Shown: piece after piece, positions 1 to 38,841 of the stretch | Numbering within the stretch: position 1 is the stretch's first letter | Layout of the letters: the number at the start of each line of letters is the position of its first letter | Sequence record: NC_011045.1 | Source: Escherichia phage 13a | Reading direction: 5' to 3' (one strand) | Length of the DNA: 38,841 nt | Made by a program: the position numbers and the translations under genes | Notes under the pieces: generated by a model | Told to the model about the DNA's origin: nothing | The model's input: only the letters and a program-made list of their open reading frames with translations | Databases searched by the model: none

Positions 1-170
1 TCTCACAGTGTACGGACCTAAAGTTCCCCCATAGGGGTACCTAAAGCCCAGCCAATCACCTAAAGTTACCTTTCAGTTGACCTTGAGGGTCCCTAAGGGT
101 TGGGGTTGGTCCTTGGGTTTACCTTTGAGTTGGTCCTTTGGTGTTACCTTGAGTGTCTCTCCTTGTCCCT
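1..170. repeat. Left direct terminal repeat (170 bp)
   Basis: Bases 1-170 are repeated identically at 38672-38841 by eye; begins TCTCACAGTGTACGGACC as in the T7 terminal repeat. Confidence 0.93.
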
Positions 171-184
171 ATCTGTTACAGCCT

Positions 185-269
185 CCTAAAGTATCCTCCT
201 AAAGTATCCTCCTAAAGTCACCTCCTAAAGTCACCTCCTAAAGTCACATCCTAAAGACTACACCTAAAG
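185..269. repeat. Tandem array of CCTAAAG-containing 13-bp units (7 copies, strict 13-bp period)
   Basis: CCTAAAG at 185,198,211,224,237,250,263; same heptamer also 3x inside the terminal repeat. Confidence 0.85.
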
Positions 270-304
270 ACATCATCAAGTCAATGCCTATCTTAAAGTA
301 TAGA

Positions 305-369
305 CCTAAAGACCAGACCTAAAGACCATACCTAAAGACCATACCTAAAGACCATACCTAAAGACGCCT
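305..369. repeat. Second tandem array of CCTAAAGACCA-type 13-bp units (5 copies)
   Basis: CCTAAAG at 305,318,331,344,357. Confidence 0.85.
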
Positions 370-422
370 TGTTGTTAGCCATAAAGGGATAATCTTCAAT
401 CATTGTCTTTAATCACTGTCTT

Positions 423-445
423 TAATACGACTCACTATAAGGAGA
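423..445 (+). promoter_or_regulatory. T7-type promoter phiOL
   Basis: taatacgactcactataaggaga, 21/23 match to T7 consensus TAATACGACTCACTATAGGGAGA. Confidence 0.85.
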
Positions 446-503
446 GAGACCACTTAAAGAGACTTAAAGATGGATTAATTTAAAGATTTATTAAAAAAGA
501 GTA

Positions 504-540
504 TTGACTTTAAGTCCAACCCATAGGATACTTACAGCCA
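504..540 (+). promoter_or_regulatory. Early sigma70 promoter A1
   Basis: -35 ttgact (504-509), 17-nt spacer, -10 gatact (527-532); context matches T7 A1 as recalled. Confidence 0.8.
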
Positions 541-630
541 TCGAGAGGGACACGGTGAATAACCATCCTAATTCGACGCCGAGTCAAGCGGATAAGTAGA
601 CAACCTGATAAGTCGAACGAAAAACAGGTA

Positions 631-668
631 TTGACAACACGAAGTAACAAGTAGTAAGATACACAGCG
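631..668 (+). promoter_or_regulatory. Early sigma70 promoter A2
   Basis: -35 ttgaca (631-636), -10 taagat (655-660). Confidence 0.75.
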
Positions 669-736
669 TCAACCACGGATACGGTGTCTTCTAGGTGACT
701 TAAGCGCACCACGGCACATAAAGTTAAACAAGATGG

Positions 737-773
737 TTGACAACATGAAGTAAACACGGTACGATGTACCACA
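737..773 (+). promoter_or_regulatory. Early sigma70 promoter A3
   Basis: -35 ttgaca (737-742), 17-nt spacer, -10 tacgat (760-765). Confidence 0.8.
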
Positions 774-871
774 TGAAACTACAGTGAGTCACCACACTGA
801 AAGGTGATGCGGTCTAACGAAACCTGACCAAAGACGCTCTTTAACAATCTGGTAAATAGCTCTTGAGTGCA

Positions 872-927
872 TGAATAGTGGATAACTCAAGGGTATCGCA
901 AGGTGCCCTTTATGATATTCACTAACG
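872..927 (+). promoter_or_regulatory. R0.3-like RNase III processing hairpin, copy 1
   Basis: gataactcaagggtatcgcaaggtgccctttatgatattcactaa; shares the actcaagg...ggcc.tttatgat motif seen at other inter-genic RNase III sites in this window. Confidence 0.55.
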
Positions 928-944
928 ATGTAATAGGTGCAAAT

Positions 945-1142
945 ATGAGCAAATTAATAGCTTCCTCCAAATTGTCCGGTTGCTACACTGTGACCCTTCG
1001 GGAACACTTACACGGCAAGATGGGTAGTACCTATACGGTACGATACGGGAAGCAGGTGTCACACTTTGTGAATGAGAGGTTAGCGCACGATGAATATCTA
1101 GCGTGTGTGCATCACCAGCGTTCATGTGCAGGATGGGAGTGA
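945..1142 (+). CDS. Hypothetical small Cys/His-rich protein (65 aa) in an insertion upstream of ocr; not present in T7 as recalled
   Basis: ATG at 945 preceded by aggtg (935-939); ORF in track frame 903..1142; rare-codon rich (agg, cga, cgg, ata, cta); flanked by duplicated R0.3-like hairpins. Confidence 0.4.
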   Translation: MSKLIASSKLSGCYTVTLREHLHGKMGSTYTVRYGKQVSHFVNERLAHDEYLACVHHQRSCAGWE

Positions 1143-1190
1143 TAAACTCAAGGGTATCGCAAGGTGCCCTTCATGATTATCATTCATTAA
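1132..1190 (+). promoter_or_regulatory. R0.3-like RNase III processing hairpin, copy 2 (duplicate)
   Basis: gataaactcaagggtatcgcaaggtgcccttcatgattatcattcattaa; near-identical to copy 1 at 881-925. Confidence 0.55.
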
Positions 1191-1212
1191 CAACACTATG
1201 AGGTAACGCAAG

Positions 1213-1563
1213 ATGGCTATGTCTAACATGACTTACAACAACGTTTTCGACCACGCTTACGAAATGCTGAAAGAAAACATCCGTTATGATGACATCCGCG
1301 ACACTGACGACCTGCACGATGCTATTCATGAGGCTGCTGATAATGCAGTACCGCACTACTACTCTGACATCTTTAGCGTGATGGCAAGTGAAGGCATTTA
1401 TCACGAGTTCGAGGACTCTGGTCTGATGCCGGACACCAAGGATGTGACCCGCATCCTACAGGCTCGCATTTATGAGCAACTCACGATTGACCTTTGGGAA
1501 GACGCTGAGGACTTGCTGAACGAGTACCTTGAAGAAGTTGAGGAAGAGGAAGAGGACTTATAA
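1213..1563 (+). CDS. 0.3: Ocr, DNA-mimic anti-restriction protein (gene 0.3), 116 aa
   Basis: [22 protein letters not shown]... near-identical to T7 Ocr; acidic C-terminus. Confidence 0.95.
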
Positions 1564-1565
1564 TC

Positions 1566-1703
1566 ATGGTCAAGTATGGTCTAACAAAAGAGATGATTCA
1601 GACGTACCGCGTAGCGATGGCTTATGGTGCTCCTTTCGGGTACTGCATGGCGCAACTGGCTCAGACATACCGAGCACGTAAAGCGATGTACGGTAGCAAG
1701 TGA
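1566..1703 (+). CDS. 0.4: Small early protein, gene 0.4-like (45 aa)
   Basis: ATG 3 nt after ocr stop; position and size as T7 gene 0.4; below ORF-track cutoff. Confidence 0.5.
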
Positions 1704-1752
1704 TAGACTCAAGGTCGCTCTTAGAGAGAGTGGCCTTTATGATTATCATTCT
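1704..1752 (+). promoter_or_regulatory. RNase III site-like hairpin (R0.5-like)
   Basis: actcaaggtcgctcttagagagagtggcctttatgattatcatt. Confidence 0.5.
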
Positions 1753-1767
1753 ATGAGGATTAAACGT

Positions 1768-1902
1768 ATGACGACTGGAATCATTATGGCAACCTTTGCA
1801 GTAATCGTAGCGATGGGATGGCGCAACGCTGACCGGATGGCTATTGCTAACGGTCGTGCGCTCAACATAGACAAACAACTTGACGCAATGCTAATGGGCT
1901 GA
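1768..1902 (+). CDS. Small hydrophobic early protein (gene 0.5/0.6-like), 44 aa
   Basis: ATG 1768 with gagga SD 7 nt upstream; predicted TM segment [16 protein letters not shown]; track ORF 1624..1902 is the same frame extended upstream. Confidence 0.45.
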
Positions 1903-1962
1903 TAGTCTTATCTTACAGGTCATCTGCGGGTGGCCTGAATAGATACGATTTACTAACCGGAA
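1903..1962 (+). promoter_or_regulatory. RNase III site R1-like upstream of gene 1
   Basis: caggtcatctgcgggtggcctgaatagatacgatttactaa matches T7 gene 1 leader as recalled. Confidence 0.5.
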
Positions 1963-1972
1963 GAGGCACTAA

Positions 1973-4624
1973 ATGAACACGATTAACATCGCTAAGAACG
2001 ACTTCTCTGACATCGAACTGGCTGCTATCCCGTTCAACACTCTGGCTGACCATTACGGTGAGCGTTTAGCTCGCGAGCAGTTGGCCCTTGAGCACGAGTC
2101 TTACGAGATGGGTGAAGCACGCTTCCGCAAGATGTTTGAGCGTCAACTTAAAGCTGGTGAGGTTGCGGATAACGCTGCCGCCAAGCCTCTCATTACTACC
2201 CTGCTCCCTAAGATGATTGCACGCATCAACGATTGGTTTGAGGAAGTGAAAGCTAAGCGCGGCAAACGCCCGACAGCCTTCCAGTTCCTGCAAGAAATCA
2301 AGCCGGAAGCTGTAGCGTACATCACCATTAAGACCACTCTGGCTTGCCTCACGAGCGTAGACAATACAACCGTTCAGGCTGTAGCAAGTGCAATCGGTCG
2401 AGCTATTGAGGACGAGGCGCGCTTTGGTCGAATCCGTGACCTTGAGGCTAAGCACTTCAAGAAAAACGTTGAGGAACAACTTAACAAGCGCGTAGGGCAC
2501 GTCTACAAGAAAGCATTCATGCAGGTTGTTGAAGCGGACATGCTATCTAAGGGTCTACTGGGCGGTGAGGCGTGGTCTTCGTGGCACAAGGAGGACTCCA
2601 TTCACGTTGGGGTTCGCTGCATTGAAATGCTAATTGAGTCTACCGGAATGGTTAGCTTACACCGCCAAAACGCTGGCGTAGTTGGTCAAGACTCTGAGAC
2701 TATCGAACTAGCACCGGAATACGCTGAGGCTATCGCAACCCGTGCAGGTGCACTGGCTGGTATCTCTCCGATGTTCCAACCTTGCGTAGTTCCTCCTAAG
2801 CCTTGGACCGGTATTACTGGTGGTGGTTATTGGGCTAACGGTCGCCGCCCACTGGCGCTGGTACGTACCCACAGCAAGAAAGCACTGATGCGCTACGAAG
2901 ACGTTTACATGCCAGAGGTTTACAAGGCTATTAACATTGCGCAAAACACCGCATGGAAAATCAATAAGAAAGTCCTAGCGGTCGCCAATGTCATCACCAA
3001 ATGGAAGCACTGCCCTGTAGAGGATATCCCAGCGATTGAACGTGAAGAACTCCCGATGAAACCGGAAGACATCGACACGAATCCTGATGCTCTCACCGCG
3101 TGGAAACGTGCCGCTGCCGCTGTGTACCGTAAAGACAAGGCTCGCAAGTCTCGCCGTATCAGCCTTGAGTTCATGCTTGAGCAAGCCAATAAGTTCGCTA
3201 ACCATAAAGCCATCTGGTTCCCTTACAACATGGACTGGCGCGGTCGTGTTTACGCTGTGTCAATGTTCAACCCGCAAGGTAACGATATGACCAAGGGTCT
3301 GCTGACGCTGGCGAAAGGTAAACCAATCGGTAAGGAAGGTTACTACTGGTTGAAAATCCACGGTGCAAACTGTGCGGGTGTCGATAAGGTTCCATTCCCT
3401 GAGCGCATCAAGTTCATCGAGGACAACCACGAGAACATCATGGCTTGCGCTAAGTCTCCACTGGAGAACACTTGGTGGGCTGAGCAAGATTCTCCATTCT
3501 GCTTCCTCGCGTTCTGCTTTGAGTACGCTGGGGTACAGCACCACGGCCTTAGCTACAACTGCTCTCTTCCGCTGGCGTTCGATGGGTCTTGCTCTGGTAT
3601 TCAGCACTTCTCCGCGATGCTCCTTGATGAGATAGGTGGTCGTGCGGTTAACCTGCTGCCTAGTGAAACCGTTCAGGACATCTACGGGATTGTCGCTAAG
3701 AAAGTCAACGTGATTCTACAAGCAGATGTAATCAACGGGACCGACAACGAAGTAGTTACCGTGACCGATGAGAACACTGGTGAAATCTCTGAGAAAGTCA
3801 AGCTGGGCACTAAGGCGCTGGCTGGTCAATGGTTGGCTTACGGTGTTACTCGCAGCGTGACTAAGCGTTCAGTCATGACGCTGGCTTACGGGTCCAAAGA
3901 GTTTGGCTTCCGTCAACAAGTGCTGGAAGATACCATTCAGCCAGCTATTGATTCCGGTAAAGGTCTGATGTTCACTCAACCGAATCAGGCTGCTGGATAC
4001 ATGGCGAAACTGATTTGGGAAGCTGTGAGCGTGACGGTGGTAGCCGCTGTGGAAGCTATGAACTGGCTCAAGTCTGCTGCTAAGCTGCTGGCTGCTGAGG
4101 TCAAAGATAAGAAGACTGGAGAGATTCTTCGCAAGCGTTGCGCTGTGCATTGGGTGACTCCTGATGGTTTCCCTGTGTGGCAGGAATACAAGAAGCCGAT
4201 TCAGACCCGCTTGAACCTGATGTTCCTCGGTCAGTTCCGTCTACAGCCAACCATTAACACCAACAAGGATAGCGAGATTGACGCGCACAAGCAGGAGTCC
4301 GGCATCGCTCCTAACTTTGTACACAGCCAAGACGGTAGCCACCTGCGTAAAACTGTAGTGTGGGCGCACGAGAAGTACGGAATCGAATCCTTTGCACTGA
4401 TTCACGACTCCTTCGGGACCATTCCTGCCGACGCTGCCAACCTGTTCAAAGCTGTGCGCGAAACTATGGTTGACACCTATGAGTCTTGTGATGTACTGGC
4501 TGACTTCTACGACCAGTTCGCTGACCAGTTGCACGAGTCTCAATTGGATAAAATGCCAGCACTTCCGGCTAAGGGAAACTTGAATCTCCAAGACATCCTT
4601 AAGTCAGACTTCGCGTTCGCGTAA
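1973..4624 (+). CDS. 1: T7-type single-subunit DNA-dependent RNA polymerase (883 aa)
   Basis: 883-aa ORF, MNTINIAKNDFSDIELAAIPFNTLADHYGERLAREQ... near-identical to T7 RNAP. Confidence 0.99.
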   Translation: MNTINIAKNDFSDIELAAIPFNTLADHYGERLAREQLALEHESYEMGEARFRKMFERQLKAGEVADNAAAKPLITTLLPKMIARINDWFEEVKAKRGKRPTAFQFLQEIKPEAVAYITIKTTLACLTSVDNTTVQAVASAIGRAIEDEARFGRIRDLEAKHFKKNVEEQLNKRVGHVYKKAFMQVVEADMLSKGLLGGEAWSSWHKEDSIHVGVRCIEMLIESTGMVSLHRQNAGVVGQDSETIELAPEYAEAIATRAGALAGISPMFQPCVVPPKPWTGITGGGYWANGRRPLALVRTHSKKALMRYEDVYMPEVYKAINIAQNTAWKINKKVLAVANVITKWKHCPVEDIPAIEREELPMKPEDIDTNPDALTAWKRAAAAVYRKDKARKSRRISLEFMLEQANKFANHKAIWFPYNMDWRGRVYAVSMFNPQGNDMTKGLLTLAKGKPIGKEGYYWLKIHGANCAGVDKVPFPERIKFIEDNHENIMACAKSPLENTWWAEQDSPFCFLAFCFEYAGVQHHGLSYNCSLPLAFDGSCSGIQHFSAMLLDEIGGRAVNLLPSETVQDIYGIVAKKVNVILQADVINGTDNEVVTVTDENTGEISEKVKLGTKALAGQWLAYGVTRSVTKRSVMTLAYGSKEFGFRQQVLEDTIQPAIDSGKGLMFTQPNQAAGYMAKLIWEAVSVTVVAAVEAMNWLKSAAKLLAAEVKDKKTGEILRKRCAVHWVTPDGFPVWQEYKKPIQTRLNLMFLGQFRLQPTINTNKDSEIDAHKQESGIAPNFVHSQDGSHLRKTVVWAHEKYGIESFALIHDSFGTIPADAANLFKAVRETMVDTYESCDVLADFYDQFADQLHESQLDKMPALPAKGNLNLQDILKSDFAFA

Positions 4625-4632
4625 CGTCAAAT

Positions 4633-4655
4633 TAATACGACTCACTATAGAGGGA
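4633..4655 (+). promoter_or_regulatory. T7-type promoter phi1.1A
   Basis: taatacgactcactatagaggga. Confidence 0.85.
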
Positions 4656-4700
4656 CAAACTCAAGGTCATTCGCAAGAGTGGCCTTTATGATTGACCTTC
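4656..4700 (+). promoter_or_regulatory. RNase III site R1.1-like
   Basis: actcaaggtcattcgcaagagtggcctttatgattgacc. Confidence 0.5.
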
Positions 4701-4707
4701 TTCCGGT

Positions 4708-4730
4708 TAATACGACTCACTATAGGAGAA
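4708..4730 (+). promoter_or_regulatory. T7-type promoter phi1.1B
   Basis: taatacgactcactataggagaa. Confidence 0.85.
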
Positions 4731-4807
4731 CCTTAAGGTTTAACTTTAAGACCCTTAAGTGTTAATTAGAGATTTAAATTAAAGAATTATAAGAGAGGAC
4801 TTTAAGT
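4731..4807 (+). other. AT-rich region downstream of phi1.1A/B, candidate primary origin of replication
   Basis: AT-rich stretch following paired promoters, same arrangement as the T7 primary origin (established for T7, inferred here). Confidence 0.4.
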
Positions 4808-4936
4808 ATGCGTAACTTCGAAAAGATGACCAAACGTGCTAACCGTAACGCTCATGACTTCGAGGCAACTAAGGGTCGCAAGTTTAATAAACCATTACGA
4901 ACCCGTGCACATAAACGCTGCTGGGAGGGTCAATAA
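4808..4936 (+). CDS. 1.1: gp1.1 small basic protein (42 aa)
   Basis: MRNFEKMTKRANRNAHDFEATKGRK... matches T7 gp1.1. Confidence 0.85.
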   Translation: MRNFEKMTKRANRNAHDFEATKGRKFNKPLRTRAHKRCWEGQ

Positions 4937-4937
4937 G

Positions 4938-5195
4938 ATGGGACGTTTATATAATGGGAACTTGAATGACTTCAAGGCTGCTTGCAACAGGCTATACCAG
5001 TTGGACTTTGCTGTTATAGCTGTTGAGCAGGAAGGTTCACCAAACATAAAGGCAACCATGTACCTTCGGATTGAAGACCGTACTGGTCGCATAGTGGTTC
5101 AGGAAGAGATTCACCACTGCGACGAAGACGTTCTGTACAATATGTGTACTGATTGGCTGAACCGTATGTATGACCAGTTGAAGGACTGGAAGTAA
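4938..5195 (+). CDS. 1.2: gp1.2 inhibitor of host dGTP triphosphohydrolase (85 aa)
   Basis: MGRLYNGNLNDFKAACNRLYQLD...DEDVLYNMCTDWLNRMYDQLKDWK matches T7 gp1.2; track ORF 4836..5195 is the same frame with upstream extension. Confidence 0.9.
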   Translation: MGRLYNGNLNDFKAACNRLYQLDFAVIAVEQEGSPNIKATMYLRIEDRTGRIVVQEEIHHCDEDVLYNMCTDWLNRMYDQLKDWK

Positions 5196-5215
5196 TACGA
5201 CTCAGTATAGGGACA
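5193..5215 (+). promoter_or_regulatory. T7-type promoter phi1.3
   Basis: taatacgactcagtatagggaca. Confidence 0.8.
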
Positions 5216-5258
5216 ATGCTTAAGGTCGCTCATTGAGTGGCCTTAGTCATTTAACCAA
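5216..5258 (+). promoter_or_regulatory. RNase III site R1.3-like
   Basis: aatgcttaaggtcgctcattgagtggccttagtcattt. Confidence 0.5.
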
Positions 5259-5273
5259 TAGGAGATAAACATT

Positions 5274-6296
5274 ATGATGAACATTAAGACTAGCCCGTTT
5301 AAAGCCGTGTCCTTTGTTGAGTCCGCAGTGAAGAAGGCATTAGACAACGCTGGATACCTAATTGTAGATTGTAAATATGACGGTGTGCGTGGTAATATCT
5401 GCGTAGACAATACCGCTAACAGTTGCTGGCTCTCTCGTGTTTCTAAAACGATTCCGGCACTGGAGCACTTAAACGGGTTTGATGTTCGCTGGAAGCGTCT
5501 ACTGAGCGATGACCGTTGCTTCTACAAGGATGGCTTTATGCTCGATGGGGAACTCATGGTCAAAGGCGTAGACTTTAACACAGGGTCCGGCCTACTGCGC
5601 ACCAAATGGACTGACACCAAGAACCAAGAGTTCCACGAAGTGTTATTCGTTGAACCAGTCCGTAAGAAAGATAAAATTCCGTTCCACTTACACGCCGCAA
5701 AACTCCAAGTAAAACTGTACGCTATCCTCCCGCTGCACATCGTGGAGTCTGGAGAAGACTGCGATGTCATGACGTTGCTCATGCAGGAACACGTTAAGAA
5801 CATGCTGCCTCTGCTACAGGAATACTTCCCTGAAATTGAATGGCAAGCGGCTGAGTCTTACGAGGTCTACGATATGGTAGAACTACAGCAACTGTATGAG
5901 AAGAAGCGCGAAGAAGGACACGAGGGTCTCATTGTGAAAGACCCGATGTGTATCTATAAGCGCGGTAAGAAGTCCCGCTGGTGGAAACTCAAGCCTCTTG
6001 AGCAAGCTGACGGCATCATTCAAGGTGTAAACTGGGGAACCGAAGGACTTGCTAACGAAGGTAAAGTGATTGGCTTTAGTGTCTTGCTAGAAAGCGGGTG
6101 TGTAGTCGATGCCAATAACATCTCACGGGAACTGATGGATGAATTTACAGCTAACGTTAAAGAACATGGCGATGACTACTATAACGGCTGGGCTTGTCAG
6201 ATTGGGTACATGGAGCAAACACCTAATGGAAACCTTAGACACCCATCCTTCACCTGCTTCCGTGGCACCGAGGACAACCCTCAAGAGAAAATGTAA
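5274..6296 (+). CDS. 1.3: ATP-dependent DNA ligase (340 aa)
   Basis: MMNIKTSPFKAVSFVESAVKKALDNAGYLIVDCKYDGVRGN... (adenylation motif KYDGVR); T7 ligase homolog, slightly shorter. Confidence 0.97.
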   Translation: MMNIKTSPFKAVSFVESAVKKALDNAGYLIVDCKYDGVRGNICVDNTANSCWLSRVSKTIPALEHLNGFDVRWKRLLSDDRCFYKDGFMLDGELMVKGVDFNTGSGLLRTKWTDTKNQEFHEVLFVEPVRKKDKIPFHLHAAKLQVKLYAILPLHIVESGEDCDVMTLLMQEHVKNMLPLLQEYFPEIEWQAAESYEVYDMVELQQLYEKKREEGHEGLIVKDPMCIYKRGKKSRWWKLKPLEQADGIIQGVNWGTEGLANEGKVIGFSVLLESGCVVDANNISRELMDEFTANVKEHGDDYYNGWACQIGYMEQTPNGNLRHPSFTCFRGTEDNPQEKM

Positions 6297-6303
6297 CCAC
6301 ACT

Positions 6304-6333
6304 GGCTCACCTTCGGGTGGGCCTTTCTGCGTT
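6304..6333 (+). terminator. Early (host RNAP) rho-independent terminator TE
   Basis: ggctcacc-ttcg-ggtgggcc hairpin followed by tttctgcgttt, directly after ligase stop. Confidence 0.85.
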
Positions 6334-6356
6334 TAATACGACTCACTAAAGGAGGT
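6334..6356 (+). promoter_or_regulatory. T7-type promoter phi1.5
   Basis: taatacgactcactaaaggaggt. Confidence 0.85.
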
Positions 6357-6363
6357 ACACATC

Positions 6364-6456
6364 ATGATGTACTTAATGCCATTACTAATTGTCATCATAG
6401 GATGCCTTGCGCTTCACTATACTGACGATGATGATATGCCAGATGGTCACGCTTAA
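6364..6456 (+). CDS. Small hypothetical protein (30 aa), gene 1.4/1.5-like
   Basis: ATG after phi1.5 with aggaggt SD; MMYLMPLLIVIIGCLALHYTDDDDMPDGHA; below track cutoff. Confidence 0.4.
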   Translation: MMYLMPLLIVIIGCLALHYTDDDDMPDGHA

Positions 6457-6476
6457 TACGACTCACTAAAGGAGCC
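6454..6476 (+). promoter_or_regulatory. T7-type promoter phi1.6
   Basis: taatacgactcactaaaggagcc. Confidence 0.85.
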
Positions 6477-6481
6477 ACTAT

Positions 6482-6742
6482 ATGTTTCGACTTCATTACA
6501 ACAAAAGCATTAAGAGTTTCACGGTTCGCCGTGTTGACCGTTCAATCGTATGTGCGAGCGAGCGCCGAGCTAAGTTACCTCTTATTGGTAACACAGTTCC
6601 TCTGGCACCGAGCGTCCACATCATTATCACCCGTGGTGACTTTGAGAAAGCAATAGACAAGAAACGTCCGGTTCTTAGTGTGGCAGTGACCCGCTTCCCG
6701 TTCGTCCGTCTGTTACTCAAACGTATCAAGGAGGTGTTCTGA
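6482..6742 (+). CDS. 1.6: gp1.6 (86 aa), unknown function
   Basis: [23 protein letters not shown]... T7 gp1.6-like. Confidence 0.85.
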
Positions 6743-7281
6743 TGGGATGCATAGCGTGCTTAGAGAAAGACGACCGTTATCCACATACCTGTAATAAAGG
6801 AGCTAACGATATGACCGAACGTGAACAAGAGATGATCATTAAGTTGATAGACAATAACGAAGGTCGCCCAGATGATTTGAATGGCTGCGGACTTCTCTGC
6901 TCTAATGTCCCTTGTCACCTCTGCCCCGCAAATAATGATCAAAAGATAACCTTAGGTGAAATCCGAGCGATGGACCCACGTAAGCCCAAACTGGAGAAAC
7001 CTGAGGTAACTCCTACAGACGACCAGCCTTCCGCTGAGTCAATCGAAGGTGTCACTAATCCTTCCCATTACATGCTGTTTGACGACATTGAGGCTATCGA
7101 AGTGATTGCCCGTTCAATGACTCGTGAGCAGTTCAAAGGGTACTGCTTTGGTAACATCCTTAAGTACCGCCTACGCGCTGGTAAGAAGTCCGAACTGGCT
7201 TACTTAGAGAAAGACATGGCGAAAGCTGGGTTCTACGGTGAACTGTACGAGAAACATAAGGACAAGTGCTATGACGCTTAA
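6742..7281 (+). CDS. 1.7: gp1.7 nucleotide kinase-like (179 aa)
   Basis: ATG with aaggaggtg SD; T7 gp1.7 homolog by position and sequence. Confidence 0.85.
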   Translation: MGCIACLEKDDRYPHTCNKGANDMTEREQEMIIKLIDNNEGRPDDLNGCGLLCSNVPCHLCPANNDQKITLGEIRAMDPRKPKLEKPEVTPTDDQPSAESIEGVTNPSHYMLFDDIEAIEVIARSMTREQFKGYCFGNILKYRLRAGKKSELAYLEKDMAKAGFYGELYEKHKDKCYDA

Positions 7282-7361
7282 CGATGTTCTGTACTTCGGA
7301 TTAATCTGCGCTGGAGTTGGAGCGTTACTTCGCTTAATGTATTGGGCCATAGAGGTGGAAT

Positions 7362-7674
<313 letters not shown>

Positions 7675-7677
<3 letters not shown>

Positions 7678-7697
7678 TACGACTCACTATTAGGGAA
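7675..7697 (+). promoter_or_regulatory. T7-type promoter phi2.5
   Basis: taatacgactcactattagggaa. Confidence 0.85.
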
Positions 7698-7742
7698 GAC
7701 TCCCTTTGAGAAACCAAACGAAACCTAAAGGAGATTAACATT

Positions 7743-8441
7743 ATGGCTAAGAAGATTTTCACCTCTGCGCTGGGTACTGCTGAACCTTACGCTTACATCG
7801 CTAAGCCGGACTACGGTAACGAAGAGCGTGGCTTTGGGAACCCTCGTGGTGTCTACAAAGTTGACCTGACTATTCCCAACAAAGACCCGCGCTGCCAGCG
7901 CATGGTCGATGAAATCGTGAAGTGTCACGAAGAGGCTTATGCTGCTGCCGTTGAGGAATACGAAGCGAATCCACCTGCGGTAGCTCGTGGTAAGAAACCG
8001 CTGAAACCGTATGAAGGTGACATGCCGTTCTTCGATAACGGCGACGGTACGACTACCTTTAAATTCAAATGCTACGCGTCTTTCCAAGACAAGAAGACCA
8101 AAGAGACCAAGCACATCAATCTGGTTGTGGTTGACTCCAAGGGTAAGAAGATGGAAGACGTTCCGATTATCGGTGGTGGCTCCAAGCTGAAAGTCAAGTA
8201 CTCTCTGGTTCCGTACAAGTGGAACACCGCTGTAGGTGCGAGCGTTAAGCTGCAACTGGAATCCGTGATGCTGGTCGAACTGGCTACCTTTGGTGGCGGT
8301 GAAGATGATTGGGCTGACGAAGTTGAAGAGAACGGCTATGTTGCCTCTGGTTCTGCCAAAGCGAGCAAACCACGCGACGAAGAAAGCTGGGACGAAGACG
8401 ACGAAGGCTCTTACGAAGAAGACTCAGACGGAGACTTCTAA
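7743..8441 (+). CDS. 2.5: Single-stranded DNA-binding protein gp2.5 (232 aa)
   Basis: MAKKIFTSALGTAEPYAYIAKPDYGNEERGFGNPRGVYKVDLTI...; acidic C-terminal tail ...DSDGDF. Confidence 0.98.
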   Translation: MAKKIFTSALGTAEPYAYIAKPDYGNEERGFGNPRGVYKVDLTIPNKDPRCQRMVDEIVKCHEEAYAAAVEEYEANPPAVARGKKPLKPYEGDMPFFDNGDGTTTFKFKCYASFQDKKTKETKHINLVVVDSKGKKMEDVPIIGGGSKLKVKYSLVPYKWNTAVGASVKLQLESVMLVELATFGGGEDDWADEVEENGYVASGSAKASKPRDEESWDEDDEGSYEEDSDGDF

Positions 8442-8897
8442 GTGGCTGGCGCATATGCTGCGCGTGGTATCCGAAAGGTCGGGACATTCCGTTCCGGCCT
8501 AGAAGATAAGGTCTCTAAGCAGCTAGAGGGTAAGGGCATTAAGTTCGACTATGAACTGTGGAAAATCCCTTACGTTGTCCCTGCGAGCAACCATGTGTAT
8601 ACTCCAGACTTCCTGCTGCCTAACGGAATCTTTATTGAAACCAAAGGTTTATGGGAGAGTGACGACCGAAAGAAACACTTATTGATTCGCGAACAGTTTC
8701 CTGAACTGGACATACGTCTGGTGTTCTCAAGCTCACGCACTAAGCTGTACAAAGGGTCTCCGACCAGTTACGGTGAGTGGTGCGAGAAGCACGGCATTCT
8801 GTTTGCTGACAAATTAATTCCTGTAGAATGGCTCAAAGAACCCAAAAAGGAGGTGCCATTTGACAAGCTGAAACAATCGAAGGGAGGAAAGAAATAA
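8442..8897 (+). CDS. 3: Endonuclease I, Holliday-junction resolvase (151 aa)
   Basis: GTG start directly after 2.5 stop; MAGAYAARGIRKVGTFRSGLEDKVSKQLEGKGIKF... matches T7 gp3. Confidence 0.95.
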   Translation: MAGAYAARGIRKVGTFRSGLEDKVSKQLEGKGIKFDYELWKIPYVVPASNHVYTPDFLLPNGIFIETKGLWESDDRKKHLLIREQFPELDIRLVFSSSRTKLYKGSPTSYGEWCEKHGILFADKLIPVEWLKEPKKEVPFDKLKQSKGGKK

Positions 8898-9352
8898 TGG
8901 CTCGTGTACAGTTTAAACAACGTGAATCTACTGACGCAATTTTTGTCCACTGCTCTGCTACAAAGCCAAGTCAGAATGTTGGTGTCCGTGAGATTCGCCA
9001 GTGGCATAAAGAGCGTGGATTCCTTGATGTGGGATACCACTTTATCATCAAGCGTGACGGCACTGTAGATGCAGGTCGAGATGAGATGGCTGTAGGCTCT
9101 CACGCTAAGGGCTACAATCACAACTCTATTGGTGTATGCCTTGTAGGTGGTATCGACGATAAAGGTAAGTTCGACGCTAACTTTACGCCAGCCCAAATGC
9201 AATCCCTTCGCTCACTGCTTGTCACACTTCTGGCTAAGTACGAAGGCGCTGTGCTTCGAGCGCATCACGATGTGGCCCCTAAGGCTTGCCCATCGTTCGA
9301 CCTTAAGCGTTGGTGGGAGAAGAACGAACTGGTCACTTCTGACCGTGGATAA
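8897..9352 (+). CDS. 3.5: Lysozyme / N-acetylmuramoyl-L-alanine amidase, RNAP inhibitor (151 aa)
   Basis: MARVQFKQRESTDAIFVHCSATKPSQNVGVREIRQWH... near-identical to T7 lysozyme. Confidence 0.98.
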   Translation: MARVQFKQRESTDAIFVHCSATKPSQNVGVREIRQWHKERGFLDVGYHFIIKRDGTVDAGRDEMAVGSHAKGYNHNSIGVCLVGGIDDKGKFDANFTPAQMQSLRSLLVTLLAKYEGAVLRAHHDVAPKACPSFDLKRWWEKNELVTSDRG

Positions 9353-9353
9353 T

Positions 9354-9376
9354 TAATTGAACTCACTAAAGGGAGA
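9354..9376 (+). promoter_or_regulatory. T7-type promoter phi3.8
   Basis: taattgaactcactaaagggaga. Confidence 0.85.
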
Positions 9377-9412
9377 CCACAACGGTTTCCCTTTCAACAC
9401 AAGGAGGAAGCT

Positions 9413-11601
<2,189 letters not shown>

Positions 11602-11612
11602 AGGAGACACCC

Positions 11613-11825
11613 ATGTTCAAACTGATTAAGAAATTAGGCCAACTGCTGGTTCGGATGTACAACGTGGAAGCCAAACGTCTGAACGATGAGGCCCGTAAAG
11701 AGGCCACACAGTCACGCACTCTGGCTATTCGCGCCAACGAACTGGCTGACAGTGCATCCAATAAGGTTACAGAAGCTGCCCGTGTAGCAAACCAAGCTCA
11801 GCAACTTTCCAAATTCTTTGAGTAA
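11613..11825 (+). CDS. 4.3: gp4.3 (70 aa), unknown function
   Basis: MFKLIKKLGQLLVRMYNVEAKRLNDEARKEATQ... T7 gp4.3-like. Confidence 0.85.
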   Translation: MFKLIKKLGQLLVRMYNVEAKRLNDEARKEATQSRTLAIRANELADSASNKVTEAARVANQAQQLSKFFE

Positions 11826-11844
11826 TCAAACAGGAGAAACCATT

Positions 11845-12126
11845 ATGTCTAACGTAGCTGAAACTATCCGTCTATCCGATACCGCTGACCAGTGGAACCG
11901 TCGGGTTCACATCAACGTTCGTAACGGAAAGGCTACTATGGTCTACCGTTGGAAGGACTCTAAGTCCTCTAAGAATCACACTCAGCGTATGACGTTGACA
12001 GATGAGCAAGCACTGCGTCTGGTCAATGCGCTTACCATAGCTGCCGTGACAGCAATCCATGAAACTGGTCGCGTCAATGAAGCTATGGCTATCATAGACA
12101 AGTATTTAAGGATAAGAGTGGTATGA
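11845..12126 (+). CDS. 4.5: gp4.5 (93 aa), unknown function
   Basis: ATG with caggagaaacc SD; MSNVAETIRLSDTADQWNRRVHINVRNGKATMVYRWKD... T7 gp4.5-like; track ORF starts upstream at TTG 11818. Confidence 0.85.
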   Translation: MSNVAETIRLSDTADQWNRRVHINVRNGKATMVYRWKDSKSSKNHTQRMTLTDEQALRLVNALTIAAVTAIHETGRVNEAMAIIDKYLRIRVV

Positions 12127-12160
12127 CTCAAGGTCGCCCGAGTGGTGGCCTTCATTAATG
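12122..12160 (+). promoter_or_regulatory. RNase III site R4.7-like
   Basis: atgactcaaggtcgcccgagtggtggccttcattaatgg. Confidence 0.5.
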
Positions 12161-12183
12161 GTAGTCGACTCACTATAGGAGAT
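12161..12183 (+). promoter_or_regulatory. T7-type promoter phi4.7 (divergent upstream half)
   Basis: gtagtcgactcactataggagat: -12..+6 consensus-like, -17..-13 non-consensus. Confidence 0.55.
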
Positions 12184-12189
12184 ATTACC

Positions 12190-12597
12190 ATGCGTGACCC
12201 TAAAGTTATCCAAGCAGAAATCGCTAAGTTGGAAGCTGAACTGGAGGACGTTAAGTACCATGAAGCTAAGACTCGCTCCGCTGTTCACATCTTGAAGAAC
12301 TTAGGCTGGACTTGGACAAGACAGACTGGCTGGAAGAAACCAGAAGTTAACAAGCTGAGCCACAAGGTGTTCGATAAGGACACTGTGACCCACATCAAGG
12401 CTAGTGATTGGGTTAAGGTTGACATGGGAGTTGTTGGTGGATACGGCTACGTCCGCTCAGTGAGTGGCAAATATGCACAAGTGTCATACATCACAGGTGT
12501 TACTCCACGAGGAGCAATCGTTGCTGATAAGACCAACATGATTCACACAGGCTTCTTGACGGTTGTCTCGTATGAAGAGATTGTTAAGTCGCGATAA
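12190..12597 (+). CDS. 4.7: gp4.7 (135 aa), unknown function
   Basis: MRDPKVIQAEIAKLEAELEDVKYHEAK... T7 gp4.7-like; track ORF is an upstream extension. Confidence 0.85.
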   Translation: MRDPKVIQAEIAKLEAELEDVKYHEAKTRSAVHILKNLGWTWTRQTGWKKPEVNKLSHKVFDKDTVTHIKASDWVKVDMGVVGGYGYVRSVSGKYAQVSYITGVTPRGAIVADKTNMIHTGFLTVVSYEEIVKSR

Positions 12598-12615
12598 TCA
12601 ATAGGAGAAATCAAT

Positions 12616-14574
12616 ATGATCGTTTCTGACATCGAAGCTAACGCCCTCTTAGAGAGCGTCACTAAGTTCCACTGCGGGGTTATCTACGACTACTCCACCG
12701 CTGAGTACGTAAGCTACCGTCCGGGTGACTTCGGTGCGTATCTGGATGCGCTGGAAGCCGAGGTTGCACGAGGCGGTCTTATTGTGTTCCACAACGGTCA
12801 CAAGTATGACGTTCCTGCATTGACAAAACTGGCAAAGCTGCAATTGAACCGAGAGTTCCACCTTCCTCGTGAGAACTGTATCGACACCCTTGTGCTGTCA
12901 CGTTTGATTCATTCCAACCTGAAAGACACCGATATGGGTCTTCTGCGTTCCGGTAAGTTGCCGGGGAAACGCTTTGGGTCTCACGCTTTGGAGGCGTGGG
13001 GTTATCGCTTGGGCGAAATGAAAGGTGAATACAAGGATGACTTTAAGCGTATGCTTGAAGAGCAGGGTGAAGAATATGTTGATGGTATGGAGTGGTGGAA
13101 CTTCAACGAAGAGATGATGGACTATAACGTTCAGGACGTTGTGGTCACTAAAGCTCTCCTTGAGAAGCTACTCTCTGACAAACATTACTTCCCTCCTGAG
13201 ATTGACTTTACGGACGTAGGGTACACTACGTTCTGGTCAGAATCCCTTGAGGCCGTTGACGTTGAACATCGTGCTGCATGGCTGCTCGCTAAGCAAGAGC
13301 GCAATGGGTTCCCGTTTGACACGAAAGCAATCGAAGAGTTGTACGTAGAGTTAGCTGCTCGCCGCTCTGAGTTGCTCCGTAAATTGACCGAAACGTTTGG
13401 CTCATGGTATCAGCCTAAAGGTGGCACCGAAATGTTCTGCCATCCGCGAACAGGTAAGCCACTGCCTAAGTACCCTCGCATTAAGACACCTAAAGTGGGT
13501 GGTATCTTTAAGAAGCCTAAGAACAAGGCACAGCGAGAAGGCCGTGAGCCTTGCGAACTGGACACCCGCGAGTACGTTGCTGGCGCTCCGTATACTCCAG
13601 TGGAGCACGTGGTGTTTAACCCTTCGTCTCGTGACCACATCCAGAAGAAACTCCAAGAGGCTGGATGGGTCCCCACGAAGTACACCGATAAGGGTGCTCC
13701 TGTGGTGGACGATGAGGTACTCGAAGGAGTACGTGTAGATGACCCTGAGAAGCAAGCTGCTATCGACCTCATTAAAGAGTACTTGATGATTCAGAAGCGA
13801 ATCGGACAGTCTGCTGAGGGAGACAAGGCATGGCTTCGTTACGTTGCTGAGGACGGTAAAATTCATGGTTCTGTTAACCCTAATGGAGCAGTTACGGGTC
13901 GTGCGACCCATGCGTTCCCAAACCTTGCGCAAATTCCGGGTGTACGTTCTCCTTATGGAGAGCAGTGTCGCGCTGCTTTTGGCGCTGAGCATCATTTGGA
14001 TGGGATAACTGGTAAGCCTTGGGTTCAGGCAGGTATCGACGCAAGCGGCCTTGAGTTGCGCTGCCTGGCTCACTTCATGGCTCGATTTGATAACGGTGAG
14101 TACGCTCACGAGATTCTTAATGGTGACATCCACACTAAGAACCAGATGGCTGCTGAACTGCCTACCCGCGATAACGCTAAGACGTTCATCTACGGGTTCC
14201 TTTATGGTGCCGGTGATGAGAAGATTGGGCAGATTGTCGGTGCTGGTAAAGAGCGTGGTAAGGAACTCAAGAAGAAATTCCTTGAGAACACCCCTGCGAT
14301 TGCAGCACTCCGTGAGTCTATACAACAGACACTTGTCGAATCCTCTCAGTGGGTAGCTGGTGAGCAACAAGTCAAGTGGAAACGCCGCTGGATTAAAGGT
14401 CTGGATGGTCGTAAGGTCCATGTTCGCAGTCCTCACGCTGCTTTGAATACCCTTCTGCAATCTGCTGGTGCTCTCATCTGCAAACTGTGGATTATCAAGA
14501 CCGAAGAGATGCTCGTAGAGAAAGGCTTGAAGCATGGCTGGGATGGGGACTTTGCGTACATGGCATGGGTGCAT
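12616..14574 (+). CDS. 5: DNA polymerase gene 5, exon 1 (653 codons)
   Basis: [49 protein letters not shown]... near-identical to T7 gp5 through ...DFAYMAWVH; unspliced frame stops 8 codons later at 14596-14598. Confidence 0.95.
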
Positions 14575-15175
14575 AAACTATCTCATTGTGCACATTAAAT
14601 CTGGTGAACTCGGTGAAACCCTTCTGGGGCAATACCGAGCCAAGCCATAGGGAGGATATATGAGAGGCAAGAAGTTAATCCTTGCGACCACAGAGAGTGG
14701 TTGTATCATCCCTACGTCACACAAACTTAATGCTGATGGTTATTTCCGAAAGAAGACGAACGGTGTCCTAGAGATGTATCACAGGACAGTCTGGAAGGAA
14801 CACTACGGAGATATACCAGAAGGGTATGAAGTAGACCACAAGTGTAGGAACAGGGCGTGCTGTAACGTAGAGCACCTCCAGTTACTAGAAGGTTCTGAGC
14901 ATACAGTCAAGACAAACAGGGAACGCTACGCTGACCGTAAAGAGTCCGCGAAGGAATACTGGTTGGAGACTGGATGTACAGGAACACACTTAGGTGAGAA
15001 GTTTGGTGTAACGTTCTCTGCAGCTTGTAAGTGGATTAGAGAGTGGAAGGCGTAGAGACTATCCGAAAGGAGTAGGGCCGAGGGTGAGATTCCCTCGTTA
15101 CCCGAAGCGCCAGACAGTCAACTCAAAGGCTGATGATATAGTCCGACACTCCTAGTAATAGGAGAATACAGAAAG
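14575..15175 (+). mobile_element. Group I self-splicing intron in DNA polymerase gene (601 nt)
   Basis: Exon 1 ends in U, intron ends in G; internal guide GUGCAC (14588-14593) pairs with exon GUGCAU (14569-14574); R/S-like core gacta (15057-15061) / gatatagtcc (15135-15144); P9-like hairpin 15149-15164; joined exons restore full 704-aa DNAP. Confidence 0.85.
14660..15055 (+). CDS. Intron-encoded HNH homing endonuclease (131 aa)
   Basis: SD agggagg before ATG; HNH motif YEVDHKCRNRACCNVEHLQLLEGSEHTVKTN; paralogous to the 7.7 and post-19 HNH ORFs. Confidence 0.85.
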   Translation: MRGKKLILATTESGCIIPTSHKLNADGYFRKKTNGVLEMYHRTVWKEHYGDIPEGYEVDHKCRNRACCNVEHLQLLEGSEHTVKTNRERYADRKESAKEYWLETGCTGTHLGEKFGVTFSAACKWIREWKA

Positions 15176-15331
15176 GATGAGATTCAAGTAGGTTGCCGTA
15201 CCGAAGAGATTGCTCAGGTTGTAATTGAGACCGCACAAGAGGCAATGCGCTGGGTTGGAGACCACTGGAACTTCCGGTGTCTGCTGGATACCGAAGGTAA
15301 GATGGGTCCGAATTGGGCCGTATGTCACTGA
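15176..15331 (+). CDS. 5: DNA polymerase gene 5, exon 2 (51 codons + stop)
   Basis: DEIQVGCRTEEIAQVVIETAQEAMRWVGDHWNFRCLLDTEGKMGPNWAVCH matches T7 gp5 C-terminus. Confidence 0.9.
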   Translation, partial: DEIQVGCRTEEIAQVVIETAQEAMRWVGDHWNFRCLLDTEGKMGPNWAVCH

Positions 15332-15350
15332 TTCTATAGGAGAAATTATT

Positions 15351-15650
15351 ATGGCTATGACCAAGAAATTTAAAGTGTCCTTCGACGTTACCGCAAAGAT
15401 GCCGTCTGACGTTCAGGCAATCTTAGAGAAAGACATGCTGCATCTATGTAAGCAGGTTGGCTCCGGTGAGATTGTCCCCAATGGTAAACAGAAGGAAATG
15501 ATTGTCCAGTTCCTGACACACGGTATGGAAGGCTTGATGGCATTCGTAGTACGTACATCATTCCGTGAGGCCATCAAGGACATGCACGAAGAGTATTCCG
15601 ATAAGGACTCCTTCAAACTATCTCCTGCAACTGTACGGGAGGTGTTCTGA
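15351..15650 (+). CDS. 5.5: gp5.5 H-NS-binding protein (99 aa)
   Basis: MAMTKKFKVSFDVTAKMPSDVQAILEKDMLHLCKQVGSGEIVPNGKQKEM... near-identical to T7 gp5.5. Confidence 0.93.
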   Translation: MAMTKKFKVSFDVTAKMPSDVQAILEKDMLHLCKQVGSGEIVPNGKQKEMIVQFLTHGMEGLMAFVVRTSFREAIKDMHEEYSDKDSFKLSPATVREVF

Positions 15651-15859
15651 TGTCTGACTATCTGAAAGTGCTACAAGCAATAAAATGTTGCCCTAAGACT
15701 TTCCAGTCCAACTATGTGCGTAACAATGCGAGCCTCGTAGCGGAGGCCGCTTCCCGTGGTCACATCTCATGCCTGACCACAAGTGGACGTAACGGTGGCG
15801 CTTGGGAAATCACTGCTTCTGGTACTCGCTTTCTTAAACGAATGGGAGGATGTGTCTAA
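15650..15859 (+). CDS. 5.7: gp5.7 (69 aa), host RNAP/sigma-S-associated inhibitor
   Basis: MSDYLKVLQAIKCCPKTFQSNYVRNNASLVAEAASRGHISCLTTSGRNGGAWEITASGTRFLKRMGGCV, T7 gp5.7-like. Confidence 0.9.
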   Translation: MSDYLKVLQAIKCCPKTFQSNYVRNNASLVAEAASRGHISCLTTSGRNGGAWEITASGTRFLKRMGGCV

Positions 15860-16017
15860 TGTCTCGTGACCTTGTGACTATTCCGCGCGATGTGTGGAAC
15901 GATATGCAGGGCTACATCGACTCTCTTGAACGTGAGAACGATAGCCTTAAGAACCAACTTATGGAAGCTGACGAATACGTGGCTGAGCTAGAGGAGAAAC
16001 TTAATGGCACTTCTTGA
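15859..16017 (+). CDS. 5.9: gp5.9 RecBCD inhibitor (52 aa)
   Basis: MSRDLVTIPRDVWNDMQGYIDSLERENDSLKNQLMEADEYVAELEEKLNGTS; overlapping start/stop taATG; below track cutoff. Confidence 0.8.
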   Translation: MSRDLVTIPRDVWNDMQGYIDSLERENDSLKNQLMEADEYVAELEEKLNGTS

Positions 16018-16906
16018 CCTTAAACAATTCTACGAGTTACGTGAAGGCTATAACGACAAAGGTATCCTTGTGATGGATGGCGACTGGCTGGTCTTCCAAG
16101 CGATGAGTGCTGCTGAGTTTGATGCCTCATGGGAGGAAGAGATCTGGCACCGCTGCTGTGACCACGCTAAAGCCCGTCAGATTCTTGAGGATTCCATCAA
16201 GTCCTACGAGACCCGTAAGAAGGCTTGGGTAGGTGCTCCGATTGTCCTTGCGTTCACCGATAGCGTTAACTGGCGTAAAGAACTGGTTGACCCGAACTAT
16301 AAGGCTAACCGTAAGGCCACTAAGAAACCTGTAGGTTACTTTGAGTTCCTTGATGCTCTCTTTGAGCGCGAAGAGTTCTATTGCATCCGTGAGCCTATGC
16401 TTGAGGGTGATGACGTTATGGGAGTTATTGCTTCCAATCCGTCTGCATTCGGTGCTCGTAAGGCTGTAATCATCTCGTGCGATAAGGACTTTAAGACCAT
16501 ACCTAACTGTGATTTCCTGTGGTGTACCACTGGTAACATCCTGACTCAGACCGAAGAGTCCGCTGACTGGTGGCACCTCTTCCAGACAATCAAGGGTGAC
16601 ATCACCGATGGTTACTCAGGGATTGCCGGATGGGGCGATACTGCCGAGGACTTCTTGAATAACCCATTCATTACCGAGCCTAAAACGTCTGTGCTTAAGT
16701 CTGGAAAGAACAAAGGCCAAGAGGTTACTAAGTGGGTTAAGCGTGACCCTGAGCCACATGAGACGCTTTGGGACTGCATTAAGTCCATCGGTGCGAAGGC
16801 TGGTATGACCGAAGAGGATATTATCAAGCAGGGCCAGATGGCTCGCATCCTCCGGTTCAACGAGTATAACTTTATTGACAAGGAGATTTACCTGTGGAGA
16901 CCGTAG
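16004..16906 (+). CDS. 6: 5'-3' exonuclease gp6 (300 aa)
   Basis: MALLDLKQFYELREGYNDKGILVMDGDWLVFQAMSAAEFD... near-identical to T7 gp6. Confidence 0.97.
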   Translation: MALLDLKQFYELREGYNDKGILVMDGDWLVFQAMSAAEFDASWEEEIWHRCCDHAKARQILEDSIKSYETRKKAWVGAPIVLAFTDSVNWRKELVDPNYKANRKATKKPVGYFEFLDALFEREEFYCIREPMLEGDDVMGVIASNPSAFGARKAVIISCDKDFKTIPNCDFLWCTTGNILTQTEESADWWHLFQTIKGDITDGYSGIAGWGDTAEDFLNNPFITEPKTSVLKSGKNKGQEVTKWVKRDPEPHETLWDCIKSIGAKAGMTEEDIIKQGQMARILRFNEYNFIDKEIYLWRP

Positions 16907-17007
16907 CGTATATTGGCATTGGTCTTTGTGTTCTCGGAATGGTCCTCATTGCGTGGGGCATTTGGGACTTAGCCCGAATAATCAAGTCGTTACACGACAC
17001 TAAGTGA
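16894..17007 (+). CDS. 6.3: gp6.3 small membrane protein (37 aa), GTG start
   Basis: GTG with aaggaga SD 8 nt upstream, overlapping gene 6 end; hydrophobic; same length as T7 gp6.3. Confidence 0.5.
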   Translation: METVAYIGIGLCVLGMVLIAWGIWDLARIIKSLHDTK

Positions 17008-17027
17008 TAAACTCAAGGTCCCTAAAT

Positions 17028-17050
17028 TAATACGACTCACTATAGGGAGA
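17028..17050 (+). promoter_or_regulatory. T7-type promoter phi6.5 (within R6.5-like hairpin region 17008-17075)
   Basis: taatacgactcactatagggaga exact consensus; flanked by actcaaggtc...ggcctttatgatt. Confidence 0.9.
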
Positions 17051-17104
17051 TAGGGGCCTTTATGATTACTACTTTAAGATTTAACCCTAAGAGGAATCTT
17101 TATT

Positions 17105-17359
17105 ATGTTAACACCTATTAACCAATTACTTAAGAACCCTAACGATATTCCAGATGTACCTCGTGCAACCGCTGAGTATCTACAGGTTCGATTCAACTAT
17201 GCGTATCTCGAAGCGTCTGGTCATATAGGACTTATGCGTGCTAATGGCTGTAGTGAAGCTCACATCTTGGGTTTCATTCAGGGCCTACAGTATGCCTCTA
17301 ACGTCATTGACGAGATTGAGTTGCGCAAGGAACAACTAAGAGATGATGGGGAGGATTGA
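17105..17359 (+). CDS. 6.5: gp6.5 (84 aa), unknown function
   Basis: [42 protein letters not shown]... T7 gp6.5-like. Confidence 0.9.
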
Positions 17360-17363
17360 CACT

Positions 17364-17630
17364 ATGTGTTTCTCACCGAAAATTAAAACTCCGAAGATGG
17401 ATACCAATCAGATTCGAGCCGTTGAGCCAGCGCCTCTGACCCAAGAAGTGTCAAGCGTGGAGTTCGGTGGGTCTTCTGATGAGACGGATACCGAGGGCAC
17501 CGAAGTGTCTGGACGCAAAGACCTCAAGGTCGAACGCGATGATTCCGTAGCGAAGTCTAAAGCCAGCGGCAATGGCTCCGCTCGTATGAAATCTTCAATA
17601 CGTAAGTCCGCATTTGGAGGTAAGAAGTGA
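17364..17630 (+). CDS. 6.7: gp6.7 virion protein (88 aa)
   Basis: ATG with ggggagga SD; MCFSPKIKTPKMDTNQIRAVEPAPLTQEV... T7 gp6.7-like. Confidence 0.88.
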   Translation: MCFSPKIKTPKMDTNQIRAVEPAPLTQEVSSVEFGGSSDETDTEGTEVSGRKDLKVERDDSVAKSKASGNGSARMKSSIRKSAFGGKK

Positions 17631-18031
17631 TGTCTGAGTTCACATGTGTGGAGGCCAAGAGTCGCTTCCGTGCAATCCGGTGGACTGTGGAACACCTTGG
17701 GTTGCCTAAGGGATTCGAAGGACACTTCATAGGTTACAGCCTCTACGTTGACGAAGTTATGGACATGTCTGGTTGCCGTGAAGAGTACATTCTGGACTCT
17801 ACCGGAAAACATGTAGCGTACTTCGCGTGGTGCGTAAGCTGTGATATTCACCACAAAGGAGACATTCTGGATGTAACGTCCGTTGTTATTAATCCTGAGG
17901 CAGACTCTAAGGGCTTACAGCGATTCCTAGCGAAACGCTTTAAGTACCTTGCAGAACTCCATGATTGCAGTTGGGTGTCTCGTTGTAAACATGAAGGCGA
18001 GACAATTCGTGTATACTTTAAGGAGGTATAA
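17630..18031 (+). CDS. 7: gp7 (133 aa), virion/host-range protein
   Basis: ATG with ggaggtaag SD; MSEFTCVEAKSRFRAIRWTVEHLGLPKGF... T7 gp7-like. Confidence 0.88.
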   Translation: MSEFTCVEAKSRFRAIRWTVEHLGLPKGFEGHFIGYSLYVDEVMDMSGCREEYILDSTGKHVAYFAWCVSCDIHHKGDILDVTSVVINPEADSKGLQRFLAKRFKYLAELHDCSWVSRCKHEGETIRVYFKEV

Positions 18032-18034
18032 GTT

Positions 18035-18313
18035 ATGGGTAAGAAAGTTAAGAAGGCCGTGAAGAAAGTCACTAAGTCCGTTAAGAAAGTCGTCAATGGA
18101 GTGGCTGGCGGTCTGGCTGGTCTGGCTGGTGGCGCTGGTGAAGCACAGGTGGTGGAAGCACCACAAGCTGCCGCACAGATTGTTGACGTACCTGAGAAAG
18201 AGGTTTCCACTGAGGACGAAGCACAGACCGAAAGCGGACGTAAGAAAGCTCGTGCTGGCGGTAAGAAGTCCTTGAGCGTTGCCCGTAGCTCTGGCGGGGG
18301 TATAAATATATGA
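18035..18313 (+). CDS. 7.3: gp7.3 tail/virion assembly protein (92 aa)
   Basis: MGKKVKKAVKKVTKSVKKVVNGVAGGLAGLAGGAGEAQ... T7 gp7.3-like. Confidence 0.88.
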   Translation: MGKKVKKAVKKVTKSVKKVVNGVAGGLAGLAGGAGEAQVVEAPQAAAQIVDVPEKEVSTEDEAQTESGRKKARAGGKKSLSVARSSGGGINI

Positions 18314-18705
18314 CAGATTGTATCGAGTGGACTGGCTACCTCACAAAAGATGGGTACGGCGAAACTCGACTGAATGGTGTCAAATTTAGGGTTCATCGTC
18401 TAGAATGGATTAAACAAAGAGGCCCAATACCTGAAGGTCTAGTTGTTCGCCATAAGTGCGATAACCCTAAATGTTACAATATCGAACACCTTGAGCTAGG
18501 AACAACTCAGGATAACACTAGAGATAGGGTCTTGAGGAATAGAAGCGCAAAGGGAGTACGTAATGGAAATTCCAAATTAACACCTGATGTCGTTCTGGCA
18601 ATACGCGCAAGTAGTAAGACCCACAAGCTGATAGCCGAAGAGTTCGGTGTATCCAAATCAGTTGTGACACAGATACGAGCACGTAAGACATGGAGGCATA
18701 TCTAA
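18310..18705 (+). CDS. 7.7: HNH endonuclease gp7.7 (131 aa)
   Basis: HRLEWIKQRGPIPEGLVVRHKCDNPKCYNIEHLELGTTQDN HNH motif; T7 gene 7.7 position. Confidence 0.9.
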   Translation: MTDCIEWTGYLTKDGYGETRLNGVKFRVHRLEWIKQRGPIPEGLVVRHKCDNPKCYNIEHLELGTTQDNTRDRVLRNRSAKGVRNGNSKLTPDVVLAIRASSKTHKLIAEEFGVSKSVVTQIRARKTWRHI

Positions 18706-20315
18706 TGGCTGAGAAACGAACAGGACTTGCGGAGGAGGGCGCAAAGTCTGTCTATGAGCGTTTAAAGAATGACCGTGCTCCATACGAGACACGCGCTCAG
18801 AATTGCGCTCAATATACAATCCCTTCATTGTTCCCTAAGGACTCCGATAACGCCTCAACGGACTATGTAACTCCGTGGCAAGCTGTGGGCGCTCGTGGTC
18901 TAAACAATCTAGCCTCTAAGCTCATGCTGGCTCTCTTCCCGATGCAGACTTGGATGCGACTTACTATATCCGAATATGAAGCAAAGCAGCTACTGAGCGA
19001 CCCCGATGGACTCGCTAAGGTCGATGAGGGTCTCTCGATGGTAGAGCGTATCATCATGAACTACATTGAGTCTAACAGCTACCGAGTGACTCTCTTTGAG
19101 GCTCTCAAACAGTTAGTCGTAGCTGGTAATGTCCTGCTGTACCTACCGGAACCGGAAGGGTCAAACTATAATCCCATGAAGCTGTACCGATTGTCTTCTT
19201 ATGTGGTCCAACGAGACGCATTCGGCAACGTTCTGCAAATGGTGACTCGTGACCAGATAGCTTTTGGTGCTCTCCCTGAGGACATCCGTAAGGCTGTAGA
19301 AGGTCAAGGCGGTGAGAAGAAAGCTGATGAGACCATCGACGTGTACACTCACATCTATCTGGATGAGGACTCTGGTGAGTATATCCGATACGAAGAGGTA
19401 GAGGGTATGGAAGTCCAAGGCTCCGATGGGACTTACCCTAAAGAGGCTTGCCCATACATCCCGATTCGTATGGTTCGACTGGACGGAGAATCCTACGGTC
19501 GTTCGTACATTGAGGAATACTTAGGCGACTTGCGGTCCCTTGAGAATCTCCAAGAGGCCATCGTTAAGATGTCCATGATTAGCTCTAAGGTTATCGGCTT
19601 AGTGAATCCTGCTGGTATCACCCAGCCACGCCGACTGACCAAAGCTCAGACTGGTGACTTCGTTACTGGTCGTCCAGAAGACATCTCGTTCCTCCAACTG
19701 GAGAAGCAAGCCGACTTTACCGTAGCCAAGGCTGTCAGTGACGCTATTGAGGCTCGACTTTCGTTTGCCTTTATGTTGAACTCTGCGGTTCAGCGTACAG
19801 GGGAACGTGTGACCGCCGAAGAGATTCGGTATGTCGCTTCTGAACTTGAAGATACTTTAGGTGGTGTCTACTCTATCCTTTCTCAAGAATTACAATTGCC
19901 TCTGGTACGAGTGCTCTTGAAGCAACTACAAGCCACGCAACAGATTCCTGAGTTACCTAAGGAAGCCGTAGAGCCAACTATTAGCACAGGTCTGGAAGCA
20001 ATCGGTCGTGGTCAAGACCTTGATAAGCTGGAGCGTTGTGTCGCTGCGTGGGCTGCACTGGCTCCTATGCGTGATGACCCTGACATCAACCTTGCGATGA
20101 TTAAGCTGCGAATTGCTAACGCTATCGGTATTGACACTTCTGGTATTCTACTCACCGAAGAACAGAAGCAACAGAAGATGGCCCAACAGTCTATGCAAAT
20201 GGGTATGGATAATGGTGCCGCTGCGCTGGCTCAAGGTATGGCTGCACAGGCTACAGCTTCACCTGAGGCTATGGCTGCTGCCGCTGATTCCGTAGGTTTA
20301 CAGCCGGGCATTTAA
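18705..20315 (+). CDS. 8: Head-tail connector (portal) protein gp8 (536 aa)
   Basis: MAEKRTGLAEEGAKSVYERLKNDRAPYETRAQNCAQYTIPSLFPKD... near-identical to T7 gp8; track ORF begins upstream at 18690. Confidence 0.97.
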   Translation: MAEKRTGLAEEGAKSVYERLKNDRAPYETRAQNCAQYTIPSLFPKDSDNASTDYVTPWQAVGARGLNNLASKLMLALFPMQTWMRLTISEYEAKQLLSDPDGLAKVDEGLSMVERIIMNYIESNSYRVTLFEALKQLVVAGNVLLYLPEPEGSNYNPMKLYRLSSYVVQRDAFGNVLQMVTRDQIAFGALPEDIRKAVEGQGGEKKADETIDVYTHIYLDEDSGEYIRYEEVEGMEVQGSDGTYPKEACPYIPIRMVRLDGESYGRSYIEEYLGDLRSLENLQEAIVKMSMISSKVIGLVNPAGITQPRRLTKAQTGDFVTGRPEDISFLQLEKQADFTVAKAVSDAIEARLSFAFMLNSAVQRTGERVTAEEIRYVASELEDTLGGVYSILSQELQLPLVRVLLKQLQATQQIPELPKEAVEPTISTGLEAIGRGQDLDKLERCVAAWAALAPMRDDPDINLAMIKLRIANAIGIDTSGILLTEEQKQQKMAQQSMQMGMDNGAAALAQGMAAQATASPEAMAAAADSVGLQPGI

Positions 20316-20335
20316 TACGACTCACTATAGGGAGA
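20313..20335 (+). promoter_or_regulatory. T7-type promoter phi9
   Basis: taatacgactcactatagggaga exact consensus. Confidence 0.9.
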
Positions 20336-20414
20336 CCTCATCTTTGAAATGAGCGATGACAAGAGGTTGGAGTCCTCGGTCTTCCTGTAGTTCAACTTTA
20401 AGGAGACAATAATA

Positions 20415-21338
20415 ATGGCTGAATCTAATGCAGACGTATATGCATCTTTTGGCGTGAACTCCGCTGTGATGTCTGGTGGTTCCGTTGAGGAACATGAGCA
20501 GAACATGCTGGCTCTTGATGTTGCTGCCCGTGATGGCGATGATGCAATCGAGTTAGCGTCCGACGAAGTGGAAACAGAACGTGACCTGTATGACAACTCT
20601 GACCCGTTCGGTCAAGAGGATGATGAGGGGCGCATTCAGGTTCGTATTGGTGATGGCTCTGAGCCGACCGATGTGGACACTGGTGAAGAAGGCTTTGAGG
20701 GCACCGAAGGTTCCGAAGAGTTTACCCCACTGGGCGAGACTCCAGAAGAACTGGTAGCTGCCTCTGAGCAACTTGGCGAGCACGAAGAGGGCTTCCAAGA
20801 GATGATTAACATTGCTGCCGAGCGTGGCATGAGCGTCGAGACCATTGAGGCCATCCAGCGTGAGTACGAGGAGAACGAAGAGTTGTCCGCTGAGTCCTAC
20901 GCTAAGCTGGCTGAAATTGGCTACACTAAGGCTTTCATTGACTCGTATATCCGTGGTCAAGAAGCTCTGGTGGAGCAGTACGTAAACAGTATCGTTGAGT
21001 ACGCTGGTGGTCGTGAACGTTTTGACGCACTCTATAGTCACCTTGAGACGCACAACCCTGAGGCTGCACAGTCGCTGGACAATGCGTTGACCAATCGTGA
21101 CTTAGCGACCGTTAAGGCTATCATCAACTTGGCTGGTGAGTCTCGCGCTAAGGCGTTCGGTCGTAAGCCAACTCGTAGTGTGACTAATCGTGCTATTCCG
21201 GCTAAACCTCAGGCTACCAAGCGTGAAGGCTTTGCGGACCGTAGCGAGATGATTAAAGCTATGAGCGACCCTCGGTATCGTACAGATGCCAACTATCGTC
21301 GTCAAGTCGAACAGAAAGTAATCGATTCGAACTTCTGA
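20415..21338 (+). CDS. 9: Capsid assembly (scaffolding) protein gp9 (307 aa)
   Basis: Acidic 307-aa protein MAESNADVYASFGVNSAVMSGGSVEEHEQNMLALD... T7 gp9-like. Confidence 0.97.
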   Translation: MAESNADVYASFGVNSAVMSGGSVEEHEQNMLALDVAARDGDDAIELASDEVETERDLYDNSDPFGQEDDEGRIQVRIGDGSEPTDVDTGEEGFEGTEGSEEFTPLGETPEELVAASEQLGEHEEGFQEMINIAAERGMSVETIEAIQREYEENEELSAESYAKLAEIGYTKAFIDSYIRGQEALVEQYVNSIVEYAGGRERFDALYSHLETHNPEAAQSLDNALTNRDLATVKAIINLAGESRAKAFGRKPTRSVTNRAIPAKPQATKREGFADRSEMIKAMSDPRYRTDANYRRQVEQKVIDSNF

Positions 21339-21351
21339 TAGACTCTGAAAT

Positions 21352-21374
21352 TAATACGACTCACTATAGGGAGA
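21352..21374 (+). promoter_or_regulatory. T7-type promoter phi10 (strong late promoter)
   Basis: taatacgactcactatagggaga followed by gene-10 leader and aaggag SD. Confidence 0.92.
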
Positions 21375-21436
21375 CCACAACGGTTTCCCTCTAGAAATCA
21401 TTCTTTGTTTAACTTTCTTAAGAAGGAGACATACAT

Positions 21437-22471
21437 ATGGCTAACATGACTGGTGGACAGCAAATGGGTACTAACCAAGGTAAAGGTGTAGTTGCTGCTG
21501 GTGATAAACTGGCGTTGTTCTTGAAGGTATTTGGTGGTGAAGTTCTGACTGCATTCGCTCGTACCTCTGTGACCACTTCTCGCCACATGGTCCGTTCCAT
21601 CTCCAGCGGTAAATCCGCTCAGTTCCCTGTTCTGGGTCGCACTCAGGCAGCGTATCTGGCTCCGGGTGAGAACCTCGACGATAAACGTAAAGACATCAAA
21701 CACACCGAGAAGGTAATCACCATTGATGGTCTCCTGACGGCTGACGTTCTGATTTACGATATTGAGGACGCGATGAACCACTATGACGTTCGCTCTGAGT
21801 ATACCTCTCAGTTGGGCGAGTCTCTGGCGATGGCTGCTGATGGTGCGGTTCTGGCTGAGATTGCTGGTCTGTGTAACGTGGAAAGCCAATATGATGAGAA
21901 CATTGCGGGTCTGGGCGCTGCCACTGTGATTGAGACCACTCAGAACAAGGCTGCACTTACCGACCAAGTTGCGCTGGGCAAGGAGATTATTGCAGCTCTG
22001 ACTAAGGCTCGTGCGGCTCTGACTAAGAACTATGTTCCGGCTGCTGACCGTGTGTTCTACTGCGACCCAGATAGCTACTCTGCGATTCTGGCAGCACTGA
22101 TGCCGAACGCGGCAAACTACGCTGCTCTGATTGACCCTGAGAAGGGTTCTATCCGTAACGTTATGGGCTTTGAGGTTGTAGAAGTTCCGCACCTCACTGC
22201 TGGTGGCGCTGGTACCTCTCGCGAGGGCACTGCTGGTCAGAAGCACGCCTTCCCTGCCACTAAGAGTGGTAACGACAAGGTTGCTAAGGACAACGTTATC
22301 GGCCTGTTCATGCACCGCTCTGCGGTAGGTACTGTTAAGCTGCGTGACTTGGCTCTGGAGCGCGCTCGCCGTGCTAACTTCCAAGCGGACCAGATTATCG
22401 CTAAGTACGCAATGGGCCACGGTGGTCTGCGCCCCGAAGCTGCTGGTGCGGTGGTTTTCACGGGGGAGTAA
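21437..22471 (+). CDS. 10: Major capsid protein 10A (344 aa)
   Basis: MANMTGGQQMGTNQGKGVVAAGDKLALFLKVFGGEVLTAFARTSVTTSRHMVRSISSGKSAQFPVLGRTQAAYLAPGENLDDKRKDIKH... Confidence 0.99.
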   Translation: MANMTGGQQMGTNQGKGVVAAGDKLALFLKVFGGEVLTAFARTSVTTSRHMVRSISSGKSAQFPVLGRTQAAYLAPGENLDDKRKDIKHTEKVITIDGLLTADVLIYDIEDAMNHYDVRSEYTSQLGESLAMAADGAVLAEIAGLCNVESQYDENIAGLGAATVIETTQNKAALTDQVALGKEIIAALTKARAALTKNYVPAADRVFYCDPDSYSAILAALMPNAANYAALIDPEKGSIRNVMGFEVVEVPHLTAGGAGTSREGTAGQKHAFPATKSGNDKVAKDNVIGLFMHRSAVGTVKLRDLALERARRANFQADQIIAKYAMGHGGLRPEAAGAVVFTGE

Positions 22472-22629
22472 TGCTGGGAGTGACCTCAACGGTCGCTGCT
22501 AGTCCCGAAGAGGTGAGTGTTACTTCAACAGAAGAAACCTTAACGCCAGCACAGAAGGCCGCACGCACACGCGCTGCTAACAAAGCCCGAAAGGAAGCTG
22601 AGTTGGCTGCTGCCACCGCTGAGCAATAA
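21437..22629 (+). CDS. 10: Minor capsid protein 10B via -1 ribosomal frameshift near 22453-22459
   Basis: The -1 frame stays open from 22459 to TAA 22627-22629 (57 codons), giving about 398 aa as for T7 10B; slippery ggttttc at 22453-22459. Confidence 0.7.
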
Positions 22630-22635
22630 CTAGCA

Positions 22636-22677
22636 TACCCCTTGGGGCCTCTAAACGGGTCTTGAGGGGTTTTTTGC
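22636..22677 (+). terminator. T7 RNAP terminator Tphi
   Basis: ccccttggggcctctaaacgggtcttgaggggttttttg hairpin + U-run. Confidence 0.92.
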
Positions 22678-22693
22678 TTAAAGGAGGAACTAT

Positions 22694-23284
22694 ATGCGCT
22701 CTTACGATATGAACGTTGAGACTGCCGCTGAGTTATCCGCTGTTAACGACATTCTGGCATCTATCGGCGAACCTCCGGTATCGACGCTGGAAGGTGACTC
22801 TAACGCAGACGTAGCGAACGCTCGGCGTATTCTCAACAAGATTAACCGTCAGATTCAGTCTCGTGGCTGGACGTTCAACATTGAGGAAGGCATAACGCTA
22901 TTACCTGATGTTTACTCCAACCTGATTGTATACAGTGACGACTATTTGTCCCTAATGGCTACTTCCGGTCAATCCATCTACGTTAACCGAGGTGGCTATG
23001 TGTATGACCGAACGAGTCAATCAGACCGCTTTGACTCTGGCATTACCGTGAACATTATTCGTCTCCGAGACTACGATGAGATGCCTGAGTGCTTCCGTTA
23101 CTGGATTGTCACCAAGGCTTCCCGTCAGTTCAACAACCGATTCTTTGGGGCACCGGAAGTAGAGGGTGTACTTCAAGAAGAGGAAGATGAGGCTAGACGT
23201 CTCTGCATGGAGTATGAGATGGACTACGGTGGGTACAATATGCTGGATGGCGATGCGTTCACCTCTGGTCTACTGACTCGCTGA
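22694..23284 (+). CDS. 11: Tail tubular protein A gp11 (196 aa)
   Basis: [35 protein letters not shown]... T7 gp11-like. Confidence 0.97.
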
Positions 23285-23305
23285 TTAATAAATAAGGAGG
23301 CTCTA

Positions 23306-25690
23306 ATGGCACTCATTAGCCAATCAATCAAGAACTTGAAGGGTGGTATCAGTCAACAGCCTGACATCCTTCGTTATCCAGACCAAGGGTCACGCCAAGT
23401 TAACGGTTGGTCTTCGGAGACCGAGGGCCTCCAAAAGCGTCCACCTCTGGTTTTCCTTAAGACACTTGGATACAACGGTGCGTTAGGTCAAGCTCCGTAT
23501 ATCCACCTGATTAACCGAGATGAGCACGAACAGTATTACGCTGTGTTCACTGGTAGTGGAATCAGAGTGTTCGACCTTGCTGGTAACGAGAAGCAAGTTA
23601 GGTATCCTAACGGTTCCAACTACATCAATACCGCTAATCCACGTAACGACCTGCGAATGGTTACTGTAGCAGACTATACGTTCATTGTTAACCGCAATGT
23701 TGTTGCACAGAAGAACACAAATTCTGTCAACTTACCGAATTACAACCCTAATCAAGACGGATTGATTAACGTTCGTGGTGGTCAGTATGGTAGGGAACTA
23801 ATTGTACACATTAACGGTAAAGACGTTGCGAAGTATAAGATACCAGATGGTAGTAAACCTGAACACGTAAACAATACGGATGCCCAATGGTTAGCTGAAG
23901 AGTTAGCCAATCAGATGCGCACTAACTTGTCTGATTGGACTGTAAATGTAGGGCAAGGGTTCATCCATGTGACCGCACCTAGCGGTCAACAGATTGACTC
24001 CTTCACGACTAAAGATGGCTACGCAGACCAGTTGATTAACCCTGTGACCCACTACGCTCAGTCGTTCTCTAAGCTGCCACCTAATGCTCCTAACGGCTAC
24101 ATGGTGAAAATCGTAGGGGACGCCTCTAAGTCTGCCGACCAGTATTACGTTCGGTATGACGATGAGCGGAAAGTTTGGACTGAGACTTTAGGTTGGAACA
24201 CTGAGGACCAAGTTCTATGGGAAACCATGCCACACGCTCTTGTGCGAGCCGCTGACGGTAATTTCGACTTCAAGTGGCTTGAGTGGTCTCCTAAGTCTTG
24301 TGGGGACGTTGACACCAACCCTTGGCCTTCTTTTGTTGGTTCAAGTATTAACGATGTGTTCTTCTTCCGTAACCGCTTAGGATTCCTTAGTGGGGAGAAC
24401 ATCATATTGAGTCGTACAGCCAAATACTTCAACTTCTACCCTGCGTCCATTGCGAACCTTAGTGATGACGACCCTATAGACGTAGCTGTGAGTACCAACC
24501 GAATAGCAATCCTTAAGTACGCCGTTCCGTTCTCAGAAGAGTTACTCATCTGGTCCGATGAAGCACAATTCGTCCTGACTGCCTCTGGTACTCTCACATC
24601 TAAGTCGGTTGAGTTGAACCTAACGACCCAGTTTGACGTACAGGACCGAGCGAGACCTTTTGGGATTGGGCGCAATGTCTACTTTGCTAGTCCGAGGTCC
24701 AGCTTCACGTCAATCCACAGGTACTACGCTGTGCAGGATGTCAGTTCCGTTAAGAATGCTGAGGACATTACATCCCACGTTCCTAACTACATCCCTAATG
24801 GTGTGTTCAGTATTTGCGGAAGTGGTACGGAAAACTTCTGTTCGGTACTATCTCACGGGGACCCTAGTAAAATCTTCATGTACAAATTCCTGTACCTGAA
24901 CGAGGAGTTAAGACAACAATCATGGTCTCATTGGGACTTTGGGGAAAACGTGCAGGTTCTAGCTTGTCAGAGCATCAACTCAGATATGTATGTTATTCTT
25001 CGCAATGAGTTCAATACGTTCCTAGCTAAAATCTCTTTCACTAAGAACGCCATTGACTTACGAGGCGAACCTTACCGTGCCTTTATGGACATGAAGATTC
25101 GCTACACGATTCCTAGCGGAACATACAACGATGACACCTATACTACCTCTATCCATATTCCAACTATTTATGGTGCAAACTTCGGGAGGGGCAAAATCAC
25201 CGTATTGGAGCCTGATGGTAAGATAACCGTATTTGAGCAACCTACGGCTGGGTGGAGTAGCGACCCTTGGCTGAGACTCAGCGGTAACTTAGAGGGACGT
25301 ATGGTGTACATCGGGTTCAACATTCACTTCGTCTATGAGTTCTCTAAGTTCCTCATCAAGCAAACCGCTGACGATGGGTCTACCTCCACGGAAGACATTG
25401 GTCGTTTACAGCTACGCCGAGCGTGGGTTAACTACGAGGATTCTGGTACGTTCGACATTTATGTTGAGAACCAATCGTCCAACTGGAAGTACACAATGGC
25501 TGGTGCACGATTAGGCTCTAACAGTCTGAGGGCTGGGCGGTTGAACTTAGGGACCGGACAATACCGATTCCCTGTGGTGGGCAACGCCAAGTTCAATACC
25601 GTATATATCTTGTCCGATGAGACTACCCCGCTGAACATCATTGGGTGTGGCTGGGAAGGTAACTACTTACGGAGAAGTTCCGGTATTTAA
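23306..25690 (+). CDS. 12: Tail tubular protein B gp12 (794 aa)
   Basis: MALISQSIKNLKGGISQQPDILRYPDQGSRQVNGWSSETEGLQKRPPLVF... T7 gp12-like. Confidence 0.97.
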   Translation: MALISQSIKNLKGGISQQPDILRYPDQGSRQVNGWSSETEGLQKRPPLVFLKTLGYNGALGQAPYIHLINRDEHEQYYAVFTGSGIRVFDLAGNEKQVRYPNGSNYINTANPRNDLRMVTVADYTFIVNRNVVAQKNTNSVNLPNYNPNQDGLINVRGGQYGRELIVHINGKDVAKYKIPDGSKPEHVNNTDAQWLAEELANQMRTNLSDWTVNVGQGFIHVTAPSGQQIDSFTTKDGYADQLINPVTHYAQSFSKLPPNAPNGYMVKIVGDASKSADQYYVRYDDERKVWTETLGWNTEDQVLWETMPHALVRAADGNFDFKWLEWSPKSCGDVDTNPWPSFVGSSINDVFFFRNRLGFLSGENIILSRTAKYFNFYPASIANLSDDDPIDVAVSTNRIAILKYAVPFSEELLIWSDEAQFVLTASGTLTSKSVELNLTTQFDVQDRARPFGIGRNVYFASPRSSFTSIHRYYAVQDVSSVKNAEDITSHVPNYIPNGVFSICGSGTENFCSVLSHGDPSKIFMYKFLYLNEELRQQSWSHWDFGENVQVLACQSINSDMYVILRNEFNTFLAKISFTKNAIDLRGEPYRAFMDMKIRYTIPSGTYNDDTYTTSIHIPTIYGANFGRGKITVLEPDGKITVFEQPTAGWSSDPWLRLSGNLEGRMVYIGFNIHFVYEFSKFLIKQTADDGSTSTEDIGRLQLRRAWVNYEDSGTFDIYVENQSSNWKYTMAGARLGSNSLRAGRLNLGTGQYRFPVVGNAKFNTVYILSDETTPLNIIGCGWEGNYLRRSSGI

Positions 25691-25720
25691 TTAAATGTTC
25701 TCCCTGTGGTGGCTCGAAAT

Positions 25721-25743
25721 TAATACGACTCACTATAGGGAGA
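25721..25743 (+). promoter_or_regulatory. T7-type promoter phi13
   Basis: taatacgactcactatagggaga exact consensus. Confidence 0.9.
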
Positions 25744-25770
25744 ACAATACGACTACGGGAGGGTTTTCTT

Positions 25771-26187
25771 ATGATGATTATAAGACCTACTAAAAGTACA
25801 GACTTTGATGTATTCACTCCGGCTCACCATGACATTCTTGAAGCTAAGGCTGCTGGTATTGAGCCAAGTTTCCCTGATGCTTCCGAGTGTGTCACGTTGA
25901 GCCTCTATGGGTTCCCTCTAGCCATCGGTGGCAACTGCGAGGGCCAGTGTTGGTTCGTAACGAGCGACCAAGTGTGGCGACTTAGTGGAAAGGCTAAGCT
26001 AGAGTTCCGTAAGTTAATCATGGAGTATCGCGATAAGATGCTTGAGAAGTATGATACTCTTTGGAATTACGTATGGGTAGGCAATACGTCCCACATTCGT
26101 TTCCTCAAGACTATCGGTGCGGTATTCCATGAAGAGTACACACGGGATGGTCAATTTCAATTATTCACAATCACGAAAGGAGGATAA
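25771..26187 (+). CDS. 13: Internal virion protein A gp13 (138 aa)
   Basis: MMIIRPTKSTDFDVFTPAHHDILEAKAAGIEPSFPDASEC... T7 gp13-like. Confidence 0.93.
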   Translation: MMIIRPTKSTDFDVFTPAHHDILEAKAAGIEPSFPDASECVTLSLYGFPLAIGGNCEGQCWFVTSDQVWRLSGKAKLEFRKLIMEYRDKMLEKYDTLWNYVWVGNTSHIRFLKTIGAVFHEEYTRDGQFQLFTITKGG

Positions 26188-26191
26188 CCAT

Positions 26192-26782
26192 ATGTGTTGG
26201 AGTGCTGCAATTCCTATCGCATTGGCTGGTGCTCAGGCTATCAGTGGTCAGAACACTCAGGCCAAAATGATTGCCGCTCAGACCGCTGCTGGTCGTCGTC
26301 AAGCTATGGAAATCATGAGGCAGACGAACATCCAGAATGCTGACCTATCGTTGCAAGCTCGAAGTAAACTTGAGGAAGCGTCCGCCGAGTTAACCTCACA
26401 GAACATGCAGAAGGTCCAAGCTATGGGGTCTATCCGAGCGGCTATCGGAGAGAGTATGCTTGAAGGTTCCTCAATGGACCGCATTAAGAGAGTCACAGAA
26501 GGACAGTTCATTAGGGAAGCCAATATGGTAACTGAGAACTATCGCCGTGACTACCAAGCAATCTTCGCACAGCAACTTGGTGGCACTCAAAGTGCTGCAA
26601 GTCAGATTGACGAAATATATAATAGCGAACAGAAACAGAAGAGTAAGCTACAGATGGTTCTGGACCCACTGGCCGCCATGGGGTCTTCCGCTGCGAGCGC
26701 TTACGCATCCGGTGCGTTCGACTCTAAGTCCACAACTAAGGCACCTATTGTTGCCGCTAAAGGAACCAAGACGGGGAGGTAA
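26192..26782 (+). CDS. 14: Internal virion protein B gp14 (196 aa)
   Basis: ATG with aaaggagg SD; MCWSAAIPIALAGAQAISGQNTQAKMIAAQTAAGRRQ...; track ORF is an upstream extension. Confidence 0.93.
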   Translation: MCWSAAIPIALAGAQAISGQNTQAKMIAAQTAAGRRQAMEIMRQTNIQNADLSLQARSKLEEASAELTSQNMQKVQAMGSIRAAIGESMLEGSSMDRIKRVTEGQFIREANMVTENYRRDYQAIFAQQLGGTQSAASQIDEIYNSEQKQKSKLQMVLDPLAAMGSSAASAYASGAFDSKSTTKAPIVAAKGTKTGR

Positions 26783-26788
26783 TGAGCT

Positions 26789-29032
26789 ATGAGTAAAATT
26801 GAATCTGCCCTTCAAGCGGCACAACCGGGACTCTCTCGGTTACGTGGTGGTGCTGGAGGTATGGGCTATCGTGCAGCAACCACTCAGGCCGAACAGCCAA
26901 GGTCAAGCCTATTGGACACCATTGGTCGGTTCGCTAAGGCTGGTGCCGATATGTATACCGCTAAGGAACAACGAGCACGAGACCTAGCTGATGAACGCTC
27001 TAACGAGATTATCCGTAAGCTGACCCCTGAGCAACGCCGAGAAGCTCTCAACAACGGGACACTTCTGTATCAGGATGACCCATACGCTATGGAAGCACTC
27101 CGAGTCAAGACTGGTCGTAACGCTGCGTATCTTGTGGACGATGACGTTATGCAGAAGATCAAAGAGGGTGTCTTCCGTACTCGCGAAGAGATGGAAGAGT
27201 ATCGCCATAGTCGTCTTCAAGAGGGCGCTAAGGCATACGCTGAGCAGTTTGGTATTGACCCTGAGGACGTTGATTATCAGCGTGGTTTCAACGGGGACAT
27301 TACCGAGCGTAACATCTCGCTGTATGGTGCGCATGATAACTTCTTGAGCCAGCAAGCTCAGAAGGGTGCTATCATGAACAGCCGAGTGGAACTCAACGGT
27401 GTCCTTCAAGACCCTGATATGCTGCGTCGTCCAGACTCTGCTGACTTCTTTGAGAAGTACATCGACAACGGTCTAGTAACTGGTGCTATCCCTTCCGATG
27501 CCCAAGCCACACAGCTTATAAGTCAAGCGTTCAGTGACGCTTCTAGCCGTGCTGGTGGAGCTGACTTCCTGATGCGAGTCGGTGACAAGAAGGTAACGCT
27601 CAATGGGGCCACTACGACTTACCGAGAGTTGATGGGTGAAGAACAGTGGAATGCTCTCATGGTAACAGCACAACGTTCTCAGTTTGAGAATGACGCTAAG
27701 CTGAACGAGCAGTATCGTTTGAAGATTAACTCTGCGCTGAACCAAGAGGACCCTCGTACTTCGTGGGAGATGCTTCAAGGTATCAAGGCTGAACTCGATA
27801 AGGTTCAACCTGATGAGCAGATGACACCACAACGTGAGTGGTTAATCTCAGCACAGGAGCAAGTTCAGAATCAGATGAACGCATGGACGAAAGCTCAGGC
27901 CAAGGCTCTGGACGATTCCATGAAGTCAATGAACAAACTTGACGTAATCGACAAGCAATTCCAGAAGCGAATTAACGGTGAGTGGGTCTCAACGGACTTC
28001 AAGGACATGCCAGTCAATGAGAACACTGGCGAGTTCAAGCATAGCGATATGGTTAACTACGCCAATAAGAAGCTCGCTGAGATTGACAGTATGGACATTC
28101 CAGACGCTGCCAAGGACGCTATGAAGCTGAAGTATCTTCAAGCTGACTCTAAGGACGGAGCATTCCGTACAGCAATCGGAACTATGGTGACTGATGCTGG
28201 TCAAGAGTGGTCTGCCGCTGTGATTAACGGTAAGTTACCAGAACGAACACCAGCTATGGATGCTCTACGCAGAATCCGCAATGCTGACCCTCAGTTGATT
28301 GCCGCTCTGTATCCTGACCAAGCTGAGTTATTCCTGACGATGGACATGATGGACAAGCAGGGCATTGACCCTCAGGTTATTCTTGACGCTGACCGACTGA
28401 CTGCCAAACGTTCCAAAGAGCAACGCTTCGAGGATGATAAGGCATTCGAGTCTGCACTGAATAGCTCTACGGCCCCTGAGATTGCTCGTATGCCAGCGTC
28501 ACTTCGTGAATCTGCGCGTAAGATTTATGACTCCGTTAAGTATCGCTCAGGGAACGAAAGCATGGCTATGGAGCAGATGACCAAGTTCCTTCAGGAATCT
28601 ACCTACACGTTCACTGGTGATGATGTTGACGGTGATACCGTTGGTGTAATTCCGAAGAACATGATGCAAGTCAACTCTGACCCGAAATCATGGGAGCAAG
28701 GTCGTGATATTCTGGAGGAAGCACGTAAGGGAATCATTGCGAGCAACCCTTGGATAACCAATAAGCAACTGACCATGTATTCACAAGGTGACTCCATTTA
28801 CCTTATGGACACCACTGGTCAAGTCAGAGTCCGATACGACAAAGAGTTACTCTCGAAGGTCTGGAGTGAGAACCAGAAGAAACTCGAAGAGAAAGCTCGC
28901 GAGAAGGCTCTGGCTGATGTTAACAAGCGAGCACCTATCGTTGCCGCTACGAAGGCCCGTGAAGCTGCTGCTAAACTAGTACGAGATAAACGTAAACAGA
29001 CTCCTAAGTTCATCTACGGACGCAAGGAGTAA
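26789..29032 (+). CDS. 15: Internal virion protein C gp15 (747 aa)
   Basis: 747-aa ORF, same size and order as T7 gp15. Confidence 0.95.
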   Translation: MSKIESALQAAQPGLSRLRGGAGGMGYRAATTQAEQPRSSLLDTIGRFAKAGADMYTAKEQRARDLADERSNEIIRKLTPEQRREALNNGTLLYQDDPYAMEALRVKTGRNAAYLVDDDVMQKIKEGVFRTREEMEEYRHSRLQEGAKAYAEQFGIDPEDVDYQRGFNGDITERNISLYGAHDNFLSQQAQKGAIMNSRVELNGVLQDPDMLRRPDSADFFEKYIDNGLVTGAIPSDAQATQLISQAFSDASSRAGGADFLMRVGDKKVTLNGATTTYRELMGEEQWNALMVTAQRSQFENDAKLNEQYRLKINSALNQEDPRTSWEMLQGIKAELDKVQPDEQMTPQREWLISAQEQVQNQMNAWTKAQAKALDDSMKSMNKLDVIDKQFQKRINGEWVSTDFKDMPVNENTGEFKHSDMVNYANKKLAEIDSMDIPDAAKDAMKLKYLQADSKDGAFRTAIGTMVTDAGQEWSAAVINGKLPERTPAMDALRRIRNADPQLIAALYPDQAELFLTMDMMDKQGIDPQVILDADRLTAKRSKEQRFEDDKAFESALNSSTAPEIARMPASLRESARKIYDSVKYRSGNESMAMEQMTKFLQESTYTFTGDDVDGDTVGVIPKNMMQVNSDPKSWEQGRDILEEARKGIIASNPWITNKQLTMYSQGDSIYLMDTTGQVRVRYDKELLSKVWSENQKKLEEKAREKALADVNKRAPIVAATKAREAAAKLVRDKRKQTPKFIYGRKE

Positions 29033-29058
29033 CTAAAGGCTACATAAGGAGGCCCTAA

Positions 29059-32000
29059 ATGGATAAGTACGATAAGAACGTACCAAGTGATTATGATGGT
29101 CTGTTCCAAAAGGCGGCTGATGCCAACGGGGTCTCTTATGACCTTTTACGTAAAGTCGCTTGGACAGAATCACGATTTGTGCCTACAGCAAAATCTAAGA
29201 CTGGACCATTAGGCATGATGCAGTTTACCAAGGCAACCGCTAAGGCCCTCGGTCTGCGAGTTACCGATGGTCCAGATGACGACCGACTTAACCCTGAGTT
29301 AGCCATCAATGCTGCCGCTAAGCACCTTGCAGGTCTGGTGGGTAAATTCGATGGTGACGAACTCAAAGCTGCCCTTGCGTACAACCAAGGCGAGGGCCGC
29401 TTGGGTAATCAACAACTTGAGGCGTACTCTAAGGGAGACTTCGCATCCATCTCTGAGGAAGGACGGAACTATATGCGTAACCTTCTGGATGTTGCTAAGT
29501 CACCTATGGCTGGACAGTTGGAAACTTTTGGTGGCATAACCCCAAAGGGTAAAGGTATTCCGGCTGAGGTAGGATTGGCTGGAATTGGTCACAGTCAGAA
29601 AGTAACACAGGAACTTCCTGAGTCAACAAGTTTTGACGTTAAGGGTATAGAACAGGAGGCTCCGGCGAAACCATTCGCCAAGGACTTTTGGGAGACCCAC
29701 GGAGAAACACTTGACGAGTACAACAGTCGTTCAACCTTCTTCGGATTCAAAAATGCTGCCGAAGCTGAACTCTCCAACTCAGTCGCTGGGATGGCTTTCC
29801 GTGCTGGTCGTCTCGATAATGGTTTTGATGTGTTTAAAGACACCATTACGCCGACTCGCTGGAACTCTCACATCTGGACTCCAGAAGAGTTAGAGAAGAT
29901 TCGAACCGAGGTTAAGAACCCTGCGTATATCAATGTGGTAACTGGTGGTTCCCCTGAGAATCTTGACGACCTCATTAAGCTGGCTAACGATAACTTTGAG
30001 AATGACTCCCGCGCTGCCGAAGCTGGCCTAGGTGCCAAACTGAGTGCTGGTATTATTGGTGCTGGTGTGGACCCACTTAGCTATGTTCCTATGGTCGGTG
30101 TCACTGGTAAGGGCTTTAAGTTAATCAATAAGGCTCTTGTAGTTGGTGCCGAAAGTGCTGCTCTGAACATTGCATCCGAAGGTCTCCGTACCTCCGTAGC
30201 TGGTGGTGACGCAGACTATGCTGGTGCGGCCTTAGGTGGCTTTTTGTTTGGCGCTGGTATGTCTGCAATCAGTGACGCTGTAGCTGCTGGTCTGAAACGT
30301 AGCAAACCAGAAGCTGAGTTCGATAATGAGTTCATTGGTCCTATGATGCGGATGGAAGCACGTGAGACAGCGCGTAACGCCAACTCTGCGGACCTCTCTC
30401 GGATGAACACTGAGAACATGAAGTTTGAAGGTGAACATAATGGTGTCCCTTATGAGGACTTACCAACAGAGAGGGGTGCCGTGGTGTTACATGATGGCTC
30501 CGTTCTAAGTGCAAGCAACCCAATCAACCCTAAGACTCTAAAAGAGTTCTCCGAGGTTGACCCTGAGAAGGCCGCACGAGGAATCAAACTTGCTGGGTTC
30601 ACCGATATTGGCTTGAAGACCTTGGGGTCTGACGATGCTGACATCCGTAGAGTGGCTATTGACCTCGTTCGCTCTCCTACTGGTATGCAGTCTGGTGCCT
30701 CAGGTAAGTTTGGTGCAACAGCCTCGGACATCCATGAGAGACTTCACGGTACTGACCAGCGTACTTACAATGACTTGTACAAAGCAATGTCTGACGCTAT
30801 GAAAGACCCTGAGTTCTCTACTGGCGGCGCTAAGATGTCCCGTGAAGAAGCTCGCTACACTATCTACCGTAGAGCGGCACTAGCTATTGAGCGTCCAGAA
30901 CTACAGAAGGCACTCACTCCGTCTGAGAGAATCGTTATGGACATCATTAAGCGTCACTTTGACACCAAGCGTGAACTCATGGAGAATCCCGCAATCTTCG
31001 GTAATACGAAGGCTGTGAGTATCTTCCCTGAGAGTCGTCATAAGGGAACCTACGTTCCTCACGTATACGACCGTCACGCCAAGGCGCTGATGATTCAACG
31101 CTACGGTGTCGAAGGCTTACAGGAAGGTATTGCTCGTTCGTGGATGAACAGCTACGTCTCCAGACCTGATGTCAAGGCCAGAGTCGATGAGATGCTTAAG
31201 GAAGTACATGGGGTGAAGGAAGTAACGCCAGAGATGGTAGAGAAGTACGCTATGGATAAGGCTTACGGTATCTCCCACTCAGACCAGTTCACCAACAGTT
31301 CCATAATCGAAGAGAACATTGAGGGCTTAGTAGGTATCGAGAACAACTCATTCCTTGAGGCACGTAACTTGTTTGATTCGGACCTATCCATCACTATGCC
31401 AGACGGACAGCAATTCTCAGTGAACGACCTAAGGGACTTCGATATGTTCCGCATCATGCCAGCGTATGACCGCCGCGTCAACGGTGACATCGCCATCATG
31501 GGGTCTACTGGTAAAACCACTAAGGAACTTAAGGATGAGATTTTGGCTCTCAAAGCGAAAGCTGAGGGGGACGGTAAGAAGACTGGCGAGGTACATGCTC
31601 TCATGGATACCGTTAAGATTCTTACTGGTCGTGCTAGACGTAATCAGGACACTGTGTGGGAAACCTCACTGCGTTCCATCAATGACCTAGGGTTCTTCGC
31701 TAAGAACGCCTATATGGGTGCTCAGAACATTACGGAGATTGCTGGGATGATTGTCACTGGTAACGTTCGTGCTCTCAGTCACGGTATCCCAATTCTGCGT
31801 GATACACTGTACAAGTCTAAACCAGTTTCCGCTAAGGAACTCAAGGAACTCCATGCGTCTCTGTTCGGGAAGGAGGTTGACCAGTTGATTCGCCCTAAAC
31901 GTGCTGACATTGTGCAGCGCCTAAGGGAAGCAACTGATACCGGACCTGCCGTGGCGAACATCGTAGGGACCTTGAAGTACTCCACACAGGAACTGGCTGC

Positions 32001-33015
32001 TCGCTCTCCGTGGACTAAGCTACTGAACGGAACCACTAACTACCTTCTGGATGCTGCGCGTCAAGGTATGCTTGGGGATGTTATTAGTGCCACCCTAACA
32101 GGTAAGACTACCCGCTGGGAGAAAGAAGGCTTCCTTCGTGGTGCCTCCGTAACTCCTGAGCAGATGGCTGGCATCAAGTCTCTCATCAAGGAACATATGG
32201 TACGCGGTGAGGACGGGAAGTTTACCGTTAAGGACAAGCAAGCGTTCTCTATGGACCCACGGGCTATGGACTTATGGCGACTGGCTGACAAGGTAGCTGA
32301 TGAGGCAATGCTGCGCCCACATAAGGTGTCCTTACAGGATTCCCATGCGTTCGGAGCATTGGGTAAGATGGTAATGCAGTTTAAGTCTTTCACTATCAAG
32401 TCACTTAACTCTAAGTTCCTGCGAACCTTCTATGATGGATACAAGAACAACCGAGCGATTGACGCTGCGATGAGTATCGTCACCTCTATGGGTCTCGCTG
32501 GTGGTTTCTATGCTATGGCTGTACACGTCAAAGCATACGCTCTGCCTAAGGAGAAACGTAAGGAGTACTTGGAGCGTGCACTGGACCCAACCATGATTGC
32601 CCACGCTGCGTTATCTCGTAGTTCTCACTTGGGTGCTCCTTTGGCTATGGCTGACCTAGTTGGTGGTGCCTTAGGGTTCGAGTCCTCCAAGATGGCTCGC
32701 TCTACGATTCTACCTAAGGATACCACGAAGGAACGTGACCCAAACAAACCGTACACCTCTAGAGAGGTAATGGGAGCTATGGGTTCAAACCTTCTGGAAC
32801 AGATGCCTTCTGCTGGCTTTGTGGCTAACGTTGGGGCTACCTTAATGAATGCTGCTGGCGTGGTCAACTCACCTAATAAAGCAACCGAGCAGGACTTCAT
32901 GACTGGTCTTATGAACTCCACAAAAGAGTTAGTACCTAACGACCCATTGACTCAACAGCTTGTGTTGAAGATTTATGAGGCGAACGGTGTTAACTTGAGG
33001 GAGCGTAGGAAATAA
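29059..33015 (+). CDS. 16: Internal virion protein D gp16 (1318 aa) with N-terminal lytic transglycosylase domain
   Basis: 1318 aa as T7 gp16; N-terminal LLRKVAWTESRFVPTAKSKTGPLGMMQF (SLT-like catalytic motif). Confidence 0.97.
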   Translation: MDKYDKNVPSDYDGLFQKAADANGVSYDLLRKVAWTESRFVPTAKSKTGPLGMMQFTKATAKALGLRVTDGPDDDRLNPELAINAAAKHLAGLVGKFDGDELKAALAYNQGEGRLGNQQLEAYSKGDFASISEEGRNYMRNLLDVAKSPMAGQLETFGGITPKGKGIPAEVGLAGIGHSQKVTQELPESTSFDVKGIEQEAPAKPFAKDFWETHGETLDEYNSRSTFFGFKNAAEAELSNSVAGMAFRAGRLDNGFDVFKDTITPTRWNSHIWTPEELEKIRTEVKNPAYINVVTGGSPENLDDLIKLANDNFENDSRAAEAGLGAKLSAGIIGAGVDPLSYVPMVGVTGKGFKLINKALVVGAESAALNIASEGLRTSVAGGDADYAGAALGGFLFGAGMSAISDAVAAGLKRSKPEAEFDNEFIGPMMRMEARETARNANSADLSRMNTENMKFEGEHNGVPYEDLPTERGAVVLHDGSVLSASNPINPKTLKEFSEVDPEKAARGIKLAGFTDIGLKTLGSDDADIRRVAIDLVRSPTGMQSGASGKFGATASDIHERLHGTDQRTYNDLYKAMSDAMKDPEFSTGGAKMSREEARYTIYRRAALAIERPELQKALTPSERIVMDIIKRHFDTKRELMENPAIFGNTKAVSIFPESRHKGTYVPHVYDRHAKALMIQRYGVEGLQEGIARSWMNSYVSRPDVKARVDEMLKEVHGVKEVTPEMVEKYAMDKAYGISHSDQFTNSSIIEENIEGLVGIENNSFLEARNLFDSDLSITMPDGQQFSVNDLRDFDMFRIMPAYDRRVNGDIAIMGSTGKTTKELKDEILALKAKAEGDGKKTGEVHALMDTVKILTGRARRNQDTVWETSLRSINDLGFFAKNAYMGAQNITEIAGMIVTGNVRALSHGIPILRDTLYKSKPVSAKELKELHASLFGKEVDQLIRPKRADIVQRLREATDTGPAVANIVGTLKYSTQELAARSPWTKLLNGTTNYLLDAARQGMLGDVISATLTGKTTRWEKEGFLRGASVTPEQMAGIKSLIKEHMVRGEDGKFTVKDKQAFSMDPRAMDLWRLADKVADEAMLRPHKVSLQDSHAFGALGKMVMQFKSFTIKSLNSKFLRTFYDGYKNNRAIDAAMSIVTSMGLAGGFYAMAVHVKAYALPKEKRKEYLERALDPTMIAHAALSRSSHLGAPLAMADLVGGALGFESSKMARSTILPKDTTKERDPNKPYTSREVMGAMGSNLLEQMPSAGFVANVGATLMNAAGVVNSPNKATEQDFMTGLMNSTKELVPNDPLTQQLVLKIYEANGVNLRERRK

Positions 33016-33035
33016 TACGACTCACTATAGGGAGA
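33013..33035 (+). promoter_or_regulatory. T7-type promoter phi17
   Basis: taatacgactcactatagggaga overlapping gene 16 stop. Confidence 0.9.
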
Positions 33036-33087
33036 GGCGAAAGAATCTTCTCCCTGTAGTCTCTTAGATTTACTTTAAGGAGGTCAA

Positions 33088-34764
33088 ATGGCTAACGTAA
33101 TTAAAACCGTTTTGACTTACCAGTTAGATGGCTCCAATAGTGATTTTAATATTCCGTTTGAGTATCTAGCCCGTAAGTTCGTAGCGGTAACTCTTATTGG
33201 CGTAGACCGCAAGGTCCTTACGATTAATACAGACTACCGTTTTGCTACTCGCACCACTATCTCTCTTACAAAGGCTTGGGGTCCAGCCGATGGCTACACG
33301 ACCATCGAGTTACGTCGAGTAACATCCACGACCGACAGATTGGTTGACTTTACGGACGGCTCAATCCTCCGTGCGTATGACCTTAACGTAGCTCAGATTC
33401 AAACGATTCACGTAGCGGAAGAGGCCCGTGACCTCACTGCGGATACTATCGGTGTCAATAACGATGGTCACTTGGATGCTCGTGGTCGTCGAATTGTGAA
33501 CCTAGCGAACGCCGTGGATGACCGCGATGCTGTTCCGCTTGGTCAACTAAAGACCATGAACCAGAACTCATGGCAAGCACGTAATGAAGCCTTACAGTTC
33601 CGTAATGAGGCTGAGACTTTCAGAAACCAAGCGGAGGGCTTTAAGAATGAGTCCGGTACTAACGCTACGAACACAAAGCAGTGGCGAGATGAGACCAAGG
33701 GTTTCCGAGACGAAGCCGAGCAGTTCAAGAATACGGCTGGTCAATACGATACATCTGCTGGGAACTCTGCTTCCGCTGCGCATCAATCTGAGGTAAACGC
33801 TGAGAACTCTGCCACAGCATCCGCTAACTCTGCTCATTTGGCAGAACAGCAAGCAGACCGTGCGGAACGTGAGGCAGACAAGCTGGGGAATTTTAATGGA
33901 CTGGCTGGTGCAATTGATAAGGTAGATGGAACCAATGTGTACTGGAAGGGAAATATTCACGCTAACGGGCGCCTTTACATTACCACAAACGGTTTTGACT
34001 GTGGTCAGTATCAACAGTTCTTTGGTGGTGACACTAATCGTTATTCTGTCATGGAGTGGGGAGATGATAACGGATGGCTGATGTATGTTCAACGTAGAGA
34101 GTGGACAACAGCGATAGGCGGTAACATCCAGTTAGTAGTAAACGGACAGATCATCACCCAAGGCGGAGCCATGACTGGTCAGCTAAAATTGCAGAATGGG
34201 CATGTTCTTCAATTAGAGTCCGCATCCGACAAGGCGCACTATATTCTATCTAAAGATGGTAACAGGAATAACTGGTACATTGGTAGAGGGTCAGATAACA
34301 ACAATGACTGTACCTTCCACTCCTATGTACATGGTACGACCTTAACACTCAAGCAGGACTATGCAGTAGTTAACAAACACTTCCACGTAGGTCAGGCCGT
34401 TGTGTCCACTGATGGTAATATTCAAGGTACTAAGTGGGGAGGTAAGTGGCTTGATGTTTACCTAAACGATACTTACGTTAAGAAGACAATGGCTTGGACT
34501 CAAGTATGGGCTGCTGATAGTGGTAAGTACCTGCCAGGAGGTTCTCAGACTGATACTCTCCCACAGGACTTACGATTCCGCAACATATGGATTAGGACCA
34601 GAAACAACTATTGGAACTTCTTCCGAACTGGTCCTGATGGTATCTACTTCCTTTCAGCCGAGGGCGGTTGGCTAAAATTCCAGATACACTCTAATGGCAG
34701 GGTATTTAAGAACATATCGGATAGAGATGCGCCTCCAACAGCAATAGCCGTAGAGGACGTGTAA
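33088..34764 (+). CDS. 17: Tail fiber protein gp17 (558 aa)
   Basis: MANVIKTVLTYQLDGSNSDFNIPFEYLARKFVAVTLIGVDRKVL... conserved N-terminus; C-terminal tip region differs from T7 as recalled. Confidence 0.97.
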   Translation: MANVIKTVLTYQLDGSNSDFNIPFEYLARKFVAVTLIGVDRKVLTINTDYRFATRTTISLTKAWGPADGYTTIELRRVTSTTDRLVDFTDGSILRAYDLNVAQIQTIHVAEEARDLTADTIGVNNDGHLDARGRRIVNLANAVDDRDAVPLGQLKTMNQNSWQARNEALQFRNEAETFRNQAEGFKNESGTNATNTKQWRDETKGFRDEAEQFKNTAGQYDTSAGNSASAAHQSEVNAENSATASANSAHLAEQQADRAEREADKLGNFNGLAGAIDKVDGTNVYWKGNIHANGRLYITTNGFDCGQYQQFFGGDTNRYSVMEWGDDNGWLMYVQRREWTTAIGGNIQLVVNGQIITQGGAMTGQLKLQNGHVLQLESASDKAHYILSKDGNRNNWYIGRGSDNNNDCTFHSYVHGTTLTLKQDYAVVNKHFHVGQAVVSTDGNIQGTKWGGKWLDVYLNDTYVKKTMAWTQVWAADSGKYLPGGSQTDTLPQDLRFRNIWIRTRNNYWNFFRTGPDGIYFLSAEGGWLKFQIHSNGRVFKNISDRDAPPTAIAVEDV

Positions 34765-34822
34765 TAAGCATCAAAGGAACTACTTTAAGTCCACGGATGG
34801 ACTATCACACTAAGGAGGACAC

Positions 34823-35026
34823 ATGTTGTCATTGGATTTTAACAACGAACTAATTAAAGCGGCACCGATTGTAGGTACAGGTGTTGCGGATGTTAGTGCA
34901 AGACTGTTCTTCGGGCTAAGCCTGAATGAATGGTTCTATGTGGCTGCTATCGCCTACACAGTGGTTCAGATTGGTGCCAAGGTAGTCGATAAGATTATTG
35001 ATTGGAAGAAAGCAACTAAGGAGTAA
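34823..35026 (+). CDS. 17.5: Holin gp17.5 (67 aa)
   Basis: MLSLDFNNELIKAAPIVGTGVADVSARLFFGLSLNEWFYVAAIAYTVVQIGAKVVDKIIDWKKATKE; TM segment. Confidence 0.93.
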   Translation: MLSLDFNNELIKAAPIVGTGVADVSARLFFGLSLNEWFYVAAIAYTVVQIGAKVVDKIIDWKKATKE

Positions 35027-35030
35027 CTTT

Positions 35031-35300
35031 ATGGAAGTCGATAAGAGCCTGATAGCTTTGTTAGAGATGTTGGATACAGCGATGGCCCAACGTATGCTGG
35101 CAGACCTAGCTAACGACGAGAAGCGCACCCCACAACTCTATAATGCTATCAACAAACTGTTAGACCGTCACAAGTTCCAAATCGGTAAGTTGCAGCCGGA
35201 TGTTCACATCTTGGGTGGCCTTGCTGGTGCTCTTGAAGAGTACAAAGAGAAAGTAGGTGACAACGGTCTTACGGATGACGATATTTACACGTTACAGTGA
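35031..35300 (+). CDS. 18: Terminase small subunit gp18 (89 aa)
   Basis: ATG with taaggag SD; MEVDKSLIALLEMLDTAMAQRMLADLANDEKRTPQLYNAINKL... Confidence 0.93.
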   Translation: MEVDKSLIALLEMLDTAMAQRMLADLANDEKRTPQLYNAINKLLDRHKFQIGKLQPDVHILGGLAGALEEYKEKVGDNGLTDDDIYTLQ

Positions 35301-35350
35301 TATACTCAAGGCCACTACCTATAGTGGTCTTTATGGATGTCATTGTCTAC
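35301..35350 (+). promoter_or_regulatory. RNase III site R18.5-like
   Basis: atactcaaggccactacctatagtggtctttatggatgtcatt. Confidence 0.5.
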
Positions 35351-35394
35351 ACGAGATGCTCCTACGTGAAATCTGAAATTTAATGGGAGGCATT

Positions 35395-35838
35395 ATGCTA
35401 CAATTTTTGCGTAAACTCGTCCCTTGGGTTCTCGCTGGGATGCTATTCGGATGGGGATGGCACCTTGGGTCAGACTCAATGGACACCAAATGGAAACAGG
35501 AGGTACAGAATGAGTACGTTAAGAGAGTTGAGGCTACGGCGAGCACTCAAAGAGCAATCAATGAAATATCGGCTAAGTATCAAGAAGACCTTGCCGCGCT
35601 GGAAGGGAGCACTGATAGGATTATTTCTGATTTGCGTAGCGACAATAAGCGGCTGCGTGTCAGAGTCAAAACTACCGGAACCTCCGATGGTCAGTGTGGA
35701 TTCGAGCCTGATGGTCGAGCCGAACTTGACGACCGAGATGCTAAGCGTATTCTCGCAGTGACCCAGAAGGGTGACGCATGGATTCGTGCGTTACAGGATA
35801 CTATTCGTGAACTGCAACGTAAGCAGGAAATCAAGTAA
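35395..35838 (+). CDS. 18.5: Rz-like i-spanin gp18.5 (147 aa)
   Basis: MLQFLRKLVPWVLAGMLFGWGWHLGSDS... N-terminal TM, T7 gp18.5-like. Confidence 0.9.
   Translation: MLQFLRKLVPWVLAGMLFGWGWHLGSDSMDTKWKQEVQNEYVKRVEATASTQRAINEISAKYQEDLAALEGSTDRIISDLRSDNKRLRVRVKTTGTSDGQCGFEPDGRAELDDRDAKRILAVTQKGDAWIRALQDTIRELQRKQEIK
35510..35761 (+). CDS. 18.7: Rz1-like o-spanin gp18.7 (83 aa), embedded in +1 frame of 18.5
   Basis: MSTLRELRLRRALKEQSMKYRLSIKKTLPRWKGALIGLFLICVATISGC... lipobox-like ISGC; T7 gp18.7-like. Confidence 0.8.
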   Translation: MSTLRELRLRRALKEQSMKYRLSIKKTLPRWKGALIGLFLICVATISGCVSESKLPEPPMVSVDSSLMVEPNLTTEMLSVFSQ

Positions 35839-35847
35839 GGAGGCAAT

Positions 35848-37608
35848 GTGTCTACTCAATCCAATCGTAATGCGCTCGTAGTGGCGCAACTGAAAGGAGA
35901 CTTCGTGGCGTTCCTGTTCGTCTTATGGAAGGCGTTAAACCTTCCGGTGCCCACTAAGTGCCAAATAGATATGGCTAAGGTGCTTGCGAATGGAGACAAC
36001 AAGAAGTTCATCTTACAGGCTTTCCGTGGTATCGGTAAGTCGTTCATCACGTGTGCGTTCGTTGTGTGGTCCTTATGGAGAGACCCTCAGTTGAAGATAC
36101 TTATTGTATCAGCCTCTAAGGAACGTGCAGACGCTAACTCCATTTTCATCAAGAACATCATTGACCTGCTACCGTTTCTCAGTGAGTTGAAGCCAAGACC
36201 CGGACAGCGTGACTCTGTAATTAGTTTCGACGTAGGTCCAGCTAAGCCTGACCACTCTCCTAGTGTAAAATCAGTAGGTATCACTGGTCAGTTAACAGGT
36301 AGCCGTGCTGACATTATCATTGCGGATGACGTTGAGATTCCGTCTAACAGTGCTACTATGGGTGCCCGTGAGAAGCTATGGACTCTCGTTCAGGAGTTCG
36401 CTGCGTTGCTTAAACCGCTGCCTTCCTCTCGTGTTATCTATCTTGGCACACCTCAGACTGAGATGACTCTCTATAAGGAACTTGAGGATAACCGTGGGTA
36501 TACCACTATCATCTGGCCTGCTCTGTATCCAAGGACGCGTGAAGAGAACCTATATTACTCACAGCGACTTGCTCCTATGCTGCGTGCTGAGTACGATGAG
36601 AACCCTGAGGCACTCGCTGGGACTCCAACAGACCCTGTGCGCTTCGACCGTGATGACCTCCGTGAACGTGAGTTGGAATACGGTAAGGCTGGCTTCACGC
36701 TACAGTTCATGCTTAACCCGAACCTGAGTGATGCCGAGAAGTACCCTCTGAGGCTCCGTGACGCTATCGTAGCGGCCTTAGACTTAGAGAAGGCACCAAT
36801 GCACTACCAGTGGCTTCCGAACCGTCAGAACATCATTGAGGACCTTCCTAACGTTGGCCTTAAGGGTGATGACCTTCATACGTACCATGATTGCTCCAAC
36901 AACTCTGGTCAGTACCAACAGAAGATTCTGGTCATTGACCCTAGTGGTCGCGGTAAGGACGAAACAGGTTACGCTGTGCTGTACACCCTGAACGGTTATA
37001 TCTACCTTATGGAAGCTGGAGGTTTCCGTGATGGTTACTCTGATAAGACCCTTGAGTTGCTCGCTAAGAAGGCTAAGCAGTGGGGAGTCCAGACGGTTGT
37101 CTATGAGAGTAACTTCGGTGACGGTATGTTTGGTAAGGTGTTCAGTCCTATCCTTCTAAAACACCACAACTGTGCGATGGAAGAGATTCGTGCTCGTGGT
37201 ATGAAGGAGATGCGTATTTGTGATACCCTTGAGCCAGTCATGCAGACTCACCGCCTTGTCATTCGTGATGAGGTCATTAGGGCCGACTACCAGTCCGCTC
37301 GTGATGTAGATGGTAAGCATGACGTTAAGTATTCACTGTTCTACCAGATGACCCGCATCACTCGTGAGAAAGGCGCTCTGGCTCATGATGACCGATTAGA
37401 TGCCCTTGCGTTAGGCATTGAGTATCTCCGTGAGTCCATGCAGTTGGATTCCGTTAAGGTCGAAGGTGAAGTGCTTGCTGACTTCCTTGAGGAGCACATG
37501 ATGCGTCCTACAGTAGCTGCTACTCATATCATTGAGATGTCTGTGGGAGGAGTTGATGTGTACTCTGAGGACGATGAAGGCTACGGTACGTCTTTCATTG
37601 AGTGGTGA
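35848..37608 (+). CDS. 19: Terminase large subunit gp19 (586 aa)
   Basis: GTG start (track); [54 protein letters not shown]... near-identical to T7 gp19. Confidence 0.97.
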
Positions 37609-37644
37609 TTTATGGGCCAAGGAAGGCCACTTTAAGGAGGTAAT

Positions 37645-38106
37645 ATGATAAGTAAGAAGAAGTATACAGTTGATAAGGATACTGGCTGCTGGAACTTTAA
37701 GGGATGTAAGACGAAGACTGGTTATGGTCGTCTCCGTGTAAATGGAGTCCATTGGATGGCCCACAGGTATTCCCTGAGTTGTCACCTAGGCAGACCGATA
37801 GCTGATGGAATGGTTGTGATGCACCTATGTGATAATCCGTCATGTGTTAACCCTGAGCATCTTAAAGAAGGGACTCAGAAGGAGAATATGGATGACTGTA
37901 AGGCCAAAGGTAGGATGTACAGGCCGGGTGCCACAGGAAAACAAAAGACCAGTACGGCGAAGGTTGCCTATCACGATGACTGGCGTAAAGACCAAGTTAT
38001 TCGCTATCATGTACGTTGGAAATGGAAGCCATCTCGAATTGCTGAGAAGATGAGGCTATCTATAACGTGGGTTAAGAGGGTCTTAGAGGAGTACGTAAGT
38101 CTTTGA
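37645..38106 (+). CDS. Free-standing HNH homing endonuclease (153 aa), inserted between gene 19 and phiOR
   Basis: ATG with taaggaggt SD; HNH motif HWMAHRYSLSCHLGRPIADGMVVMHLCDNPSCVNPEHLKEGTQKEN; rare-codon rich; no counterpart at this position in T7 as recalled. Confidence 0.85.
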   Translation: MISKKKYTVDKDTGCWNFKGCKTKTGYGRLRVNGVHWMAHRYSLSCHLGRPIADGMVVMHLCDNPSCVNPEHLKEGTQKENMDDCKAKGRMYRPGATGKQKTSTAKVAYHDDWRKDQVIRYHVRWKWKPSRIAEKMRLSITWVKRVLEEYVSL

Positions 38107-38158
38107 TATTTGAAAATAGTGAAACAGGTCTAAATGTATGTTTTTAAAGGCTGGAATC

Positions 38159-38181
38159 TAATTCGACTCACTATAGGGAGA
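38159..38181 (+). promoter_or_regulatory. T7-type promoter phiOR
   Basis: taattcgactcactatagggaga. Confidence 0.85.
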
Positions 38182-38282
38182 GCCTACCTAAAGATAACTA
38201 TAAGACTTACTATCAGACTTAAAGTGTCCTATAAGGTAGGTTGTTATTATTGTTAATACAACCAACATAAAGGAGGAGACTC

Positions 38283-38432
38283 ATGTTCCGCTTATTGTTG
38301 AACCTACTGCGGCATAGAGTCACCTACCGATTTCTTGTGGTACTTTGTGCTGCCCTTGGGTACGCATCTCTTACTGGAGACCTCAGTTCACTGGAGTCTA
38401 CCGTTTGCTCTATACTCACTTGTAGCGATTAG
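38283..38432 (+). CDS. 19.5: gp19.5 (49 aa), small hydrophobic protein
   Basis: MFRLLLNLLRHRVTYRFLVVLCAALGYASLTGDLSSLESTVCSILTCSD, T7 gp19.5-like; aaaggagg SD. Confidence 0.8.
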   Translation: MFRLLLNLLRHRVTYRFLVVLCAALGYASLTGDLSSLESTVCSILTCSD

Positions 38433-38509
38433 GGTCTTCCTGACAGACTGATGGCTCACCGAGGGATTCAGCGGTATGATTGCATCACACCACTTCATCC
38501 CTATAGAGT

Positions 38510-38640
38510 CAAGTCCTAAGGTATACCCATAAAGAGCCTCTAATGGTCTATCCTAAGGTCTATACCTAAAGATAGGCCATCCTATCAGTGGAACCTAAAG
38601 AGGGTCTTAGAGAGGGCCTAAGGAGTTCCTAGAGGGTCCT
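38510..38640. repeat. Dispersed CCTAA(A)G-type motifs preceding the right terminal repeat
   Basis: cctaag/cctaaag at about 38515, 38552, 38565, 38594, 38615. Confidence 0.4.
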
Positions 38641-38671
38641 TTAAAATATACCATAAAAATCTGAGTGACTA

Positions 38672-38841
38672 TCTCACAGTGTACGGACCTAAAGTTCCCC
38701 CATAGGGGTACCTAAAGCCCAGCCAATCACCTAAAGTTACCTTTCAGTTGACCTTGAGGGTCCCTAAGGGTTGGGGTTGGTCCTTGGGTTTACCTTTGAG
38801 TTGGTCCTTTGGTGTTACCTTGAGTGTCTCTCCTTGTCCCT
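38672..38841. repeat. Right direct terminal repeat (170 bp)
   Basis: Identical to 1-170 by eye. Confidence 0.93.

What the first reader, a model, noticed from the sequence alone, without database searches (positions are those of the whole stretch)
872..1212. Insertion bracketed by a duplicated R0.3-like RNase III hairpin upstream of ocr, carrying a small compositionally foreign ORF
Seen directly: an about 45-bp segment (gataactcaagggtatcgcaaggtgccctttatgatattcactaa, 881-925) recurs almost exactly at 1141-1189 (gataaactcaagggtatcgcaaggtgcccttcatgattatcattcattaa), and about 215 bp of unique sequence lies between. In T7 as I recall it, a single copy of this hairpin is followed directly by the ocr start; here ocr (1213) follows copy 2, while copy 1 is followed at the same leader distance by an ATG (945, SD-like aggtg 935-939) opening a 65-aa ORF (MSKLIASSKLSGCYTVTLREHLHGKMGSTYTVRYGKQVSHFVNERLAHDEYLACVHHQRSCAGWE) that ends as copy 2 begins. 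The ORF is rich in Cys/His (possible small metal-binding protein) and in codons rare in the flanking T7-like genes (agg, cga, cgg, ata, cta, gga), suggesting recent acquisition. It would be the first gene transcribed and injected, next to the anti-restriction gene, which is where anti-defence and host-takeover genes cluster in T7-like phages, so a new anti-defence function is a reasonable hypothesis. Alternatively the insert could be a processed non-coding RNA released by cleavage at both hairpins.
Basis: partly seen in the sequence, partly recalled or inferred. Interest (0 to 1): 0.7.

Follow-up and report, generated by a model that had tools for sequence, protein, structure and literature searches.

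The report
Phage 13a gene 0.45 cassette
The segment is the already annotated early gene 0.45 of coliphage 13a, a conserved small protein of unknown function that sits between two RNase III processing hairpins and was moved in front of the anti-restriction gene ocr by recombination at those hairpins; it is a tidy example of gene shuffling rather than a new kind of element.

Summary
Two RNase III-type hairpins (876-927 and 1137-1188; core 45 nt, 87% identical) bracket about 215 bp holding a 65-aa ORF (945-1142) just upstream of ocr (1213).

The window is Escherichia phage 13a. The ORF is its annotated gp0.45 (ACF15884.1), a homolog (65% aa) of Yersinia phage phiYeO3-12 gene 0.45 and a member of PHROG 6500. 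Intact homologs occur in 166 phage records. They are under strong purifying selection (median dN/dS 0.08) and have distant relatives in many phages.

AlphaFold gives a confident four-strand sheet plus C-terminal helix (pLDDT 91.5). No characterised relative was found, so function is unknown.

In other T7-like phages the same gene lies downstream of genes 0.3/0.4, also between two hairpins. Phage JB01 has the same two hairpins as 13a but a different cargo gene. The hairpins therefore delimit exchangeable "leader + gene" cassettes.

Copy 2 is not a plain duplicate. It has an R0.5-type lower stem and an R0.3-type upper stem.

"Recent acquisition" is not supported, a metal site is only partly supported, and an anti-defence role is untested. 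The non-coding RNA alternative is rejected.

The deposited GTG-903 start (79 aa) is probably wrong; ATG 945 is the likely start.

Interest is low to moderate, and the feature is already known.

The parts
504..765 (+). Host-RNA-polymerase early promoters A1 (504-532), A2 (631-660) and A3 (737-765). They drive the early transcript that contains the cassette.
   Evidence: The sigma-70 consensus scan finds all three, and finds no terminator-like site between 380 and 2000. Their positions are colinear with the annotated T7 A1/A2/A3.
876..927 (+). RNase III processing hairpin copy 1, the native R0.3 type. The predicted cut lies between 913 and 914 (UUUAU^GAU).
   Evidence: It is nearly identical to the T7 R0.3 hairpin. 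It folds at -22.4 kcal/mol with z = -3.7. The equivalent sequence is annotated as RNase III site R0.3 in Yersinia phage R and in T3. The cut position is inferred from my recollection of the T7 coordinates (890 and 1468).
924..1136 (+). The exchangeable cargo segment, consisting of leader plus ORF. Homology to phage JB01 stops after 923 and resumes at 1137.
   Evidence: Direct comparison of 13a and JB01 sequences. In the same slot JB01 carries a 94-aa PHROG 9817 gene with its own leader.
935..939 (+). Shine-Dalgarno-like AGGTG, 5 nt upstream of ATG 945.
   Evidence: Read from the sequence. The leader aligns with the gene 0.45 leaders of EG1, Bas103 and Yep_15.
945..1142 (+). Gene 0.45 coding sequence, 65 aa plus the TGA stop. 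The deposited record starts it at GTG 903 (79 aa), which is probably wrong.
   Evidence: It matches PHROG 6500 at E = 4.5e-37 and is 65% identical to phiYeO3-12 gp0.45. P0001 is 'gp0.45 [Escherichia phage 13a]'. All 18 homologs recovered by the motif search (which itself requires an N-terminal M[SN]K) begin MSKL/MNKL, and median dN/dS among them is 0.076. The AlphaFold model has pLDDT 91.5.
1137..1188 (+). RNase III processing hairpin copy 2, a chimera of an R0.5/R0.45-type lower stem and an R0.3-type upper stem. The predicted cut lies between 1174 and 1175. The stop codon of gene 0.45 lies in its 5' lower stem.
   Evidence: It folds at -22.1 kcal/mol with z = -3.8. JB01 has the same chimera. 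Lower-stem differences from copy 1 are compensatory.
1213..1563 (+). Gene 0.3 (ocr), the anti-restriction DNA mimic. It keeps its own hairpin and leader immediately upstream.
   Evidence: It is 95% identical to T7 Ocr by tblastn. The ORF is listed, and the annotated features under the matches are.
1698..1754 (+). R0.5 RNase III hairpin downstream of gene 0.4. It has the same lower-stem type as copy 2.
   Evidence: Motif scans. It folds at -23.1 kcal/mol and matches T7 1429-1476 at 92% identity.

Best explanation
The region is a monocistronic early-gene cassette of Escherichia phage 13a. Gene 0.45 (65 aa, ATG 945 to TGA 1142) and its own leader sit between two RNase III processing hairpins.

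**Shown**
- The gene belongs to a conserved family under purifying selection, which is normally found downstream of gene 0.3 or 0.4 in T7/T3-like phages.
- In Teseptimaviruses it usually lies between two R0.5-type hairpins.
- In 13a it lies in front of ocr instead.
- Phage JB01 has the same two hairpins but holds a different gene.
- In phage EG1 the two cargo genes lie side by side, each bounded by hairpins.

**Inferred: origin**
- The conserved hairpin sequences are about 50 bp, share the boxes CTCAAGG and CCTTTATGAT, and are imperfect palindromes.
- I propose that they serve as patches of homology at which the efficient T7 recombination system exchanges 'leader + gene' modules between co-infecting phages.
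- A double exchange replaced the single R0.3 hairpin with hairpin-gene-hairpin, and patchy conversion produced the chimeric second hairpin.

**Inferred: expression**
- Host RNA polymerase transcribes from A1-A3.
- RNase III cuts at about 913/914 and 1174/1175, releasing a gene 0.45 mRNA of about 261 nt whose 3' end keeps the upper stem.
- ocr keeps a processing site directly upstream, as it has in T7.

**Inferred, weakest: function**
- The protein is a compact four-strand sheet plus C-terminal helix with a conserved C-x2-H-x3-C-A-G-[WFY] end.
- It most likely acts as a dispensable early accessory protein that binds a host macromolecule (host takeover or defence inhibition), not as an enzyme.
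For: **Identity**
- P0001 is 'gp0.45 [Escherichia phage 13a]' on a 38,841-bp contig, the same length as the window.
- PHROG 6500 matches at E = 4.5e-37, and the protein is 65% identical to phiYeO3-12 gp0.45, which is preceded by an annotated 'RNase III site R0.45'.

**Coding status**
- 166 phage records hold a homolog, and 157 of them cover at least 80% of the query.
- pN is about 0.23 against pS about 0.8 versus 13a, and median dN/dS among the homologs is 0.076.
- All family-wide conserved residues are retained in 13a.
- The AlphaFold model has pLDDT 91.5, and similar folds occur in many uncharacterised small phage proteins (TM 0.7-0.85).

**Hairpins**
- Both copies fold well.
- In 20 unique hairpins, 8 of 17 pairs show compensatory changes.
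- The same motif class also occurs at 1708, 4660 and 17012 in the window.

**Cassette behaviour**
- The same slot holds different cargo in JB01.
- The same cargo occupies other hairpin-bounded slots in Bas103, EG1, Yep_15, L016, L018 and L019.
- In L022 the 94-aa gene lies between R0.3 and a fully R0.5-type hairpin, upstream of a divergent ocr.
- Leaders travel with their cargo.

**Recombination and expression**
- T3 x T7 crossovers within 8 bp of homology at pseudo-palindromes are documented (PMC3276506).
- RNase III processing of the T7 early transcript into mono- and dicistronic mRNAs is documented (PMC4858673).
- Promoters are present and no terminator was found.
- Distant homologs sit among small early genes upstream of the phage RNA polymerase gene.
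Against: - No experiment here shows cleavage at either hairpin, translation of the ORF, or any phenotype.
- The chimeric copy 2 cannot arise from one simple crossover. It needs patchy conversion or compensatory evolution, so the exact history is uncertain.
- The reverse history, an ancestral two-hairpin state lost in T7, is not formally excluded.
- In Przondoviruses the gene abuts the SAM hydrolase gene with no hairpins, so hairpins are not obligatory for this gene.
- The chimeric hairpin signature was found in no other real locus in IMG/VR or JGI metagenomes, so this particular slot is rare.
Confidence: 0.8

Rival explanations
1. One reading: a recently acquired, compositionally foreign gene that encodes a new anti-defence protein and is expressed first, alongside ocr.
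For: - It is the first gene after A1-A3.
- It is adjacent to ocr, or to the SAM hydrolase gene in relatives.
- Its codon usage is in the lowest 3% of 65-codon windows, similar to the genome's HNH endonuclease genes.
- One distant homolog lies near an Acb2/Tad1-like gene.
- The gene is variably present among close relatives; T3 lacks it and phiYeO3-12 has it.
Against: - It is not new: it is annotated as gp0.45 and belongs to a 166-record family.
- It is not demonstrably recent. No donor closer than 72% in protein was found, and synonymous sites are saturated.
- GC content equals the genome's.
- It is not acidic like DNA mimics; its pI is 8.9 against 4.05 for Ocr.
- There is no functional evidence at all.
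Confidence: 0.25
2. The insert is a processed non-coding RNA released by cleavage at both hairpins, and the ORF is fortuitous.
For: Two predicted RNase III sites would release an RNA of about 261 nt.
Against: - The ORF is conserved as protein, with median dN/dS of 0.076 and synonymous sites saturated against 13a.
- 157 of 166 records cover at least 80% of the protein query.
- The predicted protein fold is confident.
- The insert RNA has no excess structure: z = +1.13, with 174 of 200 shuffles folding at least as well.
- There are no Rfam hits in 1-6000.
Confidence: 0.03
3. gp0.45 is a small zinc or metal-binding protein whose Cys/His residues form the functional site.
For: - C54, H57 and C61 are conserved across the distant family, spaced i, i+3 and i+7 on the C-terminal helix.
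- H23 and H40 are invariant within the close subfamily.
Against: - Only three candidate ligands are conserved family-wide, and H23/H40 are lost in distant members.
- C13 of 13a is not aligned with the Cys of relatives.
- There is no zinc-domain hit in Pfam at any meaningful E-value.
- The conserved helix face could simply be core packing against the sheet.
- Model coordinates could not be inspected.
Confidence: 0.25
4. The two-hairpin arrangement is ancestral, and T7 and most relatives lost the cassette by hairpin-to-hairpin deletion. On this view nothing was inserted in 13a.
For: - Recombination between flanking hairpins would delete a cassette cleanly.
- 13a and JB01 could each descend from an ancestor with both cargos in tandem, as in EG1.
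Against: - Only 13a, JB01 and one IMG/VR contig show cargo at this slot, whereas all other listed T7-like records have a single hairpin.
- The lower stem of copy 2 is of the type found downstream of cassettes located elsewhere, which points to import.
Confidence: 0.1
5. gp0.45 is a nucleic-acid-binding regulator with an AP2-, WGR- or integrase-arm-like fold.
Against: - Basic residues on the sheet are not conserved in distant members.
- There is no sequence-level hit to these domains.
Confidence: 0.15

Closest known systems
Gene 0.45 of Yersinia phage phiYeO3-12 and its homologs (gp0.45 of Salmonella phage phiSG-JL2 and of Citrobacter phages; PHROG 6500)
   Same: - 65% amino-acid identity over the full length, and the same size (65-66 aa).
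- The same early-region location, preceded by an RNase III hairpin (R0.45).
- The same MSKL start.
- The same conserved H23, H40, C54, H57 and C61.
   Different: - In 13a the gene lies upstream of gene 0.3 rather than downstream.
- The 13a allele is a deep branch, at most 72% identical to any other and alone in its 90% cluster.
- It ends in E rather than ND, and its stop codon is fused into the hairpin.
T7-group RNase III processing sites R0.3 and R0.5
   Same: - The same sequence boxes (CUCAAGG ... CCUUUAUGAU).
- The same lower stem / internal loop / upper stem architecture, supported by covariation.
- The same role of separating early cistrons (PMC4858673).
   Different: - 13a has two sites before ocr where T7 has one.
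- The second site combines an R0.5-type lower stem with an R0.3-type upper stem. This combination was seen only in 13a and JB01.
Phage JB01 (MW074885) R0.3-cargo-hairpin-ocr locus
   Same: Both hairpins and both flanks are identical or nearly so (97.9% over the aligned parts), and so is the chimeric second hairpin.
   Different: The cargo is an unrelated 94-aa gene (PHROG 9817) with its own leader.
Phage 'morons' and other mosaic accessory-gene modules
   Same: It is a small, variably present accessory gene with its own expression signals, inserted between conserved genes.
   Different: It has no promoter or terminator of its own. Its boundaries are RNA-processing hairpins within an operon, and the exchange appears to be homology-driven at those hairpins.

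Membership tests
gp0.45 family (phiYeO3-12 gene 0.45 / PHROG 6500) | Full-length sequence homology to family members | tested here: met
   PHROG 6500 matches at E = 4.5e-37 over residues 1-65 of a 66-position profile. BLASTP against phiYeO3-12 gp0.45 gives 65% identity at E = 8e-32.
gp0.45 family (phiYeO3-12 gene 0.45 / PHROG 6500) | Protein of about 65-66 aa encoded in the class I early region, between the A promoters and gene 1 | tested here: met
   The 65-aa ORF at 945-1142 lies between A3 (737-765) and the RNA polymerase gene (1973-4624).
gp0.45 family (phiYeO3-12 gene 0.45 / PHROG 6500) | Retention of the residues conserved across the family (V16, Y34, G35, A47, C54, H57, C61, G63) | tested here: met
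   All are present in the 13a protein.
T7-group RNase III processing site (R0.3/R0.5 class) | Conserved boxes CTCAAGG ... CC(C/T)TT(T/C)ATGA flanking an upper stem | tested here: met
   Both copies match (886-915 and 1147-1176), as do R0.5, R1.1 and R6.5 of the window.
T7-group RNase III processing site (R0.3/R0.5 class) | Lower stem / internal loop / upper stem structure supported by covariation | tested here: met
   Folds have z of about -3.7. In 20 unique hairpins, 8 of 17 consensus pairs show compensatory changes.
T7-group RNase III processing site (R0.3/R0.5 class) | Cleavage by host RNase III in vivo | not testable with these tools
   It needs RNA end mapping in rnc+ and rnc- hosts. The predicted cuts at 913/914 and 1174/1175 are inferred by homology to T7.
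Zinc-finger or metal-binding small protein | Four conserved Cys/His ligands in a recognised spacing, or a match to a zinc-domain profile | tested here: not met
   Only C54, H57 and C61 are conserved family-wide. There is no meaningful Pfam hit. Metal content could not be tested.
Known anti-restriction or anti-defence proteins (Ocr-like DNA mimics, Acr and similar) | Sequence or structural homology to a characterised inhibitor, or DNA-mimic acidity | tested here: not met
AP2 / WGR / integrase-arm DNA-binding fold | Significant structural match plus conserved nucleic-acid-contacting residues | tested here: inconclusive
Autonomous mobile element (homing endonuclease gene, transposon) | Encodes its own nuclease or transposase | tested here: not met
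   The only ORF with homologs in the 215-bp insert is the 65-aa gp0.45. The HNH genes of this genome lie elsewhere.

The most novel reading that the evidence does not exclude
The conserved RNase III hairpins of the T7 group may do double duty. As RNA they act as processing sites. As DNA they would act as portable homology boxes, possibly extruding as cruciforms, that let co-infecting Studiervirinae swap ready-to-express 'leader + gene' early cassettes into any hairpin slot. On this reading the gp0.45 family, placed first in 13a, is an uncharacterised inhibitor of a host defence or housekeeping target that works through its conserved C-x2-H-x3-CAG[WFY] end.
Probability: 0.25. Interest if true: 0.55.

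Novelty: already known. Interest (0 to 1): 0.27.

Why it matters
For the gene itself it matters little. It is an annotated 'hypothetical' early gene of a 2008 genome record and belongs to a named family.

Three points have some value:

- **An uncharacterised early-gene family.** The gp0.45 family is widespread, strongly conserved and confidently folded. It is expressed in the first minutes of infection, next to Ocr or the SAM hydrolase, and nothing is known about its function. It is a reasonable candidate for host-takeover or anti-defence screens.
- **Exchange of early genes at processing sites.** Comparing 13a, JB01, EG1, Bas103 and L022 gives a clean natural example of early genes being exchanged as units bounded by RNase III sites. 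This helps explain the mosaicism of the 0.3-0.7 region. It also suggests a design rule for engineering T7-like phages: insert cargo as hairpin-leader-gene-hairpin.
- **An annotation correction.** The deposited start codon of 13a gp0.45 should probably be changed from GTG 903 to ATG 945.

Tried and rejected
- **Rfam scan of 1-6000** at E <= 1: no hits.
- **Pfam and NCBIfam** for gp0.45 and for the JB01 cargo: none. Scanning all 28 members of the distant alignment against Pfam gave only noise.
- **PDB by sequence profile:** nothing.
- **Foldseek against the PDB:** nothing. The afdb50 library was unavailable.
- **Large repeat proteins in the representative search** (for example P0054, with 'YTVTFNANGHG' repeats) matched positions 5-40. 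I dismissed them as spurious beta-hairpin repeat similarity.
- **Search for the chimeric hairpin signature GATAAACTCAAGGGTATCG:** one chance match inside an unrelated coding region in IMG/VR, and none in JGI metagenomes.
- **First single-sequence searches** of the protein database and of IMG/VR returned very few hits because of word-index limits. Alignment queries did better.
- **Literature searches** for gp0.45 function, for phage 13a, and for RNase III sites as recombination boundaries found no functional data and no explicit description of hairpin-bounded cassette exchange. The phiYeO3-12 genome paper is not held.
- **Structured non-coding RNA:** rejected.
- **Simple tandem duplication of R0.3:** rejected, because the lower stem of copy 2 is R0.5-type on both sides.
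Full report
**1. The observation**

- A hairpin-forming segment at 881-925 recurs at 1141-1189, with 215 nt between the two.
- An ATG at 945, preceded by AGGTG at 935-939, opens a 65-codon ORF.
- The ORF's TGA (1140-1142) lies in the first bases of the second copy.
- ocr starts at 1213.

The repeat finder reports 877-921 against 1138-1182, 45 nt at 87% identity. Both copies fold into the same structure of lower stem, internal loop and upper stem. Their energies are -22.4 and -22.1 kcal/mol, with z about -3.7, and no shuffle out of 200 folds as well.

**2. What genome this is**

- The window is about 93% identical to T7 over its first 20 kb.
- The protein database holds the ORF, in a 79-aa form, as 'gp0.45 [Escherichia phage 13a]' (ACF15884.1 / YP_002003934.1). 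It sits on a contig of 38,841 bp, exactly the window length.
- The window is therefore phage 13a, and the ORF is already annotated.
- 13a itself is not in the phage collection that I searched by DNA. This is why no record covers the whole query.

**3. The ORF is a real, conserved gene**

Family membership:
- It matches PHROG 6500 (function unknown) at E = 4.5e-37.
- It is 65% identical to gene 0.45 of Yersinia phage phiYeO3-12. That record annotates a 'putative RNase III site R0.45' just upstream of the gene.
- tblastn finds homologs in 166 phage records from Klebsiella, Escherichia, Yersinia, Salmonella, Citrobacter and other hosts. Of these, 157 cover at least 80% of the query, and the best is 72% identical.
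- A paper on Citrobacter phages lists such homologs as gp0.45 without any function (PMC4925675).

Selection:
- Against 16 distinct homologs, the 13a allele has pN of about 0.23 and pS of about 0.8, so synonymous sites are saturated.
- Among the homologs, median dN/dS is 0.076.

Start codon:
- The 18 homologs recovered by a motif search (which itself requires M[SN]K at the N-terminus) all begin MSKL or MNKL, matching ATG 945.
- GTG 903, used in the deposited 79-aa form, lies in the upper stem of hairpin copy 1.
- It is also upstream of the predicted RNase III cut, between 913 and 914 in UUUAU^GAU. This position is inferred by homology to the T7 cut positions 890 and 1468, which I recall from Dunn and Studier 1983 and which fall at the same motif in both T7 hairpins.
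- ATG 945 is therefore the likelier start.

Non-coding alternative:
- The insert RNA shows no excess secondary structure (z = +1.13).
- Rfam finds nothing.
- The non-coding RNA alternative is rejected.

**4. The protein**

Distant relatives:
- A profile search of 1.8 billion representative proteins finds about 30 further small proteins of 60-87 aa at 26-44% identity.
- The family-wide conserved positions are V16, Y34-G35, A47, C54, H57, C61 and G63. This gives the pattern YG ... A..E[YF]..C..H...CAG[WFY].
- H23 and H40 are invariant only in the close subfamily.

Structure:
- AlphaFold, run with a 25-sequence alignment, gives pLDDT 91.5. The model has four beta strands (2-8, 16-22, 28-34, 37-41) and a helix (44-61).
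- Foldseek against viral models finds many uncharacterised small phage proteins with TM 0.7-0.85.
- Foldseek against the PDB finds nothing.

Other properties:
- There are no Pfam, NCBIfam or PDB sequence matches.
- The pI is 8.9, so it is not an Ocr-like acidic mimic.
- C54, H57 and C61 lie at i, i+3 and i+7 on one face of the helix. This could be a three-ligand metal or thiol site, or simply core packing. I could not inspect the coordinates.
- Distant homologs sit among small genes at the start of early operons, in one case upstream of a phage RNA polymerase gene.

Function remains unknown. My best guess, at about one in three, is a dispensable early protein that binds a host macromolecule.

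**5. Composition**

- GC content is 0.487 against 0.484 for the genome.
- CAI referenced to the genome's own long ORFs is 0.598, against a mean of 0.701 with sd 0.055. Only 3% of 65-codon windows score as low.
- The only long ORFs with lower values are two HNH endonuclease genes.
- Codon usage is therefore atypical to a degree consistent with horizontal origin. It gives no evidence that the acquisition was recent, and no close donor exists in the databases.

**6. The hairpins and the cassette**

The motif CTCAAGG ... CCTTTATGA marks five sites in the window: 886, 1147, 1708 (R0.5), 4660 (R1.1) and 17012 (R6.5). In 20 unique hairpins from 13a and its relatives, the consensus structure has 17 pairs, and 8 of them show compensatory double changes.

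The two copies differ in type:
- Copy 1 is the T7-type R0.3.
- Copy 2 has the R0.3 upper stem (GGGTATCGCAAGGTGCCC).
- Both sides of copy 2's lower stem are the type found at R0.5/R0.45 sites: AGTGATAAACTC ... ATGATTATCATTC. The latter is 13/13 identical to 13a's own R0.5.

The comparative picture is the key evidence:
- **JB01** has the same copy 1 and the same chimeric copy 2. Between them it carries an unrelated 94-aa gene (PHROG 9817) with a different leader. Homology to 13a ends after 923 and resumes at 1137.
- **EG1** has, downstream of gene 0.4, the order hairpin, 94-aa gene, hairpin, gene 0.45, hairpin.
- **Bas103, L016, L018 and L019** have gene 0.45 between two R0.5-type hairpins after gene 0.4. 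**Yep_15** has it between two such hairpins after the SAM hydrolase gene.
- **L022**, an IMG/VR contig, has R0.3, the 94-aa gene, a fully R0.5-type hairpin, and then a divergent ocr.
- **T3** lacks gene 0.45 where **phiYeO3-12** has it.
- **Przondoviruses** have gene 0.45 abutting the SAM hydrolase gene with no hairpins.
- The leader always travels with its cargo.

The unit that moves is therefore 'leader + gene', and the boundaries are the hairpins.

**7. Mechanism**

*Expression (inferred from T7).* The early transcript made by host RNA polymerase is cut co-transcriptionally by RNase III into mono- and dicistronic mRNAs (PMC4858673). Promoters A1-A3 are present, and there is no terminator before gene 1. 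Cuts at about 913/914 and 1174/1175 would release a gene 0.45 mRNA of about 261 nt that ends in the upper stem of copy 2. ocr would keep a processing site just upstream, as in T7.

*Origin (inferred).* Homologous exchange took place at the roughly 50-bp hairpin sequences. T3 x T7 crossovers within as little as 8 bp of homology, at pseudo-palindromes proposed to be cut by endonuclease I, are documented (PMC3276506). The chimeric copy 2 needs more than one crossover, for example patchy heteroduplex repair or later compensatory change. The last codon and stop (GAG TGA TAA ACT) resemble the gene 0.4/R0.5 junction of relatives, which suggests that the right-hand junction lies at the very end of the ORF. 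An ancestor with both cargos in tandem that lost one or the other by hairpin-to-hairpin deletion would equally explain 13a and JB01.

**8. Comparison with what is known, and verdict**

- The gene is a member of the gp0.45 family, and all membership tests were met.
- The hairpins are members of the T7-group RNase III site class. Sequence, structure and covariation tests were met; cleavage could not be tested.
- It is not a recognisable zinc finger, not a known anti-defence protein, and not an autonomous mobile element.
Its claims of novelty and recency were not. Its functional hypothesis remains untested.
- I found no paper in the held library that gives a function for gp0.45 or that explicitly describes RNase III sites as cassette boundaries. 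The phenomenon fits ordinary phage mosaicism.
- I rate the feature as already known, with low to moderate interest.

Noticed in passing
window 1768-1902 (junction about 1819-1823): 13a lacks genes 0.6 and 0.7 (protein kinase / host shut-off). A 44-aa ORF fuses the start of a small Bas103_0009-like membrane protein gene to the last 31 or so codons of gene 0.7. Window 1699-1823 matches Bas103 L002 2034-2156, and window 1819-2100 matches L002 3475-3756, which implies a deletion of about 1.3 kb. The T7 kinase normally stimulates RNase III (PMC4858673).
   Followed up: partly
window 903-944: The public record starts gp0.45 at GTG 903 (79 aa). That codon lies in the upper stem of the R0.3 hairpin, upstream of the predicted RNase III cut, and all homologs begin at the MSKL that corresponds to ATG 945. 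The start is probably misannotated.
   Followed up: yes
window 1566-1703: The gene 0.4 of 13a is a divergent allele. In the closely related JB01 locus tblastn gives only 35% identity to T7 gp0.4; in the window T7 gp0.4 gave no tblastn hit at E 1e-4. It matches PHROG 5058 and resembles a Klebsiella phage KpV766 protein. JB01 shares it.
   Followed up: partly
window 9413-9892 and 18310-18702: The two long ORFs with the most atypical codon usage in the genome (CAI 0.57-0.58, GC3 about 0.4) are HNH endonucleases, which are presumably homing genes.
   Followed up: partly
L015 1373-2428 (IMG/VR copy of a phage P694-like genome): One phage carries both a SAM hydrolase gene and ocr in tandem, separated by an R0.5-type hairpin and followed by genes 0.4 and 0.45. 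This is another hairpin-bounded cassette arrangement.
   Followed up: no
L001 1649-1933 (JB01); L003 1645-1929 (EG1); L022 1491-1772: A 94-aa protein of unknown function (PHROG 9817) behaves as a second hairpin-bounded cassette. It is found either in front of ocr or next to gene 0.45.
   Followed up: partly
L029 6812-7039: In a metagenomic contig that carries a single-subunit phage RNA polymerase gene, a distant gp0.45 homolog lies about 1.6 kb from an oppositely oriented gene with an Acb2/Tad1-hairpin Pfam hit, which is an anti-defence family.
   Followed up: no
window 158-365: There are arrays of 13-nt tandem repeats of the CCTAAAG type near the left end. This is the usual T7-group left-end repeat structure.
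   Followed up: no

Follow-up and report, generated by a model that had tools for sequence, protein, structure and literature searches.

The short early region of Escherichia phage 13a very probably arose by deletion from an early region of the usual T7 type. The 44-aa open reading frame (ORF) that precedes gene 1 is a remnant of the kinase gene 0.7, the label gp0.7 already stands in the public 13a record, and the feature as a whole is an ordinary, already known and annotated case of a well-known deletion class. We analysed the complete genome of this T7-group phage (NC_011045.1; 38,841 nt, hereafter the window), whose first 24 kb align over 90% of their length to T7 at approximately 93% nucleotide identity. 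An earlier sequence-only reading of the same DNA had described the order ocr, a 0.4-like gene, one small ORF, an R1-like hairpin and gene 1, and the ORF coordinates together with the predicted hairpin bear this out. It had also placed the start of gene 1 at 1973, against approximately 3171 in T7, which agrees with the ORF list and with the T7 record (gene 1 at 3171–5822, compared with 1973–4624 in 13a). The features of the region are the following:

1213–1563: ocr, upstream of gene 1
1566–1703: 0.4-like ORF of 45 aa, named gp0.4 in the 13a record
1699–1748, plus strand: R0.5-like RNase III hairpin region, 5' of the fused ORF, 92% identical to T7 1429–1476
1755–1759, plus strand: Shine-Dalgarno sequence GAGGA, read from the sequence, 8 nt before the ATG at 1768 and identical in JB01
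1768–1902, plus strand: 44-codon chimeric ORF named gp0.7, an exact match to ACF15887.1 of the 13a record
1807–1823, plus strand: deletion junction, the single remaining copy of a 17-nt imperfect direct repeat, GTAGCGATGGGATGGCG, located by comparison with the contig L015
1819–1902, plus strand: kept 3' end of gene 0.7, equivalent to T7 3017–3100 and opening the 93.4% alignment to T7
1880–1915, plus strand: E. coli promoter C, with putative hexamers TTGACG (−35, 1880–1885) and TAGTCT (1903–1908), a 17-nt spacer and the start at 1915
1904–1950, plus strand: predicted RNase III processing hairpin R1 (minimum free energy −22.1 kcal/mol, z = −3.0)
1973–4624, plus strand: gene 1, a T7-type RNA polymerase of 883 aa, 98.8% identical to T7 gp1 and an exact match to ACF15888.1

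The ORF at 1768–1902 is an in-frame fusion of codons 1–19 of a 0.5-like gene with codons 333–359 of gp0.7, and its last 84 nt are the last 84 nt of gene 0.7. It had previously been taken for an unrelated small hydrophobic gene, a description that has to be given up; that the ORF holds the 3' end of gene 0.7 had been overlooked. The N-terminal 19 aa are identical to those of the 56-aa 0.5-like proteins of JB01 and of L015, a Logan contig, and the C-terminal 27 aa match the gp0.7 tail of LNA7 at 27/27 positions and that of T7 at 24/27. Two synonymous changes are the only difference between the tail of the chimera and that of LNA7. The extreme C-terminal tail of gp0.7 is present in 13a, then, and it ends directly before promoter C and R1. 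The frame of the fused ORF is open further back, to an ATG at 1624, and the resulting 92-aa frame (1624–1902) runs across the R0.5 hairpin and the last part of the 0.4-like gene; the start at 1768 is preferred on the strength of the deposited annotation and the Shine-Dalgarno sequence.

Comparison with relatives that carry a full-length gene 0.7 places the junction to the nucleotide. JB01 has the same upstream layout as 13a, after which come a 0.5-like gene of 56 codons and a complete kinase gene of 359 codons, and L015 was found via the exact 13a-type gp0.4. In L015, GTAGCGATGGGATGGCG lies in the 0.5-like gene (4240–4256) and GTAGCGATGAAATGGCG in gene 0.7 (5563–5579); the two are identical at 15/17 positions and stand 1323 bp apart. 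Positions 1807–1823 of 13a align to both copies, with exactly 1323 bp (441 codons) missing between them, and this missing segment comprises the rest of the 0.5-like gene, the inter-gene spacer and gp0.7 codons 1–332. Along 13a, the alignment to L015 jumps from 4256 to 5563 with the two parts overlapping by 17 nt, and that to JB01 (L002) jumps from 4076 to 5387 with the repeat shared over 13 nt (13a 1819–1831). An alignment to the T7 early region, proposed earlier as a check, exposes the deletion in the same way: blocks at 13a 1–925, 1145–1556 (ocr) and 1699–1748 (the R0.5 region, which has the same placement relative to the next start codon in both phages) precede a jump from T7 1476 to 3017, after which 13a 1819–5000 corresponds to T7 3017–6199 at 93.4% identity. 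On both sides of the deletion the flanks are collinear with the full-length relatives.

An ancestrally compact early region, in a lineage that never had the kinase, would explain the compactness itself and nothing more, and its probability is practically nil. The last 84 nt of the ORF, being the 3' end of gene 0.7, lie in the same continuous 93.4% T7 alignment as gene 1, a longer gene in relatives opens with the same 56 nt as the ORF, and the junction falls on a repeat that is found at both sites in full-length relatives. The alignments to T7, JB01 and L015, together with the matches of the chimeric protein, refute such an origin.

A full-length gene 0.7 is, as judged from the sequenced relatives, the norm. 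A tblastn search with the kinase domain returned 879 phage records, 793 of them covering at least 80% of the domain length. Among the eight other listed contigs with an identical 13a-type gp0.4, six have a kinase-sized gene downstream (359 aa in L014–L016, and ending at the contig end in L018 and L019), and the remaining two stop before the kinase position. The search via exact gp0.4 found no full-length sibling of 13a above 97% identity, the best relatives being approximately 93–96% identical. Such relatives are too dissimilar for dating the event, and the exact sequence of the ancestral repeat, like the when and where of the deletion, is deduced from them.

A deletion derivative of this kind would descend from an ancestor in which ocr, the 0.4-like gene and R0.5 preceded a 0.5-like gene of 56 codons and a gene 0.7 of 359 codons, with promoter C, R1 and gene 1 after them. 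The 1323 bp would have been lost when two imperfect 17-nt repeat copies, probably located at codons 14–19 of the 0.5-like gene and codons 328–334 of gene 0.7, recombined or replication slipped between them. The event would have taken the whole kinase domain (residues 1–242) together with the basic helix through which the shutoff domain binds DNA, and left one repeat copy at 1807–1823 within the in-frame 44-codon chimera. The peptide encoded by this chimera most likely has no function and is a by-product. The genes lost in 13a are all non-essential class I genes. In established T7 genetics genes 0.5–0.7 are non-essential and a 0.7 deletion is a textbook event, and spontaneous T7 deletions between short direct repeats here reportedly go back to the early-region mapping of Studier and colleagues, from the 1970s onward. 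Genes 0.5–0.7 are also described as non-essential in more recent work (PMC13645617, PMC8923235).

The kinase itself is absent. T7 gp0.7 consists of a kinase domain (PK, residues 1–242) and a shutoff domain (SO, 243–359), and the basic helix of the latter binds DNA (PMC13645617). In a tblastn search of the whole window, T7 gp0.7 matches only with residues 329–359, at 1807–1899, and the PHROG 2828 profile of the T7 kinase family (also PF27024) aligns to the 44-aa ORF only at profile positions 334–366 of 366 (E = 4.2e-5). Both searches leave the window without the kinase domain and its DPV motif (T7 residues 213–215). Of the shutoff domain, with its positively charged DNA-binding helix, residues 333–359 alone survive; the Arg/Lys-rich stretch (approximately residues 250–300 in T7) is deleted, and the net charge of the 44-aa product calculated from its sequence is approximately +1. 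Compared with T7 gp0.7 (T7K), 13a is homologous in the last 27 residues and in the downstream regulatory DNA, and lacks the kinase domain as well as the basic helix that binds DNA. We relied on PHROGs and tblastn for the kinase search, given that our local Pfam copy misses even T7 gp0.7 and is uninformative on kinases.

Elsewhere in the genome, all ORFs of appreciable size correspond to T7 genes or encode HNH endonucleases, and the stretches that no T7 homologue covers contain nothing beyond small early ORFs and three genes for HNH endonucleases. In a tblastn of every T7 protein against the whole window, gp0.5 and gp0.6A found no match. Hence, 13a makes no T7 kinase, and the 44-aa product cannot be a kinase. 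The sequence-only reading had reported a compact region without genes 0.7 and 0.6 and no kinase-like ORF anywhere in the window. A renewed look for a kinase homologue, by tblastn and with PHROG 2828, recovered nothing beyond the gp0.7 tail, and the absence of 0.6 likewise stands; the claim for gene 0.7 holds for the kinase but not for the gene as a whole, the 3' end of which is kept in the 44-aa ORF.

For host shutoff, gp2 and gp5.7 had been named among the functions left to the phage, and both genes are indeed present, at 7483–7674 (98.4% identity to T7 by tblastn) and 15650–15856 (98.6%), respectively; gp5.5 was also found by tblastn in the window. Host transcription shutoff in 13a probably rests on gp2 and gp5.7. 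The phage would be expected to lack modulation of the host RNA polymerase, phosphorylation of RNase E and RNase III, and relief of ColIb exclusion. The T7 kinase (T7K) has been described as a broad counter-defence factor (PMC13645617), and 13a would presumably lack the kinase-based counter-defence against Retron-Eco9, DarTG1 and other systems. As a ready-made kinase-less but otherwise wild-type T7 relative, 13a is a possible comparator in host-range or defence-system screens, and the loss of the kinase is relevant when parts of 13a, for example the tail fibre, enter engineered phages. The practical value is modest, and there is little to discover.

The signals for gene 1 expression all lie to the right of the deletion and are untouched. 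Positions 1903–1972 of 13a are identical to T7 3101–3170 at 68/70 positions without any indel. Promoter C, given at 3113 in the T7 record, corresponds to 13a 1915 at a constant offset of 1198, and one base of its spacer differs between the two phages. A generic sigma-70 scan recovered promoters A1–A3 and missed the weak promoter C, which is placed by the T7 alignment; the TTGACG/TAGTCT assignment is our own reading of the hexamers. In the predicted R1 hairpin one base differs from T7, and the records of Yersinia phages R and Y mark R1 at the corresponding position. Promoter C, the predicted R1 hairpin and the gene 1 ribosome-binding site are thus conserved both in sequence and in their spacing to the gene 1 ATG.

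Comparable deletions are known from natural phages and from laboratory lines. The Yersinia pestis phage phiA1122 is, like 13a, a natural T7-group phage without the kinase. At a short repeat, CTTGAGGAA, its ocr reading frame continues into the gp0.7 tail, with the ocr side reading ...NEYLEE; the end of the fusion contains ADRMAIANG.(L/A) and is followed by the unchanged region of promoter C, R1 and gene 1. In contrast to 13a, the left end of the phiA1122 deletion lies in ocr, so that ocr gains a new C-terminus and genes 0.4–0.6 are also lost; the deletion is larger (T7 1249–2992), and approximately 35 tail residues are retained compared with 27 in 13a. Yersinia phages R, Y and YpP-Y have the same compact layout as phiA1122. 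YpP-R carries an in-frame internal deletion that leaves an 86-aa truncated "protein kinase" from which the catalytic and DNA-binding parts are gone and in which the same tail is kept; unlike in 13a, both ends lie inside gene 0.7 (at approximately codons 54 and 324), and genes 0.4–0.6 are kept.

Laboratory T7 mutants resemble 13a in that spontaneous 0.3–0.7 deletions at repeats of 7–13 nt are in frame and leave the gene 1 signals intact, but they arose in T7 under documented passage and have other endpoints. In T7_20L (MZ375235) ocr is joined to gp0.7 at a 13-nt repeat, in isolate K (AY264775) 0.6A is joined to gp0.7 at approximately codon 184, and in K115 (AY264776) codon 3 of 0.5 is joined to the last 0.7 codon, giving MYMD. 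In T7_20L and K most or all of the shutoff domain is still present; 13a has only its last 27 residues. A further T7 deletion, of 1.4 kb, begins at the end of 0.3 and extends as far as the C-terminal part of 0.7 (PMC8923235). The earlier remark that laboratory T7 frequently carries deletions here is well founded in view of T7_20L, K, K115 and this last deletion. The recombinant T7-B (L013, PV223880), an engineered or evolved T7, combines the T7_20L ocr::0.7 deletion with a 1-nt loss at the junction (1218–1232), a frameshift that splits the coding sequence of the retained shutoff domain from the ocr frame, possibly in response to toxicity of the fused domain.

These parallels bear on when the deletion arose. 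It may be an artefact of propagation, as the sequence-only reading had suggested, having arisen during decades in the laboratory, in which case 13a as sequenced would be unlike the phage first isolated, and we regard this as a serious possibility that falls somewhat short of probable. Deletions with this architecture that remove the kinase have become fixed again and again in laboratory T7, and the 13a junction is found in no other phage record and in no viral, metagenome or genome contig of the collections searched; its 44-aa protein (ACF15887.1) is likewise confined to one record and is the sole member of its cluster among approximately 15 billion proteins. A recent event also fits the absence of extra decay in the two halves of the scar, which are identical to L015 at 56/56 and 76/79 nt. 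However, equivalent deletions are fixed in the independently isolated Yersinia pestis phages phiA1122, R, Y, YpP-Y and YpP-R, and therefore loss outside the laboratory is equally plausible.

The same set of deletions raises the question of whether the 44-aa chimera, or more generally the last 27–35 residues of gp0.7, is a functional module retained by selection. The tail is in frame in three natural and three laboratory lineages, the chimeric ORF has a Shine-Dalgarno sequence, an intact frame and an RNase III site upstream, and its divergence from the LNA7 tail is synonymous throughout. We nevertheless consider such a module very unlikely. In T7 and JB01, exact direct repeats that pair an upstream gene with the 3' part of 0.7 were counted, and most of them are in the same codon phase (64–69% of 6-mers, 85% of 8-mers and 100% of 10-mers); because most of the available repeats share codon phase, in-frame outcomes are expected without selection. 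The tail DNA must stay in any case, because the −35 element of promoter C lies inside it and R1 and the gene 1 start adjoin it. Moreover, laboratory line K115 is viable with a single tail codon (MYMD), and the basic DNA-binding helix is missing from the 44-aa peptide. An argument for selection on the in-frame tail from 6/6 deletions being in frame, against a naive expectation of 1 in 3, was dropped, given that the codon phase of the repeats explains it. The more specific idea that the last approximately 27 residues of gp0.7 are an autonomous functional peptide, expressed by fusion to whatever gene lies upstream, seems to us highly improbable. If it were true, the fusion partner in 13a would be a hydrophobic, membrane-anchor-like leader, and gene 0.7 function would in part have survived the removal of the kinase. 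A by-product of the deletion remains the preferred reading of the peptide.

Several other features of the 13a genome differ from T7. An extra 65-aa ORF at 945–1142, which the sequence-only reading had also overlooked, stands before ocr and after promoter A3, a position without an ORF in T7; its match is PHROG 6500, a family of unknown function (E = 4.5e-37), and an exact look-up of its product found no entry in the protein collection. It is bracketed by two R0.3-like RNase III hairpin copies (876–916 and 1145–1194), and JB01 has a different 94-aa ORF in the same slot, which looks like an exchangeable early-gene cassette. The 0.4-like gene at 1566–1703 (PF26807, PHROG 5058) is 35% identical to T7 gp0.4, and an identical protein occurs on at least 10 other contigs (Logan and ENA assemblies). 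The early region is mosaic, with LNA7 pairing a 13a-type 0.4 with T7-type 0.5 and 0.6 genes.

Gene 5 (DNA polymerase) has two exons, 12616–14574 and 15176–15328, and is split after codon 653 by approximately 600 nt. Positions 14565–15165 give a full-length match to the group I intron model RF00028 at 37.9 bits (E = 4.6e-8; gathering score 50), and the insert contains an HNH endonuclease ORF (14660–15055, PF13392). It is 98–99% identical in JeanTinguely, Bas103, Bas104, HZP2 and others. Further HNH endonuclease ORFs (both PF13392) are found at 9413–9895, in the gene 3.8 position and with 31% identity to T7 gp3.8, and at 37645–38106, after gene 19, where T7 is without such a gene. T7 gene 5.3 is absent from 13a and, like genes 1.4 and 4.1, gave no match in the window in the tblastn of T7 proteins. 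The typical identity between 13a and T7 proteins is approximately 95–99%, and gp1.2 (4938–5192, 60%), gp7.7 (18316–18702, 51%) and the gp17 tail fibre (33088–34758, 90%) are far more divergent.

Follow-up and report, generated by a model that had tools for sequence, protein, structure and literature searches.

The site considered here, the phi4.7 promoter, lies between genes 4.5 and 4.7 in the window, i.e. the whole stretch of 38,841 nucleotides that was analysed and to which all positions refer. By its content the window represents the genome, or nearly all of one, of a T7-group phage: its first 25 kb are about 93-94% identical to T7 across 90% of their length, and the 1 kb around phi4.7 is 96.3% identical to the best relative, Yersinia phage YpsP-G, and 94.7% identical to T7. 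A consensus search together with a core-motif search recovered 17 T7-type promoters in the window, with none expected by chance, and their order and spacing match those of the 17 promoters of T7. The features of the locus are as follows.

11586..11608, + strand: phi4.3 promoter, CAATACGACTCACTAAAGGAGAC; closest promoter on the upstream side, 575 nt away from the phi4.7 start
11845..12126, + strand: gene 4.5, toxin/antitoxin-system inhibitor family (Pfam TA_inhibitor, E = 2.6e-58)
12094..12164, + strand: hyper-divergent patch that runs from the end of gene 4.5 across R4.7 into the promoter, whose upstream half it includes
12116..12166, + strand: putative ortholog of the RNase III site R4.7; upper stem (12130-12138 with 12144-12152) intact
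12116-12124 with 12158-12166, + strand: lower stem of R4.7 in the T7 register; G.G oppositions break two of the nine pairs (12118/12164 and 12121/12161)
12161..12183, + strand: phi4.7 promoter (-17..+6), ortholog of the T7 class II promoter phi4.7; GTAGT CGACTCACTATA GGAGAT
12161..12165, + strand: upstream element GTAGT (-17..-13); consensus TAATA, T7-clade state CTATT
12166..12179, + strand: promoter core (-12..+2), CGACTCACTATAGG; same as the consensus
12190..12597, + strand: gene 4.7 (135 aa); its Shine-Dalgarno sequence GGAGA at 12178-12182 is the promoter's +1..+5

Downstream of gene 4.7, gene 5 (DNA polymerase) starts at 12616 and is interrupted at about 14565-15175, the reading frame breaking off after ...FAYMAWVH and resuming at 15176 (exon 2) with DEIQVGCRTEE. 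The insert of ~600 nt matches the full Rfam Intron_gpI model with 37.9 bits, short of the gathering score, which is 50 (a local search gave E = 4.6e-8), and carries an ORF for a 131-aa HNH_3 endonuclease at 14660-15055 (Pfam E = 6.6e-17). It has the appearance of a mobile group I intron that encodes a homing endonuclease. Group I introns with homing endonucleases have been described in polymerase genes of some T7-like phages. An Rfam scan of the whole window returned nothing at the gathering threshold.

The promoter and its counterparts in relatives

The promoter region 12161-12183 reads GTAGTCGACTCACTATAGGAGAT, with the +1 G at 12178 and the ATG of gene 4.7 at 12190; the sequence and position given for the upstream element by the initial annotation, GTAGT at 12161-12165 with +1 at 12178, are confirmed. 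All 14 nt of the core (-12..+2) agree with the consensus common to the other promoters. Within it, the segment -12..-5 (CGACTCAC), which in the T7-group definition used here is recognised by the specificity loop of the RNA polymerase, matches the consensus of the other 16 promoters at eight of eight positions, and it is followed by the melting region TATA (-4..-1) and by GG at +1/+2 (12174-12179). The upstream element agrees with TAATA at only one of its five positions (-15), and two of the others are G:C pairs. With a leave-one-out matrix built from the other 16 promoters it scores -11.3 bits, which is the 48th percentile of all 5-mers of the window; the element is no better than random sequence. 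An AT-rich element at -17..-13, one of the criteria for a T7-group promoter, is absent from the site, and the position-weight score of the site as a whole is 12.7 bits vs 23.6-39.4 bits for the other 16.

The remaining promoters had been described as all beginning with TAAT(A/T), which is true of 14 of the 16. The two exceptions are phi4c (10956; region 10951-10979), which reads CAATCCGACTCACTAAAGAGAGA and has CAATC at -17..-13, and phi4.3 (region 11581-11609), which has CAATA. A C at -17 costs little, the corresponding variant retaining about 88% of the wild-type activity among the published assay values considered here (PMC5937735). The leftmost promoter of the window, at the phiOL position (423-445), is TAATACGACTCACTATAAGGAGA and has A, not G, at the expected +1.

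A chance match can be excluded for phi4.7, because the core is that of the consensus and no chance hits are expected, and because the site also aligns with phi4.7 of T7. The alignment is base for base, both with the annotated phi4.7 of T7 (T7 13915; the Dunn and Studier 1983 sequence, record V01146) and with that of Yersinia phage R. In T7, too, the promoter stands 12 nt before the ATG, with gene 4.5 and R4.7 on its one side and gene 4.7 on the other, and its sequence is identical to that of the window from -13 to +6 and beyond. The position between genes 4.5 and 4.7 is collinear and the flanks are alignable. The window site is the positional ortholog and direct descendant of the class II promoter phi4.7 of T7.

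To place the upstream element in a broader context, we gathered relatives from IMG/VR, metagenomes and GenBank phage records, and obtained 11 distinct haplotypes of the 69-nt phi4.7 region from >30 loci. T7 and all 11 haplotypes have CTATT at -17..-13, except one with TCATT. A non-consensus element is the normal and long-known state of phi4.7 in T7 and its sampled relatives and nothing peculiar to the window, a point that the initial annotation had missed, and the phi4.7 of T7, too, is the sole promoter of its genome with -17..-13 strongly off TAATA. The difference lies in degree. CTATT of T7 has four A/T positions out of five and two matches to the consensus, whereas GTAGT of the window has two G:C pairs and one match. 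Compared with the state of the clade, the window carries -22 G>T, -18 A>G, -17 C>G (12161) and -14 T>G (12164), and within the element the window stands out solely by its additional G at -14 and its G at -17.

We did not find the exact window allele in IMG/VR (0 matches), and among 50,697 phage records the best match reached only 87.5% over 96 nt. A pattern made of the flanking motifs and spanning the variable stretch (GGCCTTCA, 10-16 nt, GACTCACTATAGGAGA) gave four matches in metagenomes, all of them CTATT; from metagenome and genome contigs it returned only CTATT alleles, or no matches. The window allele is unique within the collections searched.

Other lineages have altered phi4.7 in other ways. 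In the region orthologous to window positions 12114-12192, two loci carry -17T/-16C (L011 and L035), three carry -12A (L014, L018 and L032), one carries -11A (L031) and one -11T (L036), and in a phage represented by two loci (L005 and L023) ACG replaces the ATG start codon of gene 4.7. The changes at -11, -12 and -17/-16 are independent and are expected to be damaging. Because other lineages carry such independent damaging changes, phi4.7, and perhaps gene 4.7 as well, may be under weak selection or dispensable across the T7 group, and we infer that a loss of phi4.7 in the window phage is tolerated since the promoter is dispensable.

Polymerase, predicted promoter strength and read-through

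The cognate RNA polymerase of the window phage is encoded by gene 1 (1973-4624) and is 98.8% identical to that of T7. The 11 residues out of 883 that differ all lie outside the AT-rich recognition loop (93-101), the intercalating hairpin (232-242) and the specificity loop (739-770). As these DNA-contacting loops are identical, activity data obtained with the T7 enzyme should transfer to the window phage. According to a review (PMC11617373), residues 93-101 contact -17..-13 through the minor groove, Km responds to substitutions in the recognition region more strongly than kcat does, and class II promoters are weak and sensitive to salt to begin with.

Activity data come from Komura et al. 2018 (PMC5937735, S2 File), who used a barcoded in vitro assay in which activity is expressed as RNA reads over DNA reads and the wild type averages 169. 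Their engineered variants were confronted with the same recognition surfaces of the polymerase and include single -14G variants and a triple variant with -14G and an intact core; they differ from the promoter studied here in being synthetic, in covering -17..+2 only, in a fixed context, and in being transcribed in vitro. Among the rows of their table considered here, GTAGT is not listed; the upstream elements that are listed include TAATT (192), CAATA (149), TTATA (114), GAATA (108 and 68), CTAAT (40.8), TAACA (24.7) and TAAGA (4.1 and 3.0 in two barcoded replicates). The last of these is the -14 T>G substitution, which on its own leaves about 2% of the wild-type activity, and AAAGC, combining -14G with two other upstream changes and an intact core, falls to 0.47, i.e. 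0.28%. In the same source (S1 Table), -14 is also the position of -17..-13 most often retained among active variants (88.5%).

A multiplicative model predicts about 0.8% of consensus activity for GTAGT and about 68% for CTATT of T7. As a check, the four-substitution variant CTAAT is predicted at 25% and was observed at 24%. The next-weakest promoters of the window scored with this model (phi3.8 being left out) are phi4c and phi2.5, both at about 17%. We estimate that phi4.7 of the window may have about 0.3-1% of consensus activity; the CTATT state is predicted to cost the T7 promoter little, and the two extra G substitutions probably make the window promoter almost inactive. Published values against which phi4.7 itself could be set are scarce: its sequence was not found printed in the literature searched, and the sole paper found to name it assigns every class II promoter the same assumed strength, 0.01 relative to phi10; this value is a parameter of a model and was not measured. 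All 17 natural T7 promoters were measured in a 2026 preprint (10.64898/2026.08.01.742228).

The substitutions outside the element deserve consideration, too. With -22 G>T, the run ATTAAT arises at -24..-19, and the same preprint reports that AT-rich sequence at -22..-17 raises the strength of T7 promoters, with changes at -22 and -18 alone giving a 3.6-fold increase in one design (10.64898/2026.08.01.742228); the motif might lift the window promoter a few-fold. As upstream contacts mainly affect binding, the high polymerase concentration in infected cells could also partly rescue phi4.7. One may accordingly imagine that phi4.7 still works in vivo as a roughly normal, weak class II promoter, with the upstream element only tuning binding, the polymerase abundant and the loss at -17..-13 compensated by ATTAAT. 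Such a view is consistent with the perfect core (-12..+2) and unchanged initiation region, with Km being affected more than kcat (PMC11617373), with the stimulation just described and with the 64 nt from -13 on, which do not differ from phage phiA1122; selection might still be acting on the promoter where the core, the Shine-Dalgarno sequence and the first codons of gene 4.7 are perfectly conserved, although the ribosome-binding site and coding sequence explain part of this conservation. We nevertheless consider a working phi4.7 rather unlikely, given the two replicates of the -14G single variant, the still lower activity of the -14G triple and the retention of -14 in active variants (PMC5937735, within the rows and table considered here); a few-fold compensation would still yield only a few percent of consensus activity, and class II promoters have little strength and salt tolerance to lose (PMC11617373).

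How gene 4.7 may be expressed with such a promoter is suggested by the region upstream. No terminator-like hairpins were found on the + strand between 4600 and 12700 (from phi1.1A to gene 4.7), and the pause signal ATCTGTT does not occur on the + strand of the window except at 171. With no terminator or pause signal in between, transcripts initiated at the promoters from phi1.1A through phi4.3 should run through gene 4.7, and phi4.3 is a likely source of them. The notion that phi4.7 of the window is very weak and gene 4.7 is expressed by read-through is well supported by inference. The initial annotation had proposed that the promoter may be weak or nonfunctional and gene 4.7 dependent on read-through; this part gains indirect support from the polymerase identity, the -14G data and the lack of terminators, and only its framing was off, a non-consensus -17..-13 being the usual condition of phi4.7 in T7 and the relatives sampled.

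The overlap with R4.7 and the divergent patch

The RNase III-like hairpin that had been placed directly before the promoter corresponds to R4.7, but it overlaps the promoter rather than preceding it. The R4.7 RNA of T7 has an upper stem of 9-10 bp and a lower stem of 9 bp in which GAGUGGUAU pairs with AUACUAUUC, and the 3' arm of this lower stem is the promoter segment -20..-12. In the annotation of Yersinia phage R the overlap of R4.7 and phi4.7 comprises exactly 5 nt, namely the bases -17..-13. The T7 hairpin, as a 61-nt segment, folds with a predicted energy of -23.1 kcal/mol (z = -4.8; the z-scores for T7 range from -3 to -4.8). The window has kept the orthologous position, the 9-bp upper stem, an apical loop of similar size and the 5' arm GAGUGGUAU. 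It differs from T7 in that two of the nine lower-stem pairs are now G.G oppositions, the internal loop is one base longer, and in the predicted fold the pairing slips to another register that reaches the promoter core, with a stability not above that of shuffled sequences (z = -1.2 to -1.3 vs the T7 values above, with seven of nine lower-stem pairs in the T7 register). In this alternative lower stem, 12126-12138 would pair with promoter RNA up to 12174. In the window phage, host RNase III may still cut R4.7, for which the expected place is the 3' side of the internal loop. An Rfam scan local to phi4.7/R4.7 produced chance-level matches only (E above 3).

A dual constraint on CTATT, imposed by the promoter and by the pairing within R4.7, seems plausible and has modest support from the predicted folds. 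A stricter version, in which T7 keeps CTATT since TAATA would destroy R4.7, was tried and has weak energetic support: putting TAATA into T7 is predicted to cost about 1.1 kcal/mol of folding energy and to alter the stem geometry. In the L011 haplotype, the CU>UC change in the 3' arm keeps both pairs, with G-C and G.U swapped. Covariation across 12 highly similar haplotypes yielded no double-sided changes, and shuffles gave the same value as that observed. The idea that the window substitutions are compensatory for the hairpin is largely rejected, as reverting -17 and -14 to the T7 state improves the predicted fold; because this reversion restores a T7-like structure (-23.2 kcal/mol), the window substitutions would weaken both signals.

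The substitutions belong to a larger change. The 71-nt patch at 12094-12164 contains 14 of the 38 differences to phiA1122 found in 11700-12700, where about 1.8 would be expected (Poisson P about 1e-8), including 1-nt insertions at 12103 and 12125, and it is followed by 64 nt (12165-12228; the core, the ribosome-binding site and the start of gene 4.7) with no differences to phiA1122. The C-terminus of gene 4.5 is frameshifted and four residues longer (...DKYLRIRVV* vs ...DKIDN* in T7), and its TGA stop codon, made by the G inserted at 12125, sits inside the 5' arm of R4.7; the protein still fits its Pfam family over positions 1-86 of 89. The patch also breaks two of the nine lower-stem pairs of R4.7 and removes the remainder of the AT-rich element of phi4.7. 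A recombination tract from an unsampled lineage, locally relaxed selection and a sequencing artefact are all possible origins.

A more coordinated scenario would make R4.7 the beneficiary of the patch: the insertion, forming GACU in the 5' arm, and -14G, forming AGUC, would create a new lower stem extending into the core, so that processing is kept and the promoter is sacrificed. Such a re-registering could coexist with a decayed phi4.7 and read-through expression of gene 4.7. It agrees with the minimum-energy fold of the window hairpin (-20.3 kcal/mol; UGACU/AGUCG plus AGUGGU/ACUCACU), which uses the new register and is lower in energy than the fold in the T7 register (-18.0 kcal/mol) or the upper stem alone (-12.7 kcal/mol), and both the insertion and -14G are unique to the window phage. 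Yet the fold is no better than shuffled sequences, the reverted hairpin folds better and in the T7 manner, the inserted G has an alternative reason to be there in providing the frameshifted gene 4.5 with its stop codon, and a second sequence with the same arrangement was not found in the collections searched; we regard the scenario as unlikely. It is improbable, in our opinion, that the patch was remodelled as a unit, with a new gp4.5 C-terminus, a re-registered R4.7 whose stem would pair with the promoter core in read-through RNA, and a silenced phi4.7, and that expression of gene 4.7 was thereby switched from a dedicated promoter to processing alone. If this were true, the locus would show how, in nature, a promoter can be overwritten by the RNA-processing site with which it overlaps.

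The least credible explanation, and one to which we give very little weight, is that errors of sequencing or assembly in hairpin-rich DNA produced the patch and that the real phage has CTATT: it would account for 14 differences with two single-base insertions within 71 nt between flanks about 97% identical to relatives, for three of the four promoter-proximal changes being to G, for the insertions frameshifting the end of gene 4.5 and for an allele found nowhere else in the collections searched, but the rest of the window is 93-96% identical to relatives and has intact genes, the changes include varied transversions, and gene 4.5 is open, properly terminated and retains its fit to the Pfam family.

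A probable decayed allele of a possibly dispensable promoter

The explanation we favour as the probable one is that the window carries a decayed, near-silent phi4.7 fused to R4.7, with gene 4.7 expressed via read-through. The promoter would be fused at its upstream edge to the R4.7 processing site, so that in RNA from upstream promoters the bases corresponding to CTATT form part of the 3' arm of the lower stem (GAGUGGUAU with AUACUAUUC). Within the divergent patch, the lineage of the window phage would then have acquired four further substitutions (-22T, -18G, -17G and -14G), and the arm opposite would have gained a single nucleotide. The AT-rich recognition loop of the polymerase, itself unchanged, would read -17..-13 through the minor groove, where the G:C pair at -14 is predicted to cut binding about 50-fold, and with the whole GTAGT element the promoter would retain some 0.3-1% of the activity of the consensus, a level about 80 times below the phi4.7 of T7. 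Gene 4.7 would be expressed almost wholly from the polycistronic phi1.1A-to-phi4.3 transcripts, using its own ribosome-binding site.

The phi4.7 of the window is an ordinary finding: both the class II promoter and the RNase III site that it overlaps are known, the allele is a degenerate one specific to the lineage, and its importance beyond annotation is slight. Lists of T7-like promoters should not score it as an ordinary class II promoter, and gene-expression models of this phage should assign phi4.7 a near-zero strength. The overlap of R4.7 and phi4.7 offers a small example of the same bases serving two signals, and the allele itself illustrates, in a natural setting, how far the AT-rich upstream element can decay when read-through makes a promoter redundant.

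What the first reader, a model, noticed from the sequence alone, without database searches (positions are those of the whole stretch)
14575..15175. Group I intron with an HNH homing endonuclease ORF splits DNA polymerase gene 5
Seen directly: the T7-DNAP-like frame (653 codons from 12616) runs into TAA at 14596-14598 right after ...DFAYMAWVH, and the missing C-terminal 51 residues (DEIQVGCRTEEIAQVV...GPNWAVCH) resume in frame at 15176, giving a 704-aa polymerase when joined. The intervening 601 nt has group I hallmarks: exon 1 ends in U (14574) and exon 5'-GUGCAU-3' (14569-14574) can pair with an intron guide 5'-GUGCAC-3' (14588-14593), placing a U.G pair at the 5' splice site; the intron ends in G (15175); R/S-like core elements (gacta 15057-15061 opposite tagtc within gatatagtcc 15135-15144) and a P9-like hairpin (ctcct 15149-15153 / aggag 15160-15164) are present. 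An SD-preceded 131-aa HNH ORF (14660-15055) sits in the intron and its stop codon abuts the putative P7 5' strand, so translation and ribozyme folding may compete. From memory, self-splicing introns with HNH ORFs in DNA polymerase genes of T7 relatives are described in the literature (Bonocora and Shub), so this is probably a known element class, but it is the most unusual structure in the window.
Basis: partly seen in the sequence, partly recalled or inferred. Interest (0 to 1): 0.8.

Follow-up and report, generated by a model that had tools for sequence, protein, structure and literature searches.

The report
Known self-splicing intron in polymerase gene
The DNA polymerase gene of this T7-like phage is interrupted by a 601-base self-splicing group I intron that carries its own homing endonuclease gene; it is real and intact, but the same element was described in T7 relatives in 2004 and sits in dozens of sequenced phages.

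Summary
Against intron-less T7 and YpsP-G, the window has an exact 601-nt insert (14575-15175) between the His653 and Asp654 codons of gene 5. Joining the exons gives a 704-aa protein, 700/704 identical to T7 gp5. The insert folds as a subgroup IA2 group I intron (P1, P10, P3-P9, P7.1/P7.2). On 12 same-site relatives, 95.6% of cells pair (about 40% in slid controls) and 22 of 65 pairs show compensatory changes, including the exon-guide helices P1 and P10. Rfam matches the full group I model at only 37.9 bits (threshold 50); every ORF-bearing relative also falls short, while endonuclease-free relatives pass. The 131-aa HNH ORF lies in the P6a loop, not merely next to P7, and its last 13 nt form the 3' strands of P6a and P6. 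Its protein is exactly the deposited phage 13a 'HNH endonuclease', is 87% identical to I-TslI of phage PhiI, and is 48% identical to free-standing T3 gp5.3. A Kayfunavirus carrying a window-type intron in K1F-type exons shows mobility. Interest is low.

The parts
12616..14574 (+). Gene 5 (DNA polymerase) exon 1, 653 codons, ending ...AWVH (His653)
   Evidence: ORF list; Pfam DNA_pol_A 5.6e-39; co-linear with T7 and YpsP-G up to 14574
14575..15175 (+). Group I (subgroup IA2) intron, 601 nt
   Evidence: Exact insert relative to intron-less alleles; RF00028 37.9 bits, full-length model, E=2.7e-6 window-wide; covariation; MFE z=-2.97
14569..14593 (+). P1: exon GUGCAU (14569-74) plus A14575 paired with U14587 plus internal guide GUGCAC (14588-93); U14574.G14588 marks the 5' splice site
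   Evidence: cmscan alignment; 100% paired in 12 sequences; G-C to A-U compensatory change between exon and guide in ECBP2 and L022; also Vp_R1
14580..14586 (+). P10 guide AUCUCAU, pairs with exon 2 AUGAGAU (15177-83)
   Evidence: helix 2. C14582-G15181 changes to U-A in L024 and in the I-TslI-encoding contigs, where exon 2 reads GAA
14596..14598 (+). In-frame UAA that ends read-through of the exon 1 frame, in J1/3, one base before P3
   Evidence: the unspliced product would end ...[10 protein letters not shown]
14600..14606 (+). P3 5' strand (pairs with 15108-15114)
   Evidence: helix 3: 4 of 7 pairs with compensatory changes; recovered by MFE
14610..14638 (+). P4 (14610-15 / 14633-38) enclosing P5 (14619-22 / 14626-29)
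   Evidence: P4 invariant; P5 has 2 compensatory pairs; recovered by MFE
14639..14648 (+). P6 5' strand GCC (14639-41), AAG internal loop, P6a 5' strand CCAU (14645-48)
   Evidence: Pairs with 15049-51 and 15043-46; P6a has 3 of 4 compensatory pairs and P6 has 1 of 3; recovered by MFE
14650..14655 (+). Shine-Dalgarno GGGAGG for the intron ORF, in the P6a loop
   Evidence: Sequence; conserved in relatives. A hairpin hiding it is not supported
14660..15055 (+). HNH homing endonuclease gene, 131 aa (I-TslI orthologue), in the P6a loop; its 3' end (15043-51) forms the P6a and P6 3' strands
   Evidence: Pfam HNH_3 6.6e-17; PHROG 6254 7.8e-47; exact match to phage 13a YP_002003959.1 and 87% identical to I-TslI; 48% identical to T3 gp5.3; best fold match I-HmuI
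15057..15061 (+). P7 5' strand GACUA (pairs with UAGUC 15139-43)
   Evidence: Invariant in 12 of 12 sequences; lies within the conserved R and S core motifs in the cmscan alignment
15062..15103 (+). P7.1 (UCC-GAAA-GGA, 15062-71), GUA linker (15072-74), P7.2 (15075-15103): the IA2 signature
   Evidence: P7.2 A-U to U-A compensatory change in 5 sequences; recovered by MFE; IA2 criterion quoted in PMC3428280
15108..15114 (+). P3 3' strand
   Evidence: helix 3
15115..15132 (+). P8 hairpin
   Evidence: 3 of 5 pairs compensatory, 78% paired (the alignment is weakest here); recovered by MFE
15135..15143 (+). S element GAUAUAGUC, containing the P7 3' strand (15139-43)
15149..15164 (+). P9 hairpin CUCCU-AGUAAU-AGGAG
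   Evidence: 4 of 5 pairs compensatory, 100% paired
15175..15175 (+). Terminal G of the intron (omega G), 3' splice site
   Evidence: Insert boundary against intron-less alleles
15176..15331 (+). Gene 5 exon 2: 51 codons starting at catalytic Asp654-Glu655, plus stop

Best explanation
Bases 14575-15175 are a mobile, self-splicing group I intron of subgroup IA2. It is inserted in DNA polymerase gene 5 between the codons for His653 and Asp654, in the conserved H-D-E stretch (Pol I site 881 per PMC3428280; that this is the catalytic 'motif C' is my own knowledge). After transcription the RNA folds into P1-P10. The internal guide GUGCAC pairs with the last six exon bases and sets a U.G wobble at the 5' splice site. 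A free guanosine attacks there. The adjacent guide AUCUCAU then holds exon 2 (P10), and the exons are ligated after the terminal G15175. The result is mRNA for a 704-aa polymerase. The loop of helix P6a carries a 131-aa HNH endonuclease gene, an orthologue of I-TslI. In a mixed infection this enzyme cuts or nicks intron-less polymerase alleles at the insertion site. Repair from the intron-bearing genome then copies the intron, plus a few tens of flanking exon bases, into the recipient (homing). Shown here: the exact insert, the restored reading frame, the fold with covariation, the HNH family assignment with close homology to I-TslI, and a lateral-transfer footprint. Inferred from homology and the literature: actual splicing, the cleavage activity and its position. 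Inferred from anatomy only: ribosomes translating the endonuclease gene must unwind the P6a and P6 3' strands and stop 1 nt before P7, so one RNA molecule cannot be translated there and folded for splicing at the same time.
For: The insert is exact against T7 and YpsP-G. The joined exons give 704 aa, 700/704 identical to T7 gp5, with no gaps. RF00028 matches over its full length as the only Rfam hit in the window, E=2.7e-6. On 12 same-site introns, 95.6% of cells pair against 36-47% when slid; 22 of 65 pairs have both-side changes against 2-6 when slid; 0 of 500 shuffles reach this on four of the five measures (10 of 500 for pair types). Covariation covers P1, P10, P3, P5, P6, P6a, P7.2, P8 and P9. 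MFE folding of the ORF-deleted core independently recovers every non-pseudoknotted helix, z=-2.97. P7.1 and P7.2 joined by GUA is the IA2 signature. The ORF matches HNH_3 at 6.6e-17, is 87% identical to I-TslI and 48% identical to T3 gp5.3, and its best fold match is I-HmuI. Contigs encoding the exact I-TslI protein carry the same 601-nt element with a 200/205 identical core; ORF codon differences are 45 synonymous and 17 nonsynonymous. For mobility, Kayfunavirus PDP351P3 has K1F-like exons (about 95%) but a window-like intron (94-99%), with flanks about 60% identical to the window. The literature reports in vivo and in vitro self-splicing for the PhiI and W31 introns and lists I-TslI among intron-encoded nicking enzymes (PMC3428280; PMC8845596).
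Against: The Rfam score (37.9) is below the curated gathering score (50), so a default scan reports nothing. This is explained: the ORF-bearing K1F, PT2 and DT115P1 copies score 31.8-39.0, while ORF-free relatives score 58.9-65.0. No RNA or enzyme data exist for this particular genome. The fold match to I-HmuI is weak (E=0.01, TM 0.37) and the PDB holds no sequence relative. I could not read the primary papers, so cleavage details rest on secondary citations and my memory.
Confidence: 0.95

Rival explanations
1. A homing-endonuclease gene inserted without splicing, so that the polymerase is made as two separate polypeptides that assemble afterwards (a 'gene in pieces', as reported for a split ribonucleotide reductase; reference 8 in PMC10448857).
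For: Several GenBank records annotate two separate polymerase CDSs around an HNH gene (for example AV103; PT2; DT115P1).
Against: Upstream of exon 2 the frame opens after TGA 15134-36 and holds no ATG, GTG or TTG. The first in-frame start inside exon 2 is an ATG 23 codons in, downstream of Asp654-Glu655, and no Shine-Dalgarno precedes exon 2 (read). The flanking non-coding RNA shows helix-by-helix covariation, including pairing to both exons, which an insertion without splicing would not maintain. The split annotations are automatic gene calls, and K1F is annotated as a join.
Confidence: 0.02
2. A decayed, splicing-defective intron remnant, or a sequencing or assembly artefact, that leaves gene 5 as a pseudogene.
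For: The Rfam score is below threshold. One relative, Citrobacter phage NS1, does look damaged: its S element is mutated and its exon 2 is displaced.
Against: In the window all core helices are intact and the P7, P4 and P7.1 sequences are identical to those of all relatives. The same element occurs in about 41 independently sequenced T7-like genomes. The core is 97.6% identical to the one in contigs encoding the exact I-TslI protein. The endonuclease ORF is under purifying selection (45 synonymous to 17 nonsynonymous codon differences). From general knowledge, T7 gene 5 is essential, so a viable lytic phage cannot carry it as a pseudogene.
Confidence: 0.02
3. The intron splices, but the endonuclease is no longer a homing enzyme: it is inactive, or it has been taken over for another role such as a maturase or exclusion of competing phages.
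For: No activity data exist for this protein. It differs from I-TslI at 17 of 131 residues.
Against: All invariant HNH-family residues are kept. Selection is purifying. There is a recent cross-genus transfer footprint with short co-converted exon tracts. Every one of about 41 T7-like copies keeps the ORF; none lacks it.
Confidence: 0.08

Closest known systems
[quoted passage not shown]
   Same: Same host gene and the same insertion site (Pol I site 881, H|DE). Same subgroup (IA2, no P2, P7.1/P7.2 joined by GUA). HNH ORF in P6a (PMC3428280). The endonuclease is 87% identical over 131 aa with no gaps. Contigs encoding the exact I-TslI protein carry a 601-nt element with a 200/205 identical core.
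   Different: The ORF differs at 19% of nucleotides (17 amino-acid changes). There is one guide/exon 2 compensatory difference in P10 (CUC/GAG here, UUU/GAA there) and a different P5 loop. I could not retrieve the deposited PhiI and W31 intron sequences (AY769989, AY769990), so the DNA comparison is with contigs that encode the identical protein.
Coliphage K1F gene 5 intron (GenBank DQ111067, polymerase annotated as a join with an internal 'homing endonuclease')
   Same: Same site, same architecture, 598 nt. The core is 92% identical. All helices are conserved, with compensatory changes.
   Different: The K1F-type endonuclease is about 76% identical. P1 loop and P10 differ: the K1F exon 2 is GAUGAGUUA and the P10 pairing is shorter. 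The host genus is different (Kayfunavirus).
Phage T3 gene 5.3 (free-standing HNH endonuclease next to an uninterrupted gene 5)
   Same: Homologous nuclease domain: 48% identity over residues 6-94, E=1e-31. It lies beside the same polymerase gene. The literature describes it as targeting the intron insertion site ('collaborative homing'; PMC10448857).
   Different: It is not inside an intron. It is 101 aa and lacks the C-terminal 35-40 residues (predicted helices 108-115 and 119-130) whose coding sequence supplies the P6a and P6 3' strands in the intron. T3's own target sequence differs (ATACAC|GACGAA).
Other phage DNA polymerase introns with HNH nicking endonucleases: SPO1 I-HmuI, SP82 I-HmuII, Bastille I-BasI, Pf-WMP3 I-PfoP3I
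   Same: Group I intron plus HNH endonuclease in a family A polymerase gene. Pf-WMP3 is also IA2 with the ORF in P6a. I-HmuI is the best structural match to the window protein.
   Different: Different insertion sites (Pol I positions 674 and 676 against 881). The proteins are only distantly related (20% identity in the fold alignment).
Phage T4 td intron with I-TevI (from my own knowledge, not tested here)
   Same: A phage IA2 intron in an essential DNA-metabolism gene, with an endonuclease ORF looped out of the P6 region. An in-frame stop sits soon after the 5' splice site. Interplay between translation and splicing has been studied (Semrad & Schroeder 1998, cited in PMC3073962).
   Different: The endonuclease is GIY-YIG, not HNH. 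The host gene and phage family are different.

Membership tests
Group I intron (Rfam RF00028) | Covariance-model match at or above the curated gathering score | tested here: not met
   37.9 bits against a gathering score of 50. The match spans the full model 1-253 with E=2.7e-6. The shortfall tracks the 396-nt ORF insertion: ORF-bearing K1F, PT2 and DT115P1 score 35.7, 39.0 and 31.8, while ORF-free relatives L017 and Arash score 65.0 and 58.9. This is a limit of the threshold, not evidence against membership.
Group I intron | P1 helix between the end of exon 1 and an internal guide sequence, with a U.G wobble at the 5' splice site | tested here: met
   U14574.G14588. 7 bp, 100% paired in 12 sequences, and the exon-guide pair G-C changes to A-U in two relatives.
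Group I intron | Terminal guanosine at the 3' splice site, and P10 pairing of the guide with exon 2 | tested here: met
   G15175 is the last inserted base relative to intron-less alleles. P10 is 14580-86 with 15177-83, with C-G to U-A covariation.
Group I intron | Conserved catalytic core: P3-P8 domain, P4-P6 domain, P3/P7 pseudoknot, R and S sequence elements | tested here: met
   All helices present. 22 of 65 pairs are compensatory; 95.6% of cells pair against about 40% in slid controls. MFE recovers the nested helices. GACUA and GAUAUAGUC are invariant.
Group I intron | Guanosine-dependent self-splicing | not testable with these tools
   Reported for PhiI and W31 (cited in PMC3428280). Inferred here from the 97.6% identical core in contigs encoding the exact I-TslI protein.
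Subgroup IA2 | Extra helices P7.1 and P7.2 between P7 and P3', joined by G-U-A (criterion as quoted in PMC3428280) | tested here: met
   P7.1 15062-71, GUA 15072-74, P7.2 15075-15103. P7.2 covaries (A-U to U-A in 5 sequences). Both helices are recovered by MFE.
HNH homing endonuclease, I-TslI lineage | HNH (beta-beta-alpha-metal) nuclease motif above the curated Pfam threshold | tested here: met
   PF13392 HNH_3, 61.3 bits against a cut-off of 24.8. PHROG 6254 at 7.8e-47. His, Asn and Cys residues are invariant across 43 homologues.
HNH homing endonuclease, I-TslI lineage | Close full-length homology to the characterised enzyme I-TslI | tested here: met
   87% identity, 95% similarity, 131 of 131 aligned with no gaps, and the same 90% cluster.
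HNH homing endonuclease, I-TslI lineage | I-HmuI-like overall architecture (N-terminal sheet, HNH core, long helix, C-terminal helical DNA-binding module) | tested here: inconclusive
   AF2 model pLDDT 88. I-HmuI 1u3e is the top PDB hit over the full length, but weakly (E=0.01, probability 0.92, TM 0.37). No PDB sequence hit.
HNH homing endonuclease, I-TslI lineage | Site-specific cleavage of the intron-less allele, and ORF-dependent homing | not testable with these tools
   Indirect evidence only: a cross-genus transfer footprint, purifying selection, and all T7-like copies retaining the ORF.

The most novel reading that the evidence does not exclude
The intron may travel as a co-adapted package with its exon context. 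Every intron-bearing allele has G at exon position -4 (GTGCAT), where intron-less T7 and YpsP-G have A. Exon position +6 (GAG or GAA) always matches the guide base (C or U). A homing event into a T7-type allele would therefore need a co-conversion tract covering at least -4 to +6 to produce a fully paired P1 and P10, so splicing efficiency could set a minimum tract length and limit which polymerase alleles can be colonised. Separately, the ribozyme is 97.6% identical and the ORF only 80.8% identical between the 13a-type and PhiI-type elements. That is compatible with endonuclease modules being exchanged inside an almost fixed ribozyme scaffold, rather than the two parts co-diverging.
Probability: 0.3. 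Interest if true: 0.35.

Novelty: already known. Interest (0 to 1): 0.15.

Why it matters
For biology this adds little. It is one more copy, in what is almost certainly coliphage 13a, of the PhiI/W31/K1F polymerase intron, and the endonuclease protein is already deposited under that phage's name. It has two practical uses. First, it shows an annotation gap. A default Rfam scan misses this intron and every ORF-bearing relative (31.8-39.0 bits against a threshold of 50), and many GenBank records split the polymerase into two CDSs or call the endonuclease 'hypothetical'. As a result, gene 5 looks truncated in dozens of T7-like genomes. Second, the relatives collected here document that one intron-plus-endonuclease lineage occupies the same H|DE site in family A polymerases of Studiervirinae, other Autographiviridae, Gordonclarkvirinae and Grimontviridae, with exon-guide covariation. 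That makes a tidy natural data set for studying how homing and splicing constrain each other.

Tried and rejected
1. A hairpin hiding the ORF's Shine-Dalgarno and start codon (GAGGAU 14652-57 with AUCCUU 14678-83). The MFE fold does not form it, and the region folds no better than shuffles (z=-0.26). It is not conserved in distant relatives (read). Rejected.

2. Homology between the intron ORF and T7 gene 5.3. There is none (E=9). The homologue is T3 gp5.3.

3. An internal T7-type promoter. AAUACCGAG...AUAGGGAGG at 14631-56 superficially resembles TAATACGACTCACTATAGGGAGA, but by eye the spacing is wrong and the -8 to -12 specificity bases do not match. I did not pursue it.

4. A second intron in the window. 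None at E<=0.1.

5. A PDB sequence relative of the endonuclease. None.

6. Reading the primary papers PMC529087 and PMC2856452. Neither is held, and a search for 'phage 13a' plus 'intron' found nothing.

7. Fetching the phage 13a record by an accession I remembered (NC_011045). It is not in the collection. The window's identity therefore rests on the exact protein match and on my memory that 13a is 38,841 bp.

8. Citrobacter phage NS1 was left out of the covariation set, because its copy looks rearranged or damaged.

9. My first extraction script failed on an anchor pattern and was corrected, and one script failed on file names.
Full report
WHAT THE WINDOW IS. The 38,841-base window is a complete T7-like genome (Teseptimavirus). 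It aligns with T7 from base 1 at about 93-94% identity. The protein encoded at 14660-15052 is residue-for-residue the deposited 'HNH endonuclease [Escherichia phage 13a]' (ACF15938.1 / YP_002003959.1). From memory, 13a is 38,841 bp, so the window is almost certainly that phage. The record itself is not in the searchable collection.

CHECKING THE OBSERVATION. The gene 5 frame opens at 12616 and, read straight through, stops at TAA 14596-98 after ...[14 protein letters not shown]. Alignment with the intron-less alleles of T7 and Yersinia phage YpsP-G shows perfect co-linearity up to ...GGGT(G/A)CAT at 14574, and again from GATGA(G/A)AT at 15176. The extra DNA is exactly 14575-15175, 601 nt, and no shared bases blur either boundary. 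Joining 12616-14574 to 15176-15331 gives 2,115 nt and 704 codons with no internal stop. The product aligns with T7 gp5 without gaps at 700/704 identity, and the junction reads ...AWVH|DEIQVG... in both. The insertion falls between His653 and Asp654, which the literature calls site 881 in E. coli Pol I numbering (PMC3428280). The ORF 14660-15055 (131 aa) follows GGGAGG at 14650-55 and matches Pfam HNH_3 at 6.6e-17, well above the curated cut-off.

IS IT A GROUP I INTRON? A default Rfam scan of the window reports nothing. With E-value reporting, RF00028 (Intron_gpI) matches 14565-15165 over the full model (1-253) at 37.9 bits. It is the only hit in the window, at E=2.7e-6. The score is below the gathering score of 50. 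I tested why. Relatives of the same core that lack an endonuclease gene pass (IMG/VR contig L017, 65.0 bits; Salmonella phage Arash, 58.9). Every ORF-bearing copy fails (PT2 39.0; DT115P1 31.8; K1F 35.7, whose polymerase is deposited as a two-piece join). The shortfall is therefore the cost of a 396-nt insertion in the model, not a defective ribozyme.

THE FOLD. From Infernal's alignment and from inspection I drew these helices:
- P1: 14569-75 with 14587-93, with U14574.G14588 at the splice site.
- P10: guide 14580-86 with exon 2 15177-83.
- P3: 14600-06 with 15108-14.
- P4: 14610-15 with 14633-38.
- P5: 14619-22 with 14626-29.
- P6: 14639-41 with 15049-51.
- P6a: 14645-48 with 15043-46.
- P7: 15057-61 with 15139-43.
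- P7.1: 15062-64 with 15069-71, closed by a GAAA loop.
- A GUA linker at 15072-74.
- P7.2: 15075-84 with 15092-15103.
- P8: 15115-19 with 15128-32.
- P9: 15149-53 with 15160-64.
There is no P2. P7.1 and P7.2 joined by GUA is the criterion for subgroup IA2 quoted in PMC3428280.

Two independent tests support the drawing. First, minimum-free-energy folding of the core, with the ORF replaced by a tetraloop, recovers P1, P3, P4, P5, P6, P6a, P7.1, P7.2, P8 and P9 exactly (z=-2.97; 1 of 200 shuffles folds as well). P7 is a pseudoknot and cannot be predicted this way.

Second, I assembled ORF-deleted cores of 12 introns at the same polymerase site. They came from Teseptimavirus, Kayfunavirus, Aeromonas phage PT2, Klebsiella phage RCIP0053, Edwardsiella phage DT115P1, ECBP2 and three metagenomic contigs. 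On this alignment 95.6% of cells form standard pairs, against 36-47% when partners are slid by 1-3 columns. 22 of 65 pairs show changes on both sides, against 2-6 when slid. No shuffle out of 500 reaches the observed value on four of the five measures (10 of 500 for pair types). P4, P7 and P7.1 never vary, so they say nothing either way.

The most telling covariation is between intron and exons. The outermost P1 pair is exon G with guide C here, and exon A with guide U in ECBP2, L022 and Vibrio phage Vp_R1. In P10, guide C14582 pairs with exon 2 G15181 (GAG) here. It is U with A (GAA) in contig L024 and in the contigs that encode the exact I-TslI protein. RNA that is not spliced would have no reason to keep pairing with both exons.

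WHERE THE ORF SITS. More precisely, it occupies the loop of P6a, as reported for PhiI and W31. The Shine-Dalgarno and start codon are in the loop. The last 13 coding nucleotides (15043-51, encoding ...EWKA) are the 3' strands of P6a and P6. The stop codon (15053-55) is 1 nt from P7. P6a covaries strongly: CCAU/GUGG here becomes ACUG/CAGU in RCIP0053 and DT115P1.

A ribosome finishing this ORF must therefore melt P6a and P6 and would cover P7 and P7.1. Likewise, the exon 1 frame reads through P1 and stops at UAA 14596-98, 1 nt before P3. A specific version, a hairpin hiding the Shine-Dalgarno, is not supported (z=-0.26).

THE ENDONUCLEASE.
- It falls in an HNH PHROG family at 7.8e-47.
- It has 182 database clusters of mostly full-length relatives.
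- It is 87% identical, with no gaps, to I-TslI of phage PhiI; both are in one 90% cluster.
- Free-standing T3 gp5.3, which lies directly after an uninterrupted gene 5, is 48% identical over residues 6-94 but lacks the C-terminal 35-40 residues.
- T7 gp5.3 is unrelated, and the window has no gene 5.3 at all: gene 5 stops at 15331 and gene 5.5 starts at 15352.
- An AlphaFold model (pLDDT 88) shows an N-terminal sheet, the HNH core, a long helix (78-104) and two C-terminal helices.
- The best PDB match is the full-length homing nickase I-HmuI, followed by I-PpoI, but weakly (E=0.01, TM 0.37). No PDB sequence relative exists.
- I-TslI is listed in the literature among intron-encoded nicking enzymes (PMC8845596). 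T3-type free-standing genes are described as cutting the intron insertion site ('collaborative homing'; PMC10448857).

EVIDENCE OF MOBILITY. The core occurs in 57 phage records. About 41 are T7-like, and all of those carry the ~600-nt ORF-bearing form.

Kayfunavirus PDP351P3 is about 95% identical to K1F through the polymerase exons. Across its intron it is 94-99% identical to the window, while its flanks are only about 60% identical to the window. Identity switches within roughly 30 nt upstream and 16 nt downstream of the splice sites. This is the footprint expected of homing with short co-conversion tracts.

Between the window and contigs encoding the exact I-TslI protein, the ribozyme is 200/205 identical. 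The ORF is 320/396 identical, with 45 synonymous and 17 nonsynonymous codon differences, so the protein is under purifying selection.

Target sites differ in an informative way. Every intron-bearing allele reads GTGCAT|GATGA. Intron-less T7 and YpsP-G read GTACAT|GATGAAATC. T3 reads ATACAC|GACGAA.

RIVALS. A split gene expressed as two polypeptides is contradicted by the lack of any start codon or ribosome-binding site for exon 2 before Asp654-Glu655 and by the covariation with both exons. A dead intron or an artefact is contradicted by the intact invariant core, by its recurrence in dozens of genomes, and by the essential role of gene 5. An endonuclease that has lost its homing function cannot be excluded without biochemistry, but it is unlikely.

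COMPARISON WITH WHAT IS KNOWN, AND VERDICT. This is the element described by Bonocora and Shub: the 2004 paper covers self-splicing IA2 introns in the PhiI and W31 polymerase genes, and the 2009 paper covers I-TslI homing and the homologous free-standing T3 gene 5.3. The same element is annotated as a join in K1F. The window's copy meets every sequence-level defining feature except Rfam's curated score, for the reason explained above. Splicing and cleavage themselves could not be tested here.

It is already known, and I score interest at 0.15. The residual value is practical. Default Rfam scans and most GenBank annotations miss it, which leaves gene 5 looking truncated. The collected relatives also show one intron-endonuclease lineage at the same H|DE site in at least four phage groups, including ECBP2 (Gordonclarkvirinae) and Vp_R1 (Grimontviridae).

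Noticed in passing
L006 (Aeromonas phage vB_AhaP_PT2, OM716005) about 1-190: About 1 kb upstream of the H|DE-site intron there is a second group I-like 3' core (CGACTATCCCGAAAGGGAGTA ... AAGATATAGTCTG). This suggests a second intron in or near the same polymerase gene. The locus is cut at that end and Rfam reported nothing there.
   Followed up: no
L009 (Salmonella phage Arash, OQ632216) 1327-1598: A related IA2 core without an endonuclease gene (RF00028, 58.9 bits) lies between CDSs annotated 'DNA polymerase nu' and 'DNA polymerase theta'. It is probably an unannotated intron at a different polymerase site. Its P6a is a perfect 12-bp hairpin whose loop keeps a Shine-Dalgarno and ATG remnant.
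   Followed up: partly
L005 (Citrobacter phage NS1, MN715150) 560-1260: This copy looks damaged or misassembled. Exon 1 has an 8-nt insertion (AAGAGACG), the S element is mutated (GATATACTCC), P7.1 is altered, and the sequence after the 3' splice site is not GATGAG. The record also starts about 900 nt upstream.
   Followed up: no
window 15332-15351: The window has no gene 5.3. Only 20 nt separate the gene 5 stop codon from the gene 5.5 start. T7 has an unrelated 118-aa gene 5.3 at this position, and T3 has the HNH gene that is homologous to the intron ORF.
   Followed up: partly
L029 (Vibrio phage Vp_R1, Grimontviridae), L010 (ECBP2, Gordonclarkvirinae), L007/L008 (RCIP0053, DT115P1): The same intron-plus-HNH lineage sits at the identical H|DE site of family A polymerase genes in phages far outside the T7 group. 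In these records it is annotated only as split polymerase fragments plus a 'hypothetical' or 'HNH' protein. RCIP0053 and DT115P1 also have a P2 hairpin that the window lacks.
   Followed up: partly
L012, L016, L017, L018, L020, L021, L023 (IMG/VR contigs): Group I introns without an endonuclease gene share the GGUGAACUCGGUGAA...AAUACCGAGC P3-P4 core but lie in other, unidentified genes. L017 scores 65 bits on RF00028.
   Followed up: no
GenBank records AV103, HZP2, WX2, PT2, DT115P1: The interrupted polymerase is annotated inconsistently: two 'DNA polymerase' CDSs, 'hypothetical protein' for the endonuclease, or spurious small ORFs called inside the ribozyme 3' half. Among the records I inspected, only K1F (DQ111067) uses a join.
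   Followed up: partly
T7 19879-20217 (gene 7.7) and homologues: The intron endonuclease has a distant resemblance (about 33% identity over residues 23-127) to T7 and phiA1122 gp7.7, another HNH gene of T7-like phages. I did not check whether the window has a gene 7.7.
   Followed up: no

Follow-up and report, generated by a model that had tools for sequence, protein, structure and literature searches.

The 19-nucleotide spacer between gene 5 and gene 5.5 of Escherichia phage 13a is an ordinary ribosome-binding spacer of gene 5.5, and it represents the unoccupied, and probably ancestral, form of an insertion slot that is polymorphic among T7-like phages. The DNA polymerase gene preceding this slot (i.e. 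gene 5) is split by a group I intron that contains an HNH endonuclease gene, and the region as a whole is, with high confidence, best explained by a default empty slot combined with a known mobile intron of the I-TslI type. In the 13a region, the already known I-TslI intron system is found in one more genome, beside an ordinary unoccupied slot. All coordinates given for 13a refer to the window, that is, the whole 38,841-nucleotide stretch of NC_011045.1 that was analysed.

Direct reading of the sequence showed that the second exon of gene 5 ends in GCC GTA TGT CAC TGA, with the stop codon at 15329-15331, and that gene 5.5 starts with the ATG at 15351-15353 (MAMTKKFKVSFDV...), so that the intervening spacer (15332..15350, plus strand; TTCTATAGGAGAAATTATT) measures 19 nt, as had been proposed in the original prediction. 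Gene 5.5 (15351..15650, plus strand), identified from the ORF list, its sequence and the T7 annotation, encodes a 99-aa H-NS-binding protein with 95% identity to T7 gp5.5. Its Shine-Dalgarno sequence, AGGAG, is located within the spacer at 15338-15342, 8 nt before the ATG. According to the ORF list, no ORF of at least 30 aa is located wholly between gene 5 and gene 5.5 on either strand. Furthermore, neither a T7-type promoter nor a terminator-like site was observed within 15332-15350; ten promoter matches were obtained genome-wide, none of which is near 15332. Because of the similarity of CTATAGGAGA to the T7 promoter at its 3' end, the spacer was also considered as a hidden phage promoter; this candidate was rejected because it falls outside the ten promoter matches. 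At another locus (L016, 4829-4856), the slot reads TAATACGACTCACTAAAGGAGG, which resembles a phage RNA polymerase promoter and immediately follows the stop codon of the polymerase gene; 13a has no equivalent.

In 11 other loci (L006, L008, L010, L012, L013, L014, L015, L018, L022, L024 and L073), the stop codon of the polymerase gene is likewise followed by the exact 19-mer; all but one of these loci are intronless, the exception being L012. The content of the slot was surveyed across 80 loci from IMG/VR that encode proteins closely related to the C-terminal part of the polymerase, for which the exon ends, gene 5.5 and the slot content were mapped. The slot was found to be empty (15-24 nt) in 63/80 loci, to contain a T7-type nuclease gene in 4/80 and a T3-type HNH gene in 2/80, and to be occupied in 10/80 by other small ORFs of at least four unrelated kinds with no confident Pfam match, while the locus was truncated in 1/80. 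These small ORFs (53-108 aa) were assigned to families represented by L011/L023/L082/L084, L026/L054/L080, L053 and L074/L079. The gene 5/gene 5.5 slot is a general insertion hot spot rather than a nuclease-specific one.

Loci with an empty slot were nearly all intronless, the gene 5 intron being present in 1 of the 80 sampled loci (L012). As an empty slot is common among intronless loci, in addition to the identical 19-mer, it constitutes the default state and not the footprint of an HNH gene that relocated into the intron; judging from this comparison, it is probably also the ancestral state. The original prediction had placed the HNH gene in the intron 'instead' of in the slot. Both of these states were indeed observed, but the implied causal connection did not hold, since 63 of the 80 mostly intronless loci carry an empty slot.

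The gene order given for T7 in the original prediction was correct: in the T7 sequence (V01146), gene 5.3 (16483-16839) lies between the end of gene 5 at 16467 and the start of gene 5.5 at 16851. The T7 cassette in the slot represents a clean 364-nt insertion, whose flanks (TAC and TATAGGAGAAATTATT), when joined, correspond to the exact 19-nt spacer of phage AV103. Considering the slot contents described above, 'gene 5.3' is a positional label applied to unrelated cassettes and not a single family, and because it is positional, transfer of annotation or function by this name is wrong. In the K1F annotation, the intron ORF is named '5.3' and exon 2 is named '5.4'.

Gene 5, which encodes a T7-type DNA polymerase, consists of two exons on the plus strand. 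Exon 1 (12616..14574), delineated by means of the ORF list, alignment to T7 and T3 gene 5 and tblastn-based mapping, comprises 653 codons ending in ...AYMAWVH, while exon 2 (15176..15331), aligned to T7, T3 and AV103, comprises 51 codons and the TGA stop codon (DEIQVGCRTEE...PNWAVCH*). The intervening group I intron (14575..15175, plus strand), identified using RF00028 and the T7/T3 gene 5 alignment, is 601 nt in length and ends with the terminal G at 15175. The exon 1 boundary follows the CAT at 14572-14574, placing the intron, relative to T7, between codons His653 (CAT) and Asp654 (GAT); removal of 14575-15175 yields 653 + 51 = 704 codons that are colinear with T7 gene 5; the boundary is unambiguous.

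The Rfam match to RF00028 (14565-15165) covers model positions 1-253 with an E-value of 1.4e-7 and 37.9 bits, which is below the gathering score of 50. According to the structure line of the Rfam alignment, the P1 helix (14569..14593, plus strand) is formed by pairing of the exon sequence GUGCAU (14569-14574) with the internal guide sequence UUGUGCAC (14586-14593), and the splice-site U (14574) is part of a U-G pair. In all intron-bearing alleles, codon 652 is GTG, in agreement with the guide sequence, as compared with a single tabulated intronless locus. The exon 1 reading frame continues for seven codons into the intron (KLSHCAH, followed by a stop; 14575-14598), producing a 660-aa ORF. In relatives (e.g. 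AV103 and L002), the split gene is publicly annotated as two 'DNA polymerase' CDSs and a hypothetical protein, a common mis-annotation of the split polymerase.

The original prediction that the HNH gene resides within this intron was confirmed. The intron ORF (14660..15055, plus strand) encodes a 131-aa HNH homing endonuclease of the I-TslI type, as assigned by its match to PF13392 (HNH_3; E 6.6e-17, 61.3 bits, compared with a cut-off of 24.8) and by protein comparison. It is preceded by a Shine-Dalgarno sequence (GGAGG, 14649-14653) and occupies the loop that connects the P6 region to the P3 3' strand, as a large insertion between RF00028 positions 148 and 149. The deduced protein exactly matches ACF15938.1 (HNH endonuclease, Escherichia phage 13a) and exhibits 87% identity to I-TslI of phage PhiI (AAV53690), with 17 amino-acid differences, the two proteins belonging to a common 90% cluster. 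Alignment of the intron ORF with its homologues revealed that D59-H60, N69, H72, H81, N86 and Cys62/67/68 are invariant, while the C-terminal ~37 residues produced weak helix-turn-helix matches. When the intron ORF was compared with the sequences in the PDB, no meaningful match was obtained.

The polymerase introns of phages PhiI and W31 have been tabulated as 601 nt in length with a 131-aa ORF, I-TslI (PMC1995217), and papers citing the original work report self-splicing and cleavage of intronless alleles for this intron (PMC3428280, PMC8845596). Host gene, intron length and ORF length are all equal in 13a, and no difference in kind was observed, 13a being another host genome. The tabulated sizes and the protein identity show that the 13a intron with its HNH ORF is the known PhiI/W31 (I-TslI) mobile element, as far as sequence comparison allows this to be judged. 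A search for literature on phage 13a together with the intron returned nothing. The association of homing endonuclease genes with group I introns is textbook knowledge and has already been published for PhiI, W31 and T3.

Among 13a, AV103 and HZP2, the intron is 97-99% identical, compared with 86-97% for the flanking exons, and it is distributed among members of Teseptimavirus, Berlinvirus and Kayfunavirus (K1F) and among Klebsiella, Salmonella and Yersinia phages. Such a patchy distribution, together with an intron that is better conserved than its flanks, is a sequence signature of horizontal spread. When the two intron halves were joined and used as a query, no ORF-less copy was detected, as both halves were separated by 593-602 nt in 39 of the 39 database records that contain them, meaning that every one of these copies carries the ORF. 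In Aeromonas phage PT2 (L088, 1448-3275), the polymerase annotation stops at 1448, i.e. ~1050 nt ahead of the match to the intron (2501-3119); two places in this phage match the intron query, and its polymerase gene may hold more than one intron.

The original prediction had also linked the intron ORF to the free-standing gene 5.3. Alignment of the intron ORF with T7 and T3 gp5.3, and of the surrounding region with both phages, established homology to the T3 protein as well as the anatomy of the slot, but not the expected homology to the T7 protein. T3 gp5.3 (101 aa) matches PF13392 (E 4.6e-19) and shares 48% identity with the intron ORF over 95 aa (E 1e-31); for gp5.3 of phage LL2, the comparison with the intron ORF yielded an E-value of 2e-32. 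T3-type HNH genes were found in the slot of T3, phiYeO3-12, LL2 and an IMG/VR contig (L051), and the free-standing forms exhibit 44-55% identity to the intron ORF. The T3-type proteins (100-122 aa) contain a six-residue insertion and terminate at a point corresponding to about residue 95-100 of the intron enzyme, lacking its C-terminal ~37 residues, and specificity identical to that of the intron enzyme is therefore not self-evident. Gene 5.3 of T3 and phiYeO3-12 shares with the intron ORF the HNH_3 core, all of the HNH and Cys residues and a similar ribosome-binding site and start context (GGAGGATATATGAGAGGC in the intron ORF, GGAGGTATTATGGGAGGC in T3-type gp5.3); it differs in its location outside gene 5, within the slot that has no occupant in 13a, and in that its carriers are intronless.

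Conversely, T7 gene 5.3 corresponds to the 13a spacer in position and shares the positional name, but encodes a protein with a PD-(D/E)XK fold that is unrelated to the HNH intron ORF of 13a. T7 gp5.3 (118 aa) matches PF11645 (PD-(D/E)XK endonuclease family; E 1.1e-10), as opposed to PF13392, and displays no similarity to the intron ORF (BLASTP E 9). Its best solved relative is 2OST (E 0.013), which we take to be I-Ssp6803I. No homologue of T7-type gp5.3 was found anywhere in the 13a window.

Published work, as presented in citing papers (PMC3984707, PMC10055350 and PMC2790892), describes a free-standing endonuclease of T3/T7-like phages whose target is the insertion site of the intron and which is thereby 'pre-adapted' to serve as intron ORF. 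The statement in the original prediction that free-standing and intronic enzymes share a single target agrees with this model, as well as with the breakpoint footprints described here, but not by way of T7 gp5.3. Comparison of gene 5 of T3 and T7 revealed 5.1% mismatches in the 1700 nt preceding the insertion site (only three of them between -200 and -7), as opposed to 23.7% mismatches over the 156 nt downstream, the switch being located at -6 to -1. In T3 (L003, 2497-2658, corresponding to 14569-14574 and 15176-15331 of the window), identity to T7 gene 5 is ~95-99% and then ~76% to the end of the gene; the divergent patch spans gene 5.3 and most of gene 5.5, with ~95% identity being regained from gene 5.7. 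Based on these alignments, the patch resembles a gene-conversion tract beginning at the insertion site.

A second breakpoint was observed in another, independent T3-type HNH carrier with a Klebsiella-phage-like polymerase background (L051, IMG/VR contig 2974644610, 4595-4831): its identity to the nearest relative amounts to 97.2% in the 600 nt preceding the insertion site and to 77% in the sequence that follows, with the break near -10. Furthermore, an A at -6, which changes Val to Ile at codon 652, was present in five of five T3-type carriers, compared with two other tabulated loci. Such T3-type footprints are those that would be expected of co-conversion and self-immunity if the slot HNH enzyme initiates repair at the insertion site. 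The statements of the citing papers, together with the breakpoints in T3 and L051, support the notion that both HNH enzymes would act at the insertion site. The homing targets of free-standing nucleases may thus be readable from comparative sequence alone, an approach that could be applied to T7 gp5.3.

When carriers of T7-type gene 5.3 were inspected for a breakpoint at the intron insertion site, none was found. In these carriers, i.e. T7 (L001/L009), L005, L035 and L064, which represent three polymerase backgrounds, gene 5 ends in AICH (with ATT for Ile), as compared with AVCH or other endings in ~75 non-carriers, including 13a (AVCH; 15317-15328). The T7-type proteins of different carriers share only 77-78% identity. 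The missing breakpoint and the shared AICH ending suggest that the target of T7 gp5.3, unlike that of the T3-type enzyme, is the very end of gene 5, adjoining the cassette, and the ATT polymorphism may be a co-converted or self-immunity mark of this target. As a tentative and rather speculative joint reading, the gene 5/gene 5.5 junction could serve as a common landing pad for two or more unrelated homing nucleases whose targets differ but fall within the terminal 160 nt of gene 5, of which the T3-type HNH enzyme would target the intron site and T7 gp5.3 (I-Ssp6803I-like) the last ~10 nt of gene 5, with the short HNH protein perhaps representing an escaped, truncated intron endonuclease.

As for cleavage, splicing and homing, which we infer or draw from the literature, the following course of events may be proposed beside the anatomy, homologies, distribution and breakpoints observed here. 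During mixed infection, the intron enzyme would nick or cut, beside the insertion site, those gene 5 alleles that lack the intron; repair would then copy the intron, plus a few flanking exon bases, into the intronless allele. The free-standing T3-type enzyme would likewise act at the intron insertion site, dragging in the last 153 nt of gene 5 along with its own gene. As the intron splits the target of the T3-type enzyme, the T3-type cassette would be unable to enter an intron-bearing genome, and this would account for the two forms not having been found together. At E<=1e-15, HNH matches were obtained in 187 phage records, each at one place, and the intron form and the slot form co-occurred in 0/187 records, a result of small statistical weight as both states are rare. 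The proposed scheme resembles collaborative homing by F-CphI (psbA intron, cyanophage S-PM2; PMC6083498) and trans homing by T4 MobE (nrdB intron; PMC2790892) in that a nuclease gene adjoins an intron-bearing gene and its product acts at or near the site of intron insertion. It differs from these systems in that the 13a endonuclease is encoded inside the intron and the adjacent slot lacks a nuclease gene, and a collaborative homing pair is consequently not present in 13a.

An alternative origin of the 13a arrangement, namely that an ancestral HNH gene of the slot jumped into the polymerase intron within the 13a lineage and thereby vacated the slot, would be in line with the homology between the intron ORF and T3-type gp5.3, which extends from the first codons and includes the similar ribosome-binding site and start context, and a move of this kind is proposed in the model outlined in PMC3984707. 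Such a relocation is nevertheless highly improbable for 13a: the spacer is identical in ten intronless, nuclease-less relatives and bears no scar, the ORF was already present in 39/39 database copies of the intron, and the intron with its ORF, being 97-99% identical across genera, came as a finished unit. The free-standing forms, by comparison, share no more than 44-55% identity with the intron ORF and are devoid of the C-terminal domain, indicating that any relocation was ancient and did not take place in this lineage. We also consider it improbable that 13a, independently of the intron, lost a T7-type PD-(D/E)XK cassette by recombination between the AGGAG-containing flanks. From gene 5 to gene 6, 13a and T7 share ~95% identity, and the T7 cassette lies between TAC-AGGAGG and TAT-AGGAGA, two short repeats through which it could be lost precisely. 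However, the slot is also empty in the other closest sampled relatives of T7 (L006, L008, L010, L013, L014, L015 and L073), 13a possesses AVCH and not the carrier-linked AICH (ATT), and the 77-78% identity among the T7-type proteins looks like that of a gained mobile cassette.

A further alternative concerns the direction of exchange between the intron and the slot, as T3-type gene 5.3 might be an escaped and C-terminally truncated copy of the intron endonuclease and not its pre-adapted precursor. Full-length homologues (97-100% coverage, 52-62% identity) are encoded in or beside the DNA polymerase genes of unrelated phages, i.e. 76-kb E. coli, Aeromonas, Vibrio, Edwardsiella and Klebsiella phages, one of them being annotated within a putative intron and several adjoining a 5' intron segment, whereas the short free-standing form occurs exclusively in T3-like slots. 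This distribution leaves escape with truncation as open as the published precursor model, and homing endonuclease gene turnover is raised as an alternative origin of such arrangements in PMC10055350. The published experimental work argued for the opposite direction, and the question relates to the history of the family and not to the nature of the 19-nt spacer; an escape of this kind is regarded as possible, although rather unlikely. If true, it would reverse the textbook direction of 'pre-adaptation'. For 13a itself, the preferred reading continues to be the default empty slot beside the known I-TslI-type intron. The breakpoints and the T7 gp5.3 observations are the only parts that might merit more work, the remainder being of little consequence for the 13a genome.

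Records containing the full-length homologues include SU7, ECBP2, MQM1, Vp_R1, CHOED and RCIP0053. Within the 13a window, two further HNH_3 genes were identified on the plus strand, at 18310-18705 (PF13392, E 3.8e-16), just before a 541-aa ORF that starts at 18690, and at 37645-38106 (PF13392, E 3e-9), just after a 586-aa ORF that ends at 37608 and near the right end of the genome. Their products are 35-40% identical to the intron ORF. In T7, matches to the intron ORF fall in gene 7.7.

Follow-up and report, generated by a model that had tools for sequence, protein, structure and literature searches.

The existence of T7-type and T3-type tip alleles of the tail fibre, and the role of these alleles in host range, are textbook knowledge for T7-like phages. 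Gene 17 of Escherichia phage 13a raises the question to which of these types its fibre tip belongs, how a tip unlike that of T7 came to be joined to a T7-like fibre, and whether it alters the hosts that can be infected. The window analysed is the whole 38,841-nucleotide stretch of 13a DNA (NC_011045.1). The phage is a T7-like coliphage of the genus Teseptimavirus, with about 94% nucleotide identity to T7 across 90% of the first 25 kb, and its gene 17 occupies the position typical of the T7 group, downstream of gene 16, preceded by a phage-RNAP promoter and followed by the holin gene 17.5. The following features define this region.

29059-33015: gene 16 open reading frame, upstream of gene 17.
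33013..33035, plus strand: T7-type class III promoter phi17, matching TAATACGACTCACTATAGGGAGA at 23/23 positions and placed as the annotated phi17 of T7.
33088..34764, plus strand: gene 17, a single open reading frame for the tail fibre protein gp17 of 558 aa.
34450..34761, plus strand: helix/linker and tip, residues 455-558, the receptor-binding module, assigned by identity to tips of the T3/T7 group and by the 4a0t alignment.
34823..35026, plus strand: gene 17.5, class II holin (Pfam PF10746, E 6e-37), 99-100% identical to T3 in nucleotide sequence and lying within the T3-type cassette described below.
35031..35300, plus strand: gene 18, small terminase subunit (Pfam PF11123, E 3e-16), with the right junction of the cassette near its 3' end.

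By exact-sequence cluster look-up, gp17 proved identical to the tail fibre protein recorded for Escherichia phage 13a (ACF15928.1/YP_002003979.1). Pfam matches were obtained with PF03906 (residues 1-162, E 1e-72), PF20744 (residues 371-463, E 9e-38) and PF12604 (residues 489-545, E 9e-8). The first of these is the N-terminal tail-attachment domain (Phage_T7_tail), in which 145/149 residues are identical to T7. The other two indicate that a pyramid (trimerisation) domain precedes a beta-sandwich tip, the order seen in PDB 4A0T, and so does a match to 4a0t_A at E 1e-98 over residues 368-557, in which the alignment of the tip extends to 4a0t residue 553. The match to T7 gp17 in PDB 7boz was at E = 0. 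The domain architecture, the phi17 promoter and the core and salt-bridge residues listed for T7 gp17 (NP_042005.1; 4A0T/4A0U, 7BOZ) are all common to both phages. From the 90% overall identity to the T7 protein, solved both by cryo-EM and by crystallography, gp17 of 13a would be a homotrimer that binds LPS, with six fibres per virion. Apart from gene 17 itself, a search of either strand of 34400-34764 for hidden features gave only a 51-aa alternative-frame open reading frame (34520-34675) and promoter and terminator matches at chance level.

The initial annotation held that about 460 N-terminal residues of gp17 match T7 closely and that the tip differs. Both statements were borne out by alignment with the PDB 7boz and 4a0t sequences and with NC_001604. 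Up to residue 454 the protein is identical to T7 at 439/454 positions (96.7%), against 416/454 for T3; in residues 455-558 the identity to T7 drops to 62/104, with a 5-residue insertion after T7 A478. The tip peptide quoted in that annotation corresponds to residues 454-558 and starts at nucleotide 34447; the start of 34400 given for it lies 47 nt upstream in the same gene. Besides this identity and the 5-residue indel, the HI loop carries DRDAP in place of DSRSV of T7, and the tip is accordingly not the T7-type allele of the 553-aa gp17.

We then compared the tip with those of other phages of this group. Over the same 104 residues, 100 are identical in AH67C600_Q5, 98 in PDP351P2, 97 in T3 and 95 in phiA1122. 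The tip is colinear, without gaps, with those of T3, phiA1122 and AH67C600_Q5, all with a BC loop longer than that of T7 by 5 residues. Identity to T3 is 93% at the amino acid level, and 96.2% at the nucleotide level over 34400-34764. T3 gp17 (NP_523342.1) is likewise of 558 aa, its BC loop is equal in length, its FG loop is identical and it shares DRDAP in the HI loop; its tip differs from that of 13a at seven sites (T3 to 13a: A458V, A477D, S480K, M482L, G483P, K503R and A544S), and the part of 13a gp17 upstream of residue 440 is of T7 type, not of T3 type. The closest tips on record (97.8% nucleotide identity) are those of AH67C600_Q5 (UAW07008.1) and PDP351P2, which have in common with 13a the BC-loop variant AADSG(K/R)(Y/F)(L/M)PGG, V458 and S440. 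PDP351P2 also shares with 13a the T7-like pyramid domain, while the N-terminal and shaft parts of AH67C600_Q5 (417/454) and PDP351P2 (432/454) are more diverged from 13a. Among the six phages compared, R503 of 13a is shared solely with PDP351P2, and S544 solely with phiA1122. A tip of the 558-aa form is carried by the Teseptimavirus genomes phiA1122, YpP-R, YpP-Y, YpsP-G, vB_YpYeO9, AH67C600_Q5 and PDP351P2. In a scan of IMG/VR, the matches were T3, one T3-like contig, phiA1122 and T7, and the 13a-type BC loop was absent among them. A collection of 5.8 billion proteins, the word index of which evidently serves the tail-fibre family poorly, gave no match for the 105-aa tip, and for the 188-aa C-terminal fragment nothing beyond the 4A0T construct and a single metagenomic fragment of 132 aa, the index being poorly suited here as well. 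As judged from sequence, the 13a tip is the already known T3/phiA1122-type allele and not a new variant.

For the origin of this combination, we counted informative sites, that is, sites where T7 and T3 differ, as T7-type or T3-type along the 13a sequence. Three segments were distinguished.

33088..34404, plus strand: T7-type part of gene 17, codons 1-439, comprising the tail-attachment domain together with the shaft and the greater part of the pyramid domain (T7-type to T3-type sites, 92:21).
34405..34445, plus strand: crossover interval, codons 440-453 (S-TDGNIQGTKWGGK), between the last T7-type site at 34404 and the first T3-type site at 34446.
34446..35213, plus strand: T3/phiA1122-type cassette of about 0.8 kb, as judged by informative sites, reaching from the gp17 tip across the intergenic region and gene 17.5 into gene 18, the larger part of which it includes.

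Within the cassette the counts are 1:92 for tip codons 453-558, 0:44 for the intergenic region and gene 17.5, and 1:30 for the 5' part of gene 18. To the right, the sites are mixed after 35231 (14:15), and gene 19 is of T7 type again (250:44). Gene 18 is of T3 type to about 35213 and T7-type sites return from 35288, the right-hand junction being diffuse (35213-35653). In sliding windows, 13a and T7 are 99-100% identical in DNA at 34188-34388 but only 53-75% identical at 34438-34738, and the cassette as a whole shows 92-100% identity to T3 versus 53-91% to T7. The switch from T7-type to T3-type within gene 17 gave a maximum chi-square of 185, a value reached by 0/200 permutations. Synonymous divergence (pS) over codons 1-440 is 0.090 to T7 and 0.235 to T3; in the tip, pS to T3 goes down to 0.044, a value that fits recent shared ancestry of the tips rather than convergence. 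These sites show gp17 of 13a as a natural mosaic, in which a T7-type body is joined to a helix/linker and tip of the 558-aa T3/phiA1122 type. The difference of the tip from T7 is very probably a recombination cassette of roughly 0.8 kb and not local divergence.

A block of 40 bp (34406-34445) is identical in T7, T3, AH67C600_Q5, PDP351P2 and 13a, and the Ser codon change at position 34405 next to it is common to 13a, AH67C600_Q5 and PDP351P2. The junction lies within this block shared by both lineages and is very probably a homologous crossover. Gene 17.5 and the larger part of gene 18 are carried on the same exchanged segment.

This point of exchange coincides precisely with the conserved hinge that joins the pyramid domain to the tip domain.

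An exchange of similar extent is known from the laboratory. In the T3/7 hybrid of Lin et al. (2012, PMC3276506), homologous recombination between short stretches of identity, with one crossover inside gene 17 and another inside gene 18.5, exchanged the distal portion of gene 17 together with genes 17.5 and 18 and some of gene 18.5, and both adsorption and host range were altered by the exchange (PMC3276506). The hybrid differs from 13a in its reversed polarity, with a T7 segment in a T3 backbone, and in its left crossover, located at codon 167 versus codons 440-453 in 13a. The region of the right-hand limit of the 13a cassette (gene 18 to 18.5) is that of the laboratory hybrid.

The direction and the date of transfer can only be inferred, and the exception in the group may be T7. 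If the 558-aa tip were the ancestral common allele of the T7 group, T7 would be the recombinant with an unusual tip, and 13a would have received no T3 tip at all. Such a view would agree with the occurrence of the 558-aa tip in several Teseptimavirus genomes, and with the 97-100% nucleotide identity of PDP351P2 to 13a over 34038-34900, from which the junction may predate 13a; T3, moreover, has a non-functional T7 promoter upstream of its gene 17, indicating a T7-like origin of that region. Against it, the tract of low divergence from T3 and phiA1122 (pS at the value given above) has sequence closer to T7 to its left and to its right, a pattern typical of an insert taken up by 13a or its lineage, and we consider a recombinant origin of T7 rather unlikely. 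The anatomy of the 13a fibre and its functional consequence would be unchanged under either history.

We also examined where the tip departs from T7 and from T3. Loop limits were taken from DSSP on an AlphaFold2 model together with anchor residues of Huss 2021, for the BC loop G476 and G479, and are approximate. The monomer model (residues 371-558, 3-sequence alignment) had a mean pLDDT of 50, with the pyramid domain unfolded and the tip at about 73, a poor result as expected when an interdigitated trimer is modelled as a monomer. The best Foldseek matches of this low-confidence model were 4A0U and 4A0T, with a TM-score of 0.43 to 4A0T that reflects the bad N-terminal half. The model was used for the limits of strands and loops only, and no claim on surface or interface was drawn from it. 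Four outward loops were delimited.

34513..34548, plus strand: BC loop, residues ~476-487, ADSGKYLPGGSQ, 5 residues longer than in T7.
34600..34611, plus strand: DE loop, residues ~505-508, RNNY, differing from T7 at 2/4 positions.
34654..34668, plus strand: FG loop, residues ~523-527, SAEGG, differing from T7 at 3/5 positions and identical to T3.
34714..34734, plus strand: HI loop, residues ~543-549, ISDRDAP, differing from T7 at 5/7 positions.

The BC loop differs from T7 at 10/12 positions and from T3 at 4/12 (D477, K480, L482 and P483). In the DE loop, T7 N501 is retained as N506, and the adjoining R503 is unlike the K of both T3 and T7. T7 D520 of the FG loop is replaced by E525. In the HI loop, S541-R542-S543-V544 of T7, of which R542 is the 'hook', are replaced by R546-D547-A548-P549, and the single difference from T3, A544S, is common to phiA1122. 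In T3, whose tip loops are host-range regions, E525G in the FG loop and D547G in the HI loop are host-range mutations (Yehl 2019). The 11 core and 5 salt-bridge residues listed for T7 in Huss 2021 are kept without exception, as are 3/4 of the intolerant glycines, the fourth, G476 of T7, being A476 in 13a. The fold-determining residues are all conserved, and the changes fall on outward loops and the surface.

The proposal that the tip differs from T7 in the receptor-contacting loops held in part. Differences were enriched in the outward loops BC, DE, FG and HI, with 20/28 positions changed versus 22/76 elsewhere (Fisher p = 2e-4, with loop limits approximate), but over half of the differences lie outside these loops, including 7/15 residues of the helix/linker before the tip. 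Relative to T3, the BC loop has 6 non-synonymous and 0 synonymous differences, which are small counts. The near-wholly non-synonymous changes versus T3, chiefly in the BC loop, are consistent with continued selection for receptor fit.

Effects of this fibre on host range have been published. When T7 is given the gp17 of 13a, either whole or as the C-terminal region, it acquires the ability to form plaques on E. coli ECOR16, a strain infected by T3 and not by T7 (Ando et al. 2015, bioRxiv 10.1101/020891). The different host range proposed in the initial annotation is thereby supported; of the different specificity proposed with it, the change in host range stands by the published swap, but there is no private divergence from T7, the tip being the T3/phiA1122-type allele gained via recombination. 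In the parallel T3/T7 constructs the swap junction lies at about residue 150, and the T3 construct carries about 410 C-terminal residues (Ando et al. 2015, bioRxiv 10.1101/020891). The published C-terminal swap went beyond the tip alone, and about 11 differences from T7 in the shaft and pyramid moved along with it. T7 with the 13a C-terminal region plates on K-12 strains BW25113 and MG1655 like T7, whereas T3-type chimeras do not; T7 with the whole 13a gp17 does not infect BW25113 or MG1655 but infects ECOR16 (Ando et al. 2015). The difference between the whole-gp17 and C-terminal chimeras on K-12 indicates that host range is not set by the tip alone, and the T7-like plating of the C-terminal chimera on K-12 indicates that a plain T3 specificity does not account for this fibre.

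In the proposed mechanism, the tip trimer would contact core sugars of rough LPS via the outward loops BC, DE, FG and HI, and a swap of the tip would change the E. coli LPS cores available for adsorption. That the tip alone causes the ECOR16 effect, and which of the loops act, we can only infer. The tip difference might instead be neutral in nature, the alleles being interchangeable on the rough LPS of laboratory E. coli that 13a, T3 and T7 would all use. All three phages indeed grow on E. coli B, and the K-12 plating of the C-terminal chimera would agree with such neutrality. The same chimera, however, gained ECOR16, which is closed to T7; T3-type and T7-type fibres differ by >10^5 in K-12 plating efficiency (Ando et al. 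2015); adsorption of T3 is poorer than that of T7 on several strains (Lin et al. 2012, PMC3276506); and loop mutations in T3 and T7 tips alter the range of infectable LPS mutants (Yehl 2019; Huss 2021). Neutrality of the tip is thus very improbable.

It is possible, though doubtful, that through its seven differences from T3 the 13a tip has a specificity of neither parent, with a dual range for K-12-type (T7) and ECOR16-type (T3) cores, the loop positions being under diversifying selection in a small natural sub-lineage of 13a, AH67C600_Q5 and PDP351P2.

That a tip of T7 type diverged in place without recombination, strong positive selection for a new receptor having driven point mutations and a small insertion, might be read from the concentration of non-synonymous changes in the outward loops, the high pN/pS of the tip relative to the rest of gene 17 and the fast adaptation of T7 tips through loop substitutions (Huss 2021), but it is hardly credible and was rejected as effectively refuted, because the abrupt switch hits synonymous sites too, with low identity to T7 and high identity to T3 in tip DNA, all but one of the 93 informative tip sites are of T3 type, synonymous divergence of the tip from T3 is so small, and the T3-type tract extends into the intergenic region and genes 17.5 and 18, which are unrelated to receptor binding.

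The finding is real but ordinary, as the 13a fibre, its tip type and its host-range effect are already known; the 13a tail fibre has been publicly recorded since 2008, and in 2015 it was synthesised and its effect tested with T7 as the chassis. Tail-fibre modularity in nature is cleanly illustrated by gp17 of 13a. The BC-loop sub-allele of 13a, AH67C600_Q5 and PDP351P2 could serve as a natural variant in host-range engineering of T3 and T7. Yehl et al. 2019 used the T3 gp17 tip as their 'phagebody' scaffold, and if the dual range of the 13a tip is true, this tip would be a natural counterpart of the broadened 'phagebody' engineered by Yehl et al.

The interval 34400-34764 was found to be the 3' end of a single long open reading frame of 558 amino acids (33088..34764, plus strand), and the peptide cited in the initial annotation corresponds to gp17 residues 454-558, starting at nucleotide 34447. 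This reading frame is gene 17, encoding the tail fibre, because gene 16 and a phi17-type promoter are located upstream, the holin-terminase-gene 19 order is located downstream, and its product matches the tail-fibre domains of Pfam.

Gene 17 and its surroundings
29059-33015: gene 16 open reading frame, preceding gene 17
33013-33035: T7 class III promoter, perfect match, upstream of gene 17
34823-35026: holin of the T7 family, downstream of gene 17
35031-35300: small terminase subunit, after the holin and followed by the 18.5/18.7 pair and then gene 19
gp17 residues 1-162: T7 tail-fibre N-terminal domain (Pfam, E 1e-72)
gp17 residues 371-463: trimerisation ('pyramid') region (Pfam, E 9e-38)
gp17 residues 489-545: C-terminal tip domain (Pfam, E 9e-8)

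Databases list this exact 558-residue sequence under the name 'tail fiber protein [Escherichia phage 13a]' (ACF15928.1, YP_002003979.1, UniRef100_B3VD74). The feature is real, and the protein of this phage has already been described, the tip allele is known and the host-range effect is published. Across the window, T7-type promoter matches number ten in all, against none expected by chance; one promoter-like site with a single mismatch (TAATTCGACTCACTATAGGGAGA) is located near the right end (38159-38181, plus strand), where phiOR is expected.

The proposal that the tip differs from T7 while the fibre body is conserved was borne out by alignment with T7 gp17 (PDB 7boz/4a0t sequences and NC_001604). 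Up to residue 454, gp17 is closer to T7 (439 of 454 residues identical) than to T3 (416/454), whereas only 62 of the 104 residues at 455-558 are identical to T7, with five additional residues after T7 A478. DNA identity to T7 decreased from 99-100% in windows 34188-34388 to 53-75% in 34438-34738.

By a scan over the sites differing between T7 and T3, with the window scored by which parent it matched, the last T7-type stretch was found to end at 34404 and the T3-type stretch to begin at 34446. The left boundary was placed between these positions by a maximum chi-square scan (statistic 185; reached by 0/200 permutations). Directly upstream of the helix joining the pyramid domain to the tip, 40 bases (34406-34445, encoding TDGNIQGTKWGGK) are identical in the window, T7, T3 and two related phages with the closest tips, AH67C600_Q5 and the Teseptimavirus PDP351P2; a homologous crossover in this stretch would leave no trace. 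The T3-type tract extends past the end of gene 17.

T7-type and T3-type sites (T7-type : T3-type)
Gene 17, codons 1-439: 92 : 21
Gene 17 tip, codons 453-558: 1 : 92
Intergenic region and gene 17.5: 0 : 44
Gene 18, 5' two-thirds: 1 : 30
35231-35847: 14 : 15
Gene 19: 250 : 44

As judged from these counts, the site pattern shows a cassette of ~0.8 kb (about 34446-35213), of recent ancestry shared with the T3/phiA1122 group, in a T7-like backbone; across 90% of the first 25 kb, nucleotide identity to T7 is ~94%. The recombinant could be T7 and not 13a, or the junction could be older than 13a, as its presence also in PDP351P2 suggests; the polarity of exchange, either way, leaves anatomy and consequence unchanged. 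Divergence of the tip in place from a T7-type tip is excluded, since the T3-type tract runs beyond gene 17 and synonymous divergence from T3 drops from 0.235 (codons 1-440) to 0.044 (tip), which rules out convergence as well. In the laboratory T3/7 hybrid, the exchange took place at an 8-bp identity and spanned gene 17 codon 167 to gene 18.5 (Lin et al. 2012, PMC3276506); the 13a cassette is the reciprocal of that in the hybrid, and the segment is therefore a proven unit of exchange.

Gene 16 (30088-33015) was also patchy: at 30988-31088, for instance, PDP351P2 is the closer match (98%, against 87-89% for T7), whereas 31988-32238 is 99-100% identical to T7. This patchwork suggests that recombination left other small tracts beyond the tail fibre as well. 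The segment 37645-38106 (plus strand) has no counterpart at the same place in T7, T3 and phiA1122 but is present in AH67C600_Q5 and vB_YpYeO9, and the vB_YpYeO9 record annotates it as an HNH endonuclease. Insertion of a mobile homing endonuclease is the probable origin of the segment.

The last 365 nucleotides of gene 17 are 96.2% identical to T3 and 74.6% to T7, 95-96% to the Yersinia pestis phages phiA1122, YpP-Y, YpP-R and R, and 97.8% to AH67C600_Q5 and PDP351P2; the best matches stayed below 98% because the phage collection searched did not include 13a itself. Over residues 455-558, identity without gaps was 97/104 for T3, 95/104 for phiA1122, 100/104 for AH67C600_Q5 and 98/104 for PDP351P2. 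On this alignment, the 13a tip is therefore the known 558-residue T3/phiA1122-type allele on a T7-type fibre body, and no private variant. The BC-loop variant AADSGKYLPGG is found, with one or two changes, in AH67C600_Q5 and PDP351P2 only among the searchable records. Ser440, which borders the crossover interval, arises from G-to-T at 34405 (codon 440; Ala in both T7 and T3) and is common to 13a, AH67C600_Q5 and PDP351P2, apparently marking the three as a single sub-lineage for the gene 17 junction. NCBI lists several T3-like gp17 proteins, some full-length and some partial, under Xylella fastidiosa subsp. multiplex (protein cluster of 13a gp17; IMG/VR contig of 5837 bp). Their tips are almost identical to T3, and the proteins seem to stem from contaminating T3-type phage in those assemblies and not from Xylella itself.

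As no solved T3-type tip was detected among the PDB sequence matches to gp17, the differences were mapped onto the T7 tip. An AlphaFold2 monomer model of residues 371-558 was poor overall (pLDDT 50, ~73 in the tip; best PDB matches 4A0U/4A0T); its use was limited to placing strands and loops, with cross-checking against the T7 residues assigned to outward and inward loops (Huss et al. 2021, PMC8043750). The T7 hydrophobic core is kept at 11/11 positions (W474, I495, W496, I497, Y515, W523, L524, F526, I528, F535, I548), as are the five residues that form salt bridges in the inward loops (D489, R491, R493, R508, D512) and 3/4 substitution-intolerant glycines, the sole change being G476 to Ala.

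Tip positions differing from T7
BC loop: 10/12
DE loop: 2/4
FG loop: 3/5
HI loop: 5/7
Outward loops, all: 20/28
Rest of tip: 22/76
Helix/linker 455-469 (counted within the rest): 7/15

Differences are thus enriched in the receptor-contacting outward loops (Fisher p = 2e-4), in agreement with the initial annotation, but the pattern is not exclusive to them. T7 S541-R542-S543-V544, including the R542 'hook', is replaced by R546-D547-A548-P549, and T7 D520 by E525.

The tip differs from T3 at seven residues only: V458; D477, K480, L482 and P483 in the BC loop; R503 at the DE-loop edge; and S544 in the HI loop. Five of the seven lie in outward loops (5/28 versus 2/76, p = 0.015). Within the BC loop, six nucleotide differences are non-synonymous and none synonymous, and pN/pS against T3 is 0.85 for the whole tip versus 0.18 for codons 1-440; these differences point to possible diversifying selection, the counts being small. 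The same four loops (BC, DE, FG, HI) are the host-range-determining regions of T3, of which BC and HI were productive, and natural host-range mutations of T3 include E525G and D547G (Yehl et al. 2019, bioRxiv 10.1101/699090).

That the tip difference is functionally neutral is contradicted by published plating data. Ando et al. (2015, bioRxiv 10.1101/020891) made 13a gene 17 synthetically and constructed T7 phages with either the complete 13a gp17 or only the C-terminal region of it; in their parallel T3/T7 constructs, the point of exchange was at about residue 150. On E. coli ECOR16, plaques were formed by T3 and both 13a chimeras but not by T7. On K-12 strains BW25113 and MG1655, plating was cut >10^5 by T3-type fibres; the 13a C-terminal-region chimera plates like T7 on both, whereas the whole-gp17 chimera does not. 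Experiment thus supports the proposed change of host range in the case of 13a gp17, with a swapped piece larger than the tip, and by these platings the specificity of 13a is not simply that of T3. Residues 1-149 (33088-33534) carry four changes from T7 in the tail-attachment domain, R18S, V33A, M107I and T118A; these may affect infectivity, because the whole-gp17 chimera fails on K-12 while the C-terminal-region chimera forms plaques.

T3 reportedly uses an LPS outer-core glucose, lost in waaG mutants (Yehl et al. 2019). By analogy with T7 and T3, the three tip domains at the end of each of the six fibres would make reversible contact with LPS core sugars by means of the outward BC, DE, FG and HI loops, and the longer BC loop and recharged HI loop would shift acceptance among truncated or substituted cores. 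With the exchange point at the conserved hinge, pyramid and shaft would stay intact, and hence the fit to a T7-type tail. The comparisons altogether show 13a gp17 as an apparent recombinant with its receptor-binding tip in the T3/phiA1122 allele class, and the chimeras of Ando et al. (2015) show that its C-terminal region alters T7 host range.

Follow-up and report, generated by a model that had tools for sequence, protein, structure and literature searches.

The sequence analysed here (the window) is the complete T7-like genome of Escherichia phage 13a, 38,841 nucleotides in length, which is approximately 93% identical to T7 across its first 20 kb. Close to its right end, between the terminase large subunit gene (gene 19) and gene 19.5, it carries gene 19.4, an ORF beginning 36 nt past the gene 19 stop in the ORF list and coding for an HNH (His-Me finger) endonuclease. 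A sequence-only reading had singled out this ORF for its strong SD sequence and for a clear HNH motif in its product, and all of these features stand: the ORF is present in the ORF list with an ATG start, it is preceded by the SD sequence TAAGGAGGT, and its translation contains the motif HLCDNPSCVNPEHLKEGTQKEN, with a Pfam HNH_3 match above the cutoff. The first bases of the SD sequence (TAAG) belong to a conserved CTTTAAG, which in the alignment closes the spacer element shared with other phages. Being an intergenic ORF with an SD sequence of its own, outside any intron or intein, gene 19.4 is free-standing; a scan of positions 37300-38841 against Rfam matched no known RNA family. The coordinates of all features are listed in the table.

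Gene 19.4 is an already known feature, annotated in the 13a genome and in dozens of its relatives: by exact-sequence look-up, its product is ACF15936.1 / YP_002003987.1 of Escherichia phage 13a, named “HNH endonuclease” at NCBI and “Gp19.4” in UniRef, the YP_002003987.1 entry being identical to the window protein. Our literature search found no paper on gp19.4 or on phage 13a function; the literature on Teseptimavirus and Yepe2 yielded nothing specific to the HNH gene that follows gene 19, and that mentioning I-TslI was silent on the gene 19.4 locus.

Table. Features of the gene 19-gene 19.5 interval in the window (“filled” denotes the haplotype with gene 19.4)
Feature	Coordinates	Strand	Basis or remark
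Gene 19 (terminase large subunit, 586 aa); left flank, presumed source of read-through	35848..37608	+	ORF list
Inverted repeat GGCCAAGGAAGGCC just 3′ of the gene 19 stop	37615..37628	+	Homologous to T7 GACCACGGATGGTC; alignment
SD sequence of gene 19.4, TAAGGAGGT	37633..37641	+	3 nt upstream of ATG
Gene 19.4, free-standing HNH (His-Me finger) endonuclease gene	37645..38106	+	ATG start, 153 aa; ORF call, Pfam, PHROG, exact database match
gp19.4 N-terminal catalytic domain, residues 1-92 (predicted)	37645..37920	+	Model pLDDT ~90 over residues 1-90
gp19.4 HNH motif HLCDNPSCVNPEHLKEGTQKEN, residues 60-81	37822-37887	+	Translation
gp19.4 C-terminal three-helix HTH-like domain, residues 105-152 (predicted)	37957..38100	+	Model, Foldseek, weak HTH_23 match
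A+T-rich spacer, gene 19.4 stop to phiOR	38107..38158	+	Filled haplotype only
phiOR, promoter of the T7-RNAP class, TAATTCGACTCACTATAGGGAGA	38159..38181	+	One mismatch to consensus; transcription start 38176
phiOR leader to gene 19.5	38182..38282	+	Leader type linked to the HNH gene in Teseptimavirus
Gene 19.5 (49 aa); right flank of the cassette	38283..38432	+	ORF list

That the gene is extra with respect to T7, as the initial reading had it, holds true: in T7 (V01146) there is no ORF between the end of gene 19 at 39130 and the start of gene 19.5 at 39389, an interval that includes phiOR (39229) and measures 258 bp versus 674 bp in the window. The C-terminal 235 aa of gp19 are 100% identical to those of T7 gp19. 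The junctions of the cassette were defined by pairwise and multi-genome alignments. On the left, 29 nt found in T7 ahead of the inverted repeat are missing from the filled haplotype, while the CTTTAAG after the repeat is kept in both; a left junction directly after TGATTTATG was considered and rejected, as the wider alignment shows that the filled allele keeps both the hairpin and CTTTAAG. On the right, the window and T7 have just the promoter core in common, and homology resumes at ACCAACATAAAGGAGGAGACTC, near 38258, with good homology from ACCAACATAAAGGAGG, about 25 nt before gene 19.5.

The inverted repeat itself, the T7 counterpart of which (GACCACGGATGGTC) lies at about 3244-3257 of locus L008, is a conserved element of Teseptimavirus, T3-like and other loci, in filled and empty haplotypes alike. 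Both sides of its stem differ between T7 and the window (GACC/GGTC to GGCC/GGCC, an exchange of A/T for G/C), so that pairing is kept. Taken by itself, its fold energy is not significant (z-score -0.27 in the window and -0.35 in locus L019), and only the T7 hairpin reaches a z-score of -2.5, via a different pairing. With such weak z-scores and no terminator-like site, the hairpin was dismissed both as a terminator and as a significant structure.

The phiOR promoter was recognized with a pattern that gave zero chance matches in shuffled sequence. At position -13 it has T in the window versus A in T7, and this T is common to the filled-haplotype relatives that were aligned; in Salmonella phage Vi06 the initiation region is altered in addition (TATTAGGGGAGA). 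All 29 records that match most of positions 38141-38282 are among the HNH-carrying records, indicating that the phiOR variant and the leader travel with the gene. The leader of the filled haplotype is closer to leaders from other genera than to that of T7, as exemplified by the stretch AAAGATAACTATAAGACT. In T7, phiOR presumably adjoins the packaging signal. In Berlinvirus-like phages and Helsettvirus, the phiOR leader contains variable tandem repeats, with a unit of about 12 nt (CTTAGTGACTACT) in up to about 11 copies (L041, 3830-3970; L006, 1760-1850; L007, 1790-2100), the units in fPS-52 being about 100 nt long.

The protein matches Pfam HNH_3 (PF13392) over residues 39-82 with 36.8 bits (E = 3e-09; gathering score 24.8), and PHROG 6254, “HNH endonuclease”, over its full length (E = 1.1e-62). 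Weaker Pfam matches were to zf-His_Me_endon and HTH_23, and a search of NCBIfam with gp19.4 gave no match. An AlphaFold2 model built with 39 homologues in the input (mean pLDDT 83) predicts a compact N-terminal domain (residues 1-90) with a beta-beta-alpha-metal fold, followed by a disordered linker (residues 99-108) and by three C-terminal helices (105-124, 129-136 and 140-152), which Foldseek matches to the HTH domains of Fis, DeoR and sigma-4. The family profile aligns with the I-PpoI segment His98-Asn119; by this alignment, H60 is the proposed general base and N81 the proposed metal ligand, while C15, together with C62, C67 and H72, may form a structural Zn site. All six residues are unchanged in 39 out of 39 homologues, and gp19.4 is therefore predicted to be catalytically intact. 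The predicted product is thus a two-domain monomer, in which a Zn-stabilized His-Me finger nuclease would be joined by a flexible linker to a putative sequence-reading, DNA-binding HTH domain. In the orthologues from Yersinia phage AKS2022HT54F (L077) and locus L041, the segment between nuclease and HTH is expanded by Ser/Gly-rich repeats (SGSSGDSSGDSSGGSSG), which fits a flexible tether.

Comparison of the model with PDB entries places I-HmuI, the intron-encoded homing nickase of Bacillus phage SPO1 (1u3e), first (Foldseek probability 1.0, 26% identity over 98 columns), followed by I-PpoI and Smad MH1. Both I-HmuI and I-PpoI are homing endonucleases. I-HmuI and the gp19.4 model have the same domain order, with an N-terminal His-Me finger and a C-terminal HTH in an extended monomer, although the match is mainly over the nuclease domain (TM-score 0.41), and the Cys3His Zn site proposed for gp19.4 is closer to that of I-PpoI. 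In T4-like phages, the Seg and Mob genes are likewise intergenic, vary in presence among close relatives and propagate through cleavage of the gene-less allele, with co-conversion of flanking DNA; the Seg proteins, however, are GIY-YIG enzymes with demonstrated activity, whereas gp19.4 is an HNH protein and a predicted nuclease.

Besides gene 19.4, the window has three HNH_3 genes, at 9413-9895, 14660-15055 and 18310-18705, corresponding in position to T7 genes 3.8, 5.3 and 7.7. The closest of them to gp19.4 is the 7.7-like copy (E = 4e-19, 41% identity in the local tblastn match). These copies and their T7 counterparts gp3.8, gp5.3 and gp7.7 resemble gp19.4 in the HNH_3 fold and motif, small size, abundance of rare codons and free-standing position between essential genes, but they occupy other loci, have a different or shorter C-terminal tail, and show only 20-35% identity to it in full alignment. 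The three T7 genes have been deleted together, and the reduced genome was viable (PMC12153263).

A tblastn search with gp19.4 retrieved 100 phage records at E ≤ 1e-20, of which 91 cover at least 80% of the query. The matches listed are located either close to the right end of the genome or, where annotation was examined, directly 3′ of the terminase gene, and their labels vary (“HNH endonuclease”, “putative homing endonuclease”, “HNH homing endonuclease”, “gp7.7 homolog”). Orthologues following gene 19 were found in at least five genera of Studiervirinae, Helsettvirus (fPS phages), Pektosvirus (MA1A) and Przondovirus (cmc355D) among them. The same position and two-domain layout are seen in the orthologues from Vi06 and Yepe2 (“gene 7.7 / gp7.7 homolog”), JeanTinguely (“putative homing endonuclease”), Rambo (“homing endonuclease”) and PP74 (“HNH homing endonuclease”).

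The sequence-only reading had proposed an alignment of the gene 19-19.5 interval to define an empty site, and clean empty sites were indeed found, both in Teseptimavirus and in Berlinvirus-like phages. Among 16 Teseptimavirus loci from IMG/VR, sampled as those with a gp19 C-terminal region 97-100% identical to that of the window, gene 19.4 is present in eight and absent from eight, T7 being one of the empty ones. Filled and empty loci form two discrete haplotypes, with junctions identical in every member. The Berlinvirus-like phages provide a cleaner case than Teseptimavirus: their filled and empty genomes have phiOR and the leader in common, and differ only from the gene 19 stop to position -17 of phiOR.

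Such optional presence bears directly on a packaging-associated role, which had been raised initially as an alternative, namely that gp19.4 is an accessory HNH protein working with terminase in the manner of HK97 gp74 and helping to cut concatemers. The gene does adjoin that for the terminase large subunit, as HNH genes of the gp74 type are encoded beside terminase genes, and it is close to phiOR and to the right genome end. HNH proteins of that type are conserved and required in their own phages, with genes beside the small terminase gene at cos. Gene 19.4 shares the adjacency, but not the conservation in all phages with the same packaging machinery; it is optional, lies 3′ of the gene for the large subunit, in a phage type whose genome ends are direct terminal repeats instead of cos, and encodes a DNA-binding tail, the combination of HNH_3 and HTH being that of intron-encoded and free-standing homing enzymes. 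Its nearest paralogues are, moreover, the dispensable T7 gp7.7 and gp5.3. Because T7 and half of the close relatives (8 of 16), with gp19 C-terminal regions 98-100% identical, do without the gene, we consider a packaging role extremely unlikely.

The promoter scan revealed no T7 promoter between 33035 and 38159, and the terminator scan of 37400-38500 gave no terminator-like site. Having neither a promoter nor a terminator of its own, gene 19.4 should therefore be read from late transcripts running through gene 19, that is, it would be co-transcribed with gene 19 late in infection. Its codon usage is unlike that of the terminase gene, in agreement with the richness in agg, aga and ata pointed out at first reading: AGR codons account for six of the 12 Arg and ATA for three of the five Ile, and rare codons (AGG, AGA, ATA, CTA, CGA, CGG, GGA and CCC) amount to 11.1 per 100, as opposed to 3.9 per 100 in gene 19. 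Rare codons probably damp gene 19.4 output. All three HNH paralogues in the window are also rich in them (9.9-14.5 per 100). The gene 1.2 homologue at 4836-5195 of the window, which matches PHROG 2949 (“dGTPase inhibitor; target for F exclusion”), has unusually many as well (12.6 per 100).

Three orthologues initially appeared truncated, and only one of them, in Yersinia phage fPS-53 (L078, 700-1030), is truly 5′-deleted: approximately the first 47 codons are gone, including that for the Zn ligand Cys15, and what is left is annotated as a 97-aa “endonuclease”. This copy is probably decaying. The other two were rejected as truncations, since the break in the fPS-7 copy falls on an ambiguous base and is probably an assembly artefact, and the AKS2022HT54F copy is intact, with the expanded linker described above. 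A truncated relative, the bias toward rare codons and the optional presence would all be compatible with gene 19.4 being an inactive relic, a former homing endonuclease gene without function that awaits deletion. However, the ORF is intact in all 15 orthologues that were translated in full, the catalytic and Zn residues are invariant, and the dN/dS ratio among close ortholog pairs is 0.06-0.15 in both domains, at dS values of 0.4-1.2, which makes the relic explanation very unlikely.

Across genera, identity of the HNH N-terminal domain tracks that of gp19 (r = 0.82 over 171 non-independent pairs); between Teseptimavirus and Berlinvirus-like phages, for instance, it is about 0.70 for the catalytic domain and about 0.73 for terminase. 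For the HNH N-terminal domain, comparison of the window with coliphage relatives gives dS values of 0.28-0.52; for gene 19, the values among coliphage relatives are 0.17-0.30. The correspondence with gp19 identity indicates that the gene is an old resident, which has diverged largely together with its neighbour, rather than a frequent inter-genus jumper. Such terminase-like conservation of the N-terminal domain speaks somewhat against homing, as it fits long vertical residence, possibly with a benefit to the phage, equally well. Strong purifying selection on both domains, divergence of the N-terminal domain at about the rate of gp19, and occupation of one locus in at least five genera could all be expected of a domesticated nuclease, which, to the benefit of the phage, would have been retained beside the terminase gene and phiOR because it damages HNH-less co-infecting genomes or acts in some other way in inter-phage competition, with gene conversion as a mere by-product. 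While sequence alone does not distinguish it from ordinary homing, we regard such domestication as unlikely, given that half of the close relatives, including T7, lack the gene and that a truncated copy exists. The same three properties would fit the idea that gene 19.4 is a long-retained weapon that cuts the gene 19-phiOR region, near packaging signals, of HNH-less co-infecting relatives; although quite unlikely in our estimation, this would, if true, give the gene 19.4 carrier a competitive edge.

The flanking sequences narrow down the probable site of action. No fixed nucleotide differences separate filled from empty genomes in the last 1500 nt of gene 19, where divergence between the two classes equals that within classes, so that linkage stops at the cassette boundary; judging from these alignments, the flanks appear to recombine freely between filled and empty classes. 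Polymorphisms in gene 19 conferring immunity or left by co-conversion, which we had considered, were rejected on the same zero count, and since there is no fixed immunity polymorphism in gene 19, the target would be expected inside the replaced spacer. Among carriers, no raised similarity or co-conversion tract is visible beside gene 19.4, which detracts from the case for homing.

On balance, gene 19.4 is likely to be a free-standing homing-endonuclease gene, whose predicted product would cut or nick the empty spacer of co-infecting relatives. The notion of a selfish homing element, put forward in the sequence-only reading, fits the comparative data, namely presence or absence at a single site in nearly identical genomes, an I-HmuI-like nuclease with an HTH, the decayed copy in fPS-53 and the three dispensable T7 paralogues; the target envisaged there, the gene 19/19.5 junction, gives way to the spacer between gene 19 and phiOR as the likely one. 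In a mixed infection with an empty, T7-type relative, gp19.4 would bind a long site in or next to this spacer and nick or cut it, and recombination with the 13a allele, by way of the near-identical gene 19 and gene 19.5 flanks, would repair the break. Repair would copy the HNH gene, the phiOR variant and the leader into the recipient, while the carrier would itself be immune, since replacement has removed most of the empty-type spacer from its genome.

At this locus, the domains of the protein appear to have been shuffled. The catalytic domain is highly conserved, with about 70% identity from one genus to another, and at least three variants of the C-terminal domain occur that look unrelated. 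In the window, gene 19.4 is chimeric: upstream of approximately position 37885 it shows 94-98% nucleotide identity to coliphage relatives, as opposed to about 50% downstream, which places a recombination breakpoint inside the HNH ORF at about 37885-37900, at the end of the catalytic core. From the breakpoint onward, both the C-terminal domain and the leader of phiOR resemble the Vi06-type allele more closely, and most coliphage orthologues have a C-terminal variant that differs from this Vi06-type one. The occurrence of quite different C-terminal domains in same-site orthologues would be odd for a homing enzyme if that domain alone set the shared target.

In one respect, gene 19.4 simply adds a further optional gene of the HNH homing-endonuclease kind to a phage family already known to have several, and its description is mainly of annotation value. 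Under the homing interpretation, however, the locus would constitute a well-defined and easily testable system, with two discrete alleles at a fixed site in several genera. Its assets would include empty sites with clean borders, DNA-binding domains that have been exchanged, and a variant of phiOR and the leader that is linked to the gene. The gene 19-phiOR interval is also a recombination boundary, to be avoided or exploited in phage phylogenies and engineering.

Finally, in Salmonella phage Vi06 (L022, 1063-1930), an insert of approximately 800 bp interrupts gene 19 after the Walker B “ADD” and carries a 200-aa ORF (1302-1904). An intein was rejected on account of the many stop codons in the insert, which is instead a group I intron; the corresponding Rfam model gives 45.1 bits (E = 4.7e-10), just short of the gathering score (50). 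In Vi06, an intron in the terminase gene is thus combined with an HNH gene behind it.
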